From positions 576,001 through 640,000 of the forward strand of contig CAXXSR010000001.1 of assembly GCA_963662615.2 (NCBI GenBank): a stretch of DNA of 64,000 bases, written 5' to 3'. The position numbers and the translations under genes are program-made. This document shows, in pieces, positions 1-64,000 of this stretch. The notes below the pieces were generated by a model that was given only the letters and a program-made list of their open reading frames with translations, made no database searches and was not told the origin of the DNA. The DNA is from Dehalococcoidia bacterium. GTDB taxonomy: Bacteria; Chloroflexota; Dehalococcoidia; Bin125. Numbering within the stretch: the stretch's first letter is position 1; every line of letters begins with the position of its first letter.

Positions 1-1
1 C

Positions 2-502
2 ACCGAACCCTCGTGTCTGCTCACGCTCCGCGATGAATACCCTGACCTCGTGGGCGGTCCGGCCGCGGAGAGCGTCGCGGGCCGAGCGCTCATGCTCGAG
101 GAGCTGCTGGCCGGACTCCTGGACGATGGGTTGGAGGCGGGAGAGATTTTCAGGCCCGGCGACCGCCCCCCGGTCGTCCTGCACGGCCACTGCCATCAGA
201 AAGCGATCGCCGGCATGGACGCCACTCTGCGCGCGCTCCGCGCCGCCGGTTACGACGTCGATCTAATTGACTCAGGCTGCTGCGGCATGGCGGGATCGTT
301 TGGCTTCGAGGCGGAGCATTACGACATCTCCCGCGCCATGGGGGCGTATCGGCTGTTTCCGGCGATTGAGGCCGCGGACGCCGGCGCGATCATCGCAATC
401 ACCGGCGCGTCCTGCCGCCAGCAGATCGACGACTTCACCGACAGGTCGCCTCGTCACGCGGTCGAACTGCTGGCCGATGCGCTGGGCCGCTCTGCGCGCT
501 GA
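2..502 (+). CDS. FAD/Fe-S-binding oxidoreductase, C-terminal CCG domain (5'-partial; begins before the window)
   Basis: Frame is open from position 2 (TEPSCLLTLRDEYPDL). Motifs HGHCHQKA, SGCCGMAGSFGFE and GASCRQQI are typical of GlcF/YdiJ-type C-termini. Confidence 0.85.
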   Translation, partial: TEPSCLLTLRDEYPDLVGGPAAESVAGRALMLEELLAGLLDDGLEAGEIFRPGDRPPVVLHGHCHQKAIAGMDATLRALRAAGYDVDLIDSGCCGMAGSFGFEAEHYDISRAMGAYRLFPAIEAADAGAIIAITGASCRQQIDDFTDRSPRHAVELLADALGRSAR

Positions 503-527
503 GAACGGCGCGCGGAGAACGGAGCTG

Positions 528-1499
528 CTAGAAGATCGCGAGCGGGTTCAGCGGTGAGGCAGTGCCCCGCTCCAGCCGCAACGGCGCCAGCGTGAGCAGG
601 AACTCCCAGCGGTTGCGCTCGCGGCAGGCCGCCATCAGCCGGCCCAGCTGCATGTTGTCGATCAGGTGCACCCCCAGGTACGGCAGCACGATCTGATGGA
701 CCGGCATGGGCCAGCCCTTCACGTCGTGGGGGATGGCGTCGGAGAAGCCGTCGCAGCCCAACACCGCAATGTCGCGCTCGCGCAGCCAGGGGATGCAGTC
801 CGTGCCCAGCCCGGCCATTCCTTCCTCGAAACTCAACGCGCCGTGGGCCTCGCGGTGGGCGTCCCGCCCGATCGCGATGAGGAGGATGTCGCCCGCCTCC
901 ACGCGCACGCCCTGGCGCTCCTCGGCCGCCTCCAGCTCGCCGCGGCCGATGCGCTCGCCCGGCTCCAGCCACTCGACGCCGCGCAGGCCGGGGATGTCGA
1001 GCAGCACGCCTCGGCTGACGATGCCGTTCTTGCCGGACATGATGCTGTTGCGGTGGGCGCCGTTGCTTCGCACCTCACTGACGTCGAAGCCGTTGTAGAT
1101 CTTCCCCCGCACGGAGATGTGGCAGAGCGCGTCCAAATGGGTGTTGGCACGCCCGTGCGGCGCGATGGCGAAGTAGTCGGCAATGGAGGCGAGATCGGGG
1201 AGGCGCGGGCGGCCGGGGACGACGGCGCCTGCCGGTACGTCGCCGGCCCTCATCATCAGGTGCGTCACCGGCATGGGGTTGTCCACCGCCGGCGTCACCG
1301 CGAGAGGGAGGGAGCAGCTGACCGCAGTGCCCTCGCTGACCAGCGCTGCCGCGGCGGCCAGCTTGGCGCCGGTGATCAGGTTGAGTGCGCCGCGTTCGTC
1401 CTCGGCGCCCCAGCGCCCCCAGTTCGAGACTTGCTGCGCCATGGCGTCCAGGTCGGCTGTGGTGAGGGTGGCGCTGGCGCTGACGTCGGCGTCGGCCAT
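528..1499 (-). CDS. Cyclase-family (kynurenine formamidase-like) metal-dependent hydrolase
   Basis: NWGRWGAEDERGALN, HG..THLDALCH, RGVLLDIP and GTASPLNPLA motifs. Confidence 0.88.
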   Translation of the reverse strand: MADADVSASATLTTADLDAMAQQVSNWGRWGAEDERGALNLITGAKLAAAAALVSEGTAVSCSLPLAVTPAVDNPMPVTHLMMRAGDVPAGAVVPGRPRLPDLASIADYFAIAPHGRANTHLDALCHISVRGKIYNGFDVSEVRSNGAHRNSIMSGKNGIVSRGVLLDIPGLRGVEWLEPGERIGRGELEAAEERQGVRVEAGDILLIAIGRDAHREAHGALSFEEGMAGLGTDCIPWLRERDIAVLGCDGFSDAIPHDVKGWPMPVHQIVLPYLGVHLIDNMQLGRLMAACRERNRWEFLLTLAPLRLERGTASPLNPLAIF

Positions 1500-1554
1500 C
1501 GCACGTCCTTCCCATTCCCCGCGCCGATTGCCCGCGACTGCAATGGCGGGCCGT

Positions 1555-2310
1555 TTACGCCCCCACGACGCGATTGCGGAGGAGGCCCAGCCCGTCCGCC
1601 TCCACTTCGATCACGTCGCCGGGACGCATGGGACCGTGGGCGGCGGCGGTGCAGCCGGTCGTGATCACGTCGCCCGGCTCCAGCGTCATGACGCTGGAGA
1701 TGTAGGCCACCTGCGTGGGCACGTCGTAGACCAACTCCGCGACCTTGGAGCTGCCTACGTAGACGCCGTTCTTGCGCACGTTGACCAGCGCTTGGGTCGG
1801 ATCGAGGTCGGTGTTGATGATCGGGCCGAAGGGAAAGAAGGTGTCGTAGGCTTTGGCCCGGCCGATCTGGCCGTCCTCGGCCGCCATCGCCTCGGGTGCG
1901 GTGACGTCGTTGCCAAGGACGTAACCGAGGACGTAGTGCAATGCGTCGTCCCGCGACACGTTGCGGGCCCGACGGCCGATCACGACCGCCAGCTCCCCGT
2001 CGAAGGCGATCGCCTCCATGCCCGCGGGCACGACGATGTCGTCGTCTGGCCCCCCGGCGGCGCCGGACGGTTTCAGGAAGATGCGAGGGTTCTCGTAGAG
2101 GAATTGGTCCGCCACGCCGCGATAGCCGGGTCCGACGCCGATGATCTTGCTCGGCTGCGAGGGCGCCAGCAGCTTGAGGTCGCCGAGGGGCGCGACATAG
2201 CCCCCGGCACGGTACTCGCCGAACGGGTCGCCCTCCAAGCGGCAGACCGTGTCGCCGGCCATGACGCCGTACGCCGACGCGCCCTCGTATTCGTAGCGGC
2301 AGATCAGCAT
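1555..2310 (-). CDS. Fumarylacetoacetate hydrolase family protein
   Basis: PSKIIGVG, IFLKP, GELAVVIG, NDVTA, AKAYDTFFPFGP and TLEPGDVI motifs. Confidence 0.9.
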   Translation of the reverse strand: MLICRYEYEGASAYGVMAGDTVCRLEGDPFGEYRAGGYVAPLGDLKLLAPSQPSKIIGVGPGYRGVADQFLYENPRIFLKPSGAAGGPDDDIVVPAGMEAIAFDGELAVVIGRRARNVSRDDALHYVLGYVLGNDVTAPEAMAAEDGQIGRAKAYDTFFPFGPIINTDLDPTQALVNVRKNGVYVGSSKVAELVYDVPTQVAYISSVMTLEPGDVITTGCTAAAHGPMRPGDVIEVEADGLGLLRNRVVGA

Positions 2311-2456
2311 CGCTCGCCCCTTCCCTGCATGCCGGTGGGCCGCAGCCTAATCGACCCGGGCGGCGGGCGCCAGGCGCCCCAAACCTGAGCGACGCCCCCT
2401 CGGCCGGCACGATCCGAGGCATCAAAGGCGGGGCAGCCGCGGCGGCGGTGCGGCTC

Positions 2457-3248
2457 TCAGCAAAAGGTCACGGCGCCCGCGCTTGGCAGCAAGTTCATCA
2501 CAGCGTCGGCGATGGCCTGCGGAGCTTCTGCCGGGATCTGGTGGCCCGCGCCCTCCACGACTTCGACCTTCGAACATTCCGACAGCGCGGCCAGGCGTTC
2601 CTGGCCAGCGGTCCAGGCCGCGGTGACGCCGCGCCCTCGCACGAGCACGATCACCGGTGCGCCGCCCGGCAATCGAGCGATCGTTGCGACCGCGGCCTCC
2701 ACCGCCCGCAGGTCGAGGTCCTCGTCGGCCATAGGGACCTCCTCCCAGTCTCCCAAGCCGGTGCCGCCTAGCAGGCCGACCGACGGGTCGAGGGCGTCGA
2801 CGAACACTAGGCCGCGGATCCGTTCGGGGTGACGGTCGGCGTACACCCGCGCCAGGTACGCGCCGAAGGAATGCGCTACGAGGATGACCTGGTTGTCGCC
2901 GGCTGCGTGATCAACGATTGCCTCCAACTCGGTGTCGAGGTCGGCCGCATCCCGCCTAGGTACACTCGGCGGGTCACTGTCGCCGGTGCCGGGCCGGTCG
3001 TAGCGGCAGACGCGCGCGTGCGGGGACAGCCGCGCCTGCACCTCGAGCCACTGGGCCGACGACGCGTCGTCGCCGATGCCGTTGATCAGGACGACGGCCG
3101 GTCCCTGGCCAGCACACGAGACCTGCTGTGAGCCGGCGGGGACCTCCAGCGCCGCAATGCGCTCCTCCAGGTCGGACGTGTCGGTCGCACAGGCCGCGTG
3201 CAGGAGGGAGAGGGCGAAGACAACGAGCAGCGCGGCCTTCATGGCCAC
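2457..3248 (-). CDS. Alpha/beta hydrolase, probable lipoprotein
   Basis: Signal peptide with lipobox-like LHAAC; VCRYDRPGTG; nucleophile elbow AHSFG; C-terminal GAGH. Confidence 0.85.
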   Translation of the reverse strand: MAMKAALLVVFALSLLHAACATDTSDLEERIAALEVPAGSQQVSCAGQGPAVVLINGIGDDASSAQWLEVQARLSPHARVCRYDRPGTGDSDPPSVPRRDAADLDTELEAIVDHAAGDNQVILVAHSFGAYLARVYADRHPERIRGLVFVDALDPSVGLLGGTGLGDWEEVPMADEDLDLRAVEAAVATIARLPGGAPVIVLVRGRGVTAAWTAGQERLAALSECSKVEVVEGAGHQIPAEAPQAIADAVMNLLPSAGAVTFC

Positions 3249-3341
3249 ATGCTAGAGCGGACCTGCACGACTTCACGCCGCCGTCCACGCGAACACGCCC
3301 AGCCCTCACTCCGCGGGCCGCCGTAGCGGACGCTCATTGGT

Positions 3342-3515
3342 TCAGCGCCGGCCTTTCGCCAAACGTTGCTGGTCTCGCGAACGCCCTGACGCATCGGGAT
3401 TCGTCGACCGGCGGATCTCCGGCGCCGGCGGACGTAGTCTCCCCTTCGCACGACGGCGCCGCTCGGCACGGTTCGCCGGCGCCTCTTCGGTCTCCATCTT
3501 CGGCTTCTCAGCCAT
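3342..3515 (-). CDS. Small basic hypothetical protein (57 aa)
   Basis: GGAGG RBS before ATG; MAEKPKMETEEAPANRAERRRRAKG. Confidence 0.5.
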   Translation of the reverse strand: MAEKPKMETEEAPANRAERRRRAKGRLRPPAPEIRRSTNPDASGRSRDQQRLAKGRR

Positions 3516-3599
3516 CGCGCCTCCACTCTCCCTCAGACGCGGAAGTGTTTGGCATCCGCCGGGTCCTCTTGGCACGGTAACACCCTGTTCGCAGCCCGC

Positions 3600-3802
3600 G
3601 ACGCCATGAGGTTTTGCCCGCCGACGACCTCTCGCATGCGCTCTGGATCGTGCCGGGCGGGGCGAGCGGCGTGCCTGGGTCCGCGCACTACAGCGACCAG
3701 TTGGAGCGCTGGCGCCTGCACCTGCTCGCCCCCATGCACTATGAAGCGGCCGAGGTGAGGACGGCGGCGCTTCACTCGTTGCGCTTGGCGCCCTCTACCT
3801 AG
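3600..3802 (+). pseudogene. Remnant of a penicillin acylase (Ntn hydrolase) C-terminus
   Basis: WIVPGGASGVPGSAHYSDQLERW..PMHY matches the penicillin-acylase C-terminal GxSG..PxSPHYxDQ motif; the remaining several hundred residues are absent. Confidence 0.7.
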
Positions 3803-3836
3803 CACGCTCGGCCTAGCGGCCGCGCACAGCAGGCGC

Positions 3837-4025
3837 TCATTCCGGCGAGCGGGCACGCGATGACGTGGGGGCTGCGAGGGAAGAGCGGCCCTGCGCGTAG
3901 GCGCGGGCGACGTCGATGGCGCGCTCAAAGCGGACCTGGGGCCGCGAGCGGATATGGCAGATCAGCTGTTCCAACATCTGCAGCCGGCCGGGCCGCCCGA
4001 TCAGGTGCGGATGCATCGTCAGCAC
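3837..4025 (-). pseudogene. Remnant of a polysaccharide deacetylase (PuuE/PgdA-like) C-terminus
   Basis: LTMHPHLIGRPGRLQMLEQLI..VRF..DVA matches the NodB-family C-terminal motif; N-terminus absent. Confidence 0.7.
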
Positions 4026-4166
4026 GAGCGGTCGCCCAACGCGGTGGCGGTACCACGATCCGGGATCCAGTGCGGAAAGCGGGACGAGGCCTGAGGGTCC
4101 TACGCTAAGCCAAGAGCTCAGCCAAGAGCCAAGGCTGGTCGGAGACAGCGGAGGAGCGCCCCGTCT

Positions 4167-5360
4167 ATGCGACGAAGCCGTGGGTTCAAGTCCCTCCTCG
4201 TCCCCTCCGCCTCCGCGATCACCGCCGCGATTACCGCAGCGATCGTGACCGCCGTGCTCGTCGTGACCTTCGACGACGACGACGCCACGACCGTCGTGCC
4301 GGCCCCGCTCCCAGCCGCACCGTCAGCCACACCGTCAGCTACGGCGACGCCGGCGGTCGCGGATGCGGCGCCCAGTTCGGAGCCGCGCGCATCCGCCGAC
4401 CCCAATGCGGCCGATGCGGCCGCCCTGGAGTCGAAGCCGGCCGTCCTTGGCACCAGCGACCAGGGGGCGCGGGCTGCGGCAGCTCCGTTCGACCCGGTGC
4501 GGCTGTTCCAGGACGTGAGCCCGTCCGTGGTCGCCGTGCGGGTGGGCCTCGGCGGCGGGGGGAGCGGCTTCTTCGTCGATACCGAAGGCCACATCGTCAC
4601 GGCCTATCGCCAGGTGCGAGGAGCGCTCGCGGTCGACGTCGTGACCGCCGACGGGACGGAGCTAATCGCGCGCGTCCTGGGCTTTGACCGGGTCAACGAC
4701 GTCGCGGTGCTGGCAGTGGACCCCACGGGACTCGCGATCGGTGCGGTCACGCTGGCGGACTCCGACACCGTGCGGGTCGGGGATCCGCTGGCAGTCATTG
4801 GCACGCCGTTCGGCCTGCCGACCAGCCTGACCACGGGCGTCGTCTCGGCGATCGAGCGAACCTTGCCGGGGCCCACGGTTGGCGGTCGGCCGCAGCGCCG
4901 GCTGATCCAGACGGACGCGGCGATCAACCCGGGCAACGCGGGCGGCGTCCTGATCAACGCTGCCGGGGAGGTCATTGGGATGACGGCAGGCGTGGTGAGT
5001 CCCGTGGGCGCCAACGTCGGCGTGGCCTTCGCCATCCCCTCCAACATCCTCAGGCGCTTCCTGCCGCGGATGATCGCGGGCGAACAGGTCCGCCATCCCT
5101 GGATGGGCCTCGCCTTCCTTGAAGATCCCCAGGAGCCGGGGCTCGTCATCGCCAGCCTGGTCCTGGGCAGCCCCGCGGATCGGGCGGGCCTGCGTCCGGG
5201 CGACCGCCTGATCGGTCTGAACGGCGACGCCCTGGCGGAGTTCACGCAGCTGGCGCGGACCTTGGACGAGAGCGATGTCGGAGACATCCTCGACTTTGAG
5301 GTTGCGCGCGGCGCCCGCACGTTCATCGCGCGGCTGGAGTTGGTTGCCTCGCCGGGCTAG
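4167..5360 (+). CDS. HtrA/DegP-like trypsin-fold protein with PDZ domain and N-terminal membrane anchor; catalytic His and Ser substituted
   Basis: GSGFFV, DVAVL, SLTTGVVSA, IQTDAAINPGNAGG (Ser to Ala), VTAYRQV (His to Arg), and PDZ GSPADRAGLRPGD. Confidence 0.88.
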   Translation: MRRSRGFKSLLVPSASAITAAITAAIVTAVLVVTFDDDDATTVVPAPLPAAPSATPSATATPAVADAAPSSEPRASADPNAADAAALESKPAVLGTSDQGARAAAAPFDPVRLFQDVSPSVVAVRVGLGGGGSGFFVDTEGHIVTAYRQVRGALAVDVVTADGTELIARVLGFDRVNDVAVLAVDPTGLAIGAVTLADSDTVRVGDPLAVIGTPFGLPTSLTTGVVSAIERTLPGPTVGGRPQRRLIQTDAAINPGNAGGVLINAAGEVIGMTAGVVSPVGANVGVAFAIPSNILRRFLPRMIAGEQVRHPWMGLAFLEDPQEPGLVIASLVLGSPADRAGLRPGDRLIGLNGDALAEFTQLARTLDESDVGDILDFEVARGARTFIARLELVASPG

Positions 5361-5390
5361 TCGGCGCGATGGGCAAGCTGCGCGGCTCGC

Positions 5391-6251
5391 TCAGCCCACC
5401 GCGTCCTTGTAGCGGCGGATCGCGTCCAGGTGGGCCTGCGGGCCCGACAGCCCGGCGTCCATGGTCACGACCGCCATGTGCGTGGCGCCCATGCCTTCCC
5501 ACCGCTCTAGGCTGCGCCGCCAGCCGTCCGGGTCGCCGTCTTGAATCCGGGTCCGGGCCTGGATCCCGAAGCGCTCTCGGCGGCCGGTCTCGTCCAGGTA
5601 CCCCTGCAGCCGCTCAACGACGTCCCGCTCGTGCTCCTCTGTTGTGGCGATCGCCATCCAACCGTCACCCATGCGGGCCGCGCGTCGCAGGACGGCATCC
5701 GCGCTGCCCCCGAACCAGATCGGGATCTGACGCGCCGGGCGAGGATTGAGCCCGGCCTTGGTGACCCGGTGCCAGCGGCCTTCGAAGCTGATCACGTCGT
5801 TGGCCCACAGCTCCCGCATCAGCTCGATCTGCTCCTCTTGCCGTCTGCCACGATTGCGAAAGTTTTCGCCCAGCGCTTCGTACTCCACCCAGTTCCAACC
5901 GGTGCCGACGCCGAGCCGGAGCCGGCCGCCGGAGAGGAGGTCCAGCTGTGCGGCCTGCTTGGCGACCAGGGCCGTCTGGCGCTGCGGCAGGATGATCACG
6001 GCCGGCGCCAGCTCAAGCGTGGTGGTGACGGCTGCCAGGAAGGCCAGCGTGACGAACGGCTCGTGGAAGCTGTGCTCCTTCGTGTACGGGCCTGGCAGCG
6101 GGTCAGGCCGATCGGGGTCGGCTCCCAAAACGTGGTCGTAGATCAACAGGTGGCTGTAGCCGAGCGCCTCCGCCGCCTGCGCGAAATCCCTGATCGCCGC
6201 CGGGTCCGCGCCGATCTCGGTCTGCGGGAACACGACGCCAAGTTCCATCAC
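5391..6251 (-). CDS. LLM-class F420-dependent oxidoreductase
   Basis: GVVFPQTEIG, YDHVLG, FHEPFV, GRLRLGVGTGWN and IPIWFGG motifs. Confidence 0.9.
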   Translation of the reverse strand: MMELGVVFPQTEIGADPAAIRDFAQAAEALGYSHLLIYDHVLGADPDRPDPLPGPYTKEHSFHEPFVTLAFLAAVTTTLELAPAVIILPQRQTALVAKQAAQLDLLSGGRLRLGVGTGWNWVEYEALGENFRNRGRRQEEQIELMRELWANDVISFEGRWHRVTKAGLNPRPARQIPIWFGGSADAVLRRAARMGDGWMAIATTEEHERDVVERLQGYLDETGRRERFGIQARTRIQDGDPDGWRRSLERWEGMGATHMAVVTMDAGLSGPQAHLDAIRRYKDAVG

Positions 6252-6323
6252 GGCACCTCAATTAATCTAGGCGGCGGCCGGCCACCAGCGGTATACACGT
6301 TGGACCGCGCACTGACCGAATCG

Positions 6324-6830
6324 TCACGCCCGAACCGGCCGGCTGAGGATCCGGCGTGCGTCCGCGCTTGTCGCCAGGGGCCGGCCCAGTTCCGTACTCA
6401 GCGCGGCGACCTCCTCCACCAGCTCCCTGTTCGCCGGCCGGCGCGGCCCGCTGTAATCCTCCAAGCCCTCGCGGACATGGCCACACCGCTCCAAGGCCAG
6501 CCGGGCCAGACCGCTCGCGACCACGTCGCCGCCCCGCACGGCCACGGCCCAGGGCAGGTCGCTGCCTTCGAGCATAGCCAGGTACGCTTCCAGGCTCGAC
6601 AGCGTGGGCGGCATCCCGAAGATGAGGCGGCCGCCCCCGAAGTAGAGCTTGACGATCGACCCCGGCGTGACCATCCCGGCCGCGTGGTAGGCCAGCACGA
6701 CACGCAAGAACCCCGGCTCAAAGATGGAGATGCTGGCGCCGCAACCGAGATCGTTGCAGGTATCAAACATGTAGCGGGCGTCTTTGTAGGTGTTGAGGTA
6801 GACGGCATCGACTCGCCTGCGGCTTCCTTG
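6324..6830 (-). pseudogene. Truncated beta-keto acid cleavage enzyme (BKACE/Kce-like), C-terminal half
   Basis: SIFEPGFLR, GHVREGLED and NRELVEEV..GRPLAT; the N-terminal Zn-binding HxH half is missing. Confidence 0.7.
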
Positions 6831-7012
6831 TGAACGGGGAGTTCCTGTCGGGCGGCTCAAAGATTGAGGTCGCACCGCGGTTGACCTGGTCTCTAGCGAC
6901 CGCTCTAATCTAAATGCGCACTCGCGTTAGCGTTATGATTGATCGTAACTCCCCGGGGAGCGGCATGAGGCCGTTGGGTCGCCCGGGCGCCGCTGCGCCC
7001 CTGATCGGGGTG

Positions 7013-8308
7013 ATGCGTCCCCAAAAGTCGGCTGCGTCACCGCAGCGGCACAGCGCCGCCTCCGCCGGACCGCGGATATGTCCGTTCTTCGGCGCCGGCG
7101 AGACGCCGGGGGCGCGACTCAAGGTGCCGGGGGCGCGACTCGAGGCGGACAAGGTCGTAGTCCATCCGCTTCTGGCGCTCACGGTGGTCGGGGCGACGGC
7201 CATGCCGACCTCTTCACGCTGTCTCGCCCTGGCTGATCGGCTCCCGCTGAGCGAAGCGATCCGTGCGCGCCTGTGCGTCGGGGGCTCGCACACAAGCTGC
7301 GCGCGCTACCGGTTCGCGAAATCCGCCGGTCCTACGCTCCCAGCTTCACGCGCGCCAGCCCGACGGCGGCGGCGGCCGTTCGTCTTGTGGTCGGCCTTTT
7401 CCGCAATCCTGATAACGGCTATCGCTCTCGTCGTCCTCTTGCTGATCGTGGATGGCGACGGCGGCCCCGCGCCGGCGGTGACTGCGCCGCTCGCCGAAAC
7501 CAGCCATGACGGTCAGGCAGTGGGACCGGACCCGGGAGGGCAGCGAGCGGGAGCCGCGGCGGCACCGGCAGCGCCGGTGCAAGATATGCCCCCGTCCGAC
7601 GCGCGGCTGGACTCCGAAGGCGCCACGACCTCACCAGAGGCGCCTCCGGCGGCCGCCGATGGAGGCGTCGACGAGCCGACGGTCTTGGAGCAGCCTCCCA
7701 CGCCGTCCACGCAGGGCCGCCGCGCCCAAGCCGACGCCCAAGCCGACGCCCGAGCCGACGCCCAAACCGACGGCCAAGCCGACGCCCAAACCGACGGCCA
7801 AGCCGACGCCCGAGCCGACGCCCGAGCAGACGCCCAAGCCGACGCCCAAGCGGAAGCGCTCCCGCCCAAGCCACAGGACGGGGAAGGCGAGGACGCGTCG
7901 GAGTTGAGCGCTTGGCCGGACGTGGTGGTCTGGCGGGTGCGGCCGGGCGATTCCCTTGCGGCCATCGCGCGCGAGTACAAGACGACGGTCGAGGCCATCG
8001 CCACCCTCAACGGTCTTGTCGATGCGGATTGGATCGTCGTGGGCCGGGCACTCCGTGTCCCGCGCGGGTACCCGCCCCCGGCGGCCGCCGACGCCCTCAC
8101 GGCCGAGGAGCTTCGTCACCTGCGCGACTGGTCCGATATCGTCGCCTGGCGAGTACGACCAGGGGACTCGCTTCGAGCCATCGCCGCGCAATTCGACACG
8201 TCCATCGCAGCGATCATCCAGCTCAACGGAATCGCCCATCGCGACCTCATCTTCGTGGGGCGACAGCTGCAGGTACCCCTCGGCTTTCTACCCGAAGAGC
8301 GCGGCTGA
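7013..8308 (+). CDS. Membrane-anchored LysM-domain protein (Cys-rich N-terminus, TM helix, low-complexity linker, 2 LysM domains); start uncertain (frame open from 6914)
   Basis: Two copies of WRVRPGDSLxAIA..TxxxAIxxLNGx..xIxVGxxLxVP; TM helix FVLWSAFSAILITAIALVVLLLIV; N-terminal CPFFG..C..C..C. Confidence 0.8.
   Translation: MRPQKSAASPQRHSAASAGPRICPFFGAGETPGARLKVPGARLEADKVVVHPLLALTVVGATAMPTSSRCLALADRLPLSEAIRARLCVGGSHTSCARYRFAKSAGPTLPASRAPARRRRRPFVLWSAFSAILITAIALVVLLLIVDGDGGPAPAVTAPLAETSHDGQAVGPDPGGQRAGAAAAPAAPVQDMPPSDARLDSEGATTSPEAPPAAADGGVDEPTVLEQPPTPSTQGRRAQADAQADARADAQTDGQADAQTDGQADARADARADAQADAQAEALPPKPQDGEGEDASELSAWPDVVVWRVRPGDSLAAIAREYKTTVEAIATLNGLVDADWIVVGRALRVPRGYPPPAAADALTAEELRHLRDWSDIVAWRVRPGDSLRAIAAQFDTSIAAIIQLNGIAHRDLIFVGRQLQVPLGFLPEERG
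7724..7855 (+). repeat. 11 x 12-bp tandem repeat (GCCCAAGCCGAC consensus) inside the LysM gene
   Basis: Read directly from the sequence; encodes (AQAD)n in the ORF frame. Confidence 0.9.
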
Positions 8309-8496
8309 GATCGGCGCTCGCCTGCGATGATCAACCTGCTGGCGGCACGGTGGCGGCTTCTTCGGCCGGCTTGCAGACCCGGTGGTGACGCGCATCGCCC
8401 TGCGCCAGTGGCGCTCCGACTTGGGCACCCTCAAGGACCTGCTCGAAGCCGGTGCCGCGGGCGGCGCGCCCTAGCGGGCCTACGTGATACCGATCA

Positions 8497-9507
8497 CTAC
8501 TTGATCCCGATCACCATCGACTCCGGGCCCGCCAGCGGCTCCACGCGCGTCTCCCGGAAGCCGGCCTCCTGCAACCATGCACGGCACTGGGCGCCCGTGT
8601 AGTCAAAGCCGCCCGGCGTCTCGATCAGCATGTTCAGGCTCATCAACAGGCCGAACGCGTTCACCCGTCGCTCGTCGTCAATGACGGCGCCGTAGACGAT
8701 GAGGGCGCCCTTTTCCGGGAGCGCGTCGTACGCCTTGCCGATCAACATCCGCTTTTCGTCCAAGTTCCAATCGTGGAGGATGTGCCCCATCACCAACACA
8801 TCGGCGGTCGGCATCGGGTCGGTAAAGAAGTCGCCGGCGTGGAACTGCAGCCGCTCCGACAGCCCAAATGATGCGACGTACTCCTCAAAGATTGGGCCCA
8901 CCGGCGGCAGATCGAAGCCGCCTCCCGTCAGATGCGCGTGCGCGCGCGCGATCTGCACCGGCAGCCCCCCTTGCGCCGTGCCCACGTCTATGAACGTCTT
9001 GTACTGGCTCCACGGGAAGCGCTGAGGCATCGCCGCGCCCACGCCAATGCTGAGCCCGGTCATGGCCTGCAAGAACGGCCGCAGCTGGGCCGGGTCGGCG
9101 TAGAGGGCGTCGAAGAAATTCCCGCCGTCCTTGGCCTCGTTCTGGGGGACACCGGTTTGCAGCGCTTCAGTAAGCAACCCCCAATTCGGGTACAGCCGCG
9201 CGTTCGCCATCTCCAATATCCCACCGATGTACGACGGCTTCGCCCGGTCCAGAAAGAGATCGCTCTCGCTGGTGTTGCGGTACGTCCCCTCATCCCGTTC
9301 CAGCATCCCCAACGCCACGAGTGCGTCCATAAAGTCGCGCGCGCCGGGATCGTGCAGCTTGAGCCGGTCGCGAACGTCGTCCGCGCTGAGAGGCCCCTTC
9401 GCCAGCTCGCTGAAGAGTCCCAGCTCCACCGCGGTCAGCAGCGTCTTGGAACCCCAGAACGCCATGCCCAGATGCATGATCCGCTCCGGAGTTGGCTGCG
9501 TGGTCAT
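8497..9507 (-). CDS. SAM-dependent O-methyltransferase (ASMT/Methyltransf_2 with dimerisation domain)
   Basis: [24 protein letters not shown] and GHILHDW motifs. Confidence 0.9.
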
Positions 9508-9554
9508 ATCGTGCCTCCGTTTCCCTCTCGTCCGATTGCTCACGTTGCCCGCCG

Positions 9555-10004
9555 CTACGACGCCGGCGACGTCGGCGGCCCCCGCACCTCCGTTGTATCG
9601 ATGATCGTCGGCGGCGTCGACAGTGTCTTGTGCACCGGGCAGCGGGTCGCAATGTAGGCTAGGCGGTCGCGCTGCTCCTCACTCAGGTCGCCTTCCAGCG
9701 CGATGGTGCGCCGAATCACTTCCACACGCCCCTCCTCCTGCTCCACCTCTGCGCAGTCCTGGGCGTAGACGCGGTCGTGCGACAGCTCCACGTGCACGGC
9801 GTCCAGCTTCCAGCCCTTGCGACGCGTGTACATCAGCAGCGTCATCGCCGTGCACGCGCCCAACGACGCCAGCAGCAGCTCGTACGGCGACGGCCCCAAG
9901 TCGTCGCCGGCCGGCGCGGGCTCGTCCGCGGTGAGGCTGTGGCGCTCGCTGCGGATGAGGGTCTCGTAGCGATCACCGACGCTGGTGACGGATACGTGTG
10001 CCAT
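9555..10004 (-). CDS. OsmC/Ohr family protein
   Basis: [20 protein letters not shown] and [11 protein letters not shown] (two conserved Cys). Confidence 0.9.
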
Positions 10005-10260
10005 TGAACGCCCTCCTGTCGGGCTAGCGGGCCGCAGGGACGGCGCCAGCTTCGTCCGCGGGCGCGCGGCAGGTCAATCCCATTGTCCCCATTGGCACTC
10101 CGCGTCGATCCGCACCGCCGCGCTCGTCCGGCCCCAATCCGCTTGGCCCCTCTGCGGCGTAGCCTAGGTGGATATGCAGGCTCCGCGATGAGGCGCCGGG
10201 GGTCGGTGGCGCGGTAAGGGTTTGGTAACAAGTCAGCCCCAGCGCTCTGCTAGCGTACGA

Positions 10261-11619
10261 ATGATGAATCGCAAGATCATCCTTGCCCTTGCCGGGTCGC
10301 TCGTCTTCCTCGTCGCTGCTTGCGGCGACGAGGACGCCGACGGCGCGCCGGCTGTCGCTGCTGCTCCGGAGGTTGTCGAGCCCGCCGCGTCTGCCGAGGC
10401 ACCCGCCTCCGTCCAGGAGGAGCCCGAGCCCGTCGGCGAACCCGCCGAGGCAGCCGAGCCCGCGCCCGTCGTCCAACCCGCTGAGGCAGCCGAGCCGGCG
10501 CCCAGCGTCGACGCCCCGTCAGACGCGGCCACGAATGAGCCGGAGACCGTTGCGGACGAGCCGGAGCCGCCCGCGGGCAGCGAGGCCCTGGAGATCCTCG
10601 ACGTCCCCGCTGCGGAGCTCGCCGGCGTGACGGGCTGGATCAACAGCGAGCCCACCACCATCGCCGAGCTGAACGAGCAGAACCGCGTCGTCCTGATCGA
10701 CTTCTGGACCTACACCTGCGTCAACTGCATCCGCACCATGCCCTTCCTGCGGGAGTGGCACCAGAAATACGGCGAGCGCGGCCTCACCATCTTGGGCGTC
10801 CATGCGCCCGAATTCGAATTCGAAAAGGACCCCAATAACGTGCAGGATGCGGTCCAGCGCTTCGAACTCGCCTACCCCATCGTGCAAGACAACGAAATGA
10901 CGACATGGCGGGCGTTCGCGAATCAATTTTGGCCCGCCAAGTACCTCATCGGCGCCAACGGCAACCTGCGCTACCGGCACTTCGGTGAGGGCGCCTACGT
11001 GGAGACTGAAAAGCATATCCGCGCCGCCTTGGAAGACGCCGGCTGGGACGTCAGCGACATCCCCCTGGGCACCGTCGACGAGCACGCGGTCGACCCCAAC
11101 GCCATCTCCGTCACCCGCGAGCTGTACGGCGGCTACGGACGGAACTACACGCAAAACGGCATCTACGCCCGTCAGCCCGAGTACTACGAGGGCGGCGACC
11201 GCGAGCTCTTCTATGAGGACCCCTCCCCCGTCATCCACGACAACCAGTACTGGTACCTGCAGGGGCTCTGGCGCAATGAGCGTGAGGCCATTGTCCACGC
11301 CCGTGTGACCGAGGACTACGAGGACTACATCGCCCTCCGGTTCATCGCCCGCAGTGTCAACGTGGTGCTCAATCCCCTTCGCGATGAGCCGTTCGACGTC
11401 GTGGTCGAACTCGCCGGCCGCCCGCTCACCACCGCTGAGTTTGGCGCCGACGTTATCTACGACGATCAGGGCCGCAGCATCATCCGCGTCGATGAGCCGC
11501 GCATGTACGCCATCGTCGAGCTGCCGGGCGTTGGCGAACACGAGCTGAAGCTGCGCTCGAATTCGGACAACTTCGCCATGTTCGCCTTCACCTTCGGTAT
11601 CTACACCGAAGGCCCCTAG
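10261..11619 (+). CDS. Redoxin/thioredoxin-like lipoprotein (DipZ C-terminal type)
   Basis: Lipobox LVAAC; VVLIDFWTYTCVNCIRT; GVHAPEFEFEK; NQFWPAKYLI; HFGEG; C-terminal FAFTFG. Confidence 0.88.
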   Translation: MMNRKIILALAGSLVFLVAACGDEDADGAPAVAAAPEVVEPAASAEAPASVQEEPEPVGEPAEAAEPAPVVQPAEAAEPAPSVDAPSDAATNEPETVADEPEPPAGSEALEILDVPAAELAGVTGWINSEPTTIAELNEQNRVVLIDFWTYTCVNCIRTMPFLREWHQKYGERGLTILGVHAPEFEFEKDPNNVQDAVQRFELAYPIVQDNEMTTWRAFANQFWPAKYLIGANGNLRYRHFGEGAYVETEKHIRAALEDAGWDVSDIPLGTVDEHAVDPNAISVTRELYGGYGRNYTQNGIYARQPEYYEGGDRELFYEDPSPVIHDNQYWYLQGLWRNEREAIVHARVTEDYEDYIALRFIARSVNVVLNPLRDEPFDVVVELAGRPLTTAEFGADVIYDDQGRSIIRVDEPRMYAIVELPGVGEHELKLRSNSDNFAMFAFTFGIYTEGP

Positions 11620-11779
11620 CGCGCCCTCTCGCTGGCGGTCCGCGGTAGACGTCGTCTTCGTCCCGGGTTCGCACTGCGGGCGCGCGCTCAACGTGTCGAC
11701 AATCAAGATTGTGGCGCCCAGCACGGGCGTACGCTGCTGCTTGGCTGCCTTCGGGCCGGCCCAACGCGAGGAGAGTGCA

Positions 11780-12079
11780 ATGATCGTCGTCTACCTGAAA
11801 GAAGGCAGCGTGATCGAGCTGCCTGAGGGCCAATCGGTCGCGACGAGCGGCAAGGCGCTGGGCGCGCTGGGGGTCGGTAGCAACCATCTGGAGGGGGAGT
11901 CGCTGGTCGTCACCGCAAGCGACGAGTCCACCGTGGCCGCATTCGCCGTGAGCGAGGTTGCGGGCTGGACCAGGTGCGCCAACGCGATCGCCCCAAGCGA
12001 GCGCCGCTCTCTCGCCCCCGACGCCCATATCGTGACCGAGATGTCGGAGGGACCACACCTCGCGGCCTCGGCGGGCTGA
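11780..12079 (+). CDS. Hypothetical protein (99 aa)
   Basis: GAGGAG RBS; MIVVYLKEGSVIEL; no family recognised. Confidence 0.55.
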   Translation: MIVVYLKEGSVIELPEGQSVATSGKALGALGVGSNHLEGESLVVTASDESTVAAFAVSEVAGWTRCANAIAPSERRSLAPDAHIVTEMSEGPHLAASAG

Positions 12080-12167
12080 GCCCCTGAGAGCAGGCGCCGG
12101 CGCGGCTGGAGCGCCCTCCGCTCTGCGCGTTCGACCGCGCCAGGACGACTCCCCGAGGGCCGCCGCC

Positions 12168-13529
12168 TCAGTATCCCAGCGCCTTCTGGATCCGCGCCCG
12201 CTCCGCCTCCAGGTCAGCGCTGACGCTCACTGGGTACGTCGCCGCCGCCGGTTCCACCCCCAGAAGCGCCTCCCCCAGAAGTGACGGTGGCAGCTCCGCA
12301 ATCGCCTCTCGCGTTCGCTCTCGGCTCTCCTCCAACGAGGCGCCGCCGGCTGGGAGGCGCCTTCCTTCCCGCATCACCTGCGCCAGCAGCGGCCTCCCTT
12401 GGCGCGCTTCCTCCCGTAGCGCAATGGTGTCGCCCGCGGCGCGCCCGTCCTCGCTCAGTCGGAACAGCTGTTTCTTGCCCGGCAGCGTGGCCTTGTCCGT
12501 AGAGAGCTTGATCCGGCCGCGGCCTCCGTACTCCACGAGCTTGTAGACGGCGTCCAGGCTGGGCGCGTCCTGCGACACCACCACCCGCGTGCCCACGGCG
12601 AACGCGTCGATAGGCGCCCCCTCGTGCAGCAGCCGCGCGATGGCGTATTCGTCCAGGCCGCCCCCCGCCACGATCTGCACATGCCCCAGCCCCGCGGCGT
12701 CCAGCAGCGCTCGAGACTCGCGGGCTAAGCCCCTCAGGTCGCCGGAGTCCAGCCGGATGCCCTGGACGCGAAACGCCCCTCCCAACTCCGCGGCCAGCTG
12801 TATGGCCGCGCGCACACCATCGAGCGTGTCGTACGTGTCGACGAGCAGGATCGTGTCGGGGTGCTCCGCCGCGAAGGCCCGGAACGCCTCCAAATCAGAT
12901 TGATGGACCTCCACGTAGCTGTGCGCCATGGTTCCGGCCATGGGAATCCCCCAGCGCTGCCCCGCCAGCAGGTTCGACGTTGACGCAAACCCCACCAGGT
13001 AGAGCGCCCGCGCCGCCTCCACTCCCGCCTCCAACCCGTGGGCGCGACGCGAGCCGAAATCGATGACCGGCCGTCCGCCCGCCGCCTGCACAACCCGCGC
13101 TCCCTTCGACGCCACCAGCGTGCCGAAGTGGACTTGGTTGAGCACCAGCGTCTCCACCATCTGCGCCTGCGGCAGCGGCGCCACCACCTCCAGGATCGGC
13201 TCGTCCGCGAACACGGGTGTGCCCTCCGCCACGGCGTAGACATCGCCGAGGAAGCGGAACGACGCCAGCGCGTCCAGGAACGTGGGCGAGAACCGGCCCA
13301 GCGAGTCGAGCCAGTCCAGCGCCTCCGCCGAGAAGGAGAAGCGCTCCAGGTGCTCCAGCGCGGCGTCGATCCCGCAGGCGACCAGGAAGTTGCGCTGCGG
13401 CGGTAGCCGCCGCACGCTCAGGTCGAAGACGGCCTCATCTTGCAGGTCGCCGGCCAAGTACGCCTGCGCCATGGTCAGCTCGTACAGGTCCGTGAACATC
13501 GACGGATCGGTGACGCGCCTGTCGGTCAT
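12168..13529 (-). CDS. pncB: Nicotinate phosphoribosyltransferase
   Basis: TDLYELTM, DFGSRRAHG, GTMAHSY, LVDTYDT, IRLDSGD and VYKLVE motifs. Confidence 0.95.
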   Translation of the reverse strand: MTDRRVTDPSMFTDLYELTMAQAYLAGDLQDEAVFDLSVRRLPPQRNFLVACGIDAALEHLERFSFSAEALDWLDSLGRFSPTFLDALASFRFLGDVYAVAEGTPVFADEPILEVVAPLPQAQMVETLVLNQVHFGTLVASKGARVVQAAGGRPVIDFGSRRAHGLEAGVEAARALYLVGFASTSNLLAGQRWGIPMAGTMAHSYVEVHQSDLEAFRAFAAEHPDTILLVDTYDTLDGVRAAIQLAAELGGAFRVQGIRLDSGDLRGLARESRALLDAAGLGHVQIVAGGGLDEYAIARLLHEGAPIDAFAVGTRVVVSQDAPSLDAVYKLVEYGGRGRIKLSTDKATLPGKKQLFRLSEDGRAAGDTIALREEARQGRPLLAQVMREGRRLPAGGASLEESRERTREAIAELPPSLLGEALLGVEPAAATYPVSVSADLEAERARIQKALGY

Positions 13530-13605
13530 GATCCGCTCCCGCGTCCGCGGCGACGTCGGTCCTTCCTGCGGAAGGACCGCGGCCCGCCACGCTCACTCGC
13601 CACGC

Positions 13606-14190
13606 CTACTCGATCGTGACACCGGCGGCCCGCAGCGCCTCCAGGGCGCGCTCGCCGTCGCCGGGCTGCAGGTCCACGGCCCGAACGGCCTGCCCCAGTA
13701 CCACGGCCTCGAAGCCCAGGCGCACCGCGTCCAGGGCGCTCTCCTTGACGCAGTAGTCCGTGGCCAGCCCCACAATGACCAGCCGCCGGACCCCGTGTTC
13801 GTGGAGTAACGCCTCCAGCCGCGTCGACACTCGATCGCCGCTGCGTGGGTCACGAACCGAGAAGCCCGAGTAGCCGTCCTCTCCGCCCGCGCCCTTCTGC
13901 AACGCTTCGCCCTCCACGCGTAGGTCGGGGTGGAAAGCCGCGCCCCAACTGCCCTGCACGCAGTGGACCGGCCAGGGCCCGCCCTCCGTCTCAAAGTGCG
14001 CGGTGCGCTGCGGGTGCCAGTCCTGCGTGTACACGACCGGTGCGCCCGCCGCCCGCGCCGCCGCGATCTCCGCATTGATCGGCTCCACGATCTCGTCTCC
14101 GCCGCCCACCGAGAGGCTCCCTTTCGCATCGGCGAAGTCGTTCTGCACGTCGACGACGAGCAGCGCCGTCCGCGCGTCGTACCGCGTCAT
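13606..14190 (-). CDS. pncA: Nicotinamidase/pyrazinamidase
   Basis: VDVQNDF, QDWHP..HF, WPVHCV and GLATDYCV; adjacent to pncB. Confidence 0.93.
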   Translation of the reverse strand: MTRYDARTALLVVDVQNDFADAKGSLSVGGGDEIVEPINAEIAAARAAGAPVVYTQDWHPQRTAHFETEGGPWPVHCVQGSWGAAFHPDLRVEGEALQKGAGGEDGYSGFSVRDPRSGDRVSTRLEALLHEHGVRRLVIVGLATDYCVKESALDAVRLGFEAVVLGQAVRAVDLQPGDGERALEALRAAGVTIE

Positions 14191-14259
14191 GCCGCTCCCT
14201 CAGGATGCCTCGTCGCCCGCGCCGATCGCCGTCGCGAACGAGTCTATCGCTCGTCCGCA

Positions 14260-14305
14260 CCCCCTCTCCATCGCTCACCGATGGAGAGGGGGCCGGGGGG
14301 TGAGG
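14260..14305. repeat. Palindromic REP-like element, family 2 (CCCCTCTCCATCG..CGATGGAGAGGGGGCCGGGGGGTGAGG)
   Basis: Long inverted repeat; second copy at 17934-17981. Confidence 0.8.
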
Positions 14306-14351
14306 TCATCCCCCCCGGACCCGTCGCGGCCCTGTGGGTCGGTGCCTGGAA

Positions 14352-14368
14352 CTCATCGAACCGATGAG
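14352..14368 (-). promoter_or_regulatory. SECIS-like hairpin for Sec100 (lies 3' of the TAG stop)
   Basis: CTCATC-GGTTC-GATGAG, starting 12 nt after the UGA. Confidence 0.7.
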
Positions 14369-14371
14369 CCT

Positions 14372-14680
14372 CTAGTGCGCTCAAGTGGGGCCGTGGGCGT
14401 GAAGCGGATCCACCGCGACCGCGAACGAGCGCCAGAAGAGGAACCGCTTCGTCTCCAGGTGGACGCTCTTGGCGAAACGCGGCAGCCCGAACGCCACCAG
14501 GATCTCCAGCCCCTGCTGCCGCACGATCTGGTAGCGCGATGTGTTCTTGCCCTTGAGGTAGGTGTCGACCGACACCTCCGCGCGGCCGCCTCAACCGATG
14601 GGCGGAATGTAGTCCAGCGCCATCACGCCGCCGCGCCTGCGGGCCAGGTGGACGGCTTCGTCGCTCAGGGAGATCTTCAT
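14372..14680 (-). CDS. HesB/IscA-like small selenoprotein with two predicted Sec residues (U30, U100), 102 aa
   Basis: ATG 14680 reads MKISLSDEAVHLARRRGGVMALDYIPPIG-TGA(14593..14591)-GGRAEVSVDTYLKGK...HAHGPT-TGA(14383..14381)-AH-TAG. Each TGA is followed by a SECIS-like hairpin, and selA is in the window. Confidence 0.8.
14560..14577 (-). promoter_or_regulatory. SECIS-like hairpin for Sec30
   Basis: AGGTGTC-GGTC-GACACCT, starting 13 nt after the UGA. Confidence 0.75.
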
Positions 14681-14819
14681 GCGGCGTGTCTCAACGTCAC
14701 GTTTACGCTAGCACGCACACCGTCGGATGCACGGCCGTGCGCCGCCACGCCTATACTCCCCTGGCGGCTTGTGGTGGCGACGTTGCAGAGGGCGCGCGAC
14801 CTAGGGAGCGAGGATCGAC

Positions 14820-15215
14820 ATGGCGGCCGTTCGCGGGCTCGTGGAAGTGGTGCTGCTGGTCAACGACATGGAGAGGTCGCTGGCCTTCTACCGCGACGCG
14901 CTGGGCCTTGAGCTCTTCTCTCCGCCCGAGCTGCCGGGCAAGTTCCTCCGCGTCGGCGAGAGGGACGGCGTGCCCGCGCAGATCGTCCTCGTGCCTCGAC
15001 GGGGCGACGACGCCGCTCCCGCCGAGAAGGCGCAGCGCAACCTCCACCACCTCGGCCTGGAGGTGGCGCCGGAAGCGTTCGAGAGCGAGCGCGCCCGCCT
15101 GGCGGCCCTGGGCTACGAACTGCGCCCGGGCACCCACCCGTTCTTGGACGTGGAGGCGTTCTATCTGGACGACCCCGACGGCAACGAGGTCGAGATCGTC
15201 ACCCGCCCGGCCTGA
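14820..15215 (+). CDS. VOC/glyoxalase family protein
   Basis: VVLLVNDMERSLAFYRDALGL, LHHLGL and FYLDDPDGNEVEI. Confidence 0.9.
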   Translation: MAAVRGLVEVVLLVNDMERSLAFYRDALGLELFSPPELPGKFLRVGERDGVPAQIVLVPRRGDDAAPAEKAQRNLHHLGLEVAPEAFESERARLAALGYELRPGTHPFLDVEAFYLDDPDGNEVEIVTRPA

Positions 15216-15236
15216 GGGCCGGTTTACGCGATCTCG

Positions 15237-15264
15237 TTGACTGTTAACGGCCATCGCCTATCCT
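15237..15264 (+). promoter_or_regulatory. Sigma70-type promoter of the first CHRD gene
   Basis: TTGACT-N16-TATCCT; conserved in the paralogous upstream region at 16299. Confidence 0.65.
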
Positions 15265-15300
15265 CCCTTGCAGCATGGCGTCGCGCCAGAACCCTCGATC

Positions 15301-15395
15301 TCGCTCACCCTGAGCCTGTCGAGGGGTCGTCCTGAGCGTGCCTGCCCTGACCTGTCCTTCCCTCCTGGGAAGGAGCGTGCCGAAGGGGCGAACGG
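15301..15395. repeat. Nested palindromic REP-like element, family 1 (CCTGAGCCTGTCGAAGG core)
   Basis: Core repeated, with an internal TCCTTCCC-TCCT-GGGAAGGA hairpin insert; ends in GGCGAACGG. Confidence 0.85.
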
Positions 15396-15439
15396 GGGGT
15401 CCGGGCAGGAGCGGCGCCGCCTAGAGGAGGACGAGAACG

Positions 15440-16210
15440 ATGAGCATCAGCAGAAACGGAGCGCTGCCGCTCGGACTTGCGGCAGCCGTCATTGTCGCGG
15501 CCTTGGTCGCCGGGGCGATCCTGCCGGGCCGCGCGACGGCGCAGTCGACGTTCAGCGCCACGCTGAGCGGCGACGCCGAGGTGCCGGCGGTCACCACGGA
15601 CGCCAGCGGCAGCTTCACCGCCACGATCGCGGACGGGGCGCTGGACTTCAGCTTGACCTCGGACGCGACAGGGATCACCGCATCGCACATCCACTTGGGC
15701 GGGCCGGACGAGAACGGCGGCGTTGTGGCCTTCCTCTTCGGCCCAGCCGATCCCGCTGTCGATGGCGTCGAGGCCACCGGCACCATCACCGTCGACGACC
15801 TCCTGGACCCCCTGGCGGGCGATTGGGACGGCTTCGTCGCGGCGCTGAACGACGGGACCGCCTACGTCAATGTCCACACCGAGGCCAACCCGCCCGGTGA
15901 AGTGCGCGGCCAGATCGCGCCGGCGGCGGAGGCCGCGCCGGAGCCCGAGCCGCCCGCGCCCGAACCTGAGGCGCCCGCGCCGGAGCCTGAGCCGGCCGCG
16001 CCTGAACCACCGGCGCCCGCGCCGACGCCCGAACCGGCCCCCGCGCCCGAGGCGCCGGCGGCCGCCCCCGACTCACTGCCCGCGACCGGCAGCGGGGGAC
16101 TGGCGGCAGACGGCGGCGGAGCCTCCGGCTGGATCTTGGCGCTGCTTGCGGCCGGCTTCACGCTCGGTGCCGGCCTGGGCCTCCGCCGGACCCTGCGGCG
16201 GCGCGCCTGA
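15440..16210 (+). CDS. CHRD-domain surface protein with LPxTG-like sorting signal
   Basis: Signal peptide; LSGDAEVPAV, SHIHLG and YVNVHTEANPPGEVRGQI (CHRD); PEP-rich linker; LPATG + TM + RRTLRRRA. Confidence 0.9.
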   Translation: MSISRNGALPLGLAAAVIVAALVAGAILPGRATAQSTFSATLSGDAEVPAVTTDASGSFTATIADGALDFSLTSDATGITASHIHLGGPDENGGVVAFLFGPADPAVDGVEATGTITVDDLLDPLAGDWDGFVAALNDGTAYVNVHTEANPPGEVRGQIAPAAEAAPEPEPPAPEPEAPAPEPEPAAPEPPAPAPTPEPAPAPEAPAAAPDSLPATGSGGLAADGGGASGWILALLAAGFTLGAGLGLRRTLRRRA

Positions 16211-16235
16211 GCTTCCGGCCCTCGCCTGAGAACGA

Positions 16236-16269
16236 AACGGCCCCGGCGATGTCGCCGGGGCCGTTCTTC
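16236..16269 (+). terminator. Intrinsic terminator-like hairpin after the first CHRD gene
   Basis: AACGGCCCCGGCG-ATGT-CGCCGGGGCCGTT-CTTC; perfect 13-bp stem, weak U tract. Confidence 0.7.
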
Positions 16270-16298
16270 GTAGCGACGTGCGGTGTCCTCCGTCGTAG

Positions 16299-16326
16299 TT
16301 GACAAATTACGGCCGCCGCCTATCCT
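16299..16326 (+). promoter_or_regulatory. Sigma70-type promoter of the second CHRD gene
   Basis: TTGACA-N16-TATCCT. Confidence 0.7.
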
Positions 16327-16360
16327 CCCACGCGGCAAGGCGTCGCCAGAGCCCATCACC

Positions 16361-16448
16361 CCGTTCGTCCTGAGCCTGTCGAAGGGGCGAACGGGGGGCT
16401 GGAGGATGAGGTCATCCGCTCACCCTGAGCCTGCCGAAGGGCGAACGG
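16361..16448. repeat. Two family-1 REP-like units
   Basis: CCGTTCGTCCTGAGCCTGTCGAAGGGGCGAACGG (16361-16394) and CCGCTCACCCTGAGCCTGCCGAAGGGCGAACGG (16416-16448). Confidence 0.85.
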
Positions 16449-16492
16449 GGAGTCCGGGCAGGAGCGGCGCCGCCTGGGGGAGGACGAGAATA

Positions 16493-17905
16493 ATGACCAT
16501 CAGCAGAAACGGAGCGCTGCCGCTCGGACTTGCGGCAGCCGTCATTGTCGCCGCCTTGGTCGCCGGGACGATCATGCCGGGCCGCGCGGCGGCGCAGGCG
16601 ACGTTCACCGCGACGCTCAGCGGCGACGCCGAGGTGCCGGCGGTCATCACGGACGCCACCGGCAGCTTCACCGCCACCATTAGGGACGGGGCGCTGGATT
16701 ACACCCTGACCTCTGACGCGACGGGGATCACCGCAGCGCACATCCACATCGCTACGCCTTTTGAGAACGGGCCGTTCGTGGCGTTCCTCTTCGGGCCGGA
16801 AGACCCGGGGGTGGACGGCGTCGACACCAGCGGCACCATCACCGTCGACGACTTACTGGACGTCGTGGCGGGCGATTGGGACGGCTTCGTCGCGGCGTTT
16901 CACGACGGCACCGCTTACGTCAACGTCCACACTGAGGCCAACGCGGGCGGGGAAGTGCGCGGCCAGATCGTCAATGCGGCGGCGCAGGCCGACCCTGCCG
17001 CGCTCGTGGAGCAGTATCTGGCCGCTATCAGTGCCGGCGACGTCGATGCTGCCGTCGCGCTGTTCACCGACGACGTGGTCTTGGAGGGCGACGTATGCAA
17101 CCTCGATGCCTGCGTCGGCATCGACGCGGCGCGCGCCTCCACCGAGCAGGACGTCGAGGACCAGATCAACCTCACCCTCGCCAGCGCTGAGGTGATCGAC
17201 GGTACCGTGACCGGCACGGTCGAGCTCCGTTCACCCGAGCTTACGCAGTTTGGCATCGAGCGCCTCGTCTTTGCGCTCACGGCGGAGGTCAGGGACGGCA
17301 AGATCGCCCGCATCAACGCCGAACTGGACCTGACGGACTCGGAGACGGCCGAGGTTGCCGCGCTGTTTGAGCGATTCGAGGAGGAAGGGGCTGGAGCGCA
17401 GCCCGCCAGCGCCGTGGAGTTGCTGGGCCTGCTCAGTGCCGCGGGCTTCGACCCGGCGCTCCAGGAGATCGCGACGACGCGGCCCTGGATCCCGGTCTCC
17501 GCTGCCGGGGTGCTCGTCGTGGCGGGCGGCCGGGCCGAGGTCTACGAGCTTGATAGCCCCCAAGCGGTCGGGGCGGCGCTCGACCAGTTCCCCGGCTTGA
17601 CCGCCAACGTGACAATCTGGGGTAGCGGTTCGCTCATCGTGATTCTGCTCGATGCGCCGGACAGCCCGGCGGCCGAGGAGGCGCTGTTCTCGGTGCTCGG
17701 TGGGCCAGCCATCGCGACCATCGCGGGCCTCATCCCGCCCCCCGAGGTACCGGCAGAAGCGCCCGACGCGCTCCCGGACACGGGCAGCGGCGGACTGGCG
17801 GCGGACGGCGGTGGATCCTCCGGCTGGATCTGGGCGCTGCTTGCCGCTGGCCTCACGCTGGGCGCGGGGCTGGCCGTCCGCCGGACCCTGCCGCGGCGCT
17901 CCTAA
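16493..17905 (+). CDS. CHRD + SnoaL/NTF2-like surface protein with LPxTG-like sorting signal (paralog of 15440..16210)
   Basis: Near-identical signal peptide and CHRD domain; LVEQYLAAISAGDVDAAVALFTDD (SnoaL-like); LPDTG + TM + RRTLPRRS. Confidence 0.88.
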   Translation: MTISRNGALPLGLAAAVIVAALVAGTIMPGRAAAQATFTATLSGDAEVPAVITDATGSFTATIRDGALDYTLTSDATGITAAHIHIATPFENGPFVAFLFGPEDPGVDGVDTSGTITVDDLLDVVAGDWDGFVAAFHDGTAYVNVHTEANAGGEVRGQIVNAAAQADPAALVEQYLAAISAGDVDAAVALFTDDVVLEGDVCNLDACVGIDAARASTEQDVEDQINLTLASAEVIDGTVTGTVELRSPELTQFGIERLVFALTAEVRDGKIARINAELDLTDSETAEVAALFERFEEEGAGAQPASAVELLGLLSAAGFDPALQEIATTRPWIPVSAAGVLVVAGGRAEVYELDSPQAVGAALDQFPGLTANVTIWGSGSLIVILLDAPDSPAAEEALFSVLGGPAIATIAGLIPPPEVPAEAPDALPDTGSGGLAADGGGSSGWIWALLAAGLTLGAGLAVRRTLPRRS

Positions 17906-17933
17906 CGCTCAAACGGCCGAATCCTCCATCCCT

Positions 17934-18129
17934 CCCTCTCCATCATTCCGCGGAAGGATGGAGAGGGGGCCGGGGGTGAGGTCATCCGCTCACCCTGACC
18001 TGTCCTTCGCGCAGCAGAAGGAGCTTGTCGAAGGGCGAACTGGACAGTCGCCGCCCAGCCGCCGCGCCCCCCATTCGTCCTGACTTGTCCTTGACTCCTG
18101 GGAAGGAGCTTGTCGAAGGGGCGAATGGG
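17934..18129. repeat. Cluster of family-2 (17934-17981) and nested family-1 (17986-18043, 18071-18129) palindromic elements
   Basis: CCCTCTCCATC..GATGGAGAGGG and CCTGA[C(C/T)TGTCCTT..GAAGGA]GCTTGTCGAAGGG. Confidence 0.85.
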
Positions 18130-18247
18130 GACGGTCACCGCCCGGCCGCCGCGAACCAGCTTGGAAAATCTGCTACGCTGGGGGGGCAGCGCGAAGCGGC
18201 TTGCCCCTTGCGGGCGGCCGCCCGCAGCCGACGAGGAGGAGCGGATC

Positions 18248-18859
18248 ATGAGCAGTGAAGCGACCCCAGGCGACGACCTCCGCATCTCCTTCAGCGACGA
18301 CGCCGTCGCCAAGCTGCATGAAGTGATCGTAGCCTATCCCGAACCGCTGGCGGGGCTGCGGCTAAAGATCCTGGGGCGAAGCGAGGGCGGCTTCGAGCAC
18401 GTCCTCACGCTCGTGGAGGAGGGGACGGAGTCCGACGACGATCCCGTCATCGAGGTCTCCGGCCTGCGCGTCTACGTGGAGGCCGACAATGCCCAGGACC
18501 TCAAGGGCGTCTCCGTCGATTACCGCGACAAGGGTCCCAACGAGAGCGGGCTCGAGTTCAGCAATCCCAACCCGATCTGGCGCGACCCGCTCGCTCTGGA
18601 GATCCAGAACCTCTTCGACGAGTACGTGAACCCGGGCGTCGCCGCCCACGGCGGTCACGTCAGTCTCATCGACGTGCGCGACAACAAGGCCTACATCCAG
18701 CTGGGCGGCGGCTGCCAGGGCTGCGGCATGGCGGACGTCACTCTCAAGCAGGGGATCGAGGTCGCGATCAAGGAGGCGGTGCCCAGCATCGAAGAGGTCG
18801 TCGACGTGACGGACCACGGCGCCGGCGACAACCCCTACTACCAGCCGGCCAAGAAGTAG
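18248..18859 (+). CDS. nfuA: Fe-S cluster carrier NfuA (degenerate A-type domain + NifU domain)
   Basis: ISFSDDAV N-terminal domain; VNPGVAAHGGHV, GGGCQGCGMADVTLKQGIE and VDVTDH..GDNPYY. Confidence 0.9.
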   Translation: MSSEATPGDDLRISFSDDAVAKLHEVIVAYPEPLAGLRLKILGRSEGGFEHVLTLVEEGTESDDDPVIEVSGLRVYVEADNAQDLKGVSVDYRDKGPNESGLEFSNPNPIWRDPLALEIQNLFDEYVNPGVAAHGGHVSLIDVRDNKAYIQLGGGCQGCGMADVTLKQGIEVAIKEAVPSIEEVVDVTDHGAGDNPYYQPAKK

Positions 18860-18888
18860 CCGCCGCCGGCCCCAGTGCCGGAACGACC

Positions 18889-20427
18889 GTGACGCGCGTT
18901 CTCCTCATCTCCACCTACGAGGATGGCCACCAGCCCCTCGGGCTGGCCGCTCCCGCGGCCGCCCTTCGCGCCGCCGGCCACGACGTCCGCTGCTTCGACC
19001 TCGCGGTGGAGACGCCGGAAGCCGGCATCTTCACCGACGTGGACCTGATCGGCATCTCCGTCCCCATGCACACCGCCGCCCGCCTCGGCATCGCCCTGGC
19101 CCGGCGGCTGCGCCGCCTCAACCCCACCGCCCACCTGACCTTCTACGGCCTCTACGGCTCGGAGCTGCACGACCACCTCACGCGGGACGGCATCGCCGAC
19201 TCGGTCATCGGCGGCGAGTACGAGCCCGGCCTCCGCGCCCTCGCCGACGACATCGGCGCCGGCCGTTCCGCCGACGCGCTCTCCCGATCCGGCATGGGAG
19301 CGGCGCCGCTCTTTCCCCGCCAGCGCTACCCCGTCCCCGACCGGCGCGACCTGCCCTCGCTGGACCGCTACGCGCATCTGGACACCGGCGACGAGCTGCG
19401 CCTCGCCGGCTACGTGGAGGCCACGCGCGGCTGCGCGCATCGCTGCACCCACTGCCCCCTCACGCCGACCTATGGGGGCCGCCTGCGACTGGTGCAGCCC
19501 GAGACGGTGCTGGCCGACATCGACAGCCTTGTGGCGAGCGGCGCTCGGCACATCACCTTCGGCGACCCCGACTTCCTCAACGCCGTCCCCCATTCGCTCG
19601 CCATCGTCCGGGAGATGCGGCGCCGCCACCCCGACACCACCTTCGACGCCACCATCAAGGTCGAGCACCTGCTGGAGCACGCGAACGCCCTGCCCCACCT
19701 CCACGACCTCGGCTGCCTTTTCATCACCTCCGCCTTCGAATCCGTGGACGACCGGCTGCTCGCCATTCTCGACAAAGGCCACACCCGCGCCGACATGGAG
19801 CGCGCCCTCGCCCTCGCCCAGCGGGCCTTGCTGGTGCTCCGCCCCACCTGGCTCCCGTTCACGCCCTGGACGTCGCTAGGCGATTTCTTCGCCATCCTGG
19901 AGTTCGTCGAGGCGCATGACCTCGTCTATCACGCTCAGCCGGTGCAGTACGCCCTGCGGCTGCTCCTGCCGCCCGGCTCCCCCCTGATCGACGTGATCCG
20001 CGCCGACGGCCTCCTGGACGGCTTCGACCCGGACGGCCTCACCCACCGCTGGCGCAACCCCGACCCCGCGGTTGACACGCTGCAGGCGCGCCTGGCCGGC
20101 GTCGTGGCGGCGGCCGCCACCCCGGATGCCCAGGGCCGCGCGGAGGACGTGGCGCACACGTTCGCGCGCATCAAAGCGGAGGCCGTGGCGGCGCTCCCCG
20201 TTCGTCCTGACCTGTCCTTCCCTCCTGGGAAGGAGCCTGTCGAAGAGCCTGCCCTGAGCTTGCCTGTCCTGATCCTTCCCCGCGGGAAGGACGAAGGGCC
20301 GAAGGGGCGAACGGCACCCGCCCCGAACGGCCACCGCCACGTCCCCGGCCTCACCGAAGCCTGGTTCTGTTGAGCGGAGCCCACCGAGGAGCAGTTGGCT
20401 CCTCTCGATAAGGCCCTGAGCATCTAG
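18889..20427 (+). CDS. CUAEP-tail radical SAM selenoprotein (Sec495; B12-binding-like N-terminal domain), 512 aa
   Basis: VLLISTYE.GHQPLG; CxxxCxxC = TRGCAHRCTHCP; ends LTEAWFC-TGA(20371)-AEPTEEQLAPLDKALSI-TAG; SECIS-like hairpin follows the TGA. Confidence 0.88.
20198..20314. repeat. 117-bp nested family-1 palindromic element inserted in-frame in the radical SAM gene
   Basis: CCGTTCG...CGAACGG termini; length equals 39 codons; translates as PVRPDLSFPPGKEPVEEPALSLPVLILPRGKDEGPKGRT. Confidence 0.88.
20386..20404 (+). promoter_or_regulatory. SECIS-like hairpin of the radical SAM gene
   Basis: GAGGAGC-AGTTG-GCTCCTC, starting 12 nt after the UGA. Confidence 0.78.
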
Positions 20428-20498
20428 GGGCGCTCACGCGCTCGCCGCCGTTGAAGTCGGGGAGGCTGGAGCCGGGTCGCCTGCCGCGCCCACGCCCC

Positions 20499-20615
20499 CC
20501 GTTCGTCCTGACCTGTCCTTCCCTCCTGGGAAGGAGCCTGTCGAACAGCCTGCCCTGAGCTTGCCTGTCCTGATCCTTCCCCGCGGGAAGGACGAAGGGC
20601 CGAAGGGGCGAACGG
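20499..20615. repeat. Second copy (116/117 identical) of the 117-bp element, direct orientation
   Basis: Aligned by eye to 20198-20314; one G/C difference. Confidence 0.9.
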
Positions 20616-20817
20616 CGCCCGCGCCCGCGCCACCCCCGCCCCCGGCCTTGAGCGACACCCAGACGCCTCAGGCGGGCCCTCGGGGAGCGACGGGGCTCTG
20701 AGCAGGCGCGGTTGTCCGCGGCTGCCGTGATTCGTTCCGTCACGGCATCGGCTGTAGCGTAGTGTCGCTGCAACATTCGTTTCGTCCCCTTCAGGGGTGG
20801 TCCGTGTGGAGGCCTGC

Positions 20818-21075
20818 GTGACGCGAGTGGACAAGCTCATAACGAAGCTCCAGCGAAAGCCGGCGGAAGCTGCATTCTCGGACATTGAGAGGCTGCTCAA
20901 CGCGCACGGCTGGGTCGTGGAGCGCTGGAGCGGGAGCAACGCCATATTTGTTCCGGAAGACGATCCAGGGCACGTGGGACTCAGAGTGGTGACTCTGAAA
21001 GGAAGGAAGGTCGCACGAGCCTATATCCAGAGAGTCCTTGAGCACCTGGACCTCGATCAGAAAGGAGGGGGCTAG
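20818..21075 (+). CDS. HicA-like type II toxin fold protein (orphan; GSH motif reads GSN)
   Basis: GGAGG RBS + GTG; FSDIERLLNAHGWVVERWSGSNAIF..KGRKVARAYIQRVL resembles HicA; no hicB adjacent. Confidence 0.7.
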   Translation: MTRVDKLITKLQRKPAEAAFSDIERLLNAHGWVVERWSGSNAIFVPEDDPGHVGLRVVTLKGRKVARAYIQRVLEHLDLDQKGGG

Positions 21076-21195
21076 CCCTGACTTTGCGCGCCAGGGGCCC
21101 AACTCTCTCTCTCCTCACCACCCCGCCCGCCGCTGCGCCCGCCCCGTCGTCCGCGTCACTCACGACGGCCAGAGGGGCTCGTCGGAGCTCCCTGC

Positions 21196-21411
21196 TCATG
21201 GGTTCAATTGCACGCCGCACACACAAATCCGCTCTGCTCCCCCCAATCCCGTTCGGTCACCATATTTAAAGTTGAGCGGCGCGTGGGAGAGCTTCCGATA
21301 GCACGAATGGCAGTACCGCCTCTTGCATTCTCCGCAGCACTGCCGGTAGAAAATGAAGCGCCAGACCGCCCTCCGTCCATTACCACAGACTGTGCATCTG
21401 ACTTGGACCAT
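21196..21411 (-). CDS. Small Cys-rich putative zinc-finger protein (71 aa)
   Basis: CTVC, CCGECKRRYCHSC and CVC: 9 Cys in a FYVE-like spacing; lower GC than the flanks. Confidence 0.55.
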   Translation of the reverse strand: MVQVRCTVCGNGRRAVWRFIFYRQCCGECKRRYCHSCYRKLSHAPLNFKYGDRTGLGGAERICVCGVQLNP

Positions 21412-21510
21412 GCTTGTCGCACCGGCAGCGGCTAAGCGAACTCCGCGAATCCGCCCAGCCTACTCCGCGTGGGAGTCCCCCTCCCGGCCGCGCCCTTCCC
21501 GATCGCTGTT

Positions 21511-21690
21511 CTACGCCAGCCGGGCGATGAGCCCGACGATTAGCGCCCCGACTACCACGATCAGCCACAGAATCAATATCGGCCGAGCGATCCATCGTTC
21601 GAGCGGTTCGAAATCCACTGGGGCCAGGGGATCTCCAGCGCCATTGAAGGAACCGCTTGGGCTGCTGCCATCCCAACGCTCAAGTGCCAT
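21511..21690 (-). CDS. Small single-TM hypothetical protein
   Basis: RBS-like purine run upstream; C-terminal hydrophobic helix ILILWLIVVVGALIVGLIA. Confidence 0.5.
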   Translation of the reverse strand: MALERWDGSSPSGSFNGAGDPLAPVDFEPLERWIARPILILWLIVVVGALIVGLIARLA

Positions 21691-22018
21691 TGCCACACTC
21701 CTGTCTTCCCCCTCAAGGTGGCACGTCGTCAGTTCCGCGGGCAGGTGCGGGCGTCCCATTCGCCATGGGACGAATGACCCATCCGCGCCGCTAGTCAGGA
21801 CGCGTCCGGCGGGCGAGACGGAATGAGGCTGGACGATAGCAACGAGAATGCCGCCGGGTTGCGGGGCACGCGTCTCCGGCTCGCCGACCTACCGCACGAA
21901 TCCGGGCTCCTCCCCCGAGGCGGTCCATCGTGGCGGCGAAGAGCTGCCACTCCAATTTCCTGCTCCTCGCCGCCTGCGCTCCGGCTCATTCTCGGCGTCG
22001 CTTTGCGGTCGCGATTCG

Positions 22019-23260
22019 TTAAGTGCTCGGCTCGATCTCGATCCGCAGCCGGGAGTGTGCTGCACGCAGCGCCCCCTCCACCTGCGCGGGCGTCTCCGCC
22101 TTGGCGAAGATGAAGCCCAGGTATTCGCCGCCCTCCGGCAGCGGCTCCACGACCTGCCCCACGCGCAGCGTCATCGTCACTTCCTCGATACCGGCAACCG
22201 CTCGCGCCTCGTCCAAGCCCTGCACCGCCGTCAGCCGTCCCTGGGCCGGAATCGGGATCATCATCACCCCCGCCGCCGATGCTTCTCGCTCGAACGAATC
22301 GATCGGCGCACCCGTCGCGTGGCGCAGCACGATCTCCTCCAGCGCCATCCCCGTGCCGAAGCGCAGCGTGCGCGCGCAGAGCCCGCCGATGGTCCGCGCG
22401 GCGATGTCCAGCGGCCAGATTCCCTCCGCGTTGAGGCGCAGCTCCGCGTGTACCGGCCCCTCCACGATGCCCAGCGCCCGCGTCGCTCGCTGCACGCAAT
22501 CGGCGATCGCCCGCTGCTGCTCCGCCGCCAACCGCGACGGCGTCACGTAGATGGTCTCCTCGAAGAACGGTCCCTGCAGCGGGTCGGGCTTGTCGAAGAG
22601 GGCCAGCGGGTGCAGCGTCCCTTCCCGCAGCAGCCCCTCCAGCGACACCTCATCGCCGGGGATGTACCCCTCCACCAAGTACGCGCGTGCCGTCTCGCCG
22701 CACTCCTCCGCCACGTCGGGGCGCTCCAGGATGGCGCTTAGCCGTCGCACCGCCGCCACGAACGACGCCGCATCGTCGGCGCGGATGACGCCGCGGCTCG
22801 CCGCCAGCGACAGCGGCTTCACGACGCAGGGATACGCCACCTCCGCCGCGACCCGCTCCGCATCCTCGTCCAGCGACGAGAGGCGAAACGTCGGTGAGGG
22901 CAGACCCGCGGCGGCGAGGCGCTCGCGCAGCACCGCTTTGTTTCGTGTCGCCTCCGCCGCCTCCACGGCGTTGTGGGACAGCGCCAGCATTTGGGCGGCG
23001 CGCGCCGCCAGCACCGTTCCCGTGTCGTCCACCGCTACGACGGCGTCAAGCGGATAGGCGTCGGCGAACGTCGCGATCGCCCGCGCCCCCTCCTCCGGCC
23101 TCGCGAAGCTCGCCGTCAACGTCCGCCCGGGAAACATCTCCGCGACCGGCTGGCCCCTGTCGGAGCCCACGACGATCTCCAAGCCCAGCTTCGCCGCCGC
23201 CGCCATGAAGTCGGGCGCCCGGTACGACGCCGTGGGAATCAGAAGGAGGACGCGGGTCAT
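22019..23260 (-). CDS. ATP-grasp enzyme, L-amino-acid-ligase-like
   Basis: NKAVLRERL, PCVVKPLSLAASRGVIRADD, VEGYIPGDEVSLEG, GPVHAELRL and IAARTIGG. Confidence 0.88.
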   Translation of the reverse strand: MTRVLLLIPTASYRAPDFMAAAAKLGLEIVVGSDRGQPVAEMFPGRTLTASFARPEEGARAIATFADAYPLDAVVAVDDTGTVLAARAAQMLALSHNAVEAAEATRNKAVLRERLAAAGLPSPTFRLSSLDEDAERVAAEVAYPCVVKPLSLAASRGVIRADDAASFVAAVRRLSAILERPDVAEECGETARAYLVEGYIPGDEVSLEGLLREGTLHPLALFDKPDPLQGPFFEETIYVTPSRLAAEQQRAIADCVQRATRALGIVEGPVHAELRLNAEGIWPLDIAARTIGGLCARTLRFGTGMALEEIVLRHATGAPIDSFEREASAAGVMMIPIPAQGRLTAVQGLDEARAVAGIEEVTMTLRVGQVVEPLPEGGEYLGFIFAKAETPAQVEGALRAAHSRLRIEIEPST

Positions 23261-23397
23261 GGGCTCTCTTCGTTGCCCCCCAGCCGTTCCCGGTGGGATT
23301 CGCCGCTCCCGTTGGGAGTCCTCAGTCTATCGTTGCTCCCTCCCCCGCCGGCGTCGCTCGTGACGGGGCTGCCAGGTGCTGTCCGCCGGCCGACCGG

Positions 23398-23441
23398 CGC
23401 CTGTCCGACGCCTGACCGACGCCCGTCCGACGCCTGTCCCG
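23398..23441. repeat. Four 11-bp tandem repeats (CGCCTGTCCGA) in the divergent ATP-grasp/merR intergenic region
   Basis: cgcctgtccga cgcctgaccga cgcccgtccga cgcctgtcccg. Confidence 0.75.
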
Positions 23442-23545
23442 CCCGCGTCCGCACCCTGACCATCAGGGTCGATCTGCCTGTCCCCGCTCCATCGCCTCGC
23501 TCCGGCCGCCCCCCCAACCCAGAGTCAACGGCGCTACAATGGCGA

Positions 23546-23577
23546 TTGACCTTCTAGTCAGATGGAAGGTTTATCCT
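23546..23577 (+). promoter_or_regulatory. MerR-family promoter/operator (elongated 20-bp spacer with dyad)
   Basis: TTGACC-N20-TATCCT with the imperfect palindrome ACCTTCT-N8-GGAAGGT. Confidence 0.85.
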
Positions 23578-23606
23578 GATCTCACAAGCCTCTCTGTCAG
23601 AAGGAG

Positions 23607-24155
23607 ATGGTCATGCGCATCGGTGAGCTGGCCCAGTGCACGGGGGTGCCCCCCAAGACGATCCGCTACTACGAGGGCATTGAGCTGTTGCCGTCGCCGC
23701 GACGCCAGCTCTCCGGCTACCGCGCCTACGATGACGAGGACGTCGCTCGGCTCCGCTTCGTCGCCAAAGCGAAGCTGCTGGGGCTGACGTTGGAAGAGGT
23801 CGGCGACATCCTCCGCGCCAGCGATCCCGACAGCGTCAACTGCGATCACGTCCTCTCCCTGCTGGAGGCCAAGCGCGACCGCATGGACGCCTGGATCGAG
23901 GAGGCGCGGACGCTTCGCGACGTCCTGGACCGCACCATCGCCGCCTCTCGCGACCGGCTTCAGACGGAGCGCTCCGGCGCCTACCACTGCCCCGTCATTG
24001 AGCGCGGCCTGCATGAGCGCGCCCTCCACCCCGGCCCCTCACGCCACCACGAGATCGAGGGCGCGGAAGCGGCCGCCGCGTCCGTCGTCGCATCCGCCGT
24101 ACGATCGGGCGGCCCCATCCGCCACGAAGGGAAGCGCAGCGATGCCCCCCACTGA
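23607..24155 (+). CDS. Heavy-metal-responsive MerR-family regulator
   Basis: MRIGELA..TIRYYE..GYRAY HTH; [11 protein letters not shown]; NCDHV and HCPVI. Confidence 0.9.
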
Positions 24156-26544
24156 GGACGCCGGCGTGGCGGCGCCCGACGCGCCGCAACGCGAGGTCGT
24201 GCTGCCGGTGCGGGGGATGCACTGCGCCTCATGCGTACTGCGCATCGAGACCGCGCTGGAGGCGGTGCCCGGCGTCGCCGATGCCAGCGTCAACCTCGCC
24301 AGCGAGCGCGCCACCGTGCGCGTCGTGGCGGGCCTCGCCGACGAAGCGCTGGTCGAGGCCGTGGAAGGCGCCGGCTATTCAGTCCGGCAAGCGGCCTCAG
24401 CGGACGCCGTCGACGAGGAGGCGGAGGAGCGCGAGCGCGCCCGCGAGCGGCGCGCCCTCTTGCAAGACGCGGTGCTCGCACTGGCGCTGGGATGGTCCGC
24501 CTTCCTCGCCCTGCAGATCAACCGCTGGGCGGACTTGAACTGGGACAAAGACGCCCTCTTCATCACGCTCTTCGCCGTCGCCACGCCGGCCTTTCTCTTC
24601 ACCGGCCGCCACATCTTCGTCGCCGCCTTCCGCGTCGCGCGACACCGCTCCACCGACATGGACACGCTCATCACCATGGGCGTCTGGGCGGCCTTCGGCT
24701 ACAGCGTCGCCGCCACCTTCGCCCCCGGCCCCTTCGCCGACGCCGGCCTCAGGCGCGAGACGTTCTACGAGACGGCGCTGATCATCGTCGGTTTCGTCTC
24801 CCTGGGCCGCTATCTGGAGGCGCGCGCGAAGGGCCGTACCTCCCGCGCCATCAAGCGGCTGCTCACCCTCCGCCCCCAGACCGCGCACGTCCTCCGCGAC
24901 GGCGAGGAGCGGGAAGTGCCCGTCGACACGCTCGTCGTCGGTGATGAGGTCGTGGTCCGTCCCGGCGAACAGTTCCCTGTCGACGGCGCCGTCCTGGACG
25001 GCCTCAGCAGCGCCGACGAGTCCATGCTCACCGGCGAGAGCATTCCCGTCGACAAGCGGCCGGGCGATCGCGTCTTCGGCGCCACCATCAACGGCACCGG
25101 GCTGATCCGTTTCCGCGCGACTGAAGTCGGCAGCGCCACCGTGCTCGCACGCATCATCGCCCTGGTCCAGGCGGCGCAAGGATCGAAGGCGCCCGTCCAG
25201 CATCTCGCCGACCGTGTGGCCTCCATCTTCGTCCCCGTCGTGATCGCCATTGCGCTCGGCGCCTTCATCCTTTGGCTGCTCGTGGGCCCCGACCCGGAAC
25301 TCACCTTCGCGGTTCTCAACGGCGTCGCGGTGCTGATCGTGGCCTGCCCCTGCGCCCTGGGGCTGGCCACGCCCACGGCGATCATGGCGGGCACGGGAAA
25401 GGCGGCGGAGCACGGCATCCTCTTCCGCAACGCCGAATCATTGGAGCGCGCGCACAACGTCGACACGGTGATCCTGGACAAGACCGGCACCATGACCGTG
25501 GGCCGCCCCACCGCCACTGATGTGGTCGGCCTGAACGGTCACTCGCGCGACCAGCTCCTCCGCCTCGCCGCCGCCGTGGAACGCGGCTCCGAGCACGCGC
25601 TCGCCCAGGCAATCGTTGAGGCAGCGCAAGCGGCGGGCCTGACCACGACTGCGGCCACCGACTTCAACGCCCTCCCCGGCCGTGGCGCCCGCGCCCGGGT
25701 CGATGGCCGCACCGTCGAGGTCGGCAACGCGCGTTTCATGGCCGAGCAGGGCTACCCGCTCGGCGACGCCGAGCAGCAGGGCGCGGCCTTCGCCGCGGCG
25801 GGGAAGACGCCGGTGTTCGTCGCCGTCGGCGGCGGGCTGGCCGGCATTATCGCCATCGCCGACACGGTCAAGCCGACTTCCCGGCGCGCCGTCGCCGATC
25901 TTCGCGCTCTGGGCCTGCGCACGCTGCTGCTCACCGGCGACAACCGCGCGACGGCCCAGGCCGTCGCCGACGACATCGGCGTGGATGAGGTCATCGCCGA
26001 CGTGCTCCCGGGGGACAAGGCTGCCGCCGTCGCCCAACTGCAAGCAGAGGGCCACACGGTGGCGATGGTCGGCGACGGCATCAACGACGCTCCCGCCCTG
26101 GCGCAGGCCGACGTGGGCATCGCCATGGGCGGCGGCGCCGACGTCGCCATCGAGGCGGCCGGCGTCACCCTCATGCGCGACGACCCTCGCGGCGTCGTCC
26201 AGGCCCTGGCGGTCAGCCGCGTCACGATGCGCACCATCCGCCAAAATCTGGCTTGGGCCTTCGGCTACAACATCCTGCTCATCCCCATCGCCGCCGGTCT
26301 CTTCTACCCCGTCTTCCAAGCCGCCGGCCCTGTGCCCGGCGGGCTCGAATGGCTCTTCGGCGAGCGCGGCTTCTTCGAGCCCATCGTGGCCGGCTTCGCC
26401 ATGATGCTCTCCAGCCTCAGCGTGATGGCGAACTCTCTCCGCCTGCAACGGCTCCGCCTGCGCAGCGACGACGGCGCTCCACCGGCCTCGCACCGCCACG
26501 CCGGGCCGCGCCCCGGCGTCGCGCCCGCCCGCTCCAGCGGCTAA
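24142..26544 (+). CDS. copA: Cu(I)-translocating P1B-1 ATPase
   Basis: HMA GMHCASC; TGES; [10 protein letters not shown]; DKTGT; GDGINDAP; YN in TM7; MMLSS in TM8. Confidence 0.93.
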
Positions 26545-26564
26545 CGACGAACGGAAGCACAACG

Positions 26565-26783
26565 ATGACCACCAAGACGGTGACACTCCACCTTCCCGCC
26601 ATTCACTGCGACGGTTGCCTGGGCGCGGTCCGCCGGACGCTGGAAGGCGCCGGCGCGGCGTTCGAGTCGGGCGACGTCCAATCCAAGCGGGTGACGGTGC
26701 GTTTCGACCCCGACCGCCTCAGCCGCGAGGACGTCGTTGGCGCGCTCGAGCGCAGTGGCTTCCCTCCCGAAGCTGAGGAATGA
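26565..26783 (+). CDS. copZ: Heavy-metal-associated (CopZ-like) chaperone
   Basis: AIHCDGC motif, 72 aa, directly after copA. Confidence 0.8.
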   Translation: MTTKTVTLHLPAIHCDGCLGAVRRTLEGAGAAFESGDVQSKRVTVRFDPDRLSREDVVGALERSGFPPEAEE

Positions 26784-27672
26784 CCGTCGCGGCCACGGCG
26801 TTGTTTGCACGTGCGCGGCGGCGGCCAGTTGGCCTCAGGCTCGTGCTGACCGCGGCGCTCGGCGTCGCGCTGGCGTCGCTGTTCTGGTACACCGGCCTGG
26901 TCGATGGCGAGTTTGTGGCGGGCTGGCAGGATCAGCTTGCCGGCGCCCGCAGTGGCCCGGCCGTGGCTGTCGGCATGGCTCTGGCGCTGCTGATCGGCGC
27001 CTCCATGGTCGTCCTGCCCTGCGGCTTTCCCGCCCTGTTCCTGGTGCCGTCGATCCTGGAGCGAGAGCGTTCCACCCGGGGACGGCTGCGATCGCTGGGG
27101 GTCTTCGCCTTGGGAGCGACCCTCCCTTTGGCGGCGGCCGGGGCGATCCTGGGGCTGGCCGGCGGCGGCCTTTGGGACAGCCTCTCCGGCCAATCCCGCG
27201 TGCTCTTCGCCGCGACCTTCTACCCGCTGCTGGGGCTGGTCGCGATCGTCTATGCGCTGGTCCAGTTCGGCGTCCTGCACCGGCAGGGCGCGTTGGTGCG
27301 CATCGCCGGACCCACCATGCCAGGCGAGGATGCTCCGGCCCGCCGCTCCGCTGTCCTGGGGGCCACGTTCGGTGCGGGGCTAGGGATGGCCTGTCCCATG
27401 CCCACCTACTACGCCCTGCTGGCCTGGGTCGCGGTGGCGGCCAACCCCTGGTACGGGGCCCGCTGGTGCTGGGCGCCTACGGGCTGGGGCGCGTGCTGCC
27501 GGCCATCGGGCTGGGCCTGCTGATCGTGGCCGGCACAAGCGGCCGCGCCGTCTCACAGCGGCTGGTCGCCCTGCACGATCGCTTGGAGTTGGGCTCCGCC
27601 GTCATCATGGCGACGCTGGGAGTGTTCCTGATCGCGCTGTTCGGCGGCTTCATCGGCACCGGCCTGCTCTAG
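26780..27672 (+). pseudogene. CcdA/DsbD-like membrane thiol-reduction protein split by a frameshift at about 27460 (pseudogene or sequence error)
   Basis: VLPCGFP and MACPMP motifs in the first frame; continuation LVLGAYGLGRVLP..LGVFLI is in another frame. Confidence 0.7.
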
Positions 27673-27685
27673 CGCCCCACGCCGC

Positions 27686-28477
27686 CTAGTACTGCTGCGC
27701 CTCGGCCATCTCCCGCGGCGCCCACTCCAGCGAGTTGATGCTCGCCTTCGCCGCCATGGAGATGAAGCCCGCGTCCGACGACAGCGCGATCCATTTGAAG
27801 CCCTCGTCAATGCGCTGATTGACGGCATCGGCGGAGGCGCAATGGATGCCGGGCGGCACGCCGTGGCGTTCGCAGCCCTCGCGAATCGCGGTCACCGCCG
27901 CCACGTGATCCGGGTGTGCATTGTCCAGGCCCAGCGGCAGCCCCATCGACGCCGCCAGGTCGTTGGGGCCAATGAAGACGGCGTCAATGCCCGGCACGCT
28001 CAGGATCTCGTCCACGTCCTCCACGGCCTTGATCGTCTCCAGCATCAGCACCACGCAGATCTCTTCGTTGGCGCGCTCGGCGTAATCCGGTCCGCCGTAG
28101 AGGCGGCCGCGCATGGTCCCCATGCCGCGGTAGCCGTCGGGCGGATAGCGGCAGGCGCCCACGGCGCGCTCCGCCTCCTCCTTGCTCTGCACCGTGGGGA
28201 TCACGACCCCGTACGCCCCGATGTCCAGCGCCCGCTTGATGATCTGTGGATCGTTCCAGGGGACGCGTGCGAAGGGGATCGTGGGCGTGGTGCCGACGGC
28301 ATGGAAGAGCGACTGCAGTTGATTCAGATCGATGGCGTTGTGCTCCATGTCCACGTTCAGCCAGTCGAAGCCCTGATGCGCCAGCAGCTCCGCGGCCAGC
28401 GGGCTGCCCGTCGACAGCCACGTGCCGACGCTTGGCGTTCCCTCTTTGATCTTGTGCTTGACCACGTTCCTGCGCAT
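27686..28477 (-). CDS. HpcH/HpaI aldolase family protein
   Basis: GFDWLNVDMEH, IKRALDIGA, YPPDGYRG and FIGPNDL. Confidence 0.92.
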   Translation of the reverse strand: MRRNVVKHKIKEGTPSVGTWLSTGSPLAAELLAHQGFDWLNVDMEHNAIDLNQLQSLFHAVGTTPTIPFARVPWNDPQIIKRALDIGAYGVVIPTVQSKEEAERAVGACRYPPDGYRGMGTMRGRLYGGPDYAERANEEICVVLMLETIKAVEDVDEILSVPGIDAVFIGPNDLAASMGLPLGLDNAHPDHVAAVTAIREGCERHGVPPGIHCASADAVNQRIDEGFKWIALSSDAGFISMAAKASINSLEWAPREMAEAQQY

Positions 28478-28680
28478 GGGATCGCTCCGCCTTCCCTGAC
28501 TCGGAATGATGGTCCGTCTCTGCGGGTCGCTGCCTTGACCGGCGCGCCGCGCGCCCGCGCGGAATCCGGATTGCGGCGCGGGCGCCGGAGGGCAGTCTAG
28601 CACCCGCCGGGCCGGCCGACGGCGTCGCGCAACATGGGGCGGGCACCGTTGCCGAGGAGGGGTGGCGTGCGGGAGCGGGG

Positions 28681-29478
28681 CTAGGCGACGCTGTCGCGGC
28701 GCTCCTTGCGGTCGCGCAGCTTGGCGGCGTAGAGGTCGCGGTCGGCGGCAATGAGGGCGCTGTCGGCGTCGGCATGGTCGGCCAGCAGCGCCGTCCCAAC
28801 GCTGAGCGAAAGCCGCGCCTCCCGCCCCTGGGCATCCGTGTACACCGGCTTCCAGGGCGCGGCGCTCCGGATCCGTGCCGCCAACTGGCGAACGCCCTCG
28901 GCGCCCGCCCGGCGGACGATCACAGCGAACTCATCCCCCCCCAATCGCGTGGGCAGGTCCGATTCCCGCGTCTCCTCTCGCAGCACGCGTGCGACCCGCA
29001 CCAGCGCCATGTCCCCGACATGGTGACCGAACGTGTCATTGATCTGCTTGAAGAGGTCCACGTCAATCAGCAAGAGCGCGTCTCCGGCGCCCTCGGGACG
29101 GTGCCGTTGGTCCGCCATCGCTCCGTCCAGCGCCCGCACAAAGGTGTAGCGGTTCGCCAGCCCCGTGAGCCGGTCCGTGGTGGCGTCTCGCTCGAACGTC
29201 GCCGCTTGCCGCCGCAGCGCCGCGATGATCTGGGACAGCCGCCTCGTGGAGCGGCGCTGGGCGCGGCGCGAGAGGTAGTGCGAACACGCCGCCCCGGCGA
29301 CGACCGCAGCCGCGGCGATGGGGAGGTGCAGCGTGTCGCTGGGGACGCCGTCCAGGACCACGAAGGCGGCAACGGGGATCCAGATCCCATGCCGGAGCAG
29401 CGCGCGCAGACGAGCCGCCACGCTGCGCGCGGGGAAAGGCACTGCCACTAAGCGCGGCACAGCCTTCAGGCGCGGCAC
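28681..29478 (-). CDS. Membrane-anchored diguanylate cyclase (GGDEF)
   Basis: DRLTGLANR, DVDLFKQINDTFGH, RxxD I-site (RESD) and RLGGDEF. Confidence 0.9.
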   Translation of the reverse strand: MPRLKAVPRLVAVPFPARSVAARLRALLRHGIWIPVAAFVVLDGVPSDTLHLPIAAAAVVAGAACSHYLSRRAQRRSTRRLSQIIAALRRQAATFERDATTDRLTGLANRYTFVRALDGAMADQRHRPEGAGDALLLIDVDLFKQINDTFGHHVGDMALVRVARVLREETRESDLPTRLGGDEFAVIVRRAGAEGVRQLAARIRSAAPWKPVYTDAQGREARLSLSVGTALLADHADADSALIAADRDLYAAKLRDRKERRDSVA

Positions 29479-29647
29479 GGCGGTGGCTCCGTCCGTGGCT
29501 GGAAGCCGACCCAGCGGATCTTCATCCTGTGATTATCGGCGGCCGCGCTCCCCATCAACAGAGAGCGCTTCGCGGGGGGGGCTTGGCGGCTGCCCAGGCG
29601 GCGGACGCTTCCGGGGGACCCGTCTCCCAACGGCGACGGGTGGCTCG

Positions 29648-31279
29648 CTACGTCCCGGCCTGCGCCTGCGCCTCCACGGCGCCGCCCGTGGGCGCCGGCC
29701 TAACGGCGCGGCCGCGCGGGAAGATGACGAAGCGACGCTGCAGCTCCGCTTCGTAGTCCTGCACCGCTCGATCGCGCTGCGCGTCCGTCCACCCCAGGCG
29801 CGCCTGCATGATGGCGGCGGTGGCGGGCGCCGCCGCCCGCCCGAGGTCGTGGGTCAGTCCTACGGGCGTGCGGCGCAAGAGCACGTCGCCTACGGTGCGC
29901 GCCCCTTCCTGCTCCACCGCGTACGCCACCTCCGCGCCGATCTCGGCGTGGCAGGGGCTAATCGGCTCCGCCAGCGGCGGCTCCGCCGCCGCGTAGGCCG
30001 CCACGTCGGCGCCGCGTTGGCCGTAGCGCCCGCGCAGATGTTCCAGCGTCTCGGCGGGGAGGAACGAGACGTGTCCCGGTCCGCGGACAGGGAGGTCGCG
30101 GGGACGTCCGCTGCGCGGCGCCGCCCCGATCACGCGTCGCACGGAGCGCGCCGTCGCCTCCCCCAGGCGCGCGCCCGTCGTCAGTTTGCCGCCCACAATG
30201 GAGAGCAGCCGCGCCACGCCTTCTTGCTCGTGGTTGATGATGTACGAGCGCCGACTGATCTCGCCTTCCGAGACGCCGCTGCCTCGATGCGGGAGCGGCC
30301 GCACACCGCTGTAGCTGTAGAGGACGTGCTCCCGGTCCACGCCGATTCCCGGCAGGATGCGCGCGACCTCTGTGAGCAGGTAGTCCACTTCCCATTCCTC
30401 GCAGCGCGCCGCGCCGGGATCGCCGTGGTAGTAGGTGTCGGTGGTGCCAATGAGGTGATGATCGAGCCAGGGGATCGCGAAGATATGCCGACCGTCGGAG
30501 TGGGCGCGGGCGATGATGGCGTGCTGGGGACCGCGACCATCCAGCTGCAGCACCAGGTGCGATCCCTTCGTTCCGCCGATCCGCCGCGTCAGCGCGCGAC
30601 CCGTCAAGGCCAGCACGCCGTCCACCCAGGGACCGGCGGCGTTGATCACCAAGCGCGCGCCGGCGCCGTGCCGCCGGCCTGTCAGGGCATCGTGGAACTC
30701 GACGCCCTGCGCCACGCCTTTGCTCACCACAATGGCGTCCACCAGGCAATAGTTGCGCAGGTCCGCGCCCGCCACCCGAGCCTCGCTGAGGTACTCCATG
30801 CAGAGGCGCTCCGGCATCAGCACCTGCGCGTCATGGAAGAGGAAGGCGGACGTCAAGCCGGCCGTCTGGATGGTGGGTTCTTGACGCTGCAGCTCCCGCG
30901 TGCTGAACGACCGATGCCAGGGTGACACTTTGCGCGGCGAGAGCAGGTCGTAGAGCACGAGGCCGGCGCGAATCACCGCGCCCGGTTGCTGCTCGCCCGC
31001 GTAGACCGGCAGGATGAACGCGAGCGGCTGGACCAGATGGGGGCGTTGGCGCAGCAGCAGCTCCCGCGCCTGCAGCGACTCGTGCACCAGGCCTGGGTCA
31101 CCGCTGGCCAGGTAGCGGAAGCCGCCGTGGATCAACTTCGTGGAGGCGGCCGTGGTGCCGGCGGCGAAGTCGCTCCCTTCCAGCAGCAGGATTCGGTACC
31201 CTTGCCGCGTCAGCGCCGCCGCGACCGCCGCGCCGTTGATCCCCCCGCCAATGATGATGACGTCGTACTCAGGGTTCAC
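29648..31279 (-). CDS. glpD: FAD-dependent glycerol-3-phosphate dehydrogenase
   Basis: IIGGGING, STKLIHGGFRYL, NAAGPWVD, KGSHL, IGTTD, SGVRPL, GGKLTT and DVLLRRT. Confidence 0.9.
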   Translation of the reverse strand: MNPEYDVIIIGGGINGAAVAAALTRQGYRILLLEGSDFAAGTTAASTKLIHGGFRYLASGDPGLVHESLQARELLLRQRPHLVQPLAFILPVYAGEQQPGAVIRAGLVLYDLLSPRKVSPWHRSFSTRELQRQEPTIQTAGLTSAFLFHDAQVLMPERLCMEYLSEARVAGADLRNYCLVDAIVVSKGVAQGVEFHDALTGRRHGAGARLVINAAGPWVDGVLALTGRALTRRIGGTKGSHLVLQLDGRGPQHAIIARAHSDGRHIFAIPWLDHHLIGTTDTYYHGDPGAARCEEWEVDYLLTEVARILPGIGVDREHVLYSYSGVRPLPHRGSGVSEGEISRRSYIINHEQEGVARLLSIVGGKLTTGARLGEATARSVRRVIGAAPRSGRPRDLPVRGPGHVSFLPAETLEHLRGRYGQRGADVAAYAAAEPPLAEPISPCHAEIGAEVAYAVEQEGARTVGDVLLRRTPVGLTHDLGRAAAPATAAIMQARLGWTDAQRDRAVQDYEAELQRRFVIFPRGRAVRPAPTGGAVEAQAQAGT

Positions 31280-31684
31280 TCGAGTCTCTCGCCATCGCGG
31301 GAGGTCCGGCCCCTGCCCCACTGCCGGGCGAGCACTGCGCCGCCGGGCGTGGCCCGACGTTGCGCGCCTGCCCTTGGACGCGACGCGCGGACGTCGGTCG
31401 GGCGCACCTTCGCGGCCGTGCCCCGTCCTTCCCCTGCCGGTCCGCGTCCTCGCCGCGGAACCGCAGGACGCGACGCTCCCCCACGGTGCATGCATCGACG
31501 GTGGCGGCCGTTGCGAGGGACACAGACGGAGAGCGCCGCCTGCACCCGTCGCGGCTGAGAGCAGCGGCCGGGCAGAGCCGCCTGTGCCCCATCGACGTGC
31601 CGCGTGCCTCGCCGGCGCGGGAGGGCGCAGCCTGTCGCCGTGCCTCGGGCGGTGGGACGGTTGGCCGCCCAGGCCGCGGTCGCG

Positions 31685-31783
31685 CTACCCTTCCTCTTCC
31701 CCGCGGCCACGGCGGCCCATAATAAACTTGCCTGCCGCCGCCACCATGGCCAGTAAGGCGCCCATCTTCAGCATCTTTTTCAC
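31685..31783 (-). CDS. 32-aa small peptide MKKMLKMGALLAMVAAAGKFIMGRRGRGEEEG (not in the ORF track)
   Basis: Strong RBS AGAGGAGGGAGA before GTG; basic-hydrophobic-charged architecture; TAG stop. Confidence 0.65.
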   Translation of the reverse strand: MKKMLKMGALLAMVAAAGKFIMGRRGRGEEEG

Positions 31784-31917
31784 GCGGCTCTCCCTCCTCT
31801 TCGCGCTATTCACCCAAACAGCCGCGCCCGCTCGCACTTCGGCGGAGGGACAGTCGGCTGGCTCGAACGGCAGTCTAGCACTCGCTCCGTCGCGTCGGCA
31901 GCCTGGGCGCGGGCGAA

Positions 31918-32535
31918 TTATTCCGCCTGGCCCACCACTGATTCGGGGATGCGAAAGCGGGCGCCGCGGCCAAATGCGTTGGCCTCATACCAGCCATCCG
32001 GCATCTCCACCGTGTAATGATACGGATCCTCCGGCGACACCAGCTCCGGGCTGAACGCCTCCAGGTGCTGAATCTCCAGAATCACGCCGTCCCCATCCAG
32101 GAAGGCGATGTCGAGGTCCAGCGGCGTATCGCGGTTCCAGAACGGGCCGTTCGTCAGCGTCGGAAAGGCGAAGAGCATCCCCGTGTTGGGCGGCAACTCG
32201 GGCCGATGCATCATCCCGCGCCTCCGTCGTTCAAACGTGTCAGCAACCAGCATGCCCAGGGAGACGGCGCGGCCTCCCGGCGCCTCCAGGACCACGTCCG
32301 TGTAACTGAATGCCACCTGCTCCACGCCCTCAGGCAGCTCCAGGTCCGGATTCGCGTCTGCGGGGATGGCGGTCGCCGGTGGCAGGGCGACCGCGACCGT
32401 ATTGGGATCGTTGCTCCCGCTATTGCCACCGCAGGCGAGAGCAAGAGCCGCCACCGCAGCGGCGCCCAGCAACACCAGCGGGGGGCCGGTCCCACGGCCG
32501 TGGAGCAAGCGCCGCCGCCACATCCTTCGCTGCAT
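31918..32535 (-). CDS. DUF192 family lipoprotein
   Basis: LALAC lipobox; VADTFERRRRGMM, GMLFAF and FWNRDTPLDLDIAFLD. Confidence 0.88.
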   Translation of the reverse strand: MQRRMWRRRLLHGRGTGPPLVLLGAAAVAALALACGGNSGSNDPNTVAVALPPATAIPADANPDLELPEGVEQVAFSYTDVVLEAPGGRAVSLGMLVADTFERRRRGMMHRPELPPNTGMLFAFPTLTNGPFWNRDTPLDLDIAFLDGDGVILEIQHLEAFSPELVSPEDPYHYTVEMPDGWYEANAFGRGARFRIPESVVGQAE

Positions 32536-32625
32536 GGCTCATAGGGTAGCGACGGCCCCGGTCCCTGGTGCAACCGTGCGCGCTTCCGGCCTGGCGGGCG
32601 GACGGGCTGGCGCGTCGCGACGCTG

Positions 32626-33432
32626 CTAGGCGGCGATCTGCCCAGCGGGGCGTTTGCGGTAGAAGTTGCCGCCCAGCCGCTCGTAGCCCAGGGCATCGGC
32701 GCCCAAGATGGACTCCGTGGCGCCGATGAAGAGGACGCCGTCCGGCGCCAGCGAGGCGTGGAAGCGGGCCAACAGCTCCTCCTTGACCTCATCCGTGAAG
32801 TAGATAATCACGTTGCGGCAGAGGATCAGATCGAAGCCGCTGTCGAAGCGACCCGTGAGCAAGTTCAGCTCCCGAAACGCCACCTGTCGTCGCAGGCTCG
32901 CAGCGATGTTGTGCCCATTGCCATCCGCCTGGAAGTAGTTTTGCAGGTACGGTGTCGGGACGCTGCGGATGTCGGTTGCAGTGTACGGCCCGCCCTGGCG
33001 CGCCTGCGCCAGCACCTTGCGGTCGATGTCCGTGCCCAGGATGCGGCCGCGCGGCCGGATCCCCAGCTCGGCAAGCAAGATCGCCACCGTGTAGACCTCG
33101 CCGCCGATCGAGCAGCCGGCGCTCCAGATCTTCGGGCTCCGCGCAGCCGTGGCGATCTGGGGCAGCACCGTGCGCTGCAGCTCCCGCCACTGCGCGGGGT
33201 CGCGGAAGAACTCGGTCACGTTGATGGTGAGCATGTCGCGCAGCTCCTCCCGCAGGGTGGCATCCCGCGCGACGTGCGAGGCGAAAGCGGCGGCGCCGGC
33301 GAAGCCGCGCCGGCTGATGAACGCGTCCAGCCGGCGACGCACCTGGACCGGCTTGTAGTCGTTGAGATTCAGCCCCAACAGCGATTCAATGCGGGCCTTG
33401 AGGAGGGTGAAGTCACGATCGTCCAGGGCCAT
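32626..33432 (-). CDS. cheR: CheR-type protein-glutamate methyltransferase
   Basis: TINVTEFFRD, IWSAGCSIGGEVYT, GTDID and FDLILCRNVIIYF. Confidence 0.92.
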   Translation of the reverse strand: MALDDRDFTLLKARIESLLGLNLNDYKPVQVRRRLDAFISRRGFAGAAAFASHVARDATLREELRDMLTINVTEFFRDPAQWRELQRTVLPQIATAARSPKIWSAGCSIGGEVYTVAILLAELGIRPRGRILGTDIDRKVLAQARQGGPYTATDIRSVPTPYLQNYFQADGNGHNIAASLRRQVAFRELNLLTGRFDSGFDLILCRNVIIYFTDEVKEELLARFHASLAPDGVLFIGATESILGADALGYERLGGNFYRKRPAGQIAA

Positions 33433-33564
33433 GCCGGGCCTCCTGCTCTCGTGCCATCATCGACATGAGGGTGCCGGCCCCTAAGGGGCTGATCGGGTCG
33501 CGGCCGCCGTTTTGGCCGGCTGCGCAGGGCGGATTGGTACACTCGCCGGGGGCGTCGGCGTCGC

Positions 33565-33637
33565 GGGCCCGTAGCTCAGGGGTCAGAGCAGGCGGCTCAT
33601 AACCGCTCGGTCGAAGGTTCGAATCCTTCCGGGCCCA
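33565..33637 (+). tRNA. tRNA with CAT anticodon, most likely tRNA-Ile2 (lysidine)
   Basis: GGGCCCG/CGGGCCC acceptor stem, TAGCTCAG D-arm, GCGG-CTCATAA-CCGC anticodon arm, GGTTCGAATCC T-arm. No C1:A72 mismatch and no three consecutive G-C pairs in the anticodon stem, so not initiator. CCA is not encoded. Confidence 0.92.
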
Positions 33638-33687
33638 CCGGCCCCCAGCGCGGGCTGCGAGGATGTGGAGAAGGGGGAGTGCGCCAG

Positions 33688-34290
33688 ATGGCCGCGGCGG
33701 AGCTGTGGGAGGTCATCCGTGTCGCCGTCGCGCGACACTGGGTGCGCCACATCGACGTCGCGGCGCGAGCGCAGGCCGCCGTGTTGCTTCCCATCCTGGC
33801 CTTTGAGTCCGGGCCCCGCGTCCTCTTCACGCGCCGCAGCGCGACGGTGGAGCATCACCAAGGCGAGATCTCGTTTCCCGGCGGCGTTGTTGACCCCCAA
33901 GACCGCGACCTGCGCTCTACCGCCCTCCGCGAGGCGCAGGAAGAGGTGGGCATTGCTCCCGCGGACGTCGACGTGCTGGGCCCGCTCAGCCACCACGTCA
34001 CCCGCTCCGGCTTCCACGTGAGCCCGTACGTGGGCATCGTTCAGCCGGCGCCCTACGCTTACCGGCTGCGCAGGGAAGAAGTGGCGGAGGTGTTGGAGGT
34101 GCCGCTGGGCCACCTCCTTGATTCGCGCAACGCGGAGCGGTACGAGCGCCAGCGCGATGGCGAACGCGTGGTGGCGCTCGCCTACCGCTGGAACGGCCGT
34201 CGCATTCATGGGGCCACGGCCGCCATCCTCCACTCGTTTTTGGTGGAGGTCGCGAAGCAGCTCGGCGATCAGCGCTCGTCGCCGGACTGA
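33688..34290 (+). CDS. CoA pyrophosphatase (NudL-like Nudix)
   Basis: AAVLLP, HQGEISFPGG, ALREAQEEVG and IHGATAAIL. Confidence 0.9.
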   Translation: MAAAELWEVIRVAVARHWVRHIDVAARAQAAVLLPILAFESGPRVLFTRRSATVEHHQGEISFPGGVVDPQDRDLRSTALREAQEEVGIAPADVDVLGPLSHHVTRSGFHVSPYVGIVQPAPYAYRLRREEVAEVLEVPLGHLLDSRNAERYERQRDGERVVALAYRWNGRRIHGATAAILHSFLVEVAKQLGDQRSSPD

Positions 34291-34676
34291 TCGCGTCCCG
34301 GCCCGGCACTCACCATCATCACGCGACCGTTCGTCGCCACGAACAGCATGCCGCCGCCGGCCAGCCGGAAGATCACCTCCACGCCGTCGATGATCTCGGT
34401 CTCCGCGATCCCCTTGGCCACCCAGGCGTGCGGGCCGCAGGTGACGTCGGCGCGGGCCAGCGACGGCCAGCAGACCAGGCGGACGGTGCCGCTCGGCCCC
34501 CGATGGGTCAGGGCGTAGGCGGGCTCGCCCGGCTGCGGGGCGTACGGCTCTTCCACCGCCACCACGCCGAAGAGCGCCGCAATCCCCTCCACGGCGGCCT
34601 GGGGCAGCCCCGCGTACCGACGCCGGGCGCCGGCGGCCGGCGGGGCCGGCCGGCCCTCCGCGGCGGCCTCAGGCAT
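34269..34676 (-). CDS. Hypothetical protein
   Basis: Overlaps the rarA stop; plausible composition; no family recognised. Confidence 0.6.
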   Translation of the reverse strand: MPEAAAEGRPAPPAAGARRRYAGLPQAAVEGIAALFGVVAVEEPYAPQPGEPAYALTHRGPSGTVRLVCWPSLARADVTCGPHAWVAKGIAETEIIDGVEVIFRLAGGGMLFVATNGRVMMVSAGPGRDQSGDER

Positions 34677-36105
34677 CGCGGTGCTTCGGGCCCGGCGCGG
34701 CCTGGCCCGCCGTCCGCCCTTCCGGGGGCGCCGCGGCCCGCCGCGGAGGCGCGCGCTCCTCGCGCGCGGGGCGCCCGGCGGCCAGGTCCGGTTCTCGGCC
34801 CCTGGAGCCGGGCTCGTAGTAGCGACGCCCCACCAGCGTCGCCGGCAGGTGCGTCTGCTCCGGCGCGCGCTGCTCGTCGTAGTCGTGCGCGTTCTGGTAG
34901 CCCGCTCCGTACCCCAGCGACCGCATCAGCCCCGTGACCGCATTGCGCAGGTGCAGCGGCACCGGCAGGTCGCCGTGCTCGCGCACGTCCGCCTGCGCGC
35001 GCCCATAAGCGGTCAAGGCGGAATTGCTCTTCGGCGCCAGCGCCAGATACACGGTGGCTTCCGCCATGGGCAGATAGCCCTCCGGCAGCCCAATGAAGTG
35101 GACCGCCTGCTGTGCCGCGACGGCGATGCCAAGCGCCTGTGGCTCCGCCAGCCCCACGTCCTCCGCCGCCAGGATGACCATGCGCCGCATAATAAAAAGC
35201 GGATCCTCGCCGGCCTCGATCATCCGCGCCAGCCAGTACAGCGCCGCGTCGGGATCGGAGCCGCGCACCGACTTGATGAAGGCCGAAATGGCGTCGTAGT
35301 GGGCGTCGCCGGCCTTGTCGTAATCGAGCCGCCGTTCCACGACGCGCTCCACCGCCTCGACGCTCACCACGCCCGCGCCGTCCGCGCCCGCGGCGTCCTG
35401 CACGCACAGCTCCAGGCTATTCAGCGCGGCGCGAGCATCGCCGCCGCTGAGCCCGGCCAGCGCTGCCAGCGCCGCCTCCTCGACTCGGACGTCCATTTGC
35501 CCCAAGCCACGCTCGTTGTCATGGAGCGCGCGTTCCAGCAGCAGGCGCACCGCTTCGGGCTCCAGCCGGCGCAGCGTGAAGACACGCGAGCGCGACAGCA
35601 ACGGCGCGATCACCTCAAACGAGGGGTTCTCCGTGGTCGCGCCCACCAGCGTGATGGTGCCGTCCTCCACGGAAGGGAGGACGGCGTCCTGCTGCGCCTT
35701 GTTGAAGCGGTGAATCTCGTCAATGAACAGGATCGTCGGCTGGCCGCCGTCTTGGCCGCGCGCCCGCGCCTCGCGAATCGCCCGTCGCAGGTCCGCGACG
35801 CCGCTGGACACCGCCGAGAACTGCTCGAAGTGCGACGCCGTCTCCCCCGCGATGATCCGCGCCAGCGTCGTCTTCCCGCTTCCCGGTGGGCCCCAGAAGA
35901 TGCTCGACGGCACCGCGTCCGTCTCGATCGCCCGCCGCAACGGACGCCCCGGCCCCACCAGCGGCTCTTGCCCCACAAACTCCGCCAGGCCGCGGGGGCG
36001 CATGCGCGCGGCCAGCGGCGCGCGCGGATCAATCGCATCGAGCGAGTCAAACAGGCTCGGGCCGCCGGACCGGCGGCGACGGCTGGACCCGCTCCCTGCC
36101 GCCAT
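34669..36105 (-). CDS. rarA: Replication-associated recombination protein A
   Basis: PLAARMRP, WGPPGSGKTTLA, DEIHRFNKAQQD, TTENPSFE and SAFIKSVRGSDPDA. Confidence 0.95.
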   Translation of the reverse strand: MAAGSGSSRRRRSGGPSLFDSLDAIDPRAPLAARMRPRGLAEFVGQEPLVGPGRPLRRAIETDAVPSSIFWGPPGSGKTTLARIIAGETASHFEQFSAVSSGVADLRRAIREARARGQDGGQPTILFIDEIHRFNKAQQDAVLPSVEDGTITLVGATTENPSFEVIAPLLSRSRVFTLRRLEPEAVRLLLERALHDNERGLGQMDVRVEEAALAALAGLSGGDARAALNSLELCVQDAAGADGAGVVSVEAVERVVERRLDYDKAGDAHYDAISAFIKSVRGSDPDAALYWLARMIEAGEDPLFIMRRMVILAAEDVGLAEPQALGIAVAAQQAVHFIGLPEGYLPMAEATVYLALAPKSNSALTAYGRAQADVREHGDLPVPLHLRNAVTGLMRSLGYGAGYQNAHDYDEQRAPEQTHLPATLVGRRYYEPGSRGREPDLAAGRPAREERAPPRRAAAPPEGRTAGQAAPGPKHRDA

Positions 36106-36211
36106 GGCGACTGCCCTCAGCCTTCAGTCCCGGCCGTTTCCTCCGGGCTGCGCTCAGCATAGCGGCTGCAGCGGCCGCTTCGGCAGGCCCGCCCGTGGGA
36201 CGCGCGCGCGT

Positions 36212-36835
36212 CTACAGGATTCGGCGTTTGCGGCCTTGGCGCGTGGCCTGCCACCCGCTGTAGAGCGACTCCGCCCGTCCCTGCGCCATCTTCCAATGGC
36301 GGTCCGGCTCCTCGCTCGCCTCCGGGTGCGACCCGAGCCACGCGCCCTCCACCGCCTCCGGGCGCAGCTCGCCCACCATCGCCCCACGGAGCAACGCCGC
36401 CTCCAGGATTTCGAGCGCGGAGGCTCGCGGCACAACCGGCGCCGCCGCCGCCGATCCCGCCGGCTGGAACCGCTGCACGGCCAGGTCTGCGAACCCGAGC
36501 AGCGACTCCACGTCGATCGCTGCGATCGCGTCAAGGATCTCCTGCGTGGCGCGCTTCTCCTCAACGTATCGCTGCGCGGTCGCGGGAACCGGATGGACCT
36601 CGCGTAGCAGCCGCAGGGCGAACTCGTCGCGTCGCTGCGAGAGCAACAGGCAGGACCAGAAGGCAGGGCGTGCCAGATCGGAAAGCTCCCAGCCTGGGTA
36701 GTCACGGGCGACGTCGCGCTGCGCCCGCGGCCGCAGTTGGGTAAGGAAGTCGGTCGCCGCGACCTGGAGAACGGCACGACCGGGGCGGCCCTTGGCTGGG
36801 CGCTCCAGAGCATCGGCGAGGCGTCGCAGGAGCAT
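36212..36835 (-). CDS. Hypothetical protein
   Basis: Co-oriented ORF filling the gap between mutS2 and rarA. Confidence 0.6.
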   Translation of the reverse strand: MLLRRLADALERPAKGRPGRAVLQVAATDFLTQLRPRAQRDVARDYPGWELSDLARPAFWSCLLLSQRRDEFALRLLREVHPVPATAQRYVEEKRATQEILDAIAAIDVESLLGFADLAVQRFQPAGSAAAAPVVPRASALEILEAALLRGAMVGELRPEAVEGAWLGSHPEASEEPDRHWKMAQGRAESLYSGWQATRQGRKRRIL

Positions 36836-36859
36836 GCCGCTACATTCCCGTATGCACAG

Positions 36860-39274
36860 CTACACCGCCATATGCACGATGGTCACGCCCGCGCCGCCTT
36901 CACGCGGGGCCGCCTCCTCGTACTTCGTCACCAGCGGATGTCGCCGCAGCCGTTCGCGCACCACCTGACGCAGCGTCCCGGTGCCTTTCCCGTGCACCAC
37001 TTCCAGCCACTGCAACCCGGCCCGATAGGCCTGATCAAGGAATTGCTCCACCGCCGGCAGCGCCTCCTCCACCGTCTGCCCTCGCAATTCGATGCGCGAC
37101 GTCGCCTCGGCCGGCTCCACGTCGTATCGGACCCACCCGCGCGACTGCTCGGGCCGCTCCCCGTCCCCCCGCCCCACGCCTTCCACCTGCGCGCTGTGCA
37201 CGCGTGTCCGCAGCGCACCCAGTTGGACGTCCAGGTAGCCGTCCTCGTCCACGGCGCTCAGAGCCTGGCCCGGCTGCTCCACGCCTTCTAGATAGAGAAC
37301 GTCGCCCGCCTCGATCGCCTGCGGCGCGGCAGGCCTTCCGCGTCGATGATCCAACCCGCGGCGCTGCGCCGACCCGCGCTGCTGTATCCCCGCTCGCGCC
37401 CGACGCACCTCGGCCAGCCGTCGCTCCGCCGCCTGCATCTCCGTACGCGCGCTGACGGCGCTCTCCTTGTCTCCCTTGGCAATGCGCTTTTCCGCCGCCC
37501 GCAGCGCTTGGCGGACCGCCGCCAAGTGCTGCTCCATCTCCAGTTCCGTGCGCGCCAGCAGCGCCTCGCGCTCACCTTCGACTTCCTCGCGCCGACGGCG
37601 CAAGCCCGCGCGAATCTCCTCCGCTTCCCCACGCGCGAACTCCTCGGCCCGCCGCGCCTCGCTCGCCGCGGCCTGCTCCCGCTGCAGGCTTGCCAGCAGG
37701 CTTTCCATGTCGGTCTCCTGCGGGCTGTAGCGGGCCAGGGCCTCGTCCAGGACGCTCTCCGGCATCCCCAGCCGCCGCGCGATGGCGATGGCGTTGCTGC
37801 GCCCCGGCAGCCCCATCGCCAGACGGTAGGTCGGCGCTAGCGTCTCGGCGTCGAACTCCACTGACGCGTTCACCACTCCCTCCGTGGCATGGGCGAACAG
37901 CTTCAGTTCCCCGTGGTGCGTCGTCGCCACCACCGTGGCGTCCAGCTCCAGAAGGTGCGTGAGGATGGCGCGGCCCAGCGCGGCCCCCTCGGTGGGATCG
38001 GTGCCGGCGCCCAGCTCGTCCAGCAGCACCAAGCTCTGCGGCCCCGCGATCCGCAGGATGCGAATGATGTTGGTCATGTGCGACGAGAACGTGGAGAGCG
38101 ACTGCTCAATGCTCTGCTCGTCGCCAATATCGGCGTAGACGCCCTGGTACGCGGGCACCTGCGTGCCGGGCTCGGCCGGCAGGGGCAGCCCCGCCTGGGC
38201 CATCAGCGCCAGCAGCCCCACCGTCTTCAGCGCCACCGTTTTCCCGCCCGTGTTGGGGCCCGTGATCAGGACGCCGCGCTGCGGCCCGCCCGCCACCACC
38301 GAGATCGGCACCACGTCGCCCCTCAGGAGCGGATGCCGCGCCGACTGCAGCCGCAGCTCGCCGGGCGCCTCCACCACCCATGCCAGCGCGTCGTTGGCCG
38401 ACGGCAAGCCGGCCTGCAACTCCACCCCCAGCTCCGCCTTCGCCATGGCGAAATCGATCTCGCCCACCGCCCCTAGGGCGCTCTTGATCGCGCCGGCCTC
38501 CGCGCCCACCAGCGCACTCAGCCGACGCAGGATCCGCTCCACCTCACGTTGCTCCGCCAGCCGCGCTTCCCGCCAGCCGTTGCCCAGCTCCACCGCCGCC
38601 AGCGGCTCCACGAAGACGGTCGCCCCGCTCGACGAAACGTCGTGCACCACACTGGGCAGATGCCCGCGGGACTCCGCCTTGATCGGGATCACATAGCGCC
38701 CGTCCCGCTCCGTCACGATCGCTTCCTGCGCAATGCCCTGCGCCACGGCCCGATCCAGGATCCGTTGCACTCGCTCCAGCAGGCGGTCGTGTGCGACGCG
38801 GGAAGCGGCGCGCAGCGCCGACAGCTCCGGGCTCGCCCCATCCAGCACCTCGCCGCGCGCGTCGATCGCCCCCTCAATGGCGGCGATCAGCGGCGCGAAC
38901 TCGCCGATGTGCCGCGCGATCTGCGACAGTTGGGGCAACTCGCGGCCCAGGGGGACGAGCTGAGCGCGGGTCCGCCGCGCCGCCTGCAGAAAGCCGGCCA
39001 CCGTCAGCAGATCGGCCGGCGCCAGTTGCGCCCCCTGCGCCGCCGCCTCGCCCAGCGCGCTCAGATCCGTGATCGCGCCCAGGCCGAAGTCCGGCTTGAG
39101 CCGTCGCAGCGCCATCGCCTCCGCCGTCAGGCGCTGGCGCCGCTTAATCTCATCCAGATCGCTGCTGGGAGTGAGGGCGCGCGCAAGCTGACGGCCCCAC
39201 GGGGACACGCACAGCTCGGCCAGCCGCGCCGTGATCTTGGGGAATTCCAGAAATTCGAGCGACTTCTGGTCCAG
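36860..39274 (-). CDS. mutS2: Endonuclease MutS2 (probable CTG start at 39274)
   Basis: N-terminal DQKSLEFLEFPKI; TGPNTGGKT, GDEQSIEQSLSTFS and DELGAGTDP; Smr VHGKGTG. Confidence 0.95.
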   Translation of the reverse strand: MDQKSLEFLEFPKITARLAELCVSPWGRQLARALTPSSDLDEIKRRQRLTAEAMALRRLKPDFGLGAITDLSALGEAAAQGAQLAPADLLTVAGFLQAARRTRAQLVPLGRELPQLSQIARHIGEFAPLIAAIEGAIDARGEVLDGASPELSALRAASRVAHDRLLERVQRILDRAVAQGIAQEAIVTERDGRYVIPIKAESRGHLPSVVHDVSSSGATVFVEPLAAVELGNGWREARLAEQREVERILRRLSALVGAEAGAIKSALGAVGEIDFAMAKAELGVELQAGLPSANDALAWVVEAPGELRLQSARHPLLRGDVVPISVVAGGPQRGVLITGPNTGGKTVALKTVGLLALMAQAGLPLPAEPGTQVPAYQGVYADIGDEQSIEQSLSTFSSHMTNIIRILRIAGPQSLVLLDELGAGTDPTEGAALGRAILTHLLELDATVVATTHHGELKLFAHATEGVVNASVEFDAETLAPTYRLAMGLPGRSNAIAIARRLGMPESVLDEALARYSPQETDMESLLASLQREQAAASEARRAEEFARGEAEEIRAGLRRRREEVEGEREALLARTELEMEQHLAAVRQALRAAEKRIAKGDKESAVSARTEMQAAERRLAEVRRARAGIQQRGSAQRRGLDHRRGRPAAPQAIEAGDVLYLEGVEQPGQALSAVDEDGYLDVQLGALRTRVHSAQVEGVGRGDGERPEQSRGWVRYDVEPAEATSRIELRGQTVEEALPAVEQFLDQAYRAGLQWLEVVHGKGTGTLRQVVRERLRRHPLVTKYEEAAPREGGAGVTIVHMAV

Positions 39275-39300
39275 GGCTCTCCTCGCGACTCCCGCTGCGT

Positions 39301-40689
39301 CTACTCGGCGTACCGCTCGACTTCGAAGCGGTGCAGCGTCACCGGTTCATCCGGTCCAATGCCGCCCTTCTGCCGCGCGATGGCCACCTGCTCCTCCGCG
39401 CTCTCCACGTCGTTGAGGTCCGGCAGCAGGATGCCTCGCCGCTGTCCGCACTCCACCACCACGCCGTAGCGCTGCGGCTGCAACTGCGACACGTTGGCGA
39501 TCGGCTCGGGCTCGCCTAACACATCGACTTTGTATCGCAGTTGCGGCAACTCGCCCACCCGGACGGGCGTGAACCGCGGGTCACGGGTCGCTGCGGCGAT
39601 CGCGTTACTGATCACCTCTGCCAGCACATTCGGCTGCGTTGGCTCCAGCGTGCCAATACAGCCCCGGAGCATCGCCTCGCCGTCAAAGATGGAGATGAAC
39701 GCGCCCGCCCGGGTCGCGCGCCAGCGCTCTTGGCTCAGCGGCGGCTCCGTGATCCAGCGCCCTTCACGAAGAAACGCTTCCACGGCCGCTCGCGCCAGGG
39801 CCACGATCTCCTCCCCCGCCGCCGCCGGCGTGGGCGAGACAGGCCCGGGGACGACGGCCGCCTCCGCCCTCGGTTCGCCCCTGTCTTTCGCGGCGCCGAT
39901 CTCCACCAGCGCCGTCATATATCCCACGCCCCAGGGCCCCTCTGAGGCAAGAAGGCGCGGCCGCACCTCCAGCCCGTCCAGCGCCCCCATCAAGATCGCC
40001 ACCGACGGGATCGAATCCTCCGCCGCCAGGCGCCGGTACTCGTCGTCGAATGCCAGCATTCGCTCCACGTCCCAGGCCAAGAACGCTTCCTCGAACTCCT
40101 CCTCAAAGCGCGGCGCAGCCGGGTGGAAACCGTAAGGGCCGTCCGGCTTGAGGGCGTGAGCGCCGTCAGCGCTGGCGATGATCGCCACGCGCCTCTCGCT
40201 CTCCGCCAGCACCGCTCCCAGGGCGCGGCCCAGCGCGTAGTGATCGTGCGGGGAGCCGAAGCTGATGGACAGCATGGTCACCGGCGCCTCCGGCGCCGCA
40301 TCCTGCAGGTAGTAGAGCGGCACCCAGGCGGAGTGGTCGTCGGCGTCCCAGCGATCGATCGCCCGCAGCGTGACGCCCCGCTCGGCTGCCTCCGCCAGCA
40401 GCGCCTCCACGATCTCCCCATCGCAGGCCCGCTCGAAGCGCACGTCCGCCGCGCCGAACCGCCCCAGGTTTCCTAGCAGCCTTCCGCGCAGGACGGAGAA
40501 CGCTTCCCCGTTGATCGGTCCGTGCGGGCAGATCAGCAGGAGGCTCTGGGGGCGCGCTTCGTCGAGCCGCTGCCGTAAGGTCGCAAAGGCGTCCACCGTC
40601 GCCGCTGTGGTGCGCTCCTTCCCCCGCCCGACCTCCGGCACGATGATCGGCGGATGCGGCGTCACGCAGGCGAAGACGGGCCCGGCCAC
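39301..40689 (-). CDS. Fused MEMO/LigB-like + AMMECR1 protein (AmmeMemoRadiSam A-type)
   Basis: PHPPIIVPEVG, PHG, DH and ASADGAH (LigB/MEMO fold); LRGCIGT, AATRDPRF, GILLPDL and RQKGGI (AMMECR1). Confidence 0.88.
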   Translation of the reverse strand: MAGPVFACVTPHPPIIVPEVGRGKERTTAATVDAFATLRQRLDEARPQSLLLICPHGPINGEAFSVLRGRLLGNLGRFGAADVRFERACDGEIVEALLAEAAERGVTLRAIDRWDADDHSAWVPLYYLQDAAPEAPVTMLSISFGSPHDHYALGRALGAVLAESERRVAIIASADGAHALKPDGPYGFHPAAPRFEEEFEEAFLAWDVERMLAFDDEYRRLAAEDSIPSVAILMGALDGLEVRPRLLASEGPWGVGYMTALVEIGAAKDRGEPRAEAAVVPGPVSPTPAAAGEEIVALARAAVEAFLREGRWITEPPLSQERWRATRAGAFISIFDGEAMLRGCIGTLEPTQPNVLAEVISNAIAAATRDPRFTPVRVGELPQLRYKVDVLGEPEPIANVSQLQPQRYGVVVECGQRRGILLPDLNDVESAEEQVAIARQKGGIGPDEPVTLHRFEVERYAE

Positions 40690-40749
40690 GAATTACTCCC
40701 TCTCGCCGTATTGTAGGATCGCCCTCGCGGTCGCGCCCGCGCCTCGGCT

Positions 40750-42141
40750 TCAGTGTTCGCGCAGCGCCGCCTGGAGCGCGCCGACGAGTGACGCCGTCTC
40801 GTCCTCGTCAACCGTGCGGGGATCCAACAGCACCGCGTCCCGTTCCACGCGCGCCACCACGGGCGGATCGCCCAAGCGCAGCCGCTCCGCCAGCCGCTGC
40901 GCCCTGCCGCCCTCGCGCCGCAGTGCCAAGACGGACGTGGGCAAGCTTTCGCCCGGCAGCGACCCCCCGCCGATCATCGACTGGCCCGCCTCAACGTCGC
41001 CCGCCCCCAACGCCAGCCGCCACCCCTCCGCGCGCTCGCGCATCGCTGCTGCCGGTGCGCTGATCATGCGCCAGACGGGGATCGCGGACTCCGCTTCCCC
41101 CAGCAGGTAGTGCCGCAGCGTCGCCGCCAGCCCGGCGATGGTGGTCTTGTCCGCCCGCAACGCCCGCGCCAGCGGGTGCCGTCTCAGTTGCGCCACCAGC
41201 GCCGCCCGGCCCACGATAATCCCCGCCTGCGGCCCGCCCAGCAGCTTGTCGCCGGAGAACATCACCAGGTCCGCCCCCGCCGCCAGGCTCTCCTGCGGCC
41301 TTGGCTCCGGCGCCAGCCCGAAGCGGCTGGTGTCCAGGAGGCAGCCGCTGCCGATGTCGTCCAGCAGCAGCGCCCCCGCCGCCGAGGCCACCGCCTGCAG
41401 CTCCGCCAGCGTGGGCTGCTCCGTGAAGCCCACGATGCGGAAGTTGCTGGCATGCACGCGCAGGATCGCGGCGGTGGCATCGCCCACGGCGCCCTCGTAG
41501 TCGAGCGCGTGGGTCCGGTTGGTCGTGCCCACCTCCACCAGCTTGGCGCCGCTCTGGCGGCAGACGTCGGGGATGCGGAAGCCCCCACCGATCTCCACCG
41601 CCTGCCCGCGACTCACGATCACCTCGCGCTCGCCCACGAGCGCCGAGAGCGCCAGCAGCAGCGCGGCGGCGTTGTTGTTCACCGCCATGCCGGCCTCGGC
41701 GCCGGTCACCTCGCGCAGGATCCGCTCCAGGTGCGCCAGCCGCGACCCGCGCTCGCCGGCCGTCAGATCGAACTCCAGATTGGAATAGCCGCGGCCCGCG
41801 GCGTTCATCGCCTCACGGGCGGCCGTGGAAAGCGGTGCGCGCCCCAGGTTCGTGTGCAGGATCACGCCGGTCGCGTTGATGACGGCGCGCAGCGACGGTG
41901 CCGCGCTGTCTTCCAGACTGCTCGCGACCGCCTCCGCCAGCGCCTCGATGCGGGGGGCCGCCGCGCCTCCCCCGCCATCGCCCGACGGCGCTGCGCCCGC
42001 GATCGTCGCGCGCGCCCGCTCCAAGACGGCGCGGCTGTGCGCCGTCACCCGCTCGGCAGGGAAGCGCTGCCGCGCCCCCTCCAGCGACGGGTGCTGCAGC
42101 AGTTGGTCGACGCTGGGTAAACCGCGATACGGATTGGACAT
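40750..42141 (-). CDS. selA: L-seryl-tRNA(Sec) selenium transferase
   Basis: VINATGVILHTNLGRAPL, YSNLEFDL, VNNNAAA, EIGGGFRIPD, EVGTTN and FSGDKLLGGPQAG. Confidence 0.96.
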   Translation of the reverse strand: MSNPYRGLPSVDQLLQHPSLEGARQRFPAERVTAHSRAVLERARATIAGAAPSGDGGGGAAAPRIEALAEAVASSLEDSAAPSLRAVINATGVILHTNLGRAPLSTAAREAMNAAGRGYSNLEFDLTAGERGSRLAHLERILREVTGAEAGMAVNNNAAALLLALSALVGEREVIVSRGQAVEIGGGFRIPDVCRQSGAKLVEVGTTNRTHALDYEGAVGDATAAILRVHASNFRIVGFTEQPTLAELQAVASAAGALLLDDIGSGCLLDTSRFGLAPEPRPQESLAAGADLVMFSGDKLLGGPQAGIIVGRAALVAQLRRHPLARALRADKTTIAGLAATLRHYLLGEAESAIPVWRMISAPAAAMRERAEGWRLALGAGDVEAGQSMIGGGSLPGESLPTSVLALRREGGRAQRLAERLRLGDPPVVARVERDAVLLDPRTVDEDETASLVGALQAALREH

Positions 42142-42237
42142 CGCGACTCTATGCTATCCGGCATCGTGGCTGCCGGGTTCGGTTGCTCCCCCGCTGAATG
42201 CGCTCGTATATTCATACCATGGTAGGAGGAGGCTGAG

Positions 42238-43356
42238 GTGGCCAACCTGCGCATTCCCGGCCCCACGCCCTGCCCTCCCGAGGTGCTGGAGGCCGCGGGC
42301 CGGCAGATGATCAACCATCGCGGGCCGGAGTTCGCCGCCCTTCTCGAGCGGGTCACGGAAGGGGTCCGGCCTCTCTTCGCCACCGCGCACGACATCCTCT
42401 TGCCAACCTGCAGCGGCACGGGGGCGCTGGAAGCGGCGGTGGTGAACACGCTCTCTCCTGGCGACGCCGTGCTCGCCGTCAGCATGGGCGCCTTCGGCGA
42501 CCGTTTCGCCGGCATCGCCGAGGCCTACGGCGCCGCAGTGACCAGGATCGAGGTTGAGTGGGGGCGGGCGGTCGAGCCGGACGCGGTCCGCGACGCCGTA
42601 CGCGCCGGCGATTATCGCGCCGTGCTGGTCACCCACAACGAGACCTCTACCGGCGTGGTGAATCCGCTCGCGGAGATCTGCGACGCGATCCACGCGGAGA
42701 GCGACGCGCTCATCCTTGTCGATGCGGTCTCCAGCCTGGGCTGCGTCCCCTTCCTCACCGATGCCTGGGGCGTCGACATTGTCGTCACCGGCTCGCAGAA
42801 GGGCTGGGGGGCGCCGCCCGGCCTGGCCATGGCGGCGGTGAGTCCCAAGGCCTGGGCCGCCTCCGAGCGCGCCACCATGCCCCGCTTCTATCTGGACCTG
42901 AAGAAGCACAAGGAGTATGCGGCGATCGGCCAGTGTCCCTGGACGCCGGCGCTGTCCGTCTTTTTCGCTCTCGACGTCGTGCTCGAACGGATGGCCGCCG
43001 AGGGGCCCGAAGCGATCTACGCCCGCCACGCGCGAATTGCCGCGCGCACCCGCGACGGGGTGCGGGCGCTCGGCCTTGAACTCTTCGCGGAGGAGCGCTG
43101 CGCCTCCAAGACCGTCACCGCCGTACGCGTGCCGGACGGCGGTGACGGCAAGGCCCTGACGGCGCTGCTGCGGGAGAAGTACGACACGGTGGTGGCCGGC
43201 GGCCAGGCGAAGCTGGCCGGTAAGATCTTTCGCCTGGGGCACATGGGCTGGGTGCAGGACGCCGACATGGACGCCGCCCTCGACGCCGTCCGCCGCGCCC
43301 TCGCCGACCTCGGCTTCGTGGCCCCGGCCGGCTCCCTGGCCCGGTCGCGCTCCTGA
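42238..43356 (+). CDS. Class V aminotransferase (alanine-glyoxylate/serine-pyruvate type)
   Basis: IPGPT, HNETSTG, VDAVSS, GSQKG and FRLGHMG. Confidence 0.92.
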   Translation: MANLRIPGPTPCPPEVLEAAGRQMINHRGPEFAALLERVTEGVRPLFATAHDILLPTCSGTGALEAAVVNTLSPGDAVLAVSMGAFGDRFAGIAEAYGAAVTRIEVEWGRAVEPDAVRDAVRAGDYRAVLVTHNETSTGVVNPLAEICDAIHAESDALILVDAVSSLGCVPFLTDAWGVDIVVTGSQKGWGAPPGLAMAAVSPKAWAASERATMPRFYLDLKKHKEYAAIGQCPWTPALSVFFALDVVLERMAAEGPEAIYARHARIAARTRDGVRALGLELFAEERCASKTVTAVRVPDGGDGKALTALLREKYDTVVAGGQAKLAGKIFRLGHMGWVQDADMDAALDAVRRALADLGFVAPAGSLARSRS

Positions 43357-43370
43357 CGCGAAACGATTCC

Positions 43371-44966
43371 ATGAGCGGACGCATCCTCGTCGCTGACCCC
43401 ATTGCCCAAGAGGGGGTGGAGCTGCTCTCGCAGTACGGCCCCGTAGACGTGCGCACGGGGATGACCCCGGCAGAGCTGCTCGCGGCGGTTCGCGATTACG
43501 ACGGCCTCGTCGTCCGCAGCGAGACGCAGGTCAGCGGCGCCGTCATCGCCGCCGCCGACGCGCTGCGCGTCATCGGCCGTGCCGGCGTGGGCGTGGACAA
43601 CATCGATCTCGACGCGGCCACCGAGCGCGGCATCGTGGTGGTCAACGCGCCCGCGGGCAGCACCGTCTCCGCCGCCGAACTCACCATCGCCCTGCTCCTC
43701 GCCCTCAGCCGCCACGTCGTCGCCGCCGACGCCAGCCTGCGCGGCGGCGAATGGGACCGGCACGCCTTTATCGGCGTCGAGCTGCGCGGCAAGACGGCAG
43801 GGATCATCGGCCTGGGCCAGGTGGGCTCGGCCCTCGCCCGACGCCTGCTGGCGATGGAGATGACGGTCGTGGCGCATGACCCCTTCGTGCCGCAGGAACG
43901 GGCGCGGGTCCTGGGCCTGGAGCTGCTGGAGCTGGACGAGCTTCTGGGACGGTCCGACGTCGTCGCGCTCCACACCACGCTGGCACCCGGTGCGCCGCCC
44001 CTCCTGGGCCGCGATCAGCTGGCCCTGATGAAGCCGGGCTCCCGGCTGATCAATACGGCTCGCGGCGGCTTGGTGGATGAAGCGGCACTGCTCGACGCCC
44101 TCAATTCCGGACGTCTGGCCGGCGCCGCCGTGGACGTCTTCGCCGTCGAGCCGGCCCAGGACAGCCCTCTCGTGCGCCATCCCCACGTCGTCTGCACCCC
44201 GCATCTGGGCGCCTCCACGCAGGAGGCGCAGGAGCGCGTGGCCGTGGATGTCGCCCGCGAGATGCTGCGCGTCCTGGAGGGCAAGCCGGCCACCACGGCG
44301 GTCAACGCCCCCTTCGTCGATCCCGAATCGCTCACCATCGTCGGTCCCTACCTCGTCGTGGCGGAGATGGTGGGGACCCTGACCACGCAACTCGCCGAGG
44401 GCCAGTGGCACTCCCTCCGCATCCACTACCAGGGCGAGATCGCCAATCACGACGTCACCGCCCTTAAGGCGGCCGCCATCGCCGGCCTCCTCGCCACCAT
44501 CAGCGAGGAGCGCGTCAACCTGGTCTCCGTGAACAACATCATCGCCCAGCGGGGCTGGCAGGTGACCGAGGAGAAAGCGCCCGACGCCGGCTTCTACGCC
44601 AACCTGATCACGGTCCGCCTCACGACCTCCGGCGGCGACGTCCGCGTCTCCGGCACGCTGGTCCACGGCGAACCGCGCATCGTTGAGATCGACGGCTTTC
44701 GCGTCGACGTCGCCCGCAACCCGCACCATCCCGGCCATGCCCACATCCTGCTCCTCCACAACGAGGACCGCCCCGGCCGCGTTGGCGCCGTCGGCACCGC
44801 CCTGGGCGCCATGGAGGTGAACATCAGCGCCATGGACGTGGGCAAGCGCGACCGCTCCGGCAGCGCCATCATGGTCCTCACGGTCGATCGCGCTCTTACC
44901 GCCGGCGAGCAGCGCAGCATCGCTGCCATTGCCGGCATTGAGGCGGTCAAGCAGGCCGAGATCTGA
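43371..44966 (+). CDS. serA: D-3-phosphoglycerate dehydrogenase
   Basis: RAGVGVDNID, GLGQVG, INTARGG and TPHLGAST; C-terminal ACT domain (NEDRPG). Confidence 0.95.
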   Translation: MSGRILVADPIAQEGVELLSQYGPVDVRTGMTPAELLAAVRDYDGLVVRSETQVSGAVIAAADALRVIGRAGVGVDNIDLDAATERGIVVVNAPAGSTVSAAELTIALLLALSRHVVAADASLRGGEWDRHAFIGVELRGKTAGIIGLGQVGSALARRLLAMEMTVVAHDPFVPQERARVLGLELLELDELLGRSDVVALHTTLAPGAPPLLGRDQLALMKPGSRLINTARGGLVDEAALLDALNSGRLAGAAVDVFAVEPAQDSPLVRHPHVVCTPHLGASTQEAQERVAVDVAREMLRVLEGKPATTAVNAPFVDPESLTIVGPYLVVAEMVGTLTTQLAEGQWHSLRIHYQGEIANHDVTALKAAAIAGLLATISEERVNLVSVNNIIAQRGWQVTEEKAPDAGFYANLITVRLTTSGGDVRVSGTLVHGEPRIVEIDGFRVDVARNPHHPGHAHILLLHNEDRPGRVGAVGTALGAMEVNISAMDVGKRDRSGSAIMVLTVDRALTAGEQRSIAAIAGIEAVKQAEI

Positions 44967-44975
44967 CCCGCGCCC

Positions 44976-46274
44976 TCAGTCGAACGGGTGCAGCACCAGG
45001 CCGGTCGGCAACTTGGGCGTGAAGAAGGTGCTCTTCTGCGGCATGCGCTCACCCGCGTCGGCGGCGGCGAAGACGTGCGAGAGGGCCGGCGGGCGCAGCA
45101 GGAAGGCGACGCGGGCGCGCCCCTCCACCACCGCCTCGTACGTCGCCGCCGCGTCGTGCGAATAGGTCACGGCCGCGCCCGCTCGCAGCGCGGCCTCGTC
45201 AATGCCGAACAGCGGCTCCAGGATCAGGGTCTGCAGCAGCGCCGTCCCCACGCCCGCCCACGACGCAGGCAGCCCGCGCGGCATCGCCGCGCGCGTCCGT
45301 TCATCCGCCACCAGCAGCTGAACGTGCTCACGGTCGAGGCCCACCGCCGCGATCGCCGTCTCTCCTCCCGCAGTTCCATCCAGGGCGCGCAGGAGCGGCT
45401 CCGCCCCCTCGCCGGCGGCGCCCACGCTGCGGATCTGAAACAGATCGCCGATCCGCGCCACGACGTCGGGCGGCGGCTCCACCTGCACCAGCCGATGCGT
45501 CGCGCCCACGATCAGCCCGGGGTCGTCCGCCCGCACGATGCCGATCAGCACGAAGTTGGCCGCCGCATCGTGGTTCCATTCCGCGCCCGCGGCCGCGGCG
45601 CAGCGATCGCGGTGGGCAAGCGCGGACTCGTACCGGTGATGCCCGTCGGCGATGTACAGCGTTTCGCCGCCGAGGGCGCTCTCCAGCGCCCGCACCGATC
45701 CCGGATCGTCAAGGATGCGCAGCGTGTGCCGCTCACCGCTGCCGTCCATGCCCTCCGCCGCCGCTTCCACCGCCTTCGCCACTGCCAACGCCGCCTCCAG
45801 CGCCTCGCCCACCCGGCCCCGGCGGTCCGCGACGAGCGCGAGCAGCGGCGAGACGTCGGCGCCCACGGCCTCCCGCAGACGCAGCCGCTCTTCCTTGGGA
45901 CCGGACATGGTCTCTTCATGCGGGGCCACGCCGCCCTCGTGCCACGGCGCCAGGCGGACGGCGGCGTAGAGGCAGGTCCGCGCGCGCTCGCGGCCGCCGT
46001 GCCGGAACCGATGCTCCTCAACGTAGAACGCCGGCGCCCCGTCCCGACGCAGCACGCCCTCGCGTCGCCACTGCCGCAGACGCGCCGCCGCGGCCGCGAC
46101 GCCATCCGCGCCCGCCGGGGATTCGATGTGCGTGATCTGGTACGGGCTCCGCGCCAGGAGGTCGGCGCGCTCCTCGGCGTCGATCACGTCGTAGGGAGGG
46201 CCCAACAGCGTCGCCCAGTCCGGCGCCGCGCGGCTGTCGTAACGCAGGGCGCGAAACGGTCGCACGTCGGCCAT
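44976..46274 (-). CDS. DUF1015 family protein
   Basis: VRPFRALRY, PPYDVI, PHEET, IADGHHRYE and MPQKSTFFTPK. Confidence 0.9.
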   Translation of the reverse strand: MADVRPFRALRYDSRAAPDWATLLGPPYDVIDAEERADLLARSPYQITHIESPAGADGVAAAAARLRQWRREGVLRRDGAPAFYVEEHRFRHGGRERARTCLYAAVRLAPWHEGGVAPHEETMSGPKEERLRLREAVGADVSPLLALVADRRGRVGEALEAALAVAKAVEAAAEGMDGSGERHTLRILDDPGSVRALESALGGETLYIADGHHRYESALAHRDRCAAAAGAEWNHDAAANFVLIGIVRADDPGLIVGATHRLVQVEPPPDVVARIGDLFQIRSVGAAGEGAEPLLRALDGTAGGETAIAAVGLDREHVQLLVADERTRAAMPRGLPASWAGVGTALLQTLILEPLFGIDEAALRAGAAVTYSHDAAATYEAVVEGRARVAFLLRPPALSHVFAAADAGERMPQKSTFFTPKLPTGLVLHPFD

Positions 46275-46323
46275 CGGGCGGCGCTCCTGCCGGGAGGATA
46301 GCGGCGCCGCCGGGGCCGCCGCG

Positions 46324-47061
46324 CTAGCCGCTCGCCGTCGCCTCGCTCGCTTCGGCGATGGCCGTCTCTTGCAGGGCGAACAGCTCCGCCAGCCCCGGCT
46401 CCGCGATGTCCAACAGCCGTCCCATCAGCTCGCGGGAGAACGGCTTGCCCTCCGCCGTCCCCTGCACTTCCACGTAGTCGCCCTTCGCCGTCTTGACGAC
46501 GTTGAAATCCACCGCCGCCGCCGAGTCCTCCTCGTAGCAGAGGTCCAGCAGCGCCTCGCCCCCCACAACGCCCACGCTGGTCCCCGCCACGGCGCCCGCC
46601 AGCGGCACCGCGCTCAGCGCTCCCGCCTCCACGAGTCGCTGCATCGCCAGGGAGAGCGCCACGTAACTGCCCGTGATCGCGGCGGTGCGGGTGCCGCCAT
46701 CGGCCTGCAGCACGTCGCAGTCGACGGTGAAGGTGCGCTCGCCCAGAATGTCCAAGTTCGTCACCGCCCGCAGGCTGCGACCGATCAGCCGCTGGATTTC
46801 GTGGGTGCGTCCGCCAATCCGCCCCGTCTCCCGCGGCGACCGCACGTTCGTGCTGCGCGGCAGCATGGCGTACTCCGCCGTCACCCAACCGGCCCCGGTC
46901 CCTCGCAGGAAAGCGGGCGTCCTGTCTTCCACCGAGACGGCGCAAAGCACCTTGGTCAGCCCCAAGCTGATCAGGACGGAGCCCTCGGCGTTCCGCTGGT
47001 AGCCGGTCTCGATCTGCACCGGCCGCAGCTCCCCAGCCTGGCGGCCATCTCCGCGCGACAT
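46324..47061 (-). CDS. rph: Ribonuclease PH
   Basis: [43 protein letters not shown] and EVQGTAE. Confidence 0.96.
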
Positions 47062-47124
47062 GGCTCTGAGTGTAGCCGCCACTGCCCGCTACCGCCCGCC
47101 ACCGCCCTCCGCCGCCCGCGCCGC

Positions 47125-49524
47125 TCACCTTCGCGAGACGACGCGGATCGATTCGCCGTCGCTGCGCAGGACGATGGTCCCGTCCTCGTCGGTGCGGAGC
47201 AGCATCGTCTCCGCCAACCGTGACAGCACCTCGGGATGCGGATGCCCGAAACGATTGCCCGCTCCCACCGTGATCACGGCGACGCTGGGACGCACCCGCC
47301 GCAGGAACAGGTCGGTGCTGGAGGTGGCGCTGCCGTGATGCGCGACTTTGAGGACAGTGGCTTGCAGGCTCCAGCCCTGCTGAGCCAACAGCAGCTCCCG
47401 CTCCGCTTCAATGTCCGCCGCCAGCAGGAAGGAGACCTCTCCGTACCGCAGCCGCAGCACCACGGCCCCGTTGTTGAGGTTGTCGCCGGCGGCGGCAGCC
47501 GTGGGCTCCAGCGGACCCAATACATCCACCAGCGCGCCCTCCCCCAGGTCCAGCAGCGTGCCCGGCTCCGCGGCGCGGACAGGGACACCGCGCGCCGACG
47601 CTACCGCCGTCAGCCGCCGGCCGATCTCGGTCCGGTCGTTCAGCGGTGCAACGATCAGCTCCCCCACCTGGAAGCGGTCCAGCACCGCGAAGAGCCCGTT
47701 CACATGATCCGCCTGGGGATGCGTGGCGACGACCAAGTCCAGCGACCGCCGCCCGGCCGGGAGCGCGTCGGCCAGCTCGCCAAGGAGCCGCACGCCGTCC
47801 GGCCCGCCGTCCACGAGCAACGTTCCGCCCGACGGAGCGATCGCCAAGAGCGCGTCGCCCTGGCCGACATCGAGCACGTGCACTTCCAGCGACTCGCCCT
47901 CGCCGGCGGCGACCGCGTTCCGGACAATGATGTTCACCGCGATCAGGATGGCGGCCACGACCGCCGCCATCCCTGTGTCCGGGACCGGCAGGCGGCGAAA
48001 AGCGCCGGCCGCCGCGGGCAACGGCAGCGGCCCCGCCCGCTGCAGCCAGACGGCGCCAGCGCCCAGCGCCGCGTACCAGACGAGCGCATGCTCCAGCCCG
48101 AACCCGTCGACGGCGGCGCTGGCGAAGGGCAGAGCCGCCAAGCGCTCCGCCACCTCCACGAACCACGACAGGGGCAGCCAGGACAGCACCCAGCCGGCGC
48201 CCGTGCCCAGGCCGGCGTCAATGCTTCCCAAGATCGCGGTGGCCAGACTGCCCAGGAAGATCAGTGGGAAGGCGGGCACCACCAGGAGATTGGCCGGCAG
48301 GGCGACCAGGGAGATACGGCCGAAGTGCAGCGCGATCAGCGGCAGGGTCGCCGCCACGGCCGTCACCGTCACCACCCCCGTCTCGATCACGAACCCGGTC
48401 GCCACGTCGCCGGCCGAGCGCCGCGCGCGGTCCAGGCGCAGGCGGCGCTCAAGGCGCTGCCGCAGCGGCGCCGCCATCAGTGCCAACGCCGCTGTGGAGA
48501 CGAACGAGAGCTGGAACGAGAGATCGTCAACGACGCCGGGCGAGACCGCGACCATCACCGCCGCCGCCAGGGCGATGGCGGGCACGGCGGTGCTGCGTCG
48601 GCCCGCGACGCCGGCCAACAAGAGCATGCTCGCCATGATCGCTGCCCGCACCACCGGCGCCTCTGCGCCCACGAACACCGTGTACGCGCCGATCACCGCC
48701 AGGGCGAGCCAGACCGCCCGCCGCCTGCCGATCAGCCCGGCGGCGCTCGCCACCACCAGGAGCGCCAGCAGGGTCACATTGCTGCCGGAGATCACCACCA
48801 GGTGCGTGAGCCCAGTGTCGCGGAGATCGCTTTCCAGGTCGGGCGCCAGGCTGTCCCGCCGCCCCGTGACGATCCCCTGGGCCAGCCCCGCCAGCGGCTC
48901 GTCCAGCGACCGCGCCAGCGCCGCGTCCATGTCGGCCCGCGCCGCGGAGACGGTGGCCCGTAGCGAATTCCCCTGCCCCTGCGCCAGCGTCTCCACGTCC
49001 GTAAAGGAGCCCGTCGCCGCGATCCCGCGCGTGGCCAGATAATCGGCGAAGGCGCGACCGGCCGCCGATGTCGGCTCCCGCAGCGTCGCCCGTCCGCGCA
49101 CGCGGTCCCCATAGCGGTAGTCCGGGCCCAACGGCGTCCACAGGCGCACATCGCCCCGGGCGGCGACCCGCTCGCCACCGAGCGCAAGCGCCTCCACAGC
49201 CACCCGCAACTCCTGCGTGGAGCCACGCACCGTCGGGTCGGACACCACCACGCCCGTGAGCTGCACCGTGCGTCCCAGGGCCAGCGACGCCACATTGCCC
49301 AAGTCGGGTTGACCGTCGTCTGCGCGCACCAGGCCCAGTGCGAACAGCGTGGCGACGCTCACGCCCAGCAGGGCCCGCGCGCGACCGCCGCGCAGCGCCA
49401 AGACTCCCGCTCCTGCCGCGACCGCCACAACCGCGCCGACCGCCACGGCGGCGGAGTCAAAGCCGCTGGCCACGGCGACACCGGCAAAGAAGGCCAAGGA
49501 GAGGATCAGCAAGGGTGCGATCAC
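47125..49524 (-). CDS. comEC: Competence protein ComEC/Rec2
   Basis: HLVVISGSNV, SFQLSF, DVGQGD, THPQADH, KVAHHGS, NRFGHP and RTDEDG. Confidence 0.93.
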   Translation of the reverse strand: MIAPLLILSLAFFAGVAVASGFDSAAVAVGAVVAVAAGAGVLALRGGRARALLGVSVATLFALGLVRADDGQPDLGNVASLALGRTVQLTGVVVSDPTVRGSTQELRVAVEALALGGERVAARGDVRLWTPLGPDYRYGDRVRGRATLREPTSAAGRAFADYLATRGIAATGSFTDVETLAQGQGNSLRATVSAARADMDAALARSLDEPLAGLAQGIVTGRRDSLAPDLESDLRDTGLTHLVVISGSNVTLLALLVVASAAGLIGRRRAVWLALAVIGAYTVFVGAEAPVVRAAIMASMLLLAGVAGRRSTAVPAIALAAAVMVAVSPGVVDDLSFQLSFVSTAALALMAAPLRQRLERRLRLDRARRSAGDVATGFVIETGVVTVTAVAATLPLIALHFGRISLVALPANLLVVPAFPLIFLGSLATAILGSIDAGLGTGAGWVLSWLPLSWFVEVAERLAALPFASAAVDGFGLEHALVWYAALGAGAVWLQRAGPLPLPAAAGAFRRLPVPDTGMAAVVAAILIAVNIIVRNAVAAGEGESLEVHVLDVGQGDALLAIAPSGGTLLVDGGPDGVRLLGELADALPAGRRSLDLVVATHPQADHVNGLFAVLDRFQVGELIVAPLNDRTEIGRRLTAVASARGVPVRAAEPGTLLDLGEGALVDVLGPLEPTAAAAGDNLNNGAVVLRLRYGEVSFLLAADIEAERELLLAQQGWSLQATVLKVAHHGSATSSTDLFLRRVRPSVAVITVGAGNRFGHPHPEVLSRLAETMLLRTDEDGTIVLRSDGESIRVVSRR

Positions 49525-49886
49525 GGTCGCACCCCGGCGACGCGAACCAGCCCTTCGGCCACCGAGCGCGGCAAGACGCCCCGCTCCGCGACCTCGCCCA
49601 GCGACGCGAAGGGGTTCGCGGCGCGAGCGTCCATGATCGCGCGCGCCCGCTGCGCGCCGATGCCCGGCAGCGCCTCCAGCTCGGCCAGCGAGGCCCGGTT
49701 CAGGTCGACCAGCCGCGCCGGTGCAACCTCCACGGGCAGCGGCTGAGGGCGCTCGGCCGGGGCGTAGACGTGCACGGCCGCCCCCGCGCCGTCGGCTCCG
49801 ACCGCCAGCACCAACAGCCCGGCGATCAGGACGATGACCAGGGTGATCGCCGGCCACCACAGCGGCCGGCGCCACCATGCCGCCAC
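49521..49886 (-). CDS. comEA: ComEA-like helix-hairpin-helix DNA-binding protein
   Basis: TM helix + VDLNRASLAELEALPGIG; overlaps the comEC start. Confidence 0.85.
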   Translation of the reverse strand: MAAWWRRPLWWPAITLVIVLIAGLLVLAVGADGAGAAVHVYAPAERPQPLPVEVAPARLVDLNRASLAELEALPGIGAQRARAIMDARAANPFASLGEVAERGVLPRSVAEGLVRVAGVRP

Positions 49887-49991
49887 GTTGACGCCTCCCC
49901 CGCGCCGGCGCGCGCACCGTCATCAGCGGCGCTGTGGCTGAGCGGAGACGTGAGTATAGTGGGCGGACGCAGGCGCCGGCGGGAAGGTGTC

Positions 49992-50909
49992 GTGAAGGGT
50001 CGTTCGCTCCTTGCCATCACGGATCTGACGCCGGCGGAGATCGGGGCGCTGCTGGATACGGCCGCGGCGCAAAAGCGGACGCCGGAGGGACCGCATCGGC
50101 GCGACCTGGCGGGCAAGACCGTGACCCTGCTCTTCGACAAACCGTCGCTACGGACCCGCGTCTCCTTCGAAGTCGCCGCCCGGCGGCTCGGCGCCGACTC
50201 CCTCTACCTCTCCCCTCCCGAAGTCGCCCTGGGCGTCCGCGAACCGGTGAAGGACGTGGCCCGCGTCCTCAGCCGTTACTGCGACGCGATCATCTGTCGC
50301 ACCTCCGGCCAGGAGAAGCTGGCGGAGATGGCGCGCTACGCCTCCGTTCCCGTCATCAACGCGCTCTCCGACTGGGAGCATCCCTGTCAGTCGCTGGCGG
50401 ACCTCCTCACCATCCGCGAGCACGGCGGCGCCCAAGGGCGCACGCTGGCCTTCCTTGGCGACGGCAACAACGTGGCGCGATCGCTGGCGCTGACGGCCGC
50501 GTCAGAAGGGATGCATTTCCGCATCGCCACGCCGTCGCAACATGAGCTGGACGCCGCCACCCTGGCGGAGGCCGCCCGCCGCGCCGCCGCGAGCGGGGGC
50601 AGCGTGACGGCGTTGCGCGCCCCTGAGGAGGCTGTAGACGGCGCCGACGTCGTCTACACCGACGTCTGGACCAGCATGGGCCAGGAACGCGAAGCGAAAG
50701 TGCGTCGCGCCCATTTCGCCGGCTACCAAGTGACAGGCGAACTGCTGCAACGCGCCCACCCGGGCGCCATCTTCATGCATGATCTCCCCGCCCATCGGGG
50801 GGAAGAGGTGAGCGACGACGCCATTGAGAGCGCGCAGTCCGTCGTCTTTGACCAGGCGGAGAACCGTCTCCATGCGCAACAGGCCCTCCTCTGGCATCTG
50901 GTGCGGTAG
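49992..50909 (+). CDS. argF: Ornithine carbamoyltransferase
   Basis: KPSLRTRVSF, HPCQ, GDGNNV, DVWTSMGQE, MHDLPAHRG and DQAENRLH. Confidence 0.95.
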   Translation: MKGRSLLAITDLTPAEIGALLDTAAAQKRTPEGPHRRDLAGKTVTLLFDKPSLRTRVSFEVAARRLGADSLYLSPPEVALGVREPVKDVARVLSRYCDAIICRTSGQEKLAEMARYASVPVINALSDWEHPCQSLADLLTIREHGGAQGRTLAFLGDGNNVARSLALTAASEGMHFRIATPSQHELDAATLAEAARRAAASGGSVTALRAPEEAVDGADVVYTDVWTSMGQEREAKVRRAHFAGYQVTGELLQRAHPGAIFMHDLPAHRGEEVSDDAIESAQSVVFDQAENRLHAQQALLWHLVR

Positions 50910-51016
50910 CATGAGGGTCCGGGGCGGCGACGGGCCCCGAGAGCGCGGCGGTCGGGCGAGCGGCTCGCTTTCCGCTACGGGCGGAGAGCGGGGACGGCTG
51001 CCGGGGACGGCCGGCG

Positions 51017-51871
51017 ATGGATAAGCTTTGGGACGACATCTCCGAAGCCTTTACCGGGTTCGACTGGGAGAACGCGGTCGAGATCGGGATCATTGCGATC
51101 GCGATCTTCTGGTTGCTGCGGCTTCTTCGCGGTACCACGGCCATGACCGTCGTTCGCGGCATCTCCTTCGTGGCGGTGACCGTGGTCGTCTTGAGCCGCG
51201 TCCTGGACTCCATCGTGCTCGATTGGATCGTCAACAACGCCCTCGCGGTGCTGGTCCTCTTCGTGCTCATCGTTTTCCAGCCCGAGTTTCGCCGCGCCCT
51301 GGCGCGGGTGGGCCGCACCGGTGGCGTCCGCTCCTGGCTCGGGCTGGGCCGCGACACCTACCACCCGCTCATTGATGTCGTCGCCGAAGCCGCGCTCCAC
51401 CTCGCCGACCGGCGCGCCGGCGCGCTCATCGTCGTGGAGCGCAAGACCGGCTTGCAGGACGTCGTGGAGACGGGCGTCCCCGTGGACGCCGTGCCCAGCG
51501 CCCAGCTCCTGGAGGGCATCTTCTACCCCCACAGCCCCCTCCATGACGGCGCCGTCGTGATCCGCCCTGGACGCGTGGTCGCCGCCTCCTGCATGCTCCC
51601 GCCCTCCACGGAGTTCCTCCCCTCCTCCGTCGGTTACGACGCCGCCGACGGCCATCTCGGCACCCGCCACCGGGCCGCCGTGGGCATCTCGGAGCAGACC
51701 GATGCGGTCGTCGTCGTGGTCTCCGAAGAGACGGGCGTGATCTCGCTCGCGACCGACGGCCGGCTCATCCGTCGCCTCGATCAACGCCGGCTGGAGTCGC
51801 TGCTCGGGTCGCTCTTGAACGGGGACAGGCGCGGCGCCCGCCAGCGCCGGCCCACGGTCGAGAGCGGTTGA
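51017..51871 (+). CDS. cdaA: Diadenylate cyclase CdaA
   Basis: 3 TM helices; FQPEFRRAL, PLHDGA, GTRHRAA and VSEETG. Confidence 0.94.
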   Translation: MDKLWDDISEAFTGFDWENAVEIGIIAIAIFWLLRLLRGTTAMTVVRGISFVAVTVVVLSRVLDSIVLDWIVNNALAVLVLFVLIVFQPEFRRALARVGRTGGVRSWLGLGRDTYHPLIDVVAEAALHLADRRAGALIVVERKTGLQDVVETGVPVDAVPSAQLLEGIFYPHSPLHDGAVVIRPGRVVAASCMLPPSTEFLPSSVGYDAADGHLGTRHRAAVGISEQTDAVVVVVSEETGVISLATDGRLIRRLDQRRLESLLGSLLNGDRRGARQRRPTVESG

Positions 51872-51872
51872 C

Positions 51873-53209
51873 ATGCGCTGGCTCCTGTTCAGCCCGCTGA
51901 GGCTGTGGCGAAACACGCGCGGCAGTCTTGCCCTCCTGGCCGCCGCCGGCGCCCTCGCCGTCGTCATCTGGTTCGTCATCACCGACTCCGAGGACGAAGA
52001 CGTGGAGGAGCGATTGGGCTTCGTCCTGGCGATCGAGGCGCTGAACCTTGCGCCGGAGCTGGCCACGGTCAGCCGCATTCCCACCGCCTCGCTCACTATC
52101 GCCGGCCGCCGCGCCGACATCGAGAGCGTCACCTTCGACGACTTCGAGGCGAGCATCGACCTGCGCGGCCTTCCCGCCGGGACGCACGAGATCCTCGTCC
52201 GGGTTCGCTCGCTCGACGCCGACGTGCGCGTGCGCAGCGTCTCGCCGGAGACGGTGGAAGTGACGGTGGAGCCGCGCGTGCAGCGCGTCGATGTGCCGGT
52301 TGCGGTCGTCCTCGTCAACCCGCCCCCCCTCGGTTTCGAGGCGGGGGAACTCACCGTCTCTCCCAGAACCGTCACGCTGAGCGGCATCCAGCAGCTCGTG
52401 GACCTGGTCGACGTCGTCGTCGCCCCGGTCGATGTCAGCACCGCCACCGTGGATCTGGACCTCCTGATCTCCTTGCAGGCGCGTACCAGCACCGGCGCCG
52501 CTGTAAGCGACGTGCAGATCCAGGTCGAACCGCCGACGGTCAACGTGCACGTACCCATCCAGCAGCAGATCTTCCGCCGGGCCGTGACGGTCGCGCCGGA
52601 CGTGGTCGGCCAGCCGGCCTCGGGCTTCCACGTCACCGCCGTGACCGTGCAGCCGCTGACGGTCATTGTCCGCGGCACGCTGGCGGCGTTGGAGAACGTC
52701 GGCGACGCCACCACCGCGGTCGTCGCCATCGCCAACGTGGACGAAGACCTGGAGCGCGTGGTGGCAGTCCGGCCGCCGCCGGGAGTGGAGCTGGAGTCCG
52801 ACCTCCGCGCCACCGTCCGCGTGGAGGTGGAACCGCTGACCGCCCAGGCCGTATTCGATGTGGCCGTGCGGGTCGTGAATCTGGGCGACGGGCTCGAGGC
52901 GGGGGTGACCCCACGGACGGTGGCGATCACGGTGGTGGGGCCGGTCTCGGTCATCTCCGACCTGCTCAACGCCTCCTTCCGCGTCACCGCCGACGCCGAC
53001 GGCCTCGGAGAGGGCGCACACGACGTGCCCGTCCAGGTGAGCTTCAGCGGCGGCGTGGACCTCAGCGGCGTCCAGCCGGAAGACGTAGGCCTGCTGATCG
53101 TGCCGCTGGAGCCTCCTGAGGAAGCCGAGCCGAGCGAGGGCGAGCCGCGCCGAGCGAAGCCGCGCCGAGCGAGGGCGATGCCGCGCCGAGCGAGGGCACG
53201 TCGTCATGA
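51873..53209 (+). CDS. cdaR: CdaR/YbbR-repeat regulator. Natural stop is probably 53209; a 1-bp deletion near 53143 extends the ORF to 53390.
   Basis: TM helix + repeated Val/Pro-rich YbbR domains, directly after cdaA. Confidence 0.85.
53129..53198 (+). repeat. Short tandem repeat GCCGAGCGAGGGCGA(T)GCCGC at the cdaR 3' end
   Basis: Four imperfect units of 20, 15 and 21 bp plus a partial unit. Confidence 0.75.
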
Positions 53210-54546
53210 CCGGCCCGGCGCCCGCGCTCCCGCTCATTGCCATCGTGGGCCGGCCCAACGTGGGCAAGTCCGCCCTCTTCAACCGCATCGTGGGCCGGCG
53301 CAAGGCCATCGTGCAGGGCCTGCCCGGCACCACCCGGGACCGCAACTACGCAGAGGCGGAGTGGCGGGGCCGCCCCTTCCAAATCGTTGACACCGGTGGT
53401 CTCTTGGGTGAGCAGCTCACCGGCGACTACGCGGAGTCCGTCGCGGCGCAGGTGGAGCAGGCCATGGACGAGGCCGCCGCGATCTGCTTCGTCGTCGACG
53501 TGCAGAGCCGCGTCCTGCCGGCGGACGAAGACGTGGCGGCGCGACTGCGCCAGGCCGCCCAGCCGGTCTATCTGGTCGCCAACAAGGCCGACAATGACGC
53601 CATGGCCGCTGCCGCCGCCGACTTCTACGCCTTCGGACTGGGAGAGCCCCACGTCGTCAGCGCCCAGCACGGGCGCGGGGTCGGCGACCTCCTGGACTTC
53701 CTGGTGGAGGGGCTGCCCACCGCCGCCTTGCTCCAGTCGGCCGTCGATTGCAACCTTGCTATCGTGGGCCGGCCGAACGTGGGCAAATCCTCCCTCGTCA
53801 ACGCGATCCTCCGGGAAGAGCGCATGATCGTCAGCACGACGCCGGGCACCACCCGCGACGCCGTCGATACGGCCGTCGACTTCGGGGACCGCCGCCTGGT
53901 CCTGGTGGACACCGCCGGCATCCGCCGCCGCGGCCGGGTGGAGCGGGGCACGGAGCGCGCATCCGTGAATCGGGCCCAAGCCGCGGTGGCCCGCGCCGAC
54001 GTGGTGGCGATCGTCCTGGACGGCGGTCGCGACGTGGCGGCGCAGGATCAGCACATCCTGGGCCGGGCCCTGGACGCCTACAAGGGCGTCATCCTCGTCG
54101 TCAACAAGGCGGACCTCTTGCGCGGCGACGCGGAGCTCCAGGATCGACGGCGCCGGCAACTGCGCTGGCGCGCACACTTCGTCCCCTGGGCCCCGGTCGT
54201 CTGGACCTCCGCCCTCCGCGGCGAGCACCTGGACGAGCTGCTGCAGACGGTGCTAAATGTCGCCGACGTCCGGCGCCGGCGCGTGCCCACGTCCCAGCTC
54301 AATGCGTTGCTGATTCGCGCCACGGCGGCGCACCCGCCGGCCACCTTCCGGGGGCGCCCGATCAAGTTCTTTTACGCCACCCAGGCCGCGATTGAGCCGC
54401 CCACCTTTGTGTTCTTCGTCAATTATCCAGAGGCCGTCCATTTTTCCTACCAGCGCTACCTGCAGCGCCGCATTCGTGAGGAGTTCGGCTTCTTGGGGGC
54501 GGCGCTTCGCTTGCACTTCCGCCCCCGGAATGACGGCCATGGTTGA
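53206..54546 (+). CDS. der: Ribosome biogenesis GTPase Der
   Basis: Two GRPNVGKS / TTRD / DTxG / NKxD GTPase domains. Confidence 0.96.
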   Translation: MTGPAPALPLIAIVGRPNVGKSALFNRIVGRRKAIVQGLPGTTRDRNYAEAEWRGRPFQIVDTGGLLGEQLTGDYAESVAAQVEQAMDEAAAICFVVDVQSRVLPADEDVAARLRQAAQPVYLVANKADNDAMAAAAADFYAFGLGEPHVVSAQHGRGVGDLLDFLVEGLPTAALLQSAVDCNLAIVGRPNVGKSSLVNAILREERMIVSTTPGTTRDAVDTAVDFGDRRLVLVDTAGIRRRGRVERGTERASVNRAQAAVARADVVAIVLDGGRDVAAQDQHILGRALDAYKGVILVVNKADLLRGDAELQDRRRRQLRWRAHFVPWAPVVWTSALRGEHLDELLQTVLNVADVRRRRVPTSQLNALLIRATAAHPPATFRGRPIKFFYATQAAIEPPTFVFFVNYPEAVHFSYQRYLQRRIREEFGFLGAALRLHFRPRNDGHG

Positions 54547-55186
54547 AGCCTGGGTGGTCGGCCTGGTGGGCGGCTATCTGATCGGCTCCGTGCCAATGGG
54601 GTTGTGGATCGGTCGTTGGTGCCGCGGCGTTGACCTCCGCGCGGGCGGCAGCGGCAAGATTGGCGCCACCAACGTCTACCGCAGCTTGGGCCTGCGCTGG
54701 TCCTTGCTGGTGTTCCTGCTGGACACCGCCAAGGGCGTTGTTGCGGTCGCCATCGTCCGCTTCGCCTTCGACAGCCCCACCGCCGACGTGCTCGCCGGCC
54801 TCGCCGCCCTCATTGGGCATGTCTATCCGCTCTTCGCCGGCTTCCGCGGCGGCCGCGCCGCCGCCACCGGCCTGGGCACCGTCCTCATCCTCACGCCCTC
54901 CGCCGGCGGTATCGCGATCTGCGTCTGGCTCGGCGTGCTCGCCGGCGGGCGGATCATGTCGCTCGCCGTCCTGCTGGCGCTGACGGTCTCCTCGGTCACC
55001 CAGGGGCTGCTGGTGGCCTACGGCGGCGAGCCGGACGCGTATTATGGCTTCGTCGTGGCCTCTTGGGTGATCATCATAATCGCGCATCGGGATAACATCC
55101 GGCGGCTCGCCAGCGGCTCCGAGCACGCGCTCCGCCTCCCCAGCGCGCGCCGCGCTTCCGTCCTGGACCCCGGCGGGGGGAGCTGA
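54539..55186 (+). CDS. plsY: Glycerol-3-phosphate acyltransferase PlsY
   Basis: GYLIGSVP, GSGKIGATNVYR, FRGGRAAAT and HRDNIRRL. Confidence 0.93.
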   Translation: MVEAWVVGLVGGYLIGSVPMGLWIGRWCRGVDLRAGGSGKIGATNVYRSLGLRWSLLVFLLDTAKGVVAVAIVRFAFDSPTADVLAGLAALIGHVYPLFAGFRGGRAAATGLGTVLILTPSAGGIAICVWLGVLAGGRIMSLAVLLALTVSSVTQGLLVAYGGEPDAYYGFVVASWVIIIIAHRDNIRRLASGSEHALRLPSARRASVLDPGGGS

Positions 55187-55190
55187 GGGC

Positions 55191-56234
55191 ATGCGCGTCT
55201 GTGTCGTGGGAGCCACGTCCTGGGGCTGTACCCTCGCCATCCAGCTGGACCGCGCCGGCACCCAGGTCGGCGTGCTCTGCCGGACGACGGCGGAGGCGGA
55301 GCAGCTCGCCTCCCAGCGCGAACACCGCCGCCTCTTGCCCGGCATCACCCTGCCGGAGCCGGTCCGCTTCCTCGCCGCTCCCCAGGACGCCGGTCCCCAG
55401 GACGCCGGGCCCTGGGATGCCATCATCTTCGCCGTGCCGGCCCAGCGCTTCCGCGAGAATTTGCGCGCCGTCCTGCCGGCCTTAGGGCGGCCGCCTCCGC
55501 CCCTCGTCAGCGCCAGCAAGGGGCTGGAGACCGGAACCGAGCGGCGCATGTCGGAGGTGATCCAGGAAGAGCTGGCCGCCGCCGCGACCAGCGCCCCCGT
55601 CGCCGCCATCTCGGGCCCCAACATCGCGCGCGAAGTGGCGCTGGCGCAGCCGGCGACGACCGTCGTCGCCGGCGACGACGCCGCTCTGACCGCGCGACTG
55701 CGCGACATGCTCATGTCGCCCACCTTCCGCGTCTATACCAACCCGGACCTCGTGGGCGTGGAGCTGGGCGGCGCGCTCAAGAACGTCGTCGCCATCGGCG
55801 TCGGCATCGGCGACACCCTCAACGCGGGCGCCAATGCGCGCGCGGCCTTCCTCACCCGCGGGCTGACCGAGATGGCCCGCCTCGGCGTCGCGCTGGGCGC
55901 CAGCCCCCTGACCTTCGCCGGGCTCGCCTGCTTGGGCGACCTCATCGCCACCGCCGTCAGCCCGCACTCGCGCAACCGCTACGTCGGCGAGCAGCTGGGC
56001 CGCGGGCAGACCCTGGCCGAGATCCTGGCCGGCATGGTCCATGTGGCGGAAGGGATCGAAACGACCCGGGCGGCGCATCACCTCGCCCGTCGCGTCGGCA
56101 TCGACATGCCCATCGTCGACGGGATCTACCAGGTCCTCTTCGCCGGCGGACGCCCCAGCGACGTCATTCATGGACTCATGACTCGCCACGCCCAAGATGA
56201 ATTGGAGGGGCTGCCCACGATCTTCCGCGACTGA
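55191..56234 (+). CDS. gpsA: NAD(P)H-dependent glycerol-3-phosphate dehydrogenase
   Basis: SKGLE, SGPNIA, GGALKNV, GDLIAT..SRN and AEG. Confidence 0.94.
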   Translation: MRVCVVGATSWGCTLAIQLDRAGTQVGVLCRTTAEAEQLASQREHRRLLPGITLPEPVRFLAAPQDAGPQDAGPWDAIIFAVPAQRFRENLRAVLPALGRPPPPLVSASKGLETGTERRMSEVIQEELAAAATSAPVAAISGPNIAREVALAQPATTVVAGDDAALTARLRDMLMSPTFRVYTNPDLVGVELGGALKNVVAIGVGIGDTLNAGANARAAFLTRGLTEMARLGVALGASPLTFAGLACLGDLIATAVSPHSRNRYVGEQLGRGQTLAEILAGMVHVAEGIETTRAAHHLARRVGIDMPIVDGIYQVLFAGGRPSDVIHGLMTRHAQDELEGLPTIFRD

Positions 56235-56362
56235 CGCGTCGCACGGGGCGTTGCGGCGTGGTTGCCTGGGCAGGCGCCGGCGTCGGCCATAGACTGAAGC
56301 GAAGGACAGGGTGGACCGTCACACGCGCGTTCACCACCGGCACAACCAGAGGAGCGGCGAAA

Positions 56363-57328
56363 CTGGCAAGCGATAACGGGGAAGGGCGGCGTGAGGCGCT
56401 CGACGGCGATTGGGACGCCGTCGTCGCGGCGATCGGCAACGGTGACACCGACCTCTCAGCCGACCAGCTCGGTGCCCTCAGCGACCTTGACTCTGATCGC
56501 CGGCGCGCCTTCACGGCGGCGCTGCGGCAGCTCGACGCCTCCGCCCGCTTCGCCTTCCTGGACTGCCTCCTCGCGGCGGCGGACGAGGTGCTGATGCTCG
56601 ACTTCACCGCCGTCTGTCTGGAGTGCGTGCAGGATGCGGATCCCACCGTGCGGGCCCTCGCCAGCAGCGGCCTCGCCAACGACGAAGGCCGCGACGCCTT
56701 GCCCGTGCTGCTCCGGCTCGCCCGCAGCGATCCGGATGAACGCGTGCGCTCCGAGGCCGCGCTGGCCCTGGCGCCGTTCGCCTTGCGCGCCGAGCTGGGG
56801 GAGCTGCCCGGCGCCGATCGTGACCTGGTCGTCCGCACCCTGCGCGAGGCGGTCACGGACGTTGCCGAAGAGCCCCACGTCCAGGCCGGCGCCCTCGCCG
56901 CTCTCGGCGCCATCGGCGAGCCCTGGGTGCAGGAGCTGATCTTCGACGCCTACGAATCCGGTGACGCCGCCCTCCGCCTCGGCGCCGTGGAGGCCATGGG
57001 GCGCAGCGCCGACGACTACTGGCTCCCCACCGTTATCAACGTCATGGCCAGCGCCGATGAGGATGAGCGCATCGCCGCGGCTGGCGCCGCCGGCGAGATT
57101 GGCGATGAGGATGCGCTGGTCCCCGTCGCCGAGTTGCTGGAGGACGACAGCATCGACGTCGTGCTGGTGGCGGCCCGGGCCCTTGGAGACATCGGCGGCG
57201 CGGCGGCAATGGAGCGGCTACAGCCATACAGCACCCATCCCGACGCCAACGTCCGCGCGGTGGTGAAGGCCGCCTTGGAGGAGGCCCGCTACGCGGACGA
57301 TCCCCTGGGTATGAGCCGAAAGCGCTGA
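56363..57328 (+). CDS. HEAT-repeat protein (probable CTG start; frame open from 56258)
   Basis: Repeated D..VR..AA.ALG units; AGAGGAG RBS before CTG 56363. Confidence 0.8.
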   Translation: MASDNGEGRREALDGDWDAVVAAIGNGDTDLSADQLGALSDLDSDRRRAFTAALRQLDASARFAFLDCLLAAADEVLMLDFTAVCLECVQDADPTVRALASSGLANDEGRDALPVLLRLARSDPDERVRSEAALALAPFALRAELGELPGADRDLVVRTLREAVTDVAEEPHVQAGALAALGAIGEPWVQELIFDAYESGDAALRLGAVEAMGRSADDYWLPTVINVMASADEDERIAAAGAAGEIGDEDALVPVAELLEDDSIDVVLVAARALGDIGGAAAMERLQPYSTHPDANVRAVVKAALEEARYADDPLGMSRKR

Positions 57329-57346
57329 GGCGGGCGGGGGCGGATC

Positions 57347-57826
57347 ATGGCTGCGCGGGCGCGCTTCCAGACCAAACAGGCCGTCTCCGCCGGCGGCGTT
57401 GTCTATCGTCTCGGGCCGGCGGGGGTGGAGGTCCTCCTCCTGGAGACGGATCACGGCGTCTGGGGCCTGCCCAAGGGCACCCCTGACGACGGCGAGACCC
57501 TGGCCCAGACCGCGCTGCGCGAAGTCCGCGAAGAGACCGGCCTGGACGTGGCTCTGGACGCGAAAGTCGGTGCCATTGCCTACTGGTTCGTGCGGGCCGC
57601 CCAGCGCGAGCGCTTCCACAAATACGTGCACTTCTGGCTCATGCGGCCCGTGGGCGGCAGTCTCGACCTGCATGACGCCGAGCACCGCACCGTGCGCTGG
57701 TTCCCGTTGCCGGAGGCCATTGAGCGGATTACCCACGCCAACGCCGCCGAGATCTTGCAGAAAGCGGGAACGTTGCTCGCCTCCCGCCAGGCCCAGGCGA
57801 AGGACACCAGCGAGGGCCTGCCATGA
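57347..57826 (+). CDS. Nudix hydrolase (Ap4A-hydrolase-like)
   Basis: SAGGVV, WGLPKG and TALREVREETG. Confidence 0.9.
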   Translation: MAARARFQTKQAVSAGGVVYRLGPAGVEVLLLETDHGVWGLPKGTPDDGETLAQTALREVREETGLDVALDAKVGAIAYWFVRAAQRERFHKYVHFWLMRPVGGSLDLHDAEHRTVRWFPLPEAIERITHANAAEILQKAGTLLASRQAQAKDTSEGLP

Positions 57827-58410
57827 CCGCCACCGAGAGCGACGTCATTGCCGCCGGCGCCCGCGTCGTCCTGCGCCGCAAGCGCCTGTCAGACGCGGCC
57901 AACGACTACGCCTGGCGCCGCGACGCGGAGCTGGCCCGCTACGACGCCGCCACGCCCACCTCCCTCAGCTATGACGAATTTCTGGCCACCTTCAGGGAAG
58001 AGCTTCGCCATGCGCAGCCGGTCCGCCGCACCTACGCCGTGGACGACCGCGAGGGCGGGCACATTGGCAACGTGATGTACTACAACATCGACCATCGGCG
58101 GCGGGAGGCGGAACTGGGGATCACTATTGGCGATCCCGCCTATTGGGGCCGGGGCTGCGGCAGCGAAGCCGTCGCGCTGCTGGTGGACTACATCTTCACC
58201 GAAACCCCGCTGACGCGCGTCTACCTGCACACGCTGGATTGGAACGTGCGGGCCCAGCGCAGCTTCGCCGGCGCCGGCTTCCGGCCCTGCGGGCGCACGC
58301 GCCGCGGTCACCATCGCTTCCAGATCATGGAGATCCGCCGCGCCTGGCTCTGGCAGCGCGATTACCCCCGCCGCGCCCGCAAGCGCCCGCCCCGGCGGGG
58401 ACGCTCGTAG
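57823..58410 (+). CDS. GNAT (RimJ/RimL-type) acetyltransferase
   Basis: HIGNVMYY, AELGITIG..YWGRGCG and NVRAQRSF..GF. Confidence 0.88.
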   Translation: MTATESDVIAAGARVVLRRKRLSDAANDYAWRRDAELARYDAATPTSLSYDEFLATFREELRHAQPVRRTYAVDDREGGHIGNVMYYNIDHRRREAELGITIGDPAYWGRGCGSEAVALLVDYIFTETPLTRVYLHTLDWNVRAQRSFAGAGFRPCGRTRRGHHRFQIMEIRRAWLWQRDYPRRARKRPPRRGRS

Positions 58411-58442
58411 GCTCCGTCGCGCTCGTCCGCTCCCGGCAGCCG

Positions 58443-59447
58443 TCAGCTCGACGCGGCCTCCAGCACGCCCCGCCCCGGCACGTCAATATCGGCGCGCGGG
58501 GGCGCCGCGTTCGCCACCCCGCCCATGAGCTGCGCGGGGACCTGCGCGCGCAGCTCCTCCAGCGTCCACAGCCCCGGCTTCCAGATCTGCCGCTCGGGCG
58601 GGTACAGCTGCGGCAGCACGCCCACCCGGCCGCCGCCCACGGCGAAGGTCTGCCCGTTGATGTTCCAGGCCTCATCCAAGAGCAAATACACCACCATGGG
58701 CGCTACCATCTCCGGCCCCCGCAGGCCCATGGCCGCTTCCCGGGCCCGCTCCTCTTGCAGCTGTTCCATCGTCGCTCCACCGGGCGCGCCAATGCCCGCC
58801 GCCGCCCGCCGCGTCAACGCCTCCGTCGGCACCGACGCCGTCAGCCGCGTCGCCGCGCTGGGGGCAATGGCGTTGCAGGTGACGCCGTAGCGGCCCAGAT
58901 CCCGCGCCACCACGCGCGTCAGCCCCGCCACGCCGGCCTTCGCCGCGCCGTAGTTCGCCTGCCCAGTGTTGCCCTGCAGGCCGCTGACCGAGGTGAAATT
59001 GATGATCCGCCCGTAGCGCTGCTGCCGGAAGACGATCGCCGCCGCCTTGATAGTCGTGAAGTGGCCCTTGAGGTCCACGCGGATGACCTCGTCCCACTCC
59101 TCTTCGGTCATGTTGAAGACCATGCGGTCGCGCAGGATGGCGGCCAGATTCACCAACCCGTCCAGCCGGCCGAAGGCGTCCAGCGCCTGCTGGACCACGG
59201 ATTCCCCGCCCTCCATGGTGGAGACGTCCGCGTAATTGGACACAGCCTCGCCCCCGGCCGCCCGCACGTCTTGCACCACCTGGTCCGCCGGGCCGTTGTC
59301 GTGGCCGTCGCCGTCCACGTTGACGCCCGCGTCATTGACGACCAGCTTCGCCCCTTCCGTCGCCGCCAGCAGCGCCACCTCACGGCCAATGCCGCGGCCC
59401 GCGCCGGTCAGCGCGATCACCCTGCCGTCCAACAATCCCATCTCCAT
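58443..59447 (-). CDS. SDR oxidoreductase (3-hydroxyacyl-CoA dehydrogenase/MFE-2-like)
   Basis: TGAGRGIG, ILRD, GQANYGAAKAG and CNAIAP. Confidence 0.92.
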   Translation of the reverse strand: MEMGLLDGRVIALTGAGRGIGREVALLAATEGAKLVVNDAGVNVDGDGHDNGPADQVVQDVRAAGGEAVSNYADVSTMEGGESVVQQALDAFGRLDGLVNLAAILRDRMVFNMTEEEWDEVIRVDLKGHFTTIKAAAIVFRQQRYGRIINFTSVSGLQGNTGQANYGAAKAGVAGLTRVVARDLGRYGVTCNAIAPSAATRLTASVPTEALTRRAAAGIGAPGGATMEQLQEERAREAAMGLRGPEMVAPMVVYLLLDEAWNINGQTFAVGGGRVGVLPQLYPPERQIWKPGLWTLEELRAQVPAQLMGGVANAAPPRADIDVPGRGVLEAASS

Positions 59448-59487
59448 CGCTCCTCTCCTGCGCACGCGCCTCTGCTCCGCCCCGGGC

Positions 59488-59919
59488 CTACCCCCGCGAC
59501 GGCAGCGTCACGATGCCGGATCCCTGGGTGGTCTTCTGCCCGTCCTCATTCTCTCCCCAGATTTCCAGCTCCAGAAAATTATCCGCGCCTTCTTGGTATT
59601 TCTTGCGCACCGTTCCCCGCAGCCGGAACGGCTTGCCCGGCACGTCCATGCCCCGATACGAGCAGGTTACGCGCTTCACCCGCCCGCCCGGCGCCGCCAG
59701 CCGGTGCAGCAGCTGCCCCAGCCAGGCATGCTTCAACGCGCCATGAAGAATAATGCCGTCCAGCCCCGCGCTCTCCGCGAAGTCCTTGTCGTAGTGAATC
59801 TGGTAGAAGTCGCCCGAGGCGGCGGCCCACTGCACCAGCTGCAGTGGGGTTGGGCTCTTGACCAGCTCCGGGATCGGGTCGCCCTCGTTGAGATCCTCAA
59901 AGTAGATCTGCTCGGCCAC
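59488..59919 (-). CDS. MaoC-family (R)-hydratase subunit
   Basis: AAASGDFYQIHYD..AGLDGIILHG. Confidence 0.9.
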   Translation of the reverse strand: MAEQIYFEDLNEGDPIPELVKSPTPLQLVQWAAASGDFYQIHYDKDFAESAGLDGIILHGALKHAWLGQLLHRLAAPGGRVKRVTCSYRGMDVPGKPFRLRGTVRKKYQEGADNFLELEIWGENEDGQKTTQGSGIVTLPSRG

Positions 59920-59933
59920 CACATTCCCTCGCG

Positions 59934-60530
59934 CTATTCCGCGTCCTCGGGCCGGCGGCCGTACGAGATCGTCGTCCCCCGACCGATCGCTACCAGGCGC
60001 CCCTCCTGGTTCGTGTAGGTCGTGGAGATCGTCTGGATCAGGATGGGGCTGCCCAACGCCGTGCTGTAACGCTCGGCCAAGCTCTCCAGCTTGCTGACGG
60101 CCGTGAGCACGTCGCCGGCGCACAGCCCTGCATCGAAGAACTCTAGGTCGGTGCCGCCGTTGAGGACGAACTGATGCGGCGAGCGCACACGCGCGCCGGC
60201 GTCTCGACGGCCGCTGGAGACGGGGTCGGAGCGCTCGGGATCGAAAACGGGCGTGCCCAGGTATCCCGGCGGCGCCGGGAGATCCCGGTAGCCCTGGCTC
60301 TGCGCCACCGCTCGGTCGTAGAAGACGGGGTCCGCGTAGCCCACGGCCCGCGCGAACATGCGCACGCTGGTGCTGGTGACCTCATACGTCAGCGGCGCTG
60401 CCTCCAGCCCGATCTTCGCTCGCATCTCCTCCGTGATCACGGAGTCGAACTGTGGTTGGGTGGAGATCGTGACCCGCTCTCCTCGCCGTTCCTGCGCCCC
60501 GGCCGCGTCATCGCTGCGCGCTTCAGTCAT
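59934..60530 (-). CDS. MaoC N-terminal (FAS1_N) hot-dog subunit
   Basis: VRMFARAVG, APPGYLG, LNGGT, GDVL and YTNQEG; adjacent to the MaoC gene. Confidence 0.85.
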   Translation of the reverse strand: MTEARSDDAAGAQERRGERVTISTQPQFDSVITEEMRAKIGLEAAPLTYEVTSTSVRMFARAVGYADPVFYDRAVAQSQGYRDLPAPPGYLGTPVFDPERSDPVSSGRRDAGARVRSPHQFVLNGGTDLEFFDAGLCAGDVLTAVSKLESLAERYSTALGSPILIQTISTTYTNQEGRLVAIGRGTTISYGRRPEDAE

Positions 60531-60632
60531 GAACCAATGCCGTCCCCGCGCGCGCACGGGAGCAACGCCGCCGCGAAGGGCGGCACAGCATAGGCCCCGT
60601 CGAAAACGGGTGTCAAACCGGCGCGGCGCAAC

Positions 60633-61307
60633 CTATTCCACCCGCCCCAGCGGCGCCGCGTACTCGCGGCCGCTCTCAAGATCAACGGCCGCAAAGCGCC
60701 CGCCCTTAAGCTCCCGCACCAAGTCCTGCCACGTCTCAATCCGGTCTGACTCGAAGTGCGTGGCGACCTTGCCCACATGGTGCACCGCGTGCGAATCGGT
60801 GCCGGCGGTCCCCGGCAGCGCCAGCATGCCGCACAGCTCTTGGCTGAAACGGTTCTCGCGATCGCTCCCACGGCCGTTCAACGCCTCCAGCGCGACCGTG
60901 TGCACGAAGGCGGGGATCCGGGACGCCCGCTCCAGCGCCGCTTGCCACTCCTTCGCATCATCCCGCCATGGGAGCCGCCCCCGGTACGGGTGGGCGGCGA
61001 CCAGGCAGCCGCCTCGCTCCTGCACGTGCTCCGCCAGGCGCTCGGTGCGGTGCATGCCGAACACGTAGCGCTCAATTCCGAAGGCCAAGATGTGTCCGTC
61101 GTCCGTGCTGATCTCCGCCCCCGCCAGCACCAGGAAGTCATGCTCCTCGGCGAGCTTCGCGATCTCCGCCGCCGGCCAGACCGAGTCGTGCTCCGTCAGG
61201 CAGATCCCGTCCAGGCCCGCGGCTCGCGCCCGTTCGATCAGATCGCTGGGGTCCAGGACGGAATCGTGTGATCGGGGCCAGGTGTGGTTGTGGAGGTCGA
61301 TCAGCAT
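60633..61307 (-). CDS. PHP-domain phosphoesterase
   Basis: DLHNHT, LTEHD, GHILAFG, AHPYR and GTDSH. Confidence 0.9.
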   Translation of the reverse strand: MLIDLHNHTWPRSHDSVLDPSDLIERARAAGLDGICLTEHDSVWPAAEIAKLAEEHDFLVLAGAEISTDDGHILAFGIERYVFGMHRTERLAEHVQERGGCLVAAHPYRGRLPWRDDAKEWQAALERASRIPAFVHTVALEALNGRGSDRENRFSQELCGMLALPGTAGTDSHAVHHVGKVATHFESDRIETWQDLVRELKGGRFAAVDLESGREYAAPLGRVE

Positions 61308-61449
61308 GCTGTGCCCTCCCCAACCCCTGCCGGCCCCCGGCCGCTCGTTGTGACCCCCCAGGGCCGATGCTATACTCGCAACTCGCGACTGATTTCACAA
61401 ACGGATCGCAAGGGAGCGCTCACCGCAGCGGGCGGCGGAACGGACTGCT

Positions 61450-61824
61450 GTGCTTCTCGAGCAGTACGGCCATCTGGGCATCCTCCTCATCTTCGCGATC
61501 ATCTTTCCCTCCATCCCCCTCATCTCCTCCTGGGCCCTGCACCGGGCCAAGATCCGTCCCCACCTCCCCAACGTGGTCAAGGAGGACACCTACGAATGTG
61601 GCGTGGAGACGGAGGGCCCCACCTGGGTCCAGTTCAACTTCCGCTACTACCTCATTGCGCTCATCTTCGTGCTCTTCGACGTGGAAGTGATCTTCCTCTT
61701 CCCGCTCGCCGCCGCCCTTGACTCCGTGGCGCTCTTCGGCCTCGTCGCCGGGCTGATCTTCATCGGCATCCTGGCGCTGGGCCTCGTCTATGAATGGCGC
61801 AAGCGGGCCCTCGAGTGGCGCTGA
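61450..61824 (+). CDS. nuoA: NADH-quinone oxidoreductase subunit A
   Basis: TYECG, FRYYLIALIFVLFDVE and YEWRKRALEW. Confidence 0.95.
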   Translation: MLLEQYGHLGILLIFAIIFPSIPLISSWALHRAKIRPHLPNVVKEDTYECGVETEGPTWVQFNFRYYLIALIFVLFDVEVIFLFPLAAALDSVALFGLVAGLIFIGILALGLVYEWRKRALEWR

Positions 61825-61855
61825 CGGCGCCCAGGCGCGGCGGAGGCATCCCGGC

Positions 61856-62446
61856 GTGACGGCCATCCTCGACCCCGGCGCCATCGCCCCCCGTCTGGAG
61901 GCCGCCGTCCCCGGCTCCGTCCGCTCCCGCGACGGCGGCGCTCTCACGCTCCAGCCCGAATCGCTCGACGCCGCGATCCGCTTCCTCCGCGACGACCCCG
62001 AGCTTGACCTCGTCTGCCTCGCCCAGCTCACCGCCGTGGACTGGGAGACGCATTTTGAACTCGTCTACCACCTCCAGTCGCTGGACCTCAACCACCTCCT
62101 GCTCTGCAAGACCGTGGCCTTGGACCATGAGGCGCCGCACGTGCCCTCCCTGACCCCGATCTATCGCGGCGCCTTGCTGCAGGAGCGGGAACTCTTCGAT
62201 CTCATGGGCATCCACTTCGACGGCCACCCCGACCTGCGCCGCATGTTCCTTTGGGACGGCTTCCCCGGGCATCCCCTGCGCAAGGACTTCATGGGCATGC
62301 CCGGCACGCTCCGGGCGGGCCTGCCGGGATTCCCGCACGAGTCCGGCGTCAACGCCTGGCCGGTGCCGGGCAGCGTGTCCGCCCCCGGCGCGCCGCCGGC
62401 GCGCCCCGGCGGCGCGCCCTCGCGCCCTCAAGGACCGCAGACATGA
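61856..62446 (+). CDS. nuoC: NADH-quinone oxidoreductase subunit C
   Basis: LTAVDW, ERELFDLMGIHFDGHPDLRR and GHPLRKDF. Confidence 0.93.
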   Translation: MTAILDPGAIAPRLEAAVPGSVRSRDGGALTLQPESLDAAIRFLRDDPELDLVCLAQLTAVDWETHFELVYHLQSLDLNHLLLCKTVALDHEAPHVPSLTPIYRGALLQERELFDLMGIHFDGHPDLRRMFLWDGFPGHPLRKDFMGMPGTLRAGLPGFPHESGVNAWPVPGSVSAPGAPPARPGGAPSRPQGPQT

Positions 62447-63561
62447 GCGGGCAAACCCAGTCCGATCCGGCCGAGCCGGTCATCGTCAATCTGGGGCCGC
62501 AGCACCCCTCCACCCACGGCGTCTTCCGCATCAAGGTCGCCCTGGATGGCGAGCGCGTGCAGGACGCCGAGATGATCATTGGCTACTTGCATCGCTCCAT
62601 GGAGAAGCTGGCCGAAGAGCGCACCTACACGCAGAACATCCCTTTCACGGATCGCATCGACTACCTCGCGGCTATGACCAACAACCTGGCCTACTGCATG
62701 GCCGTGGAGAAGCTCGCGGGGGTCGAGGTGCCGCCGCGGGCGCAGGCCATCCGCATCCTCTTCGCGGAGCTGCAGCGCATCGCCAGCCACGCGATGGCGA
62801 ACGGCACCTTCGCCAACGATTGCGGCGCCTGGCAGACGCCGCTGTTCCACATGTTCCGCGAGCGGGAGCGCGTGCTCGACATGTTCGAGATGACCTGCGG
62901 CGCCCGTTTGACCACGAACTACATGCGCATTGGCGGCGTCGCCTTCGACCTTCCCGACGAACTCCTGCCCACCCTGCGAGAGTTCCTCCACGACATGCCC
63001 GAGAAGATCGGGGAGTACCACGACCTCCTCGTTGGCAACGAGATCCTCGTCGCCCGTGGCCGTGACGTCGGCAAGATCAGTGCGGAGGCGGCCATCAACG
63101 CGTCGCTCAGCGGTCCCATGCTGCGCGGCAGCGGCGTGCCCTGGGACCTGCGCAAGGCCGACCCCTACTGCGGCTACGAACACTTGGATTTTGACGTGCC
63201 CGTGGGCCGCAACGGCGACTGCTACGACCGCTTCCTCGTGCGCATGGAAGAGGTCAAGCAGAGCGTGCGCATCTTGGATCAGCTGGTGGACAACATCCCC
63301 GGCGGCCCCTGGCTCACCGCCGTCCCGCTCCACCTCCAGGCCCCCATCGGCGAGGCCTACGCGCGCGTCGAGTCGCCCCGCGGCGAACTGGGCTTCTACG
63401 TCGTCAGCGACGGCGGTCCCGTCCCCTACCGCTTCCACTGCCGCCCCCCCAGCCTCATCAACCTCACCGCCTTGCGCGAGATGACGATCGGTGGGACGTT
63501 GGCCGATGCGATTGTGACCCTCGGGTCGATCGATATCGTGGTGGGGGAGATCGACCGGTGA
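62443..63561 (+). CDS. nuoD: NADH-quinone oxidoreductase subunit D
   Basis: NLGPQHPSTHGV, GYLHR, DRIDY, ESPRGELG and GEIDR. Confidence 0.96.
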   Translation: MSGQTQSDPAEPVIVNLGPQHPSTHGVFRIKVALDGERVQDAEMIIGYLHRSMEKLAEERTYTQNIPFTDRIDYLAAMTNNLAYCMAVEKLAGVEVPPRAQAIRILFAELQRIASHAMANGTFANDCGAWQTPLFHMFRERERVLDMFEMTCGARLTTNYMRIGGVAFDLPDELLPTLREFLHDMPEKIGEYHDLLVGNEILVARGRDVGKISAEAAINASLSGPMLRGSGVPWDLRKADPYCGYEHLDFDVPVGRNGDCYDRFLVRMEEVKQSVRILDQLVDNIPGGPWLTAVPLHLQAPIGEAYARVESPRGELGFYVVSDGGPVPYRFHCRPPSLINLTALREMTIGGTLADAIVTLGSIDIVVGEIDR

Positions 63562-64000
63562 CTGGCGCCCTCGCGGCCTGGTACGACTTCCGCGACCTCA
63601 ACGGGATCAGCCGCGAGATCAGCGAGTGGGTGGCGGGCTGGGGGCCGGACTGGCTCGCCTCCTTCGTCACCGGGCTGCTCGGCGCCCTTGGCATCATTGC
63701 CATCATCGGCCCCACCCTCCTCCTGCTCATCTGGCTCGAGCGCAAGATCATCGCGCGCATGCAGAGCCGCTACGGCCCCAACCGCGTTGGGCCCCGGGGC
63801 CTGCTGCAGCCCGTCGCCGACGCGATGAAATTGATCCTCAAAGAGGAGTTGGCCCCCCGCGCCGCCGACAAGATGATCTTCCTGCTGCCGCCCATCCTGG
63901 TCTTCATCCCCGCCATCCTGATCTGGGGCGTGATCCCATTCGGCCCCAACATGCAGGTGGCCGACCTGAACGTGGGCGTGCTCTACTTCCTGGCGATCTC
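63558..64000 (+). CDS. nuoH: NADH-quinone oxidoreductase subunit H (3'-partial)
   Basis: GTG overlapping the nuoD stop; WLERKIIARMQSRYGPNRVGPRGLLQPVADAMKLILKEE. Confidence 0.93.
   Translation, partial: MTGALAAWYDFRDLNGISREISEWVAGWGPDWLASFVTGLLGALGIIAIIGPTLLLLIWLERKIIARMQSRYGPNRVGPRGLLQPVADAMKLILKEELAPRAADKMIFLLPPILVFIPAILIWGVIPFGPNMQVADLNVGVLYFLAI

What the first reader, a model, noticed from the sequence alone, without database searches (positions are those of the whole stretch)
18248..23260. Candidate selenium-dependent biosynthetic system: NfuA + CUAEP-tail radical SAM + amino-acid-ligase ATP-grasp
Seen in sequence: nfuA is followed after 29 bp by a radical SAM gene (CxxxCxxC, B12-binding-like N-domain). 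Its apparent stop (WFC-TGA) continues in-frame as AEPTEEQLAPLDKALSI-TAG, with a SECIS-like hairpin, giving a vicinal Cys-Sec tail. A convergent ATP-grasp gene of the L-amino-acid-ligase type lies 1.6 kb away. The two-Sec protein and a VOC enzyme are about 4 kb upstream. Recalled knowledge, to be verified: a CUAEP/CCAEP-tail radical SAM family exists with unknown function, and the arsinothricin enzyme ArsL is a similar radical SAM whose Cys-rich tail is implicated in binding As(III). BacD-type ATP-grasp ligases attach non-proteinogenic amino acids to carrier amino acids. Inference: the Cys-Sec tail holds a metalloid substrate for SAM-derived alkylation, the ATP-grasp enzyme makes a peptide from the product, and NfuA or the two-Sec protein supplies Fe-S clusters or reductant. 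This would be an undescribed organometalloid or other small-molecule pathway.
Basis: partly seen in the sequence, partly recalled or inferred. Interest (0 to 1): 0.88.

Follow-up and report, generated by a model that had tools for sequence, protein, structure and literature searches.

The report
Selenoprotein radical SAM gene module
A selenocysteine-containing radical SAM enzyme related to the arsenic-carbon bond-forming enzyme ArsL sits in a gene module, conserved across many bacterial phyla, with an amino-acid ligase and an iron-sulfur helper protein, and what the module makes is still unknown.

Summary
The gene at 18889-20427 is a CUAEP/CCAEP-tail radical SAM selenoprotein (NCBIfam NF040546). 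It scores 561 bits with its tail against a cut-off of 500.

Evidence that the in-frame TGA is selenocysteine:
- 78 of 80 homologous loci keep C[U/C][A/S]EP at this site: 62 with TGA and 16 with a Cys codon.
- A hairpin 12 nt after the TGA covaries only in the TGA forms.
- The genome has tRNA-Sec, selA, selB and selD.

ArsL is the closest characterised relative (32% identity), but the protein fails ArsL's cut-off and lacks its tail.

The L-amino-acid-ligase-type ATP-grasp and an Nfu-type protein are the only recurrent neighbours:
- ATP-grasp 34, Nfu 33 and both 31 of 50 well-flanked loci, from several phyla and in varied gene orders.
- 42 of 44 Chloroflexota genomes with the rSAM also have the ligase.

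The two-Sec protein and the VOC enzyme are not part of the module.

New points:
- YggX replaces Nfu in some lineages.
- The ligase-Nfu pair also exists without the rSAM.
- Plasmid ArsL-type clusters also carry ATP-grasp ligases.

No arsenic genes accompany the module. The chemistry and the heteroatom remain inferred.

The parts
18248..18859 (+). Nfu-type Fe-S carrier with NfuA architecture: a Cys-less A-type N-domain plus a NifU domain with CQGC.
   Evidence: PF01521 28.8 bits and PF01106 77.8 bits. TIGR03341 NfuA scores 102 bits, below its 269 cut-off. A homologue lies beside the rSAM in 49 of 80 loci. It is the only copy in the genome.
18889..20427 (+). CUAEP-tail radical SAM selenoprotein, 512 residues with U495. 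It has a B12-binding-like domain, a CxxxCxxC radical SAM barrel, a helical region, a disordered linker and a conserved tail LTEAWFCUAEPTEEQLAPL.
   Evidence: NF040546 scores 539 bits without the tail and 561 with it (cut-off 500). The genome search joins profile positions 441-467 across one TGA. Alignment A1 supports the tail. The AF2 model has pLDDT 81.7.
20371..20373 (+). In-frame TGA read as selenocysteine (U495), directly after Cys494.
   Evidence: At this column 62 of 80 loci have TGA and 16 have TGC or TGT. The genome has tRNA-Sec, selA, selB and selD.
20386..20404 (+). SECIS hairpin: a 7-bp stem (20386-20392 with 20398-20404), loop AGUUG, starting 12 nt after the UGA, inside the tail's coding sequence.
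   Evidence: In 62 TGA-type sequences there is covariation: 81 compensatory cells and 0 of 500 shuffles reach the observed score. In 16 Cys-type sequences there is none. The loop bases CAGU are invariant.
20182..20324 (+). In-frame copy of a dispersed repeat inside the rSAM linker. It adds about 32 residues (PVRPDLSFPPGKEPVEEPALSLPVLILPRGKD) that none of the 17 other aligned homologues has.
   Evidence: Repeat family D4. The insertion shows as a gap in the other 17 rows of A1. Residues 440-444 and 448-475 have pLDDT below 50. The repeat gives 72 BLAST hits in the genome.
20483..20625 (+). Second copy of the same repeat, 56 nt after the TAG stop, so two direct copies flank the tail and SECIS segment.
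   Evidence: 94% identity over 143 nt; 97% over 133 nt.
20650..21850 (.). Lower-GC spacer between the convergent rSAM and ATP-grasp genes. It holds a HicA-like ORF (20797-21075, +) and two small unassigned ORFs, and is probably inserted DNA rather than part of the module.
   Evidence: GC is 0.61-0.65 here against 0.69-0.75 in the flanking genes. HicA_toxin scores 25.2 bits, below its cut-off of 27. In 4 relatives (L028, L029, L034, L038) the two genes are 3-22 nt apart.
22019..23260 (-). ATP-grasp ligase of the L-amino-acid-ligase type, 413 aa.
   Evidence: ATP-grasp_4 107.9 bits, LAL_C2 71.4 bits and ATPgrasp_N 39.1 bits. The nearest solved structures are BL00235 (3vot, E 7e-41) and BacD (1e-19). 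A homologue of 46-63% identity lies beside the rSAM in 48 of 80 loci. It is the only copy in the genome.

Best explanation
Shown: this is a three-gene module, conserved in several phyla.
- An iron or Fe-S helper: Nfu-type here, YggX in some lineages.
- A CUAEP-tail radical SAM selenoprotein. Its UGA is decoded as Sec through a SECIS hairpin that lies inside the tail's own coding sequence.
- An L-amino-acid-ligase-type ATP-grasp enzyme.

Inferred mechanism:
- Like its only characterised relative, ArsL, the rSAM cleaves SAM to a 3-amino-3-carboxypropyl (ACP) radical.
- It couples that radical to a soft atom or group held by the vicinal Cys-Sec pair. The pair sits on a flexible C-terminal arm that swings into the barrel.
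- The product would be a gamma-substituted 2-aminobutyrate, that is, a methionine or arsinothricin analogue.
- The ligase then joins this amino acid to a second amino acid. Its nearest solved relative makes Met-Gly and Met-Met.
- Nfu or YggX keeps the rSAM's cluster loaded.

The atom that is alkylated is not identified. The lack of any ars, exporter or resistance gene argues for an intracellular metabolite rather than an arsenical antibiotic.
For: Family and Sec:
- NF040546 scores 561 bits (cut-off 500).
- 78 of 80 loci keep C[U/C][AS]EP: 62 TGA, 16 Cys codons, 2 truncated.
- Cys-form homologues read WFCCAEPTEEQLAPLDRA..., matching the window's post-TGA text.
- SECIS covariation is present in the TGA forms only.
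- The Sec machinery is present.

ArsL kinship:
- 281 bits to NF040542. The next family, HpnR, scores 60.6 bits.
- 32% identity over 407 aa to an annotated ArsL.
- ArsL makes an ACP radical and its Cys tail binds the substrate As(III) (passages read).

Linkage:
- Unbiased ORF clustering of 81 loci finds only rSAM, Nfu and ATP-grasp recurring, plus their antisense shadow ORFs.
- Of 50 loci with at least 3 kb on each side: ATP-grasp 34, Nfu 33, both 31.
- Gene order differs between phyla, which argues against mere inherited synteny.
- In 201 Chloroflexota genomes, 42 of 44 rSAM-positive genomes have the ligase. The two genes lie within 5 kb in 29 of those 42, and still co-occur where they are unlinked (tables compared by hand).

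Helper swap: in all 12 Nfu-less loci examined a YggX gene (NF003817, 129 bits) sits in the cluster, directly upstream of the rSAM in 8.

Ligase:
- The nearest solved structure is BL00235, which makes Met-Gly and Met-Met (passages and table of PMC6920838).
- Catalytic-type residues are invariant in 25 sequences.

Parallel in the sister family: 5 of 6 RCCLKC/ArsL-type plasmid loci read carry an ATP-grasp of the same NCBIfam profile pattern, beside ArsM, an MFS transporter and a CobW-type GTPase.
Against: - No experiment bears on this family. Haft's 2022 preprint calls it uncharacterised.
- The ArsL cut-off is not met (281 against 450), and ArsL's three-Cys RCCLKC As(III) site is replaced by two soft ligands. 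Only C182, C186, C189 and C494 (plus U/C495) are universal. C276 is Cys in only 65 of 80 sequences.
- No ars, aquaporin, ArsM, ArsN or exporter gene recurs in the 81 loci.
- 11 of 53 ligase-positive genomes lack the rSAM, yet all 11 keep an Nfu gene beside the ligase. So the ligase has a role that does not need the rSAM.
- One complete genome (G133) has the rSAM but no ligase hit.
- 14 of 50 well-flanked loci have neither neighbour.
- An Fmt-like formyltransferase in 12 of 12 YggX-type loci has no place in the model yet.
- Related genomes are not independent, so the counts overstate the number of independent events.
Confidence: 0.4

Rival explanations
1. Reverse order, with a redox tail. The ligase (with Nfu) makes a peptide or other amide on its own. 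The rSAM is an optional tailoring enzyme that uses ordinary 5'-deoxyadenosyl radical chemistry on that product. The C-terminal Cys-Sec pair acts as a thioredoxin-reductase-like selenenylsulfide or hydrogen-atom donor, not as a substrate holder.
For: - The ligase is the hub. 53 genomes have it, 42 with the rSAM and 11 without, and none of the 53 lacks both the rSAM and Nfu.
- In the quick tree 9 of the 11 rSAM-less ligase rows fall outside the rSAM-linked clade; the other 2 (both from G144) nest inside it.
- Only two vicinal chalcogens are universal. From my own knowledge, that is the layout of the GCUG redox tail of mammalian thioredoxin reductase.
- The fold neighbours are ordinary class-B-like rSAM enzymes: AprD4, TsrM, OxsB and CysS.
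Against: - The only characterised relative, far closer than any other family (281 against 60.6 bits or less), does ACP-radical chemistry with a substrate-binding Cys tail.
- The tree is a quick, midpoint-rooted one, so 'basal' is not established.
Confidence: 0.25
2. Sacrificial-cluster sulfur (or selenium) insertion. The tail Cys-Sec, with other ligands, holds an auxiliary Fe-S cluster or a persulfide or perselenide. Nfu or YggX rebuilds it after each turnover, and the radical attacks that S or Se, as in LipA, BioB or MiaB.
For: - A dedicated Fe-S or iron helper is the most constant feature next to the rSAM. It is NfuA-type, NFU1-type (Nfu_N plus NifU), bare NifU domain or YggX, depending on lineage.
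- This Nfu type is not a general housekeeping gene in the phylum. Two-domain copies occur in 27 of 201 genomes, and 25 of them lie beside the ligase.
- MiaB is among the fold neighbours.
- That NfuA reloads LipA's auxiliary cluster is recalled from the literature, not checked here.
Against: - No auxiliary Cys motif is conserved.
- Tail-less ArsL keeps the same Fe and S content, so its tail binds no cluster.
- Nfu also accompanies the ligase where no rSAM is found.
Confidence: 0.15
3. It is simply a selenium-dependent isoform of ArsL that makes hydroxyarsinothricin, which the ligase turns into an arsinothricin dipeptide.
For: - Homology to ArsL.
- ArsL-type plasmid clusters do contain ATP-grasp ligases: 5 of 6 loci read.
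Against: - ArsL-type clusters come with ArsR, ArsM, an aquaporin, ArsN and ars efflux genes. None of these recurs beside the CUAEP rSAM in 81 loci.
- The tail has two, not three, soft ligands.
- The ArsL model cut-off is not met.
Confidence: 0.07
4. There is no functional system: the three genes are neighbours by inheritance or chance.
For: - 14 of 50 well-flanked loci have neither neighbour.
- Many loci are from related Chloroflexota.
- In the window itself 1.6 kb of probably foreign DNA separates two of the genes.
Against: - Linkage persists with rearranged order and orientation in Chloroflexota, Gemmatimonadota, Acidobacteriota, KSB1, Rokubacteria/Methylomirabilota, Nitrospirota and Calditrichota.
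- The genes co-occur where unlinked, in 13 of 42 genomes.
- No other gene family recurs.
Confidence: 0.03

Closest known systems
CUAEP/CCAEP-tail radical SAM (seleno)protein family, NCBIfam NF040546
   Same: A full member. It scores above the cut-off, has the same domain order and the same C[U/C]AEP tail, and has Sec at the family's Sec position.
   Different: - It carries a unique in-frame insertion of about 32 residues, derived from a dispersed repeat, in the linker before the tail.
- The family itself has no known function. Only 2 papers in the library hold the string 'CUAEP'. One is unrelated, and the other calls the family uncharacterised.
ArsL, arsinothricin biosynthesis radical SAM enzyme (RCCLKC-tail family, NF040542)
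   Same: - It is the closest characterised relative: 281 bits, 32% identity over 407 aa, the same B12-like domain plus CxxxCxxC barrel, and a vicinal dichalcogen in a C-terminal tail.
- Its clusters on plasmids also hold an LAL-type ATP-grasp and a metallochaperone-like gene.
   Different: - The window protein scores below ArsL's cut-off of 450.
- Its tail is WFCUAEP..., with two soft ligands and a region about 90 residues longer before it. ArsL has CCxxC, with three Cys binding As(III).
- It has no ars gene context.
- Its helper is Nfu or YggX rather than a CobW-type GTPase.
L-amino acid ligases (BL00235, BacD/YwfE, DdaF)
   Same: The ATP-grasp has the ATPgrasp_N, ATP-grasp_4 and LAL_C2 architecture. 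It matches BL00235 at E 7e-41, BacD at 1e-19 and the DdaF model at 7e-14.
   Different: - It reaches no equivalog cut-off.
- It forms its own clade, tied to Nfu and to the CUAEP rSAM rather than to a known antibiotic cluster.
- Its substrates are unknown.
NfuA / Nfu-type Fe-S carriers, and YggX
   Same: - The Nfu protein has the two-domain NfuA architecture with the CxxC of the NifU domain.
- The YggX proteins in other lineages pass NF003817's cut-off.
   Different: - It is not an equivalog of proteobacterial NfuA (102 bits against a 269 cut-off).
- In Chloroflexota this Nfu type is almost confined to the ligase's side (25 of 27 genomes). It therefore looks dedicated rather than housekeeping.
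Bacterial SECIS elements (fdhF type)
   Same: A short hairpin begins 12 nt after the UGA, has G and U in the apical loop, and lies within the coding sequence. The 11-nt spacing of the E. coli fdhF element is recalled, not checked here.
   Different: It is specific to this family. The stem is built from the codons of the variable tail residues (EE...AP, RD...GP), so protein sequence and RNA pairing co-vary.

Membership tests
CUAEP/CCAEP-tail radical SAM (seleno)protein (NF040546) | HMM score above the curated cut-off (500 bits) | tested here: met
   539.2 bits for the TGA-truncated form and 560.9 bits with the tail. The genome search gives 554.8 bits across one TGA.
CUAEP/CCAEP-tail radical SAM (seleno)protein (NF040546) | C-terminal C-U/C-A-E-P motif | tested here: met
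   The window reads WFC-TGA-AEP at 20362-20382. The same motif is found in 78 of 80 loci.
CUAEP/CCAEP-tail radical SAM (seleno)protein (NF040546) | Radical SAM CxxxCxxC and B12-binding-like N-domain | tested here: met
   C182, C186 and C189 are invariant in 80 sequences. PF04055 and PF02310 are both above their cut-offs.
Selenoprotein (UGA decoded as Sec) | Cys-codon homologues at the UGA position and conservation beyond it | tested here: met
   16 loci have TGC or TGT at the column and 62 have TGA. The tail is conserved after it.
Selenoprotein (UGA decoded as Sec) | SECIS hairpin downstream of the UGA, supported by covariation | tested here: met
   84.1% of cells are paired, with 81 compensatory cells and 0 of 500 shuffles reaching the observed score. 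The Cys-form control shows no signal. The single-sequence fold alone is not significant.
Selenoprotein (UGA decoded as Sec) | Sec machinery in the genome (tRNA-Sec, SelA, SelB, SelD) | tested here: met
   tRNA-Sec scores 74.5 bits and ARAGORN calls tRNA-SeC with anticodon tca. selA scores 537.7 bits, selB 341.5 bits, and selD 368.7 bits with its own TGA.
Selenoprotein (UGA decoded as Sec) | Selenium actually incorporated in the protein | not testable with these tools
   This needs mass spectrometry or 75Se labelling.
ArsL (NF040542, RCCLKC-tail) | HMM score above the cut-off (450 bits) | tested here: not met
   281 bits.
ArsL (NF040542, RCCLKC-tail) | C-terminal RCCLKC / CCxxC motif with three As(III)-binding Cys | tested here: not met
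   The tail is WFCUAEP. Only C494 and U495 are conserved there. The ArsL motif is as described.
ArsL (NF040542, RCCLKC-tail) | Arsenic gene context (arsM, arsQ/MFS, ArsR, ArsN) | tested here: not met
   No such family recurs in the 81 loci. The context is present in the 6 ArsL-type plasmid loci read.
ArsL (NF040542, RCCLKC-tail) | Non-canonical SAM cleavage to an ACP radical | not testable with these tools
   This needs an enzyme assay (MTA and ABA against 5'-dA).
L-amino acid ligase (ATP-grasp) | ATPgrasp_N, ATP-grasp_4 and LAL_C2 domain set | tested here: met
   All three are above their Pfam cut-offs. BL00235 matches at E 7e-41.
L-amino acid ligase (ATP-grasp) | ATP-dependent dipeptide formation from free amino acids | not testable with these tools
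No equivalog model is reached: BacD 70.6 bits against a cut-off of 850, DdaF 51.4 against 840.
NfuA (TIGR03341) | Degenerate A-type domain plus Nfu domain with CxxC | tested here: met
   PF01521 and PF01106 are both found. C156 and C159 are nearly invariant. There is no Cys in the N-domain.
NfuA (TIGR03341) | Equivalog score cut-off (269 bits) | tested here: not met
   102.1 bits.

The most novel reading that the evidence does not exclude
A widespread, mostly selenium-dependent branch of the ArsL superfamily forms a carbon-heteroatom bond to something other than arsenic. Candidates are Se, Te, Sb, S or a metal, held by a Cys-Sec arm. The resulting unknown amino acid is built into a dipeptide-like cellular metabolite by a dedicated ligase. 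This would be a new class of organo-element small molecule, made by Chloroflexota, Acidobacteriota, Gemmatimonadota and other phyla. A parallel, also undescribed, arsinothricin-peptide pathway may exist on Bacillus, Priestia, Pantoea, Klebsiella and Alicyclobacillus plasmids.
Probability: 0.2. Interest if true: 0.9.

Novelty: new variant of a known kind. Interest (0 to 1): 0.66.

Why it matters
- ArsL is so far the only canonical-fold radical SAM enzyme known to make an ACP radical and a carbon-metalloid bond. Its much larger sister family has no known function. At least 6969 proteins scored E <= 1e-30 among the 8000 candidates scored, and 555 genome loci were confirmed.
- The family travels with one specific amino-acid ligase and a dedicated iron or Fe-S helper. 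That turns 'uncharacterised selenoprotein' into a three-protein system that can be reconstituted, with a clear first assay: which SAM cleavage products appear.
- It gives a rare case where the role of a Cys-Sec pair can be tested against natural Cys-Cys forms.
- The SECIS sits inside a conserved tail, so RNA pairing and peptide sequence co-vary. That is a clean teaching example.
- The ATP-grasp genes seen in ArsL-type plasmid clusters suggest that arsinothricin may also exist as a peptide.

Tried and rejected
- Single-sequence folding of 20360-20450 gave no signal (z -0.13). The hairpin is supported only by comparison.
- I considered C276 as a third soft ligand, because it is Leu in ArsL and at least 90% conserved in the 18-row alignment. 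I dropped the idea because it is Cys in only 65 of 80 sequences. A first regex count missed most loci and was replaced by that alignment.
- The idea that the ligase is itself an Fe-S protein was rejected: it has only one invariant Cys in 25 sequences.
- The idea that the ligase extends the rSAM's C-terminus was rejected as unlikely. The last residues and the tail length vary widely.
- The two-Sec protein, VOC, MerR and the P-type ATPase were considered as module members and rejected: 1, 0, 2 and 3 of 80 loci by tblastn. The P-type ATPase cluster covers 11 of 81 loci.
- I looked for another partner in the 24 loci that lack both neighbours. Only lineage-local synteny appeared.
- Complex prediction on ATP-grasp plus NfuA gave no verdict (score 0.03, mark 0.32). 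It is not used as evidence either way.
- A sequence search of solved structures found no ArsL-like structure. The only hit was TsrM at E 5e-5.
- The careful tree did not finish. The tree cited is the quick one.
- Literature searches:
  - 'CUAEP' found 2 papers, one relevant.
  - 'ATP-grasp' with 'NfuA' found 0 papers.
  - 'arsinothricin' with 'ATP-grasp' found 1 paper, unrelated to this link.
  - The search on selenoprotein, radical SAM and L-amino acid ligase listed nothing on this family.
- Supplements are closed. The ArsL papers' alignment figures (S3, S7, S9) were not seen and may bear on the tail comparison.
Whether the tail reaches the active site could not be measured.

Full report
**What is there.**
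On the + strand an nfuA-like gene (18248-18859) is followed after 29 nt by a radical SAM gene that starts with GTG at 18889. Read by table 11 the rSAM gene stops at TGA 20371-20373, after ...PGLTEAWFC. Read with TGA=U it continues as AEPTEEQLAPLDKALSI to TAG 20425-20427, giving 512 residues.
- Pfam finds a B12-binding domain (residues 6-108) and a Radical_SAM domain (177-313).
- NCBIfam places the protein in NF040546, 'CUAEP/CCAEP-tail radical SAM (seleno)protein'. It scores 539.2 bits without the tail and 560.9 with it, against a cut-off of 500.
- A six-frame genome search joins profile positions 441-467 to the body across one TGA.
- The convergent gene 22019-23260 (-) is an ATP-grasp with ATPgrasp_N, ATP-grasp_4 and LAL_C2.

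**The TGA is selenocysteine.**
- In an 18-sequence alignment the full-length Cys forms read ...WFCCAEPTEEQLAPLDRA..., collinear with the window's post-TGA text.
- In the 80 best genomic loci out of 555 confirmed, the column after the conserved Cys is TGA in 62, TGC in 13 and TGT in 3. Two loci are cut off by contig ends. All 78 continue [A/S]EP.
- A gap-free alignment of 62 TGA-type sequences (L091 was dropped for an indel) shows a 7-bp stem beginning 12 nt after the UGA. CAGU is invariant at the top, 84.1% of cells pair, there are 81 compensatory cells, and 0 of 500 shuffles reach the observed covariation score.
- The same columns in the 16 Cys-codon sequences pair in 50.9% of cells, and 337 of 500 shuffles reach that percentage.
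- The stem is made of the codons of the variable tail residues, for example EE..AP against RD..GP. Peptide and RNA therefore co-vary.
- The genome has tRNA-Sec, selA (inside this window, 40750-42141 on the - strand), selB and selD with its own TGA.

**A peculiarity of this copy.**
- Residues about 438-470 are an in-frame copy of a dispersed repeat (20182-20324). A 94-97% identical copy lies just after the stop (20483-20625). The family gives 72 BLAST hits in the genome.
- None of the 17 other aligned homologues has this insertion. It is the disordered part of the AF2 model: pLDDT is below 50 at 440-444 and 448-475, while the whole model scores 81.7.
- The frame, tail and SECIS are intact, so I read the gene as functional.

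**Relation to ArsL.**
- The second-best NCBIfam model is ArsL (NF040542), at 281 bits over positions 1-404 of 423, below its cut-off of 450. The next family scores 60.6 bits.
- An annotated ArsL from a Pseudomonas plasmid is 32% identical over 407 residues.
- Passages of two preprints report that ArsL cleaves SAM to an ACP radical, that its C-terminal RCCLKC motif binds As(III), and that all three Cys bind it.
- In 80 CUAEP-family sequences only the three cluster Cys and C494 (with U/C495) are universal. C276 is Cys in 65 of 80.
- No structure of either family is solved. The nearest folds are AprD4, TsrM, OxsB, CysS and MiaB.

**The neighbourhood test.**
- tblastn of the window's proteins against the 80 loci finds the ATP-grasp in 48 (46-63% identity) and the Nfu protein in 49. 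MerR is found in 2, the P-type ATPase in 3, the two-Sec protein in 1 and the VOC enzyme in 0.
- Among the 50 loci with at least 3 kb on both sides the counts are ATP-grasp 34, Nfu 33, both 31 and neither 14. Among the 39 loci with at least 6 kb they are 27, 27, 26 and 11.
- Blind all-against-all clustering of 5913 ORFs from 81 loci returns only these three families and their antisense shadows. The next family, a P-type ATPase, covers 11 loci.
- Order and orientation differ between groups. The window's close relatives (Dehalococcoidia-type Chloroflexota) have Nfu, then rSAM, then a convergent ligase. Blastocatellia have ligase, rSAM, Nfu. Rokubacteria and Methylomirabilota have rSAM, Nfu, ligase. 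Gemmatimonadota have the ligase and Nfu on the opposite strand.
- The Nfu partner may be NfuA-type, NFU1-type or a bare NifU domain.

**Whole-genome profile.**
- The sample was 201 Chloroflexota genomes of at least 80% completeness.
- The rSAM is found in 44 genomes, the ligase in 53, both in 42, the rSAM alone in 2 (one a contig-end fragment) and the ligase alone in 11 (compared by hand).
- In 29 of the 42 genomes with both, the two genes lie within 5 kb. In 13 they are far apart or on different contigs, yet still co-occur.
- All 11 ligase-only genomes have an Nfu gene right beside the ligase, and nothing else is conserved there.
- Two-domain Nfu occurs in 27 genomes, and in 25 of them it lies beside the ligase. 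So no ligase-positive genome lacks both partners.
- In the quick tree 9 of the 11 ligase-only rows lie outside the rSAM-linked clade and 2 lie inside it.
- These counts include two unpublished genomes (G038, G168).

**Variants.**
- I read twelve Nfu-less loci. Each has a YggX-type gene (PF04362; NF003817 at 129 bits against a cut-off of 74) and a divergent Fmt-like formyltransferase. YggX lies directly upstream of the rSAM in 8 of the 12.
- YggX also appears in KSB1, Latescibacterota and Ktedonobacterales loci.
- The window's genome has single copies of the rSAM, Nfu and ligase genes, and no YggX or Fmt-like gene.

**The sister family shows the same logic.**
- Of 37 plasmid records matching the rSAM, one is the annotated CUAEP gene of Thermomicrobium roseum and 36 are RCCLKC/ArsL-type.
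- Of six ArsL-type loci read, five (Bacillus cereus, Priestia, Pantoea, Alicyclobacillus, Klebsiella) carry an ATP-grasp gene. In Pantoea and Klebsiella it lies just after the rSAM, with only one small hypothetical ORF between them.
- All five also carry a CobW-type GTPase and an acetyltransferase (annotated ArsN1 or GNAT). ArsM and an MFS transporter are present in three of the five (Pantoea, Alicyclobacillus, Klebsiella).
- The Pseudomonas arsQ-arsL-arsM locus has no ATP-grasp.
- Two of these ligases have the same top NCBIfam hits as the window's ligase and are 23-25% identical to it.
- I found no paper linking arsinothricin clusters with an ATP-grasp.

**The ligase.**
- Its nearest solved relative is BL00235 (3vot, E 7e-41), followed by BacD. 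BL00235 makes Met-Gly and Met-Met.
- Methionine is itself an ACP-type amino acid. A relative that takes a gamma-substituted 2-aminobutyrate is therefore plausible, but this is inference.

**Reading.**
- Shown:
  - family membership;
  - Sec decoding;
  - the SECIS;
  - the conserved three-gene module and its variants;
  - the exclusion of the two-Sec and VOC genes.
- Inferred:
  - ACP-radical transfer to an atom held by the Cys-Sec arm;
  - ligation of the product;
  - cluster upkeep by Nfu or YggX.
- The ligase-Nfu pairs without the rSAM, the two-ligand tail and the lack of ars genes keep this reading at about 0.4. They give real weight to a reverse-order, redox-tail reading (0.25) and to a sacrificial-cluster reading (0.15).

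**Novelty.**
The gene family is catalogued but called uncharacterised in the one relevant paper found. I found no account of its linkage to this ligase and to Nfu or YggX in the searches. I file it as a new variant of a known kind: an ArsL-like pathway for a carbon-heteroatom amino acid.

Noticed in passing
window 14372-14680 (-); L036:5031-5342 (-): A small protein with two in-frame TGA codons (IPPIGUGG... and ...HAHGPTUAH). A Chloroflexi MAG has a 67% identical homologue that keeps both TGAs at the same positions. It gives only a weak match to NF041239 'CC/Se motif family' (20.7 bits, cut-off 40) and no Pfam hit. It is probably a real double selenoprotein, but it lies near the rSAM in only 1 of 80 loci.
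   Followed up: partly
window 20182-20324, 20483-20625, 18061-18118, 15312-15395; genome-wide: A dispersed repeat family of about 60-140 nt gives 72 BLAST hits in the genome. It can sit in frame inside genes, where it translates to ...PDLSFPPGKE...LPRGKDEGPKGR.... A homologue from another MAG (P0030 / L035) has a different repeat-like insertion in the same rSAM linker.
   Followed up: partly
window 20650-21850: A lower-GC block (0.61-0.65) sits between the convergent rSAM and ligase genes. It holds a HicA-like ORF (20797-21075), a Cys-rich 71-aa ORF (21196-21411, -) and an 82-aa ORF with a hydrophobic tail (21511-21759, -). The last two have no Pfam hit. It looks like inserted DNA.
   Followed up: partly
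window 40750-42141 (-): selA (TIGR00474, 537.7 bits) lies about 20 kb from the selenoprotein genes, in the same window.
   Followed up: no
window 23607-26783 (+): A MerR-family regulator, a heavy-metal P-type ATPase and a small ORF with a CxxC motif (my reading of its translation; not scanned against any family library) lie directly beyond the ligase gene. The ATPase recurs in 11 of 81 loci. I read this as local synteny.
   Followed up: partly
L133 (Pantoea), L136 (Klebsiella), L135 (Alicyclobacillus), L131 (B. cereus), L132 (Priestia): ArsL-type (RCCLKC-tail) radical SAM clusters on plasmids contain an LAL-type ATP-grasp, a CobW-type GTPase and an ArsN1- or GNAT-type acetyltransferase. Three of them (Pantoea, Klebsiella, Alicyclobacillus) also have an MFS transporter and ArsM. 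This suggests a peptide form of arsinothricin. No paper on this was found.
   Followed up: partly
L130 (Thermomicrobium roseum plasmid NC_011961.1, 796591-798027): A cultured organism carries an annotated CUAEP/CCAEP-tail rSAM. It is flanked by a divergent PLP-dependent aminotransferase and a convergent MFS transporter, with a large GNAT protein nearby and no ligase in the 15 kb read.
   Followed up: no
window 15440-16210 and 16283-17905 (+): Two paralogous exported-looking proteins share a 300-nt stretch at 91% identity and Pro/Ala/Glu-rich repeats. The first has no NCBIfam match.
   Followed up: no
L118-L129: In YggX-type clusters an Fmt-like formyltransferase (PF00551; TIGR00460 at 89 bits, below its cut-off) is always divergent from yggX (12 of 12 loci). 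Its role in the module is unexplained.
   Followed up: partly
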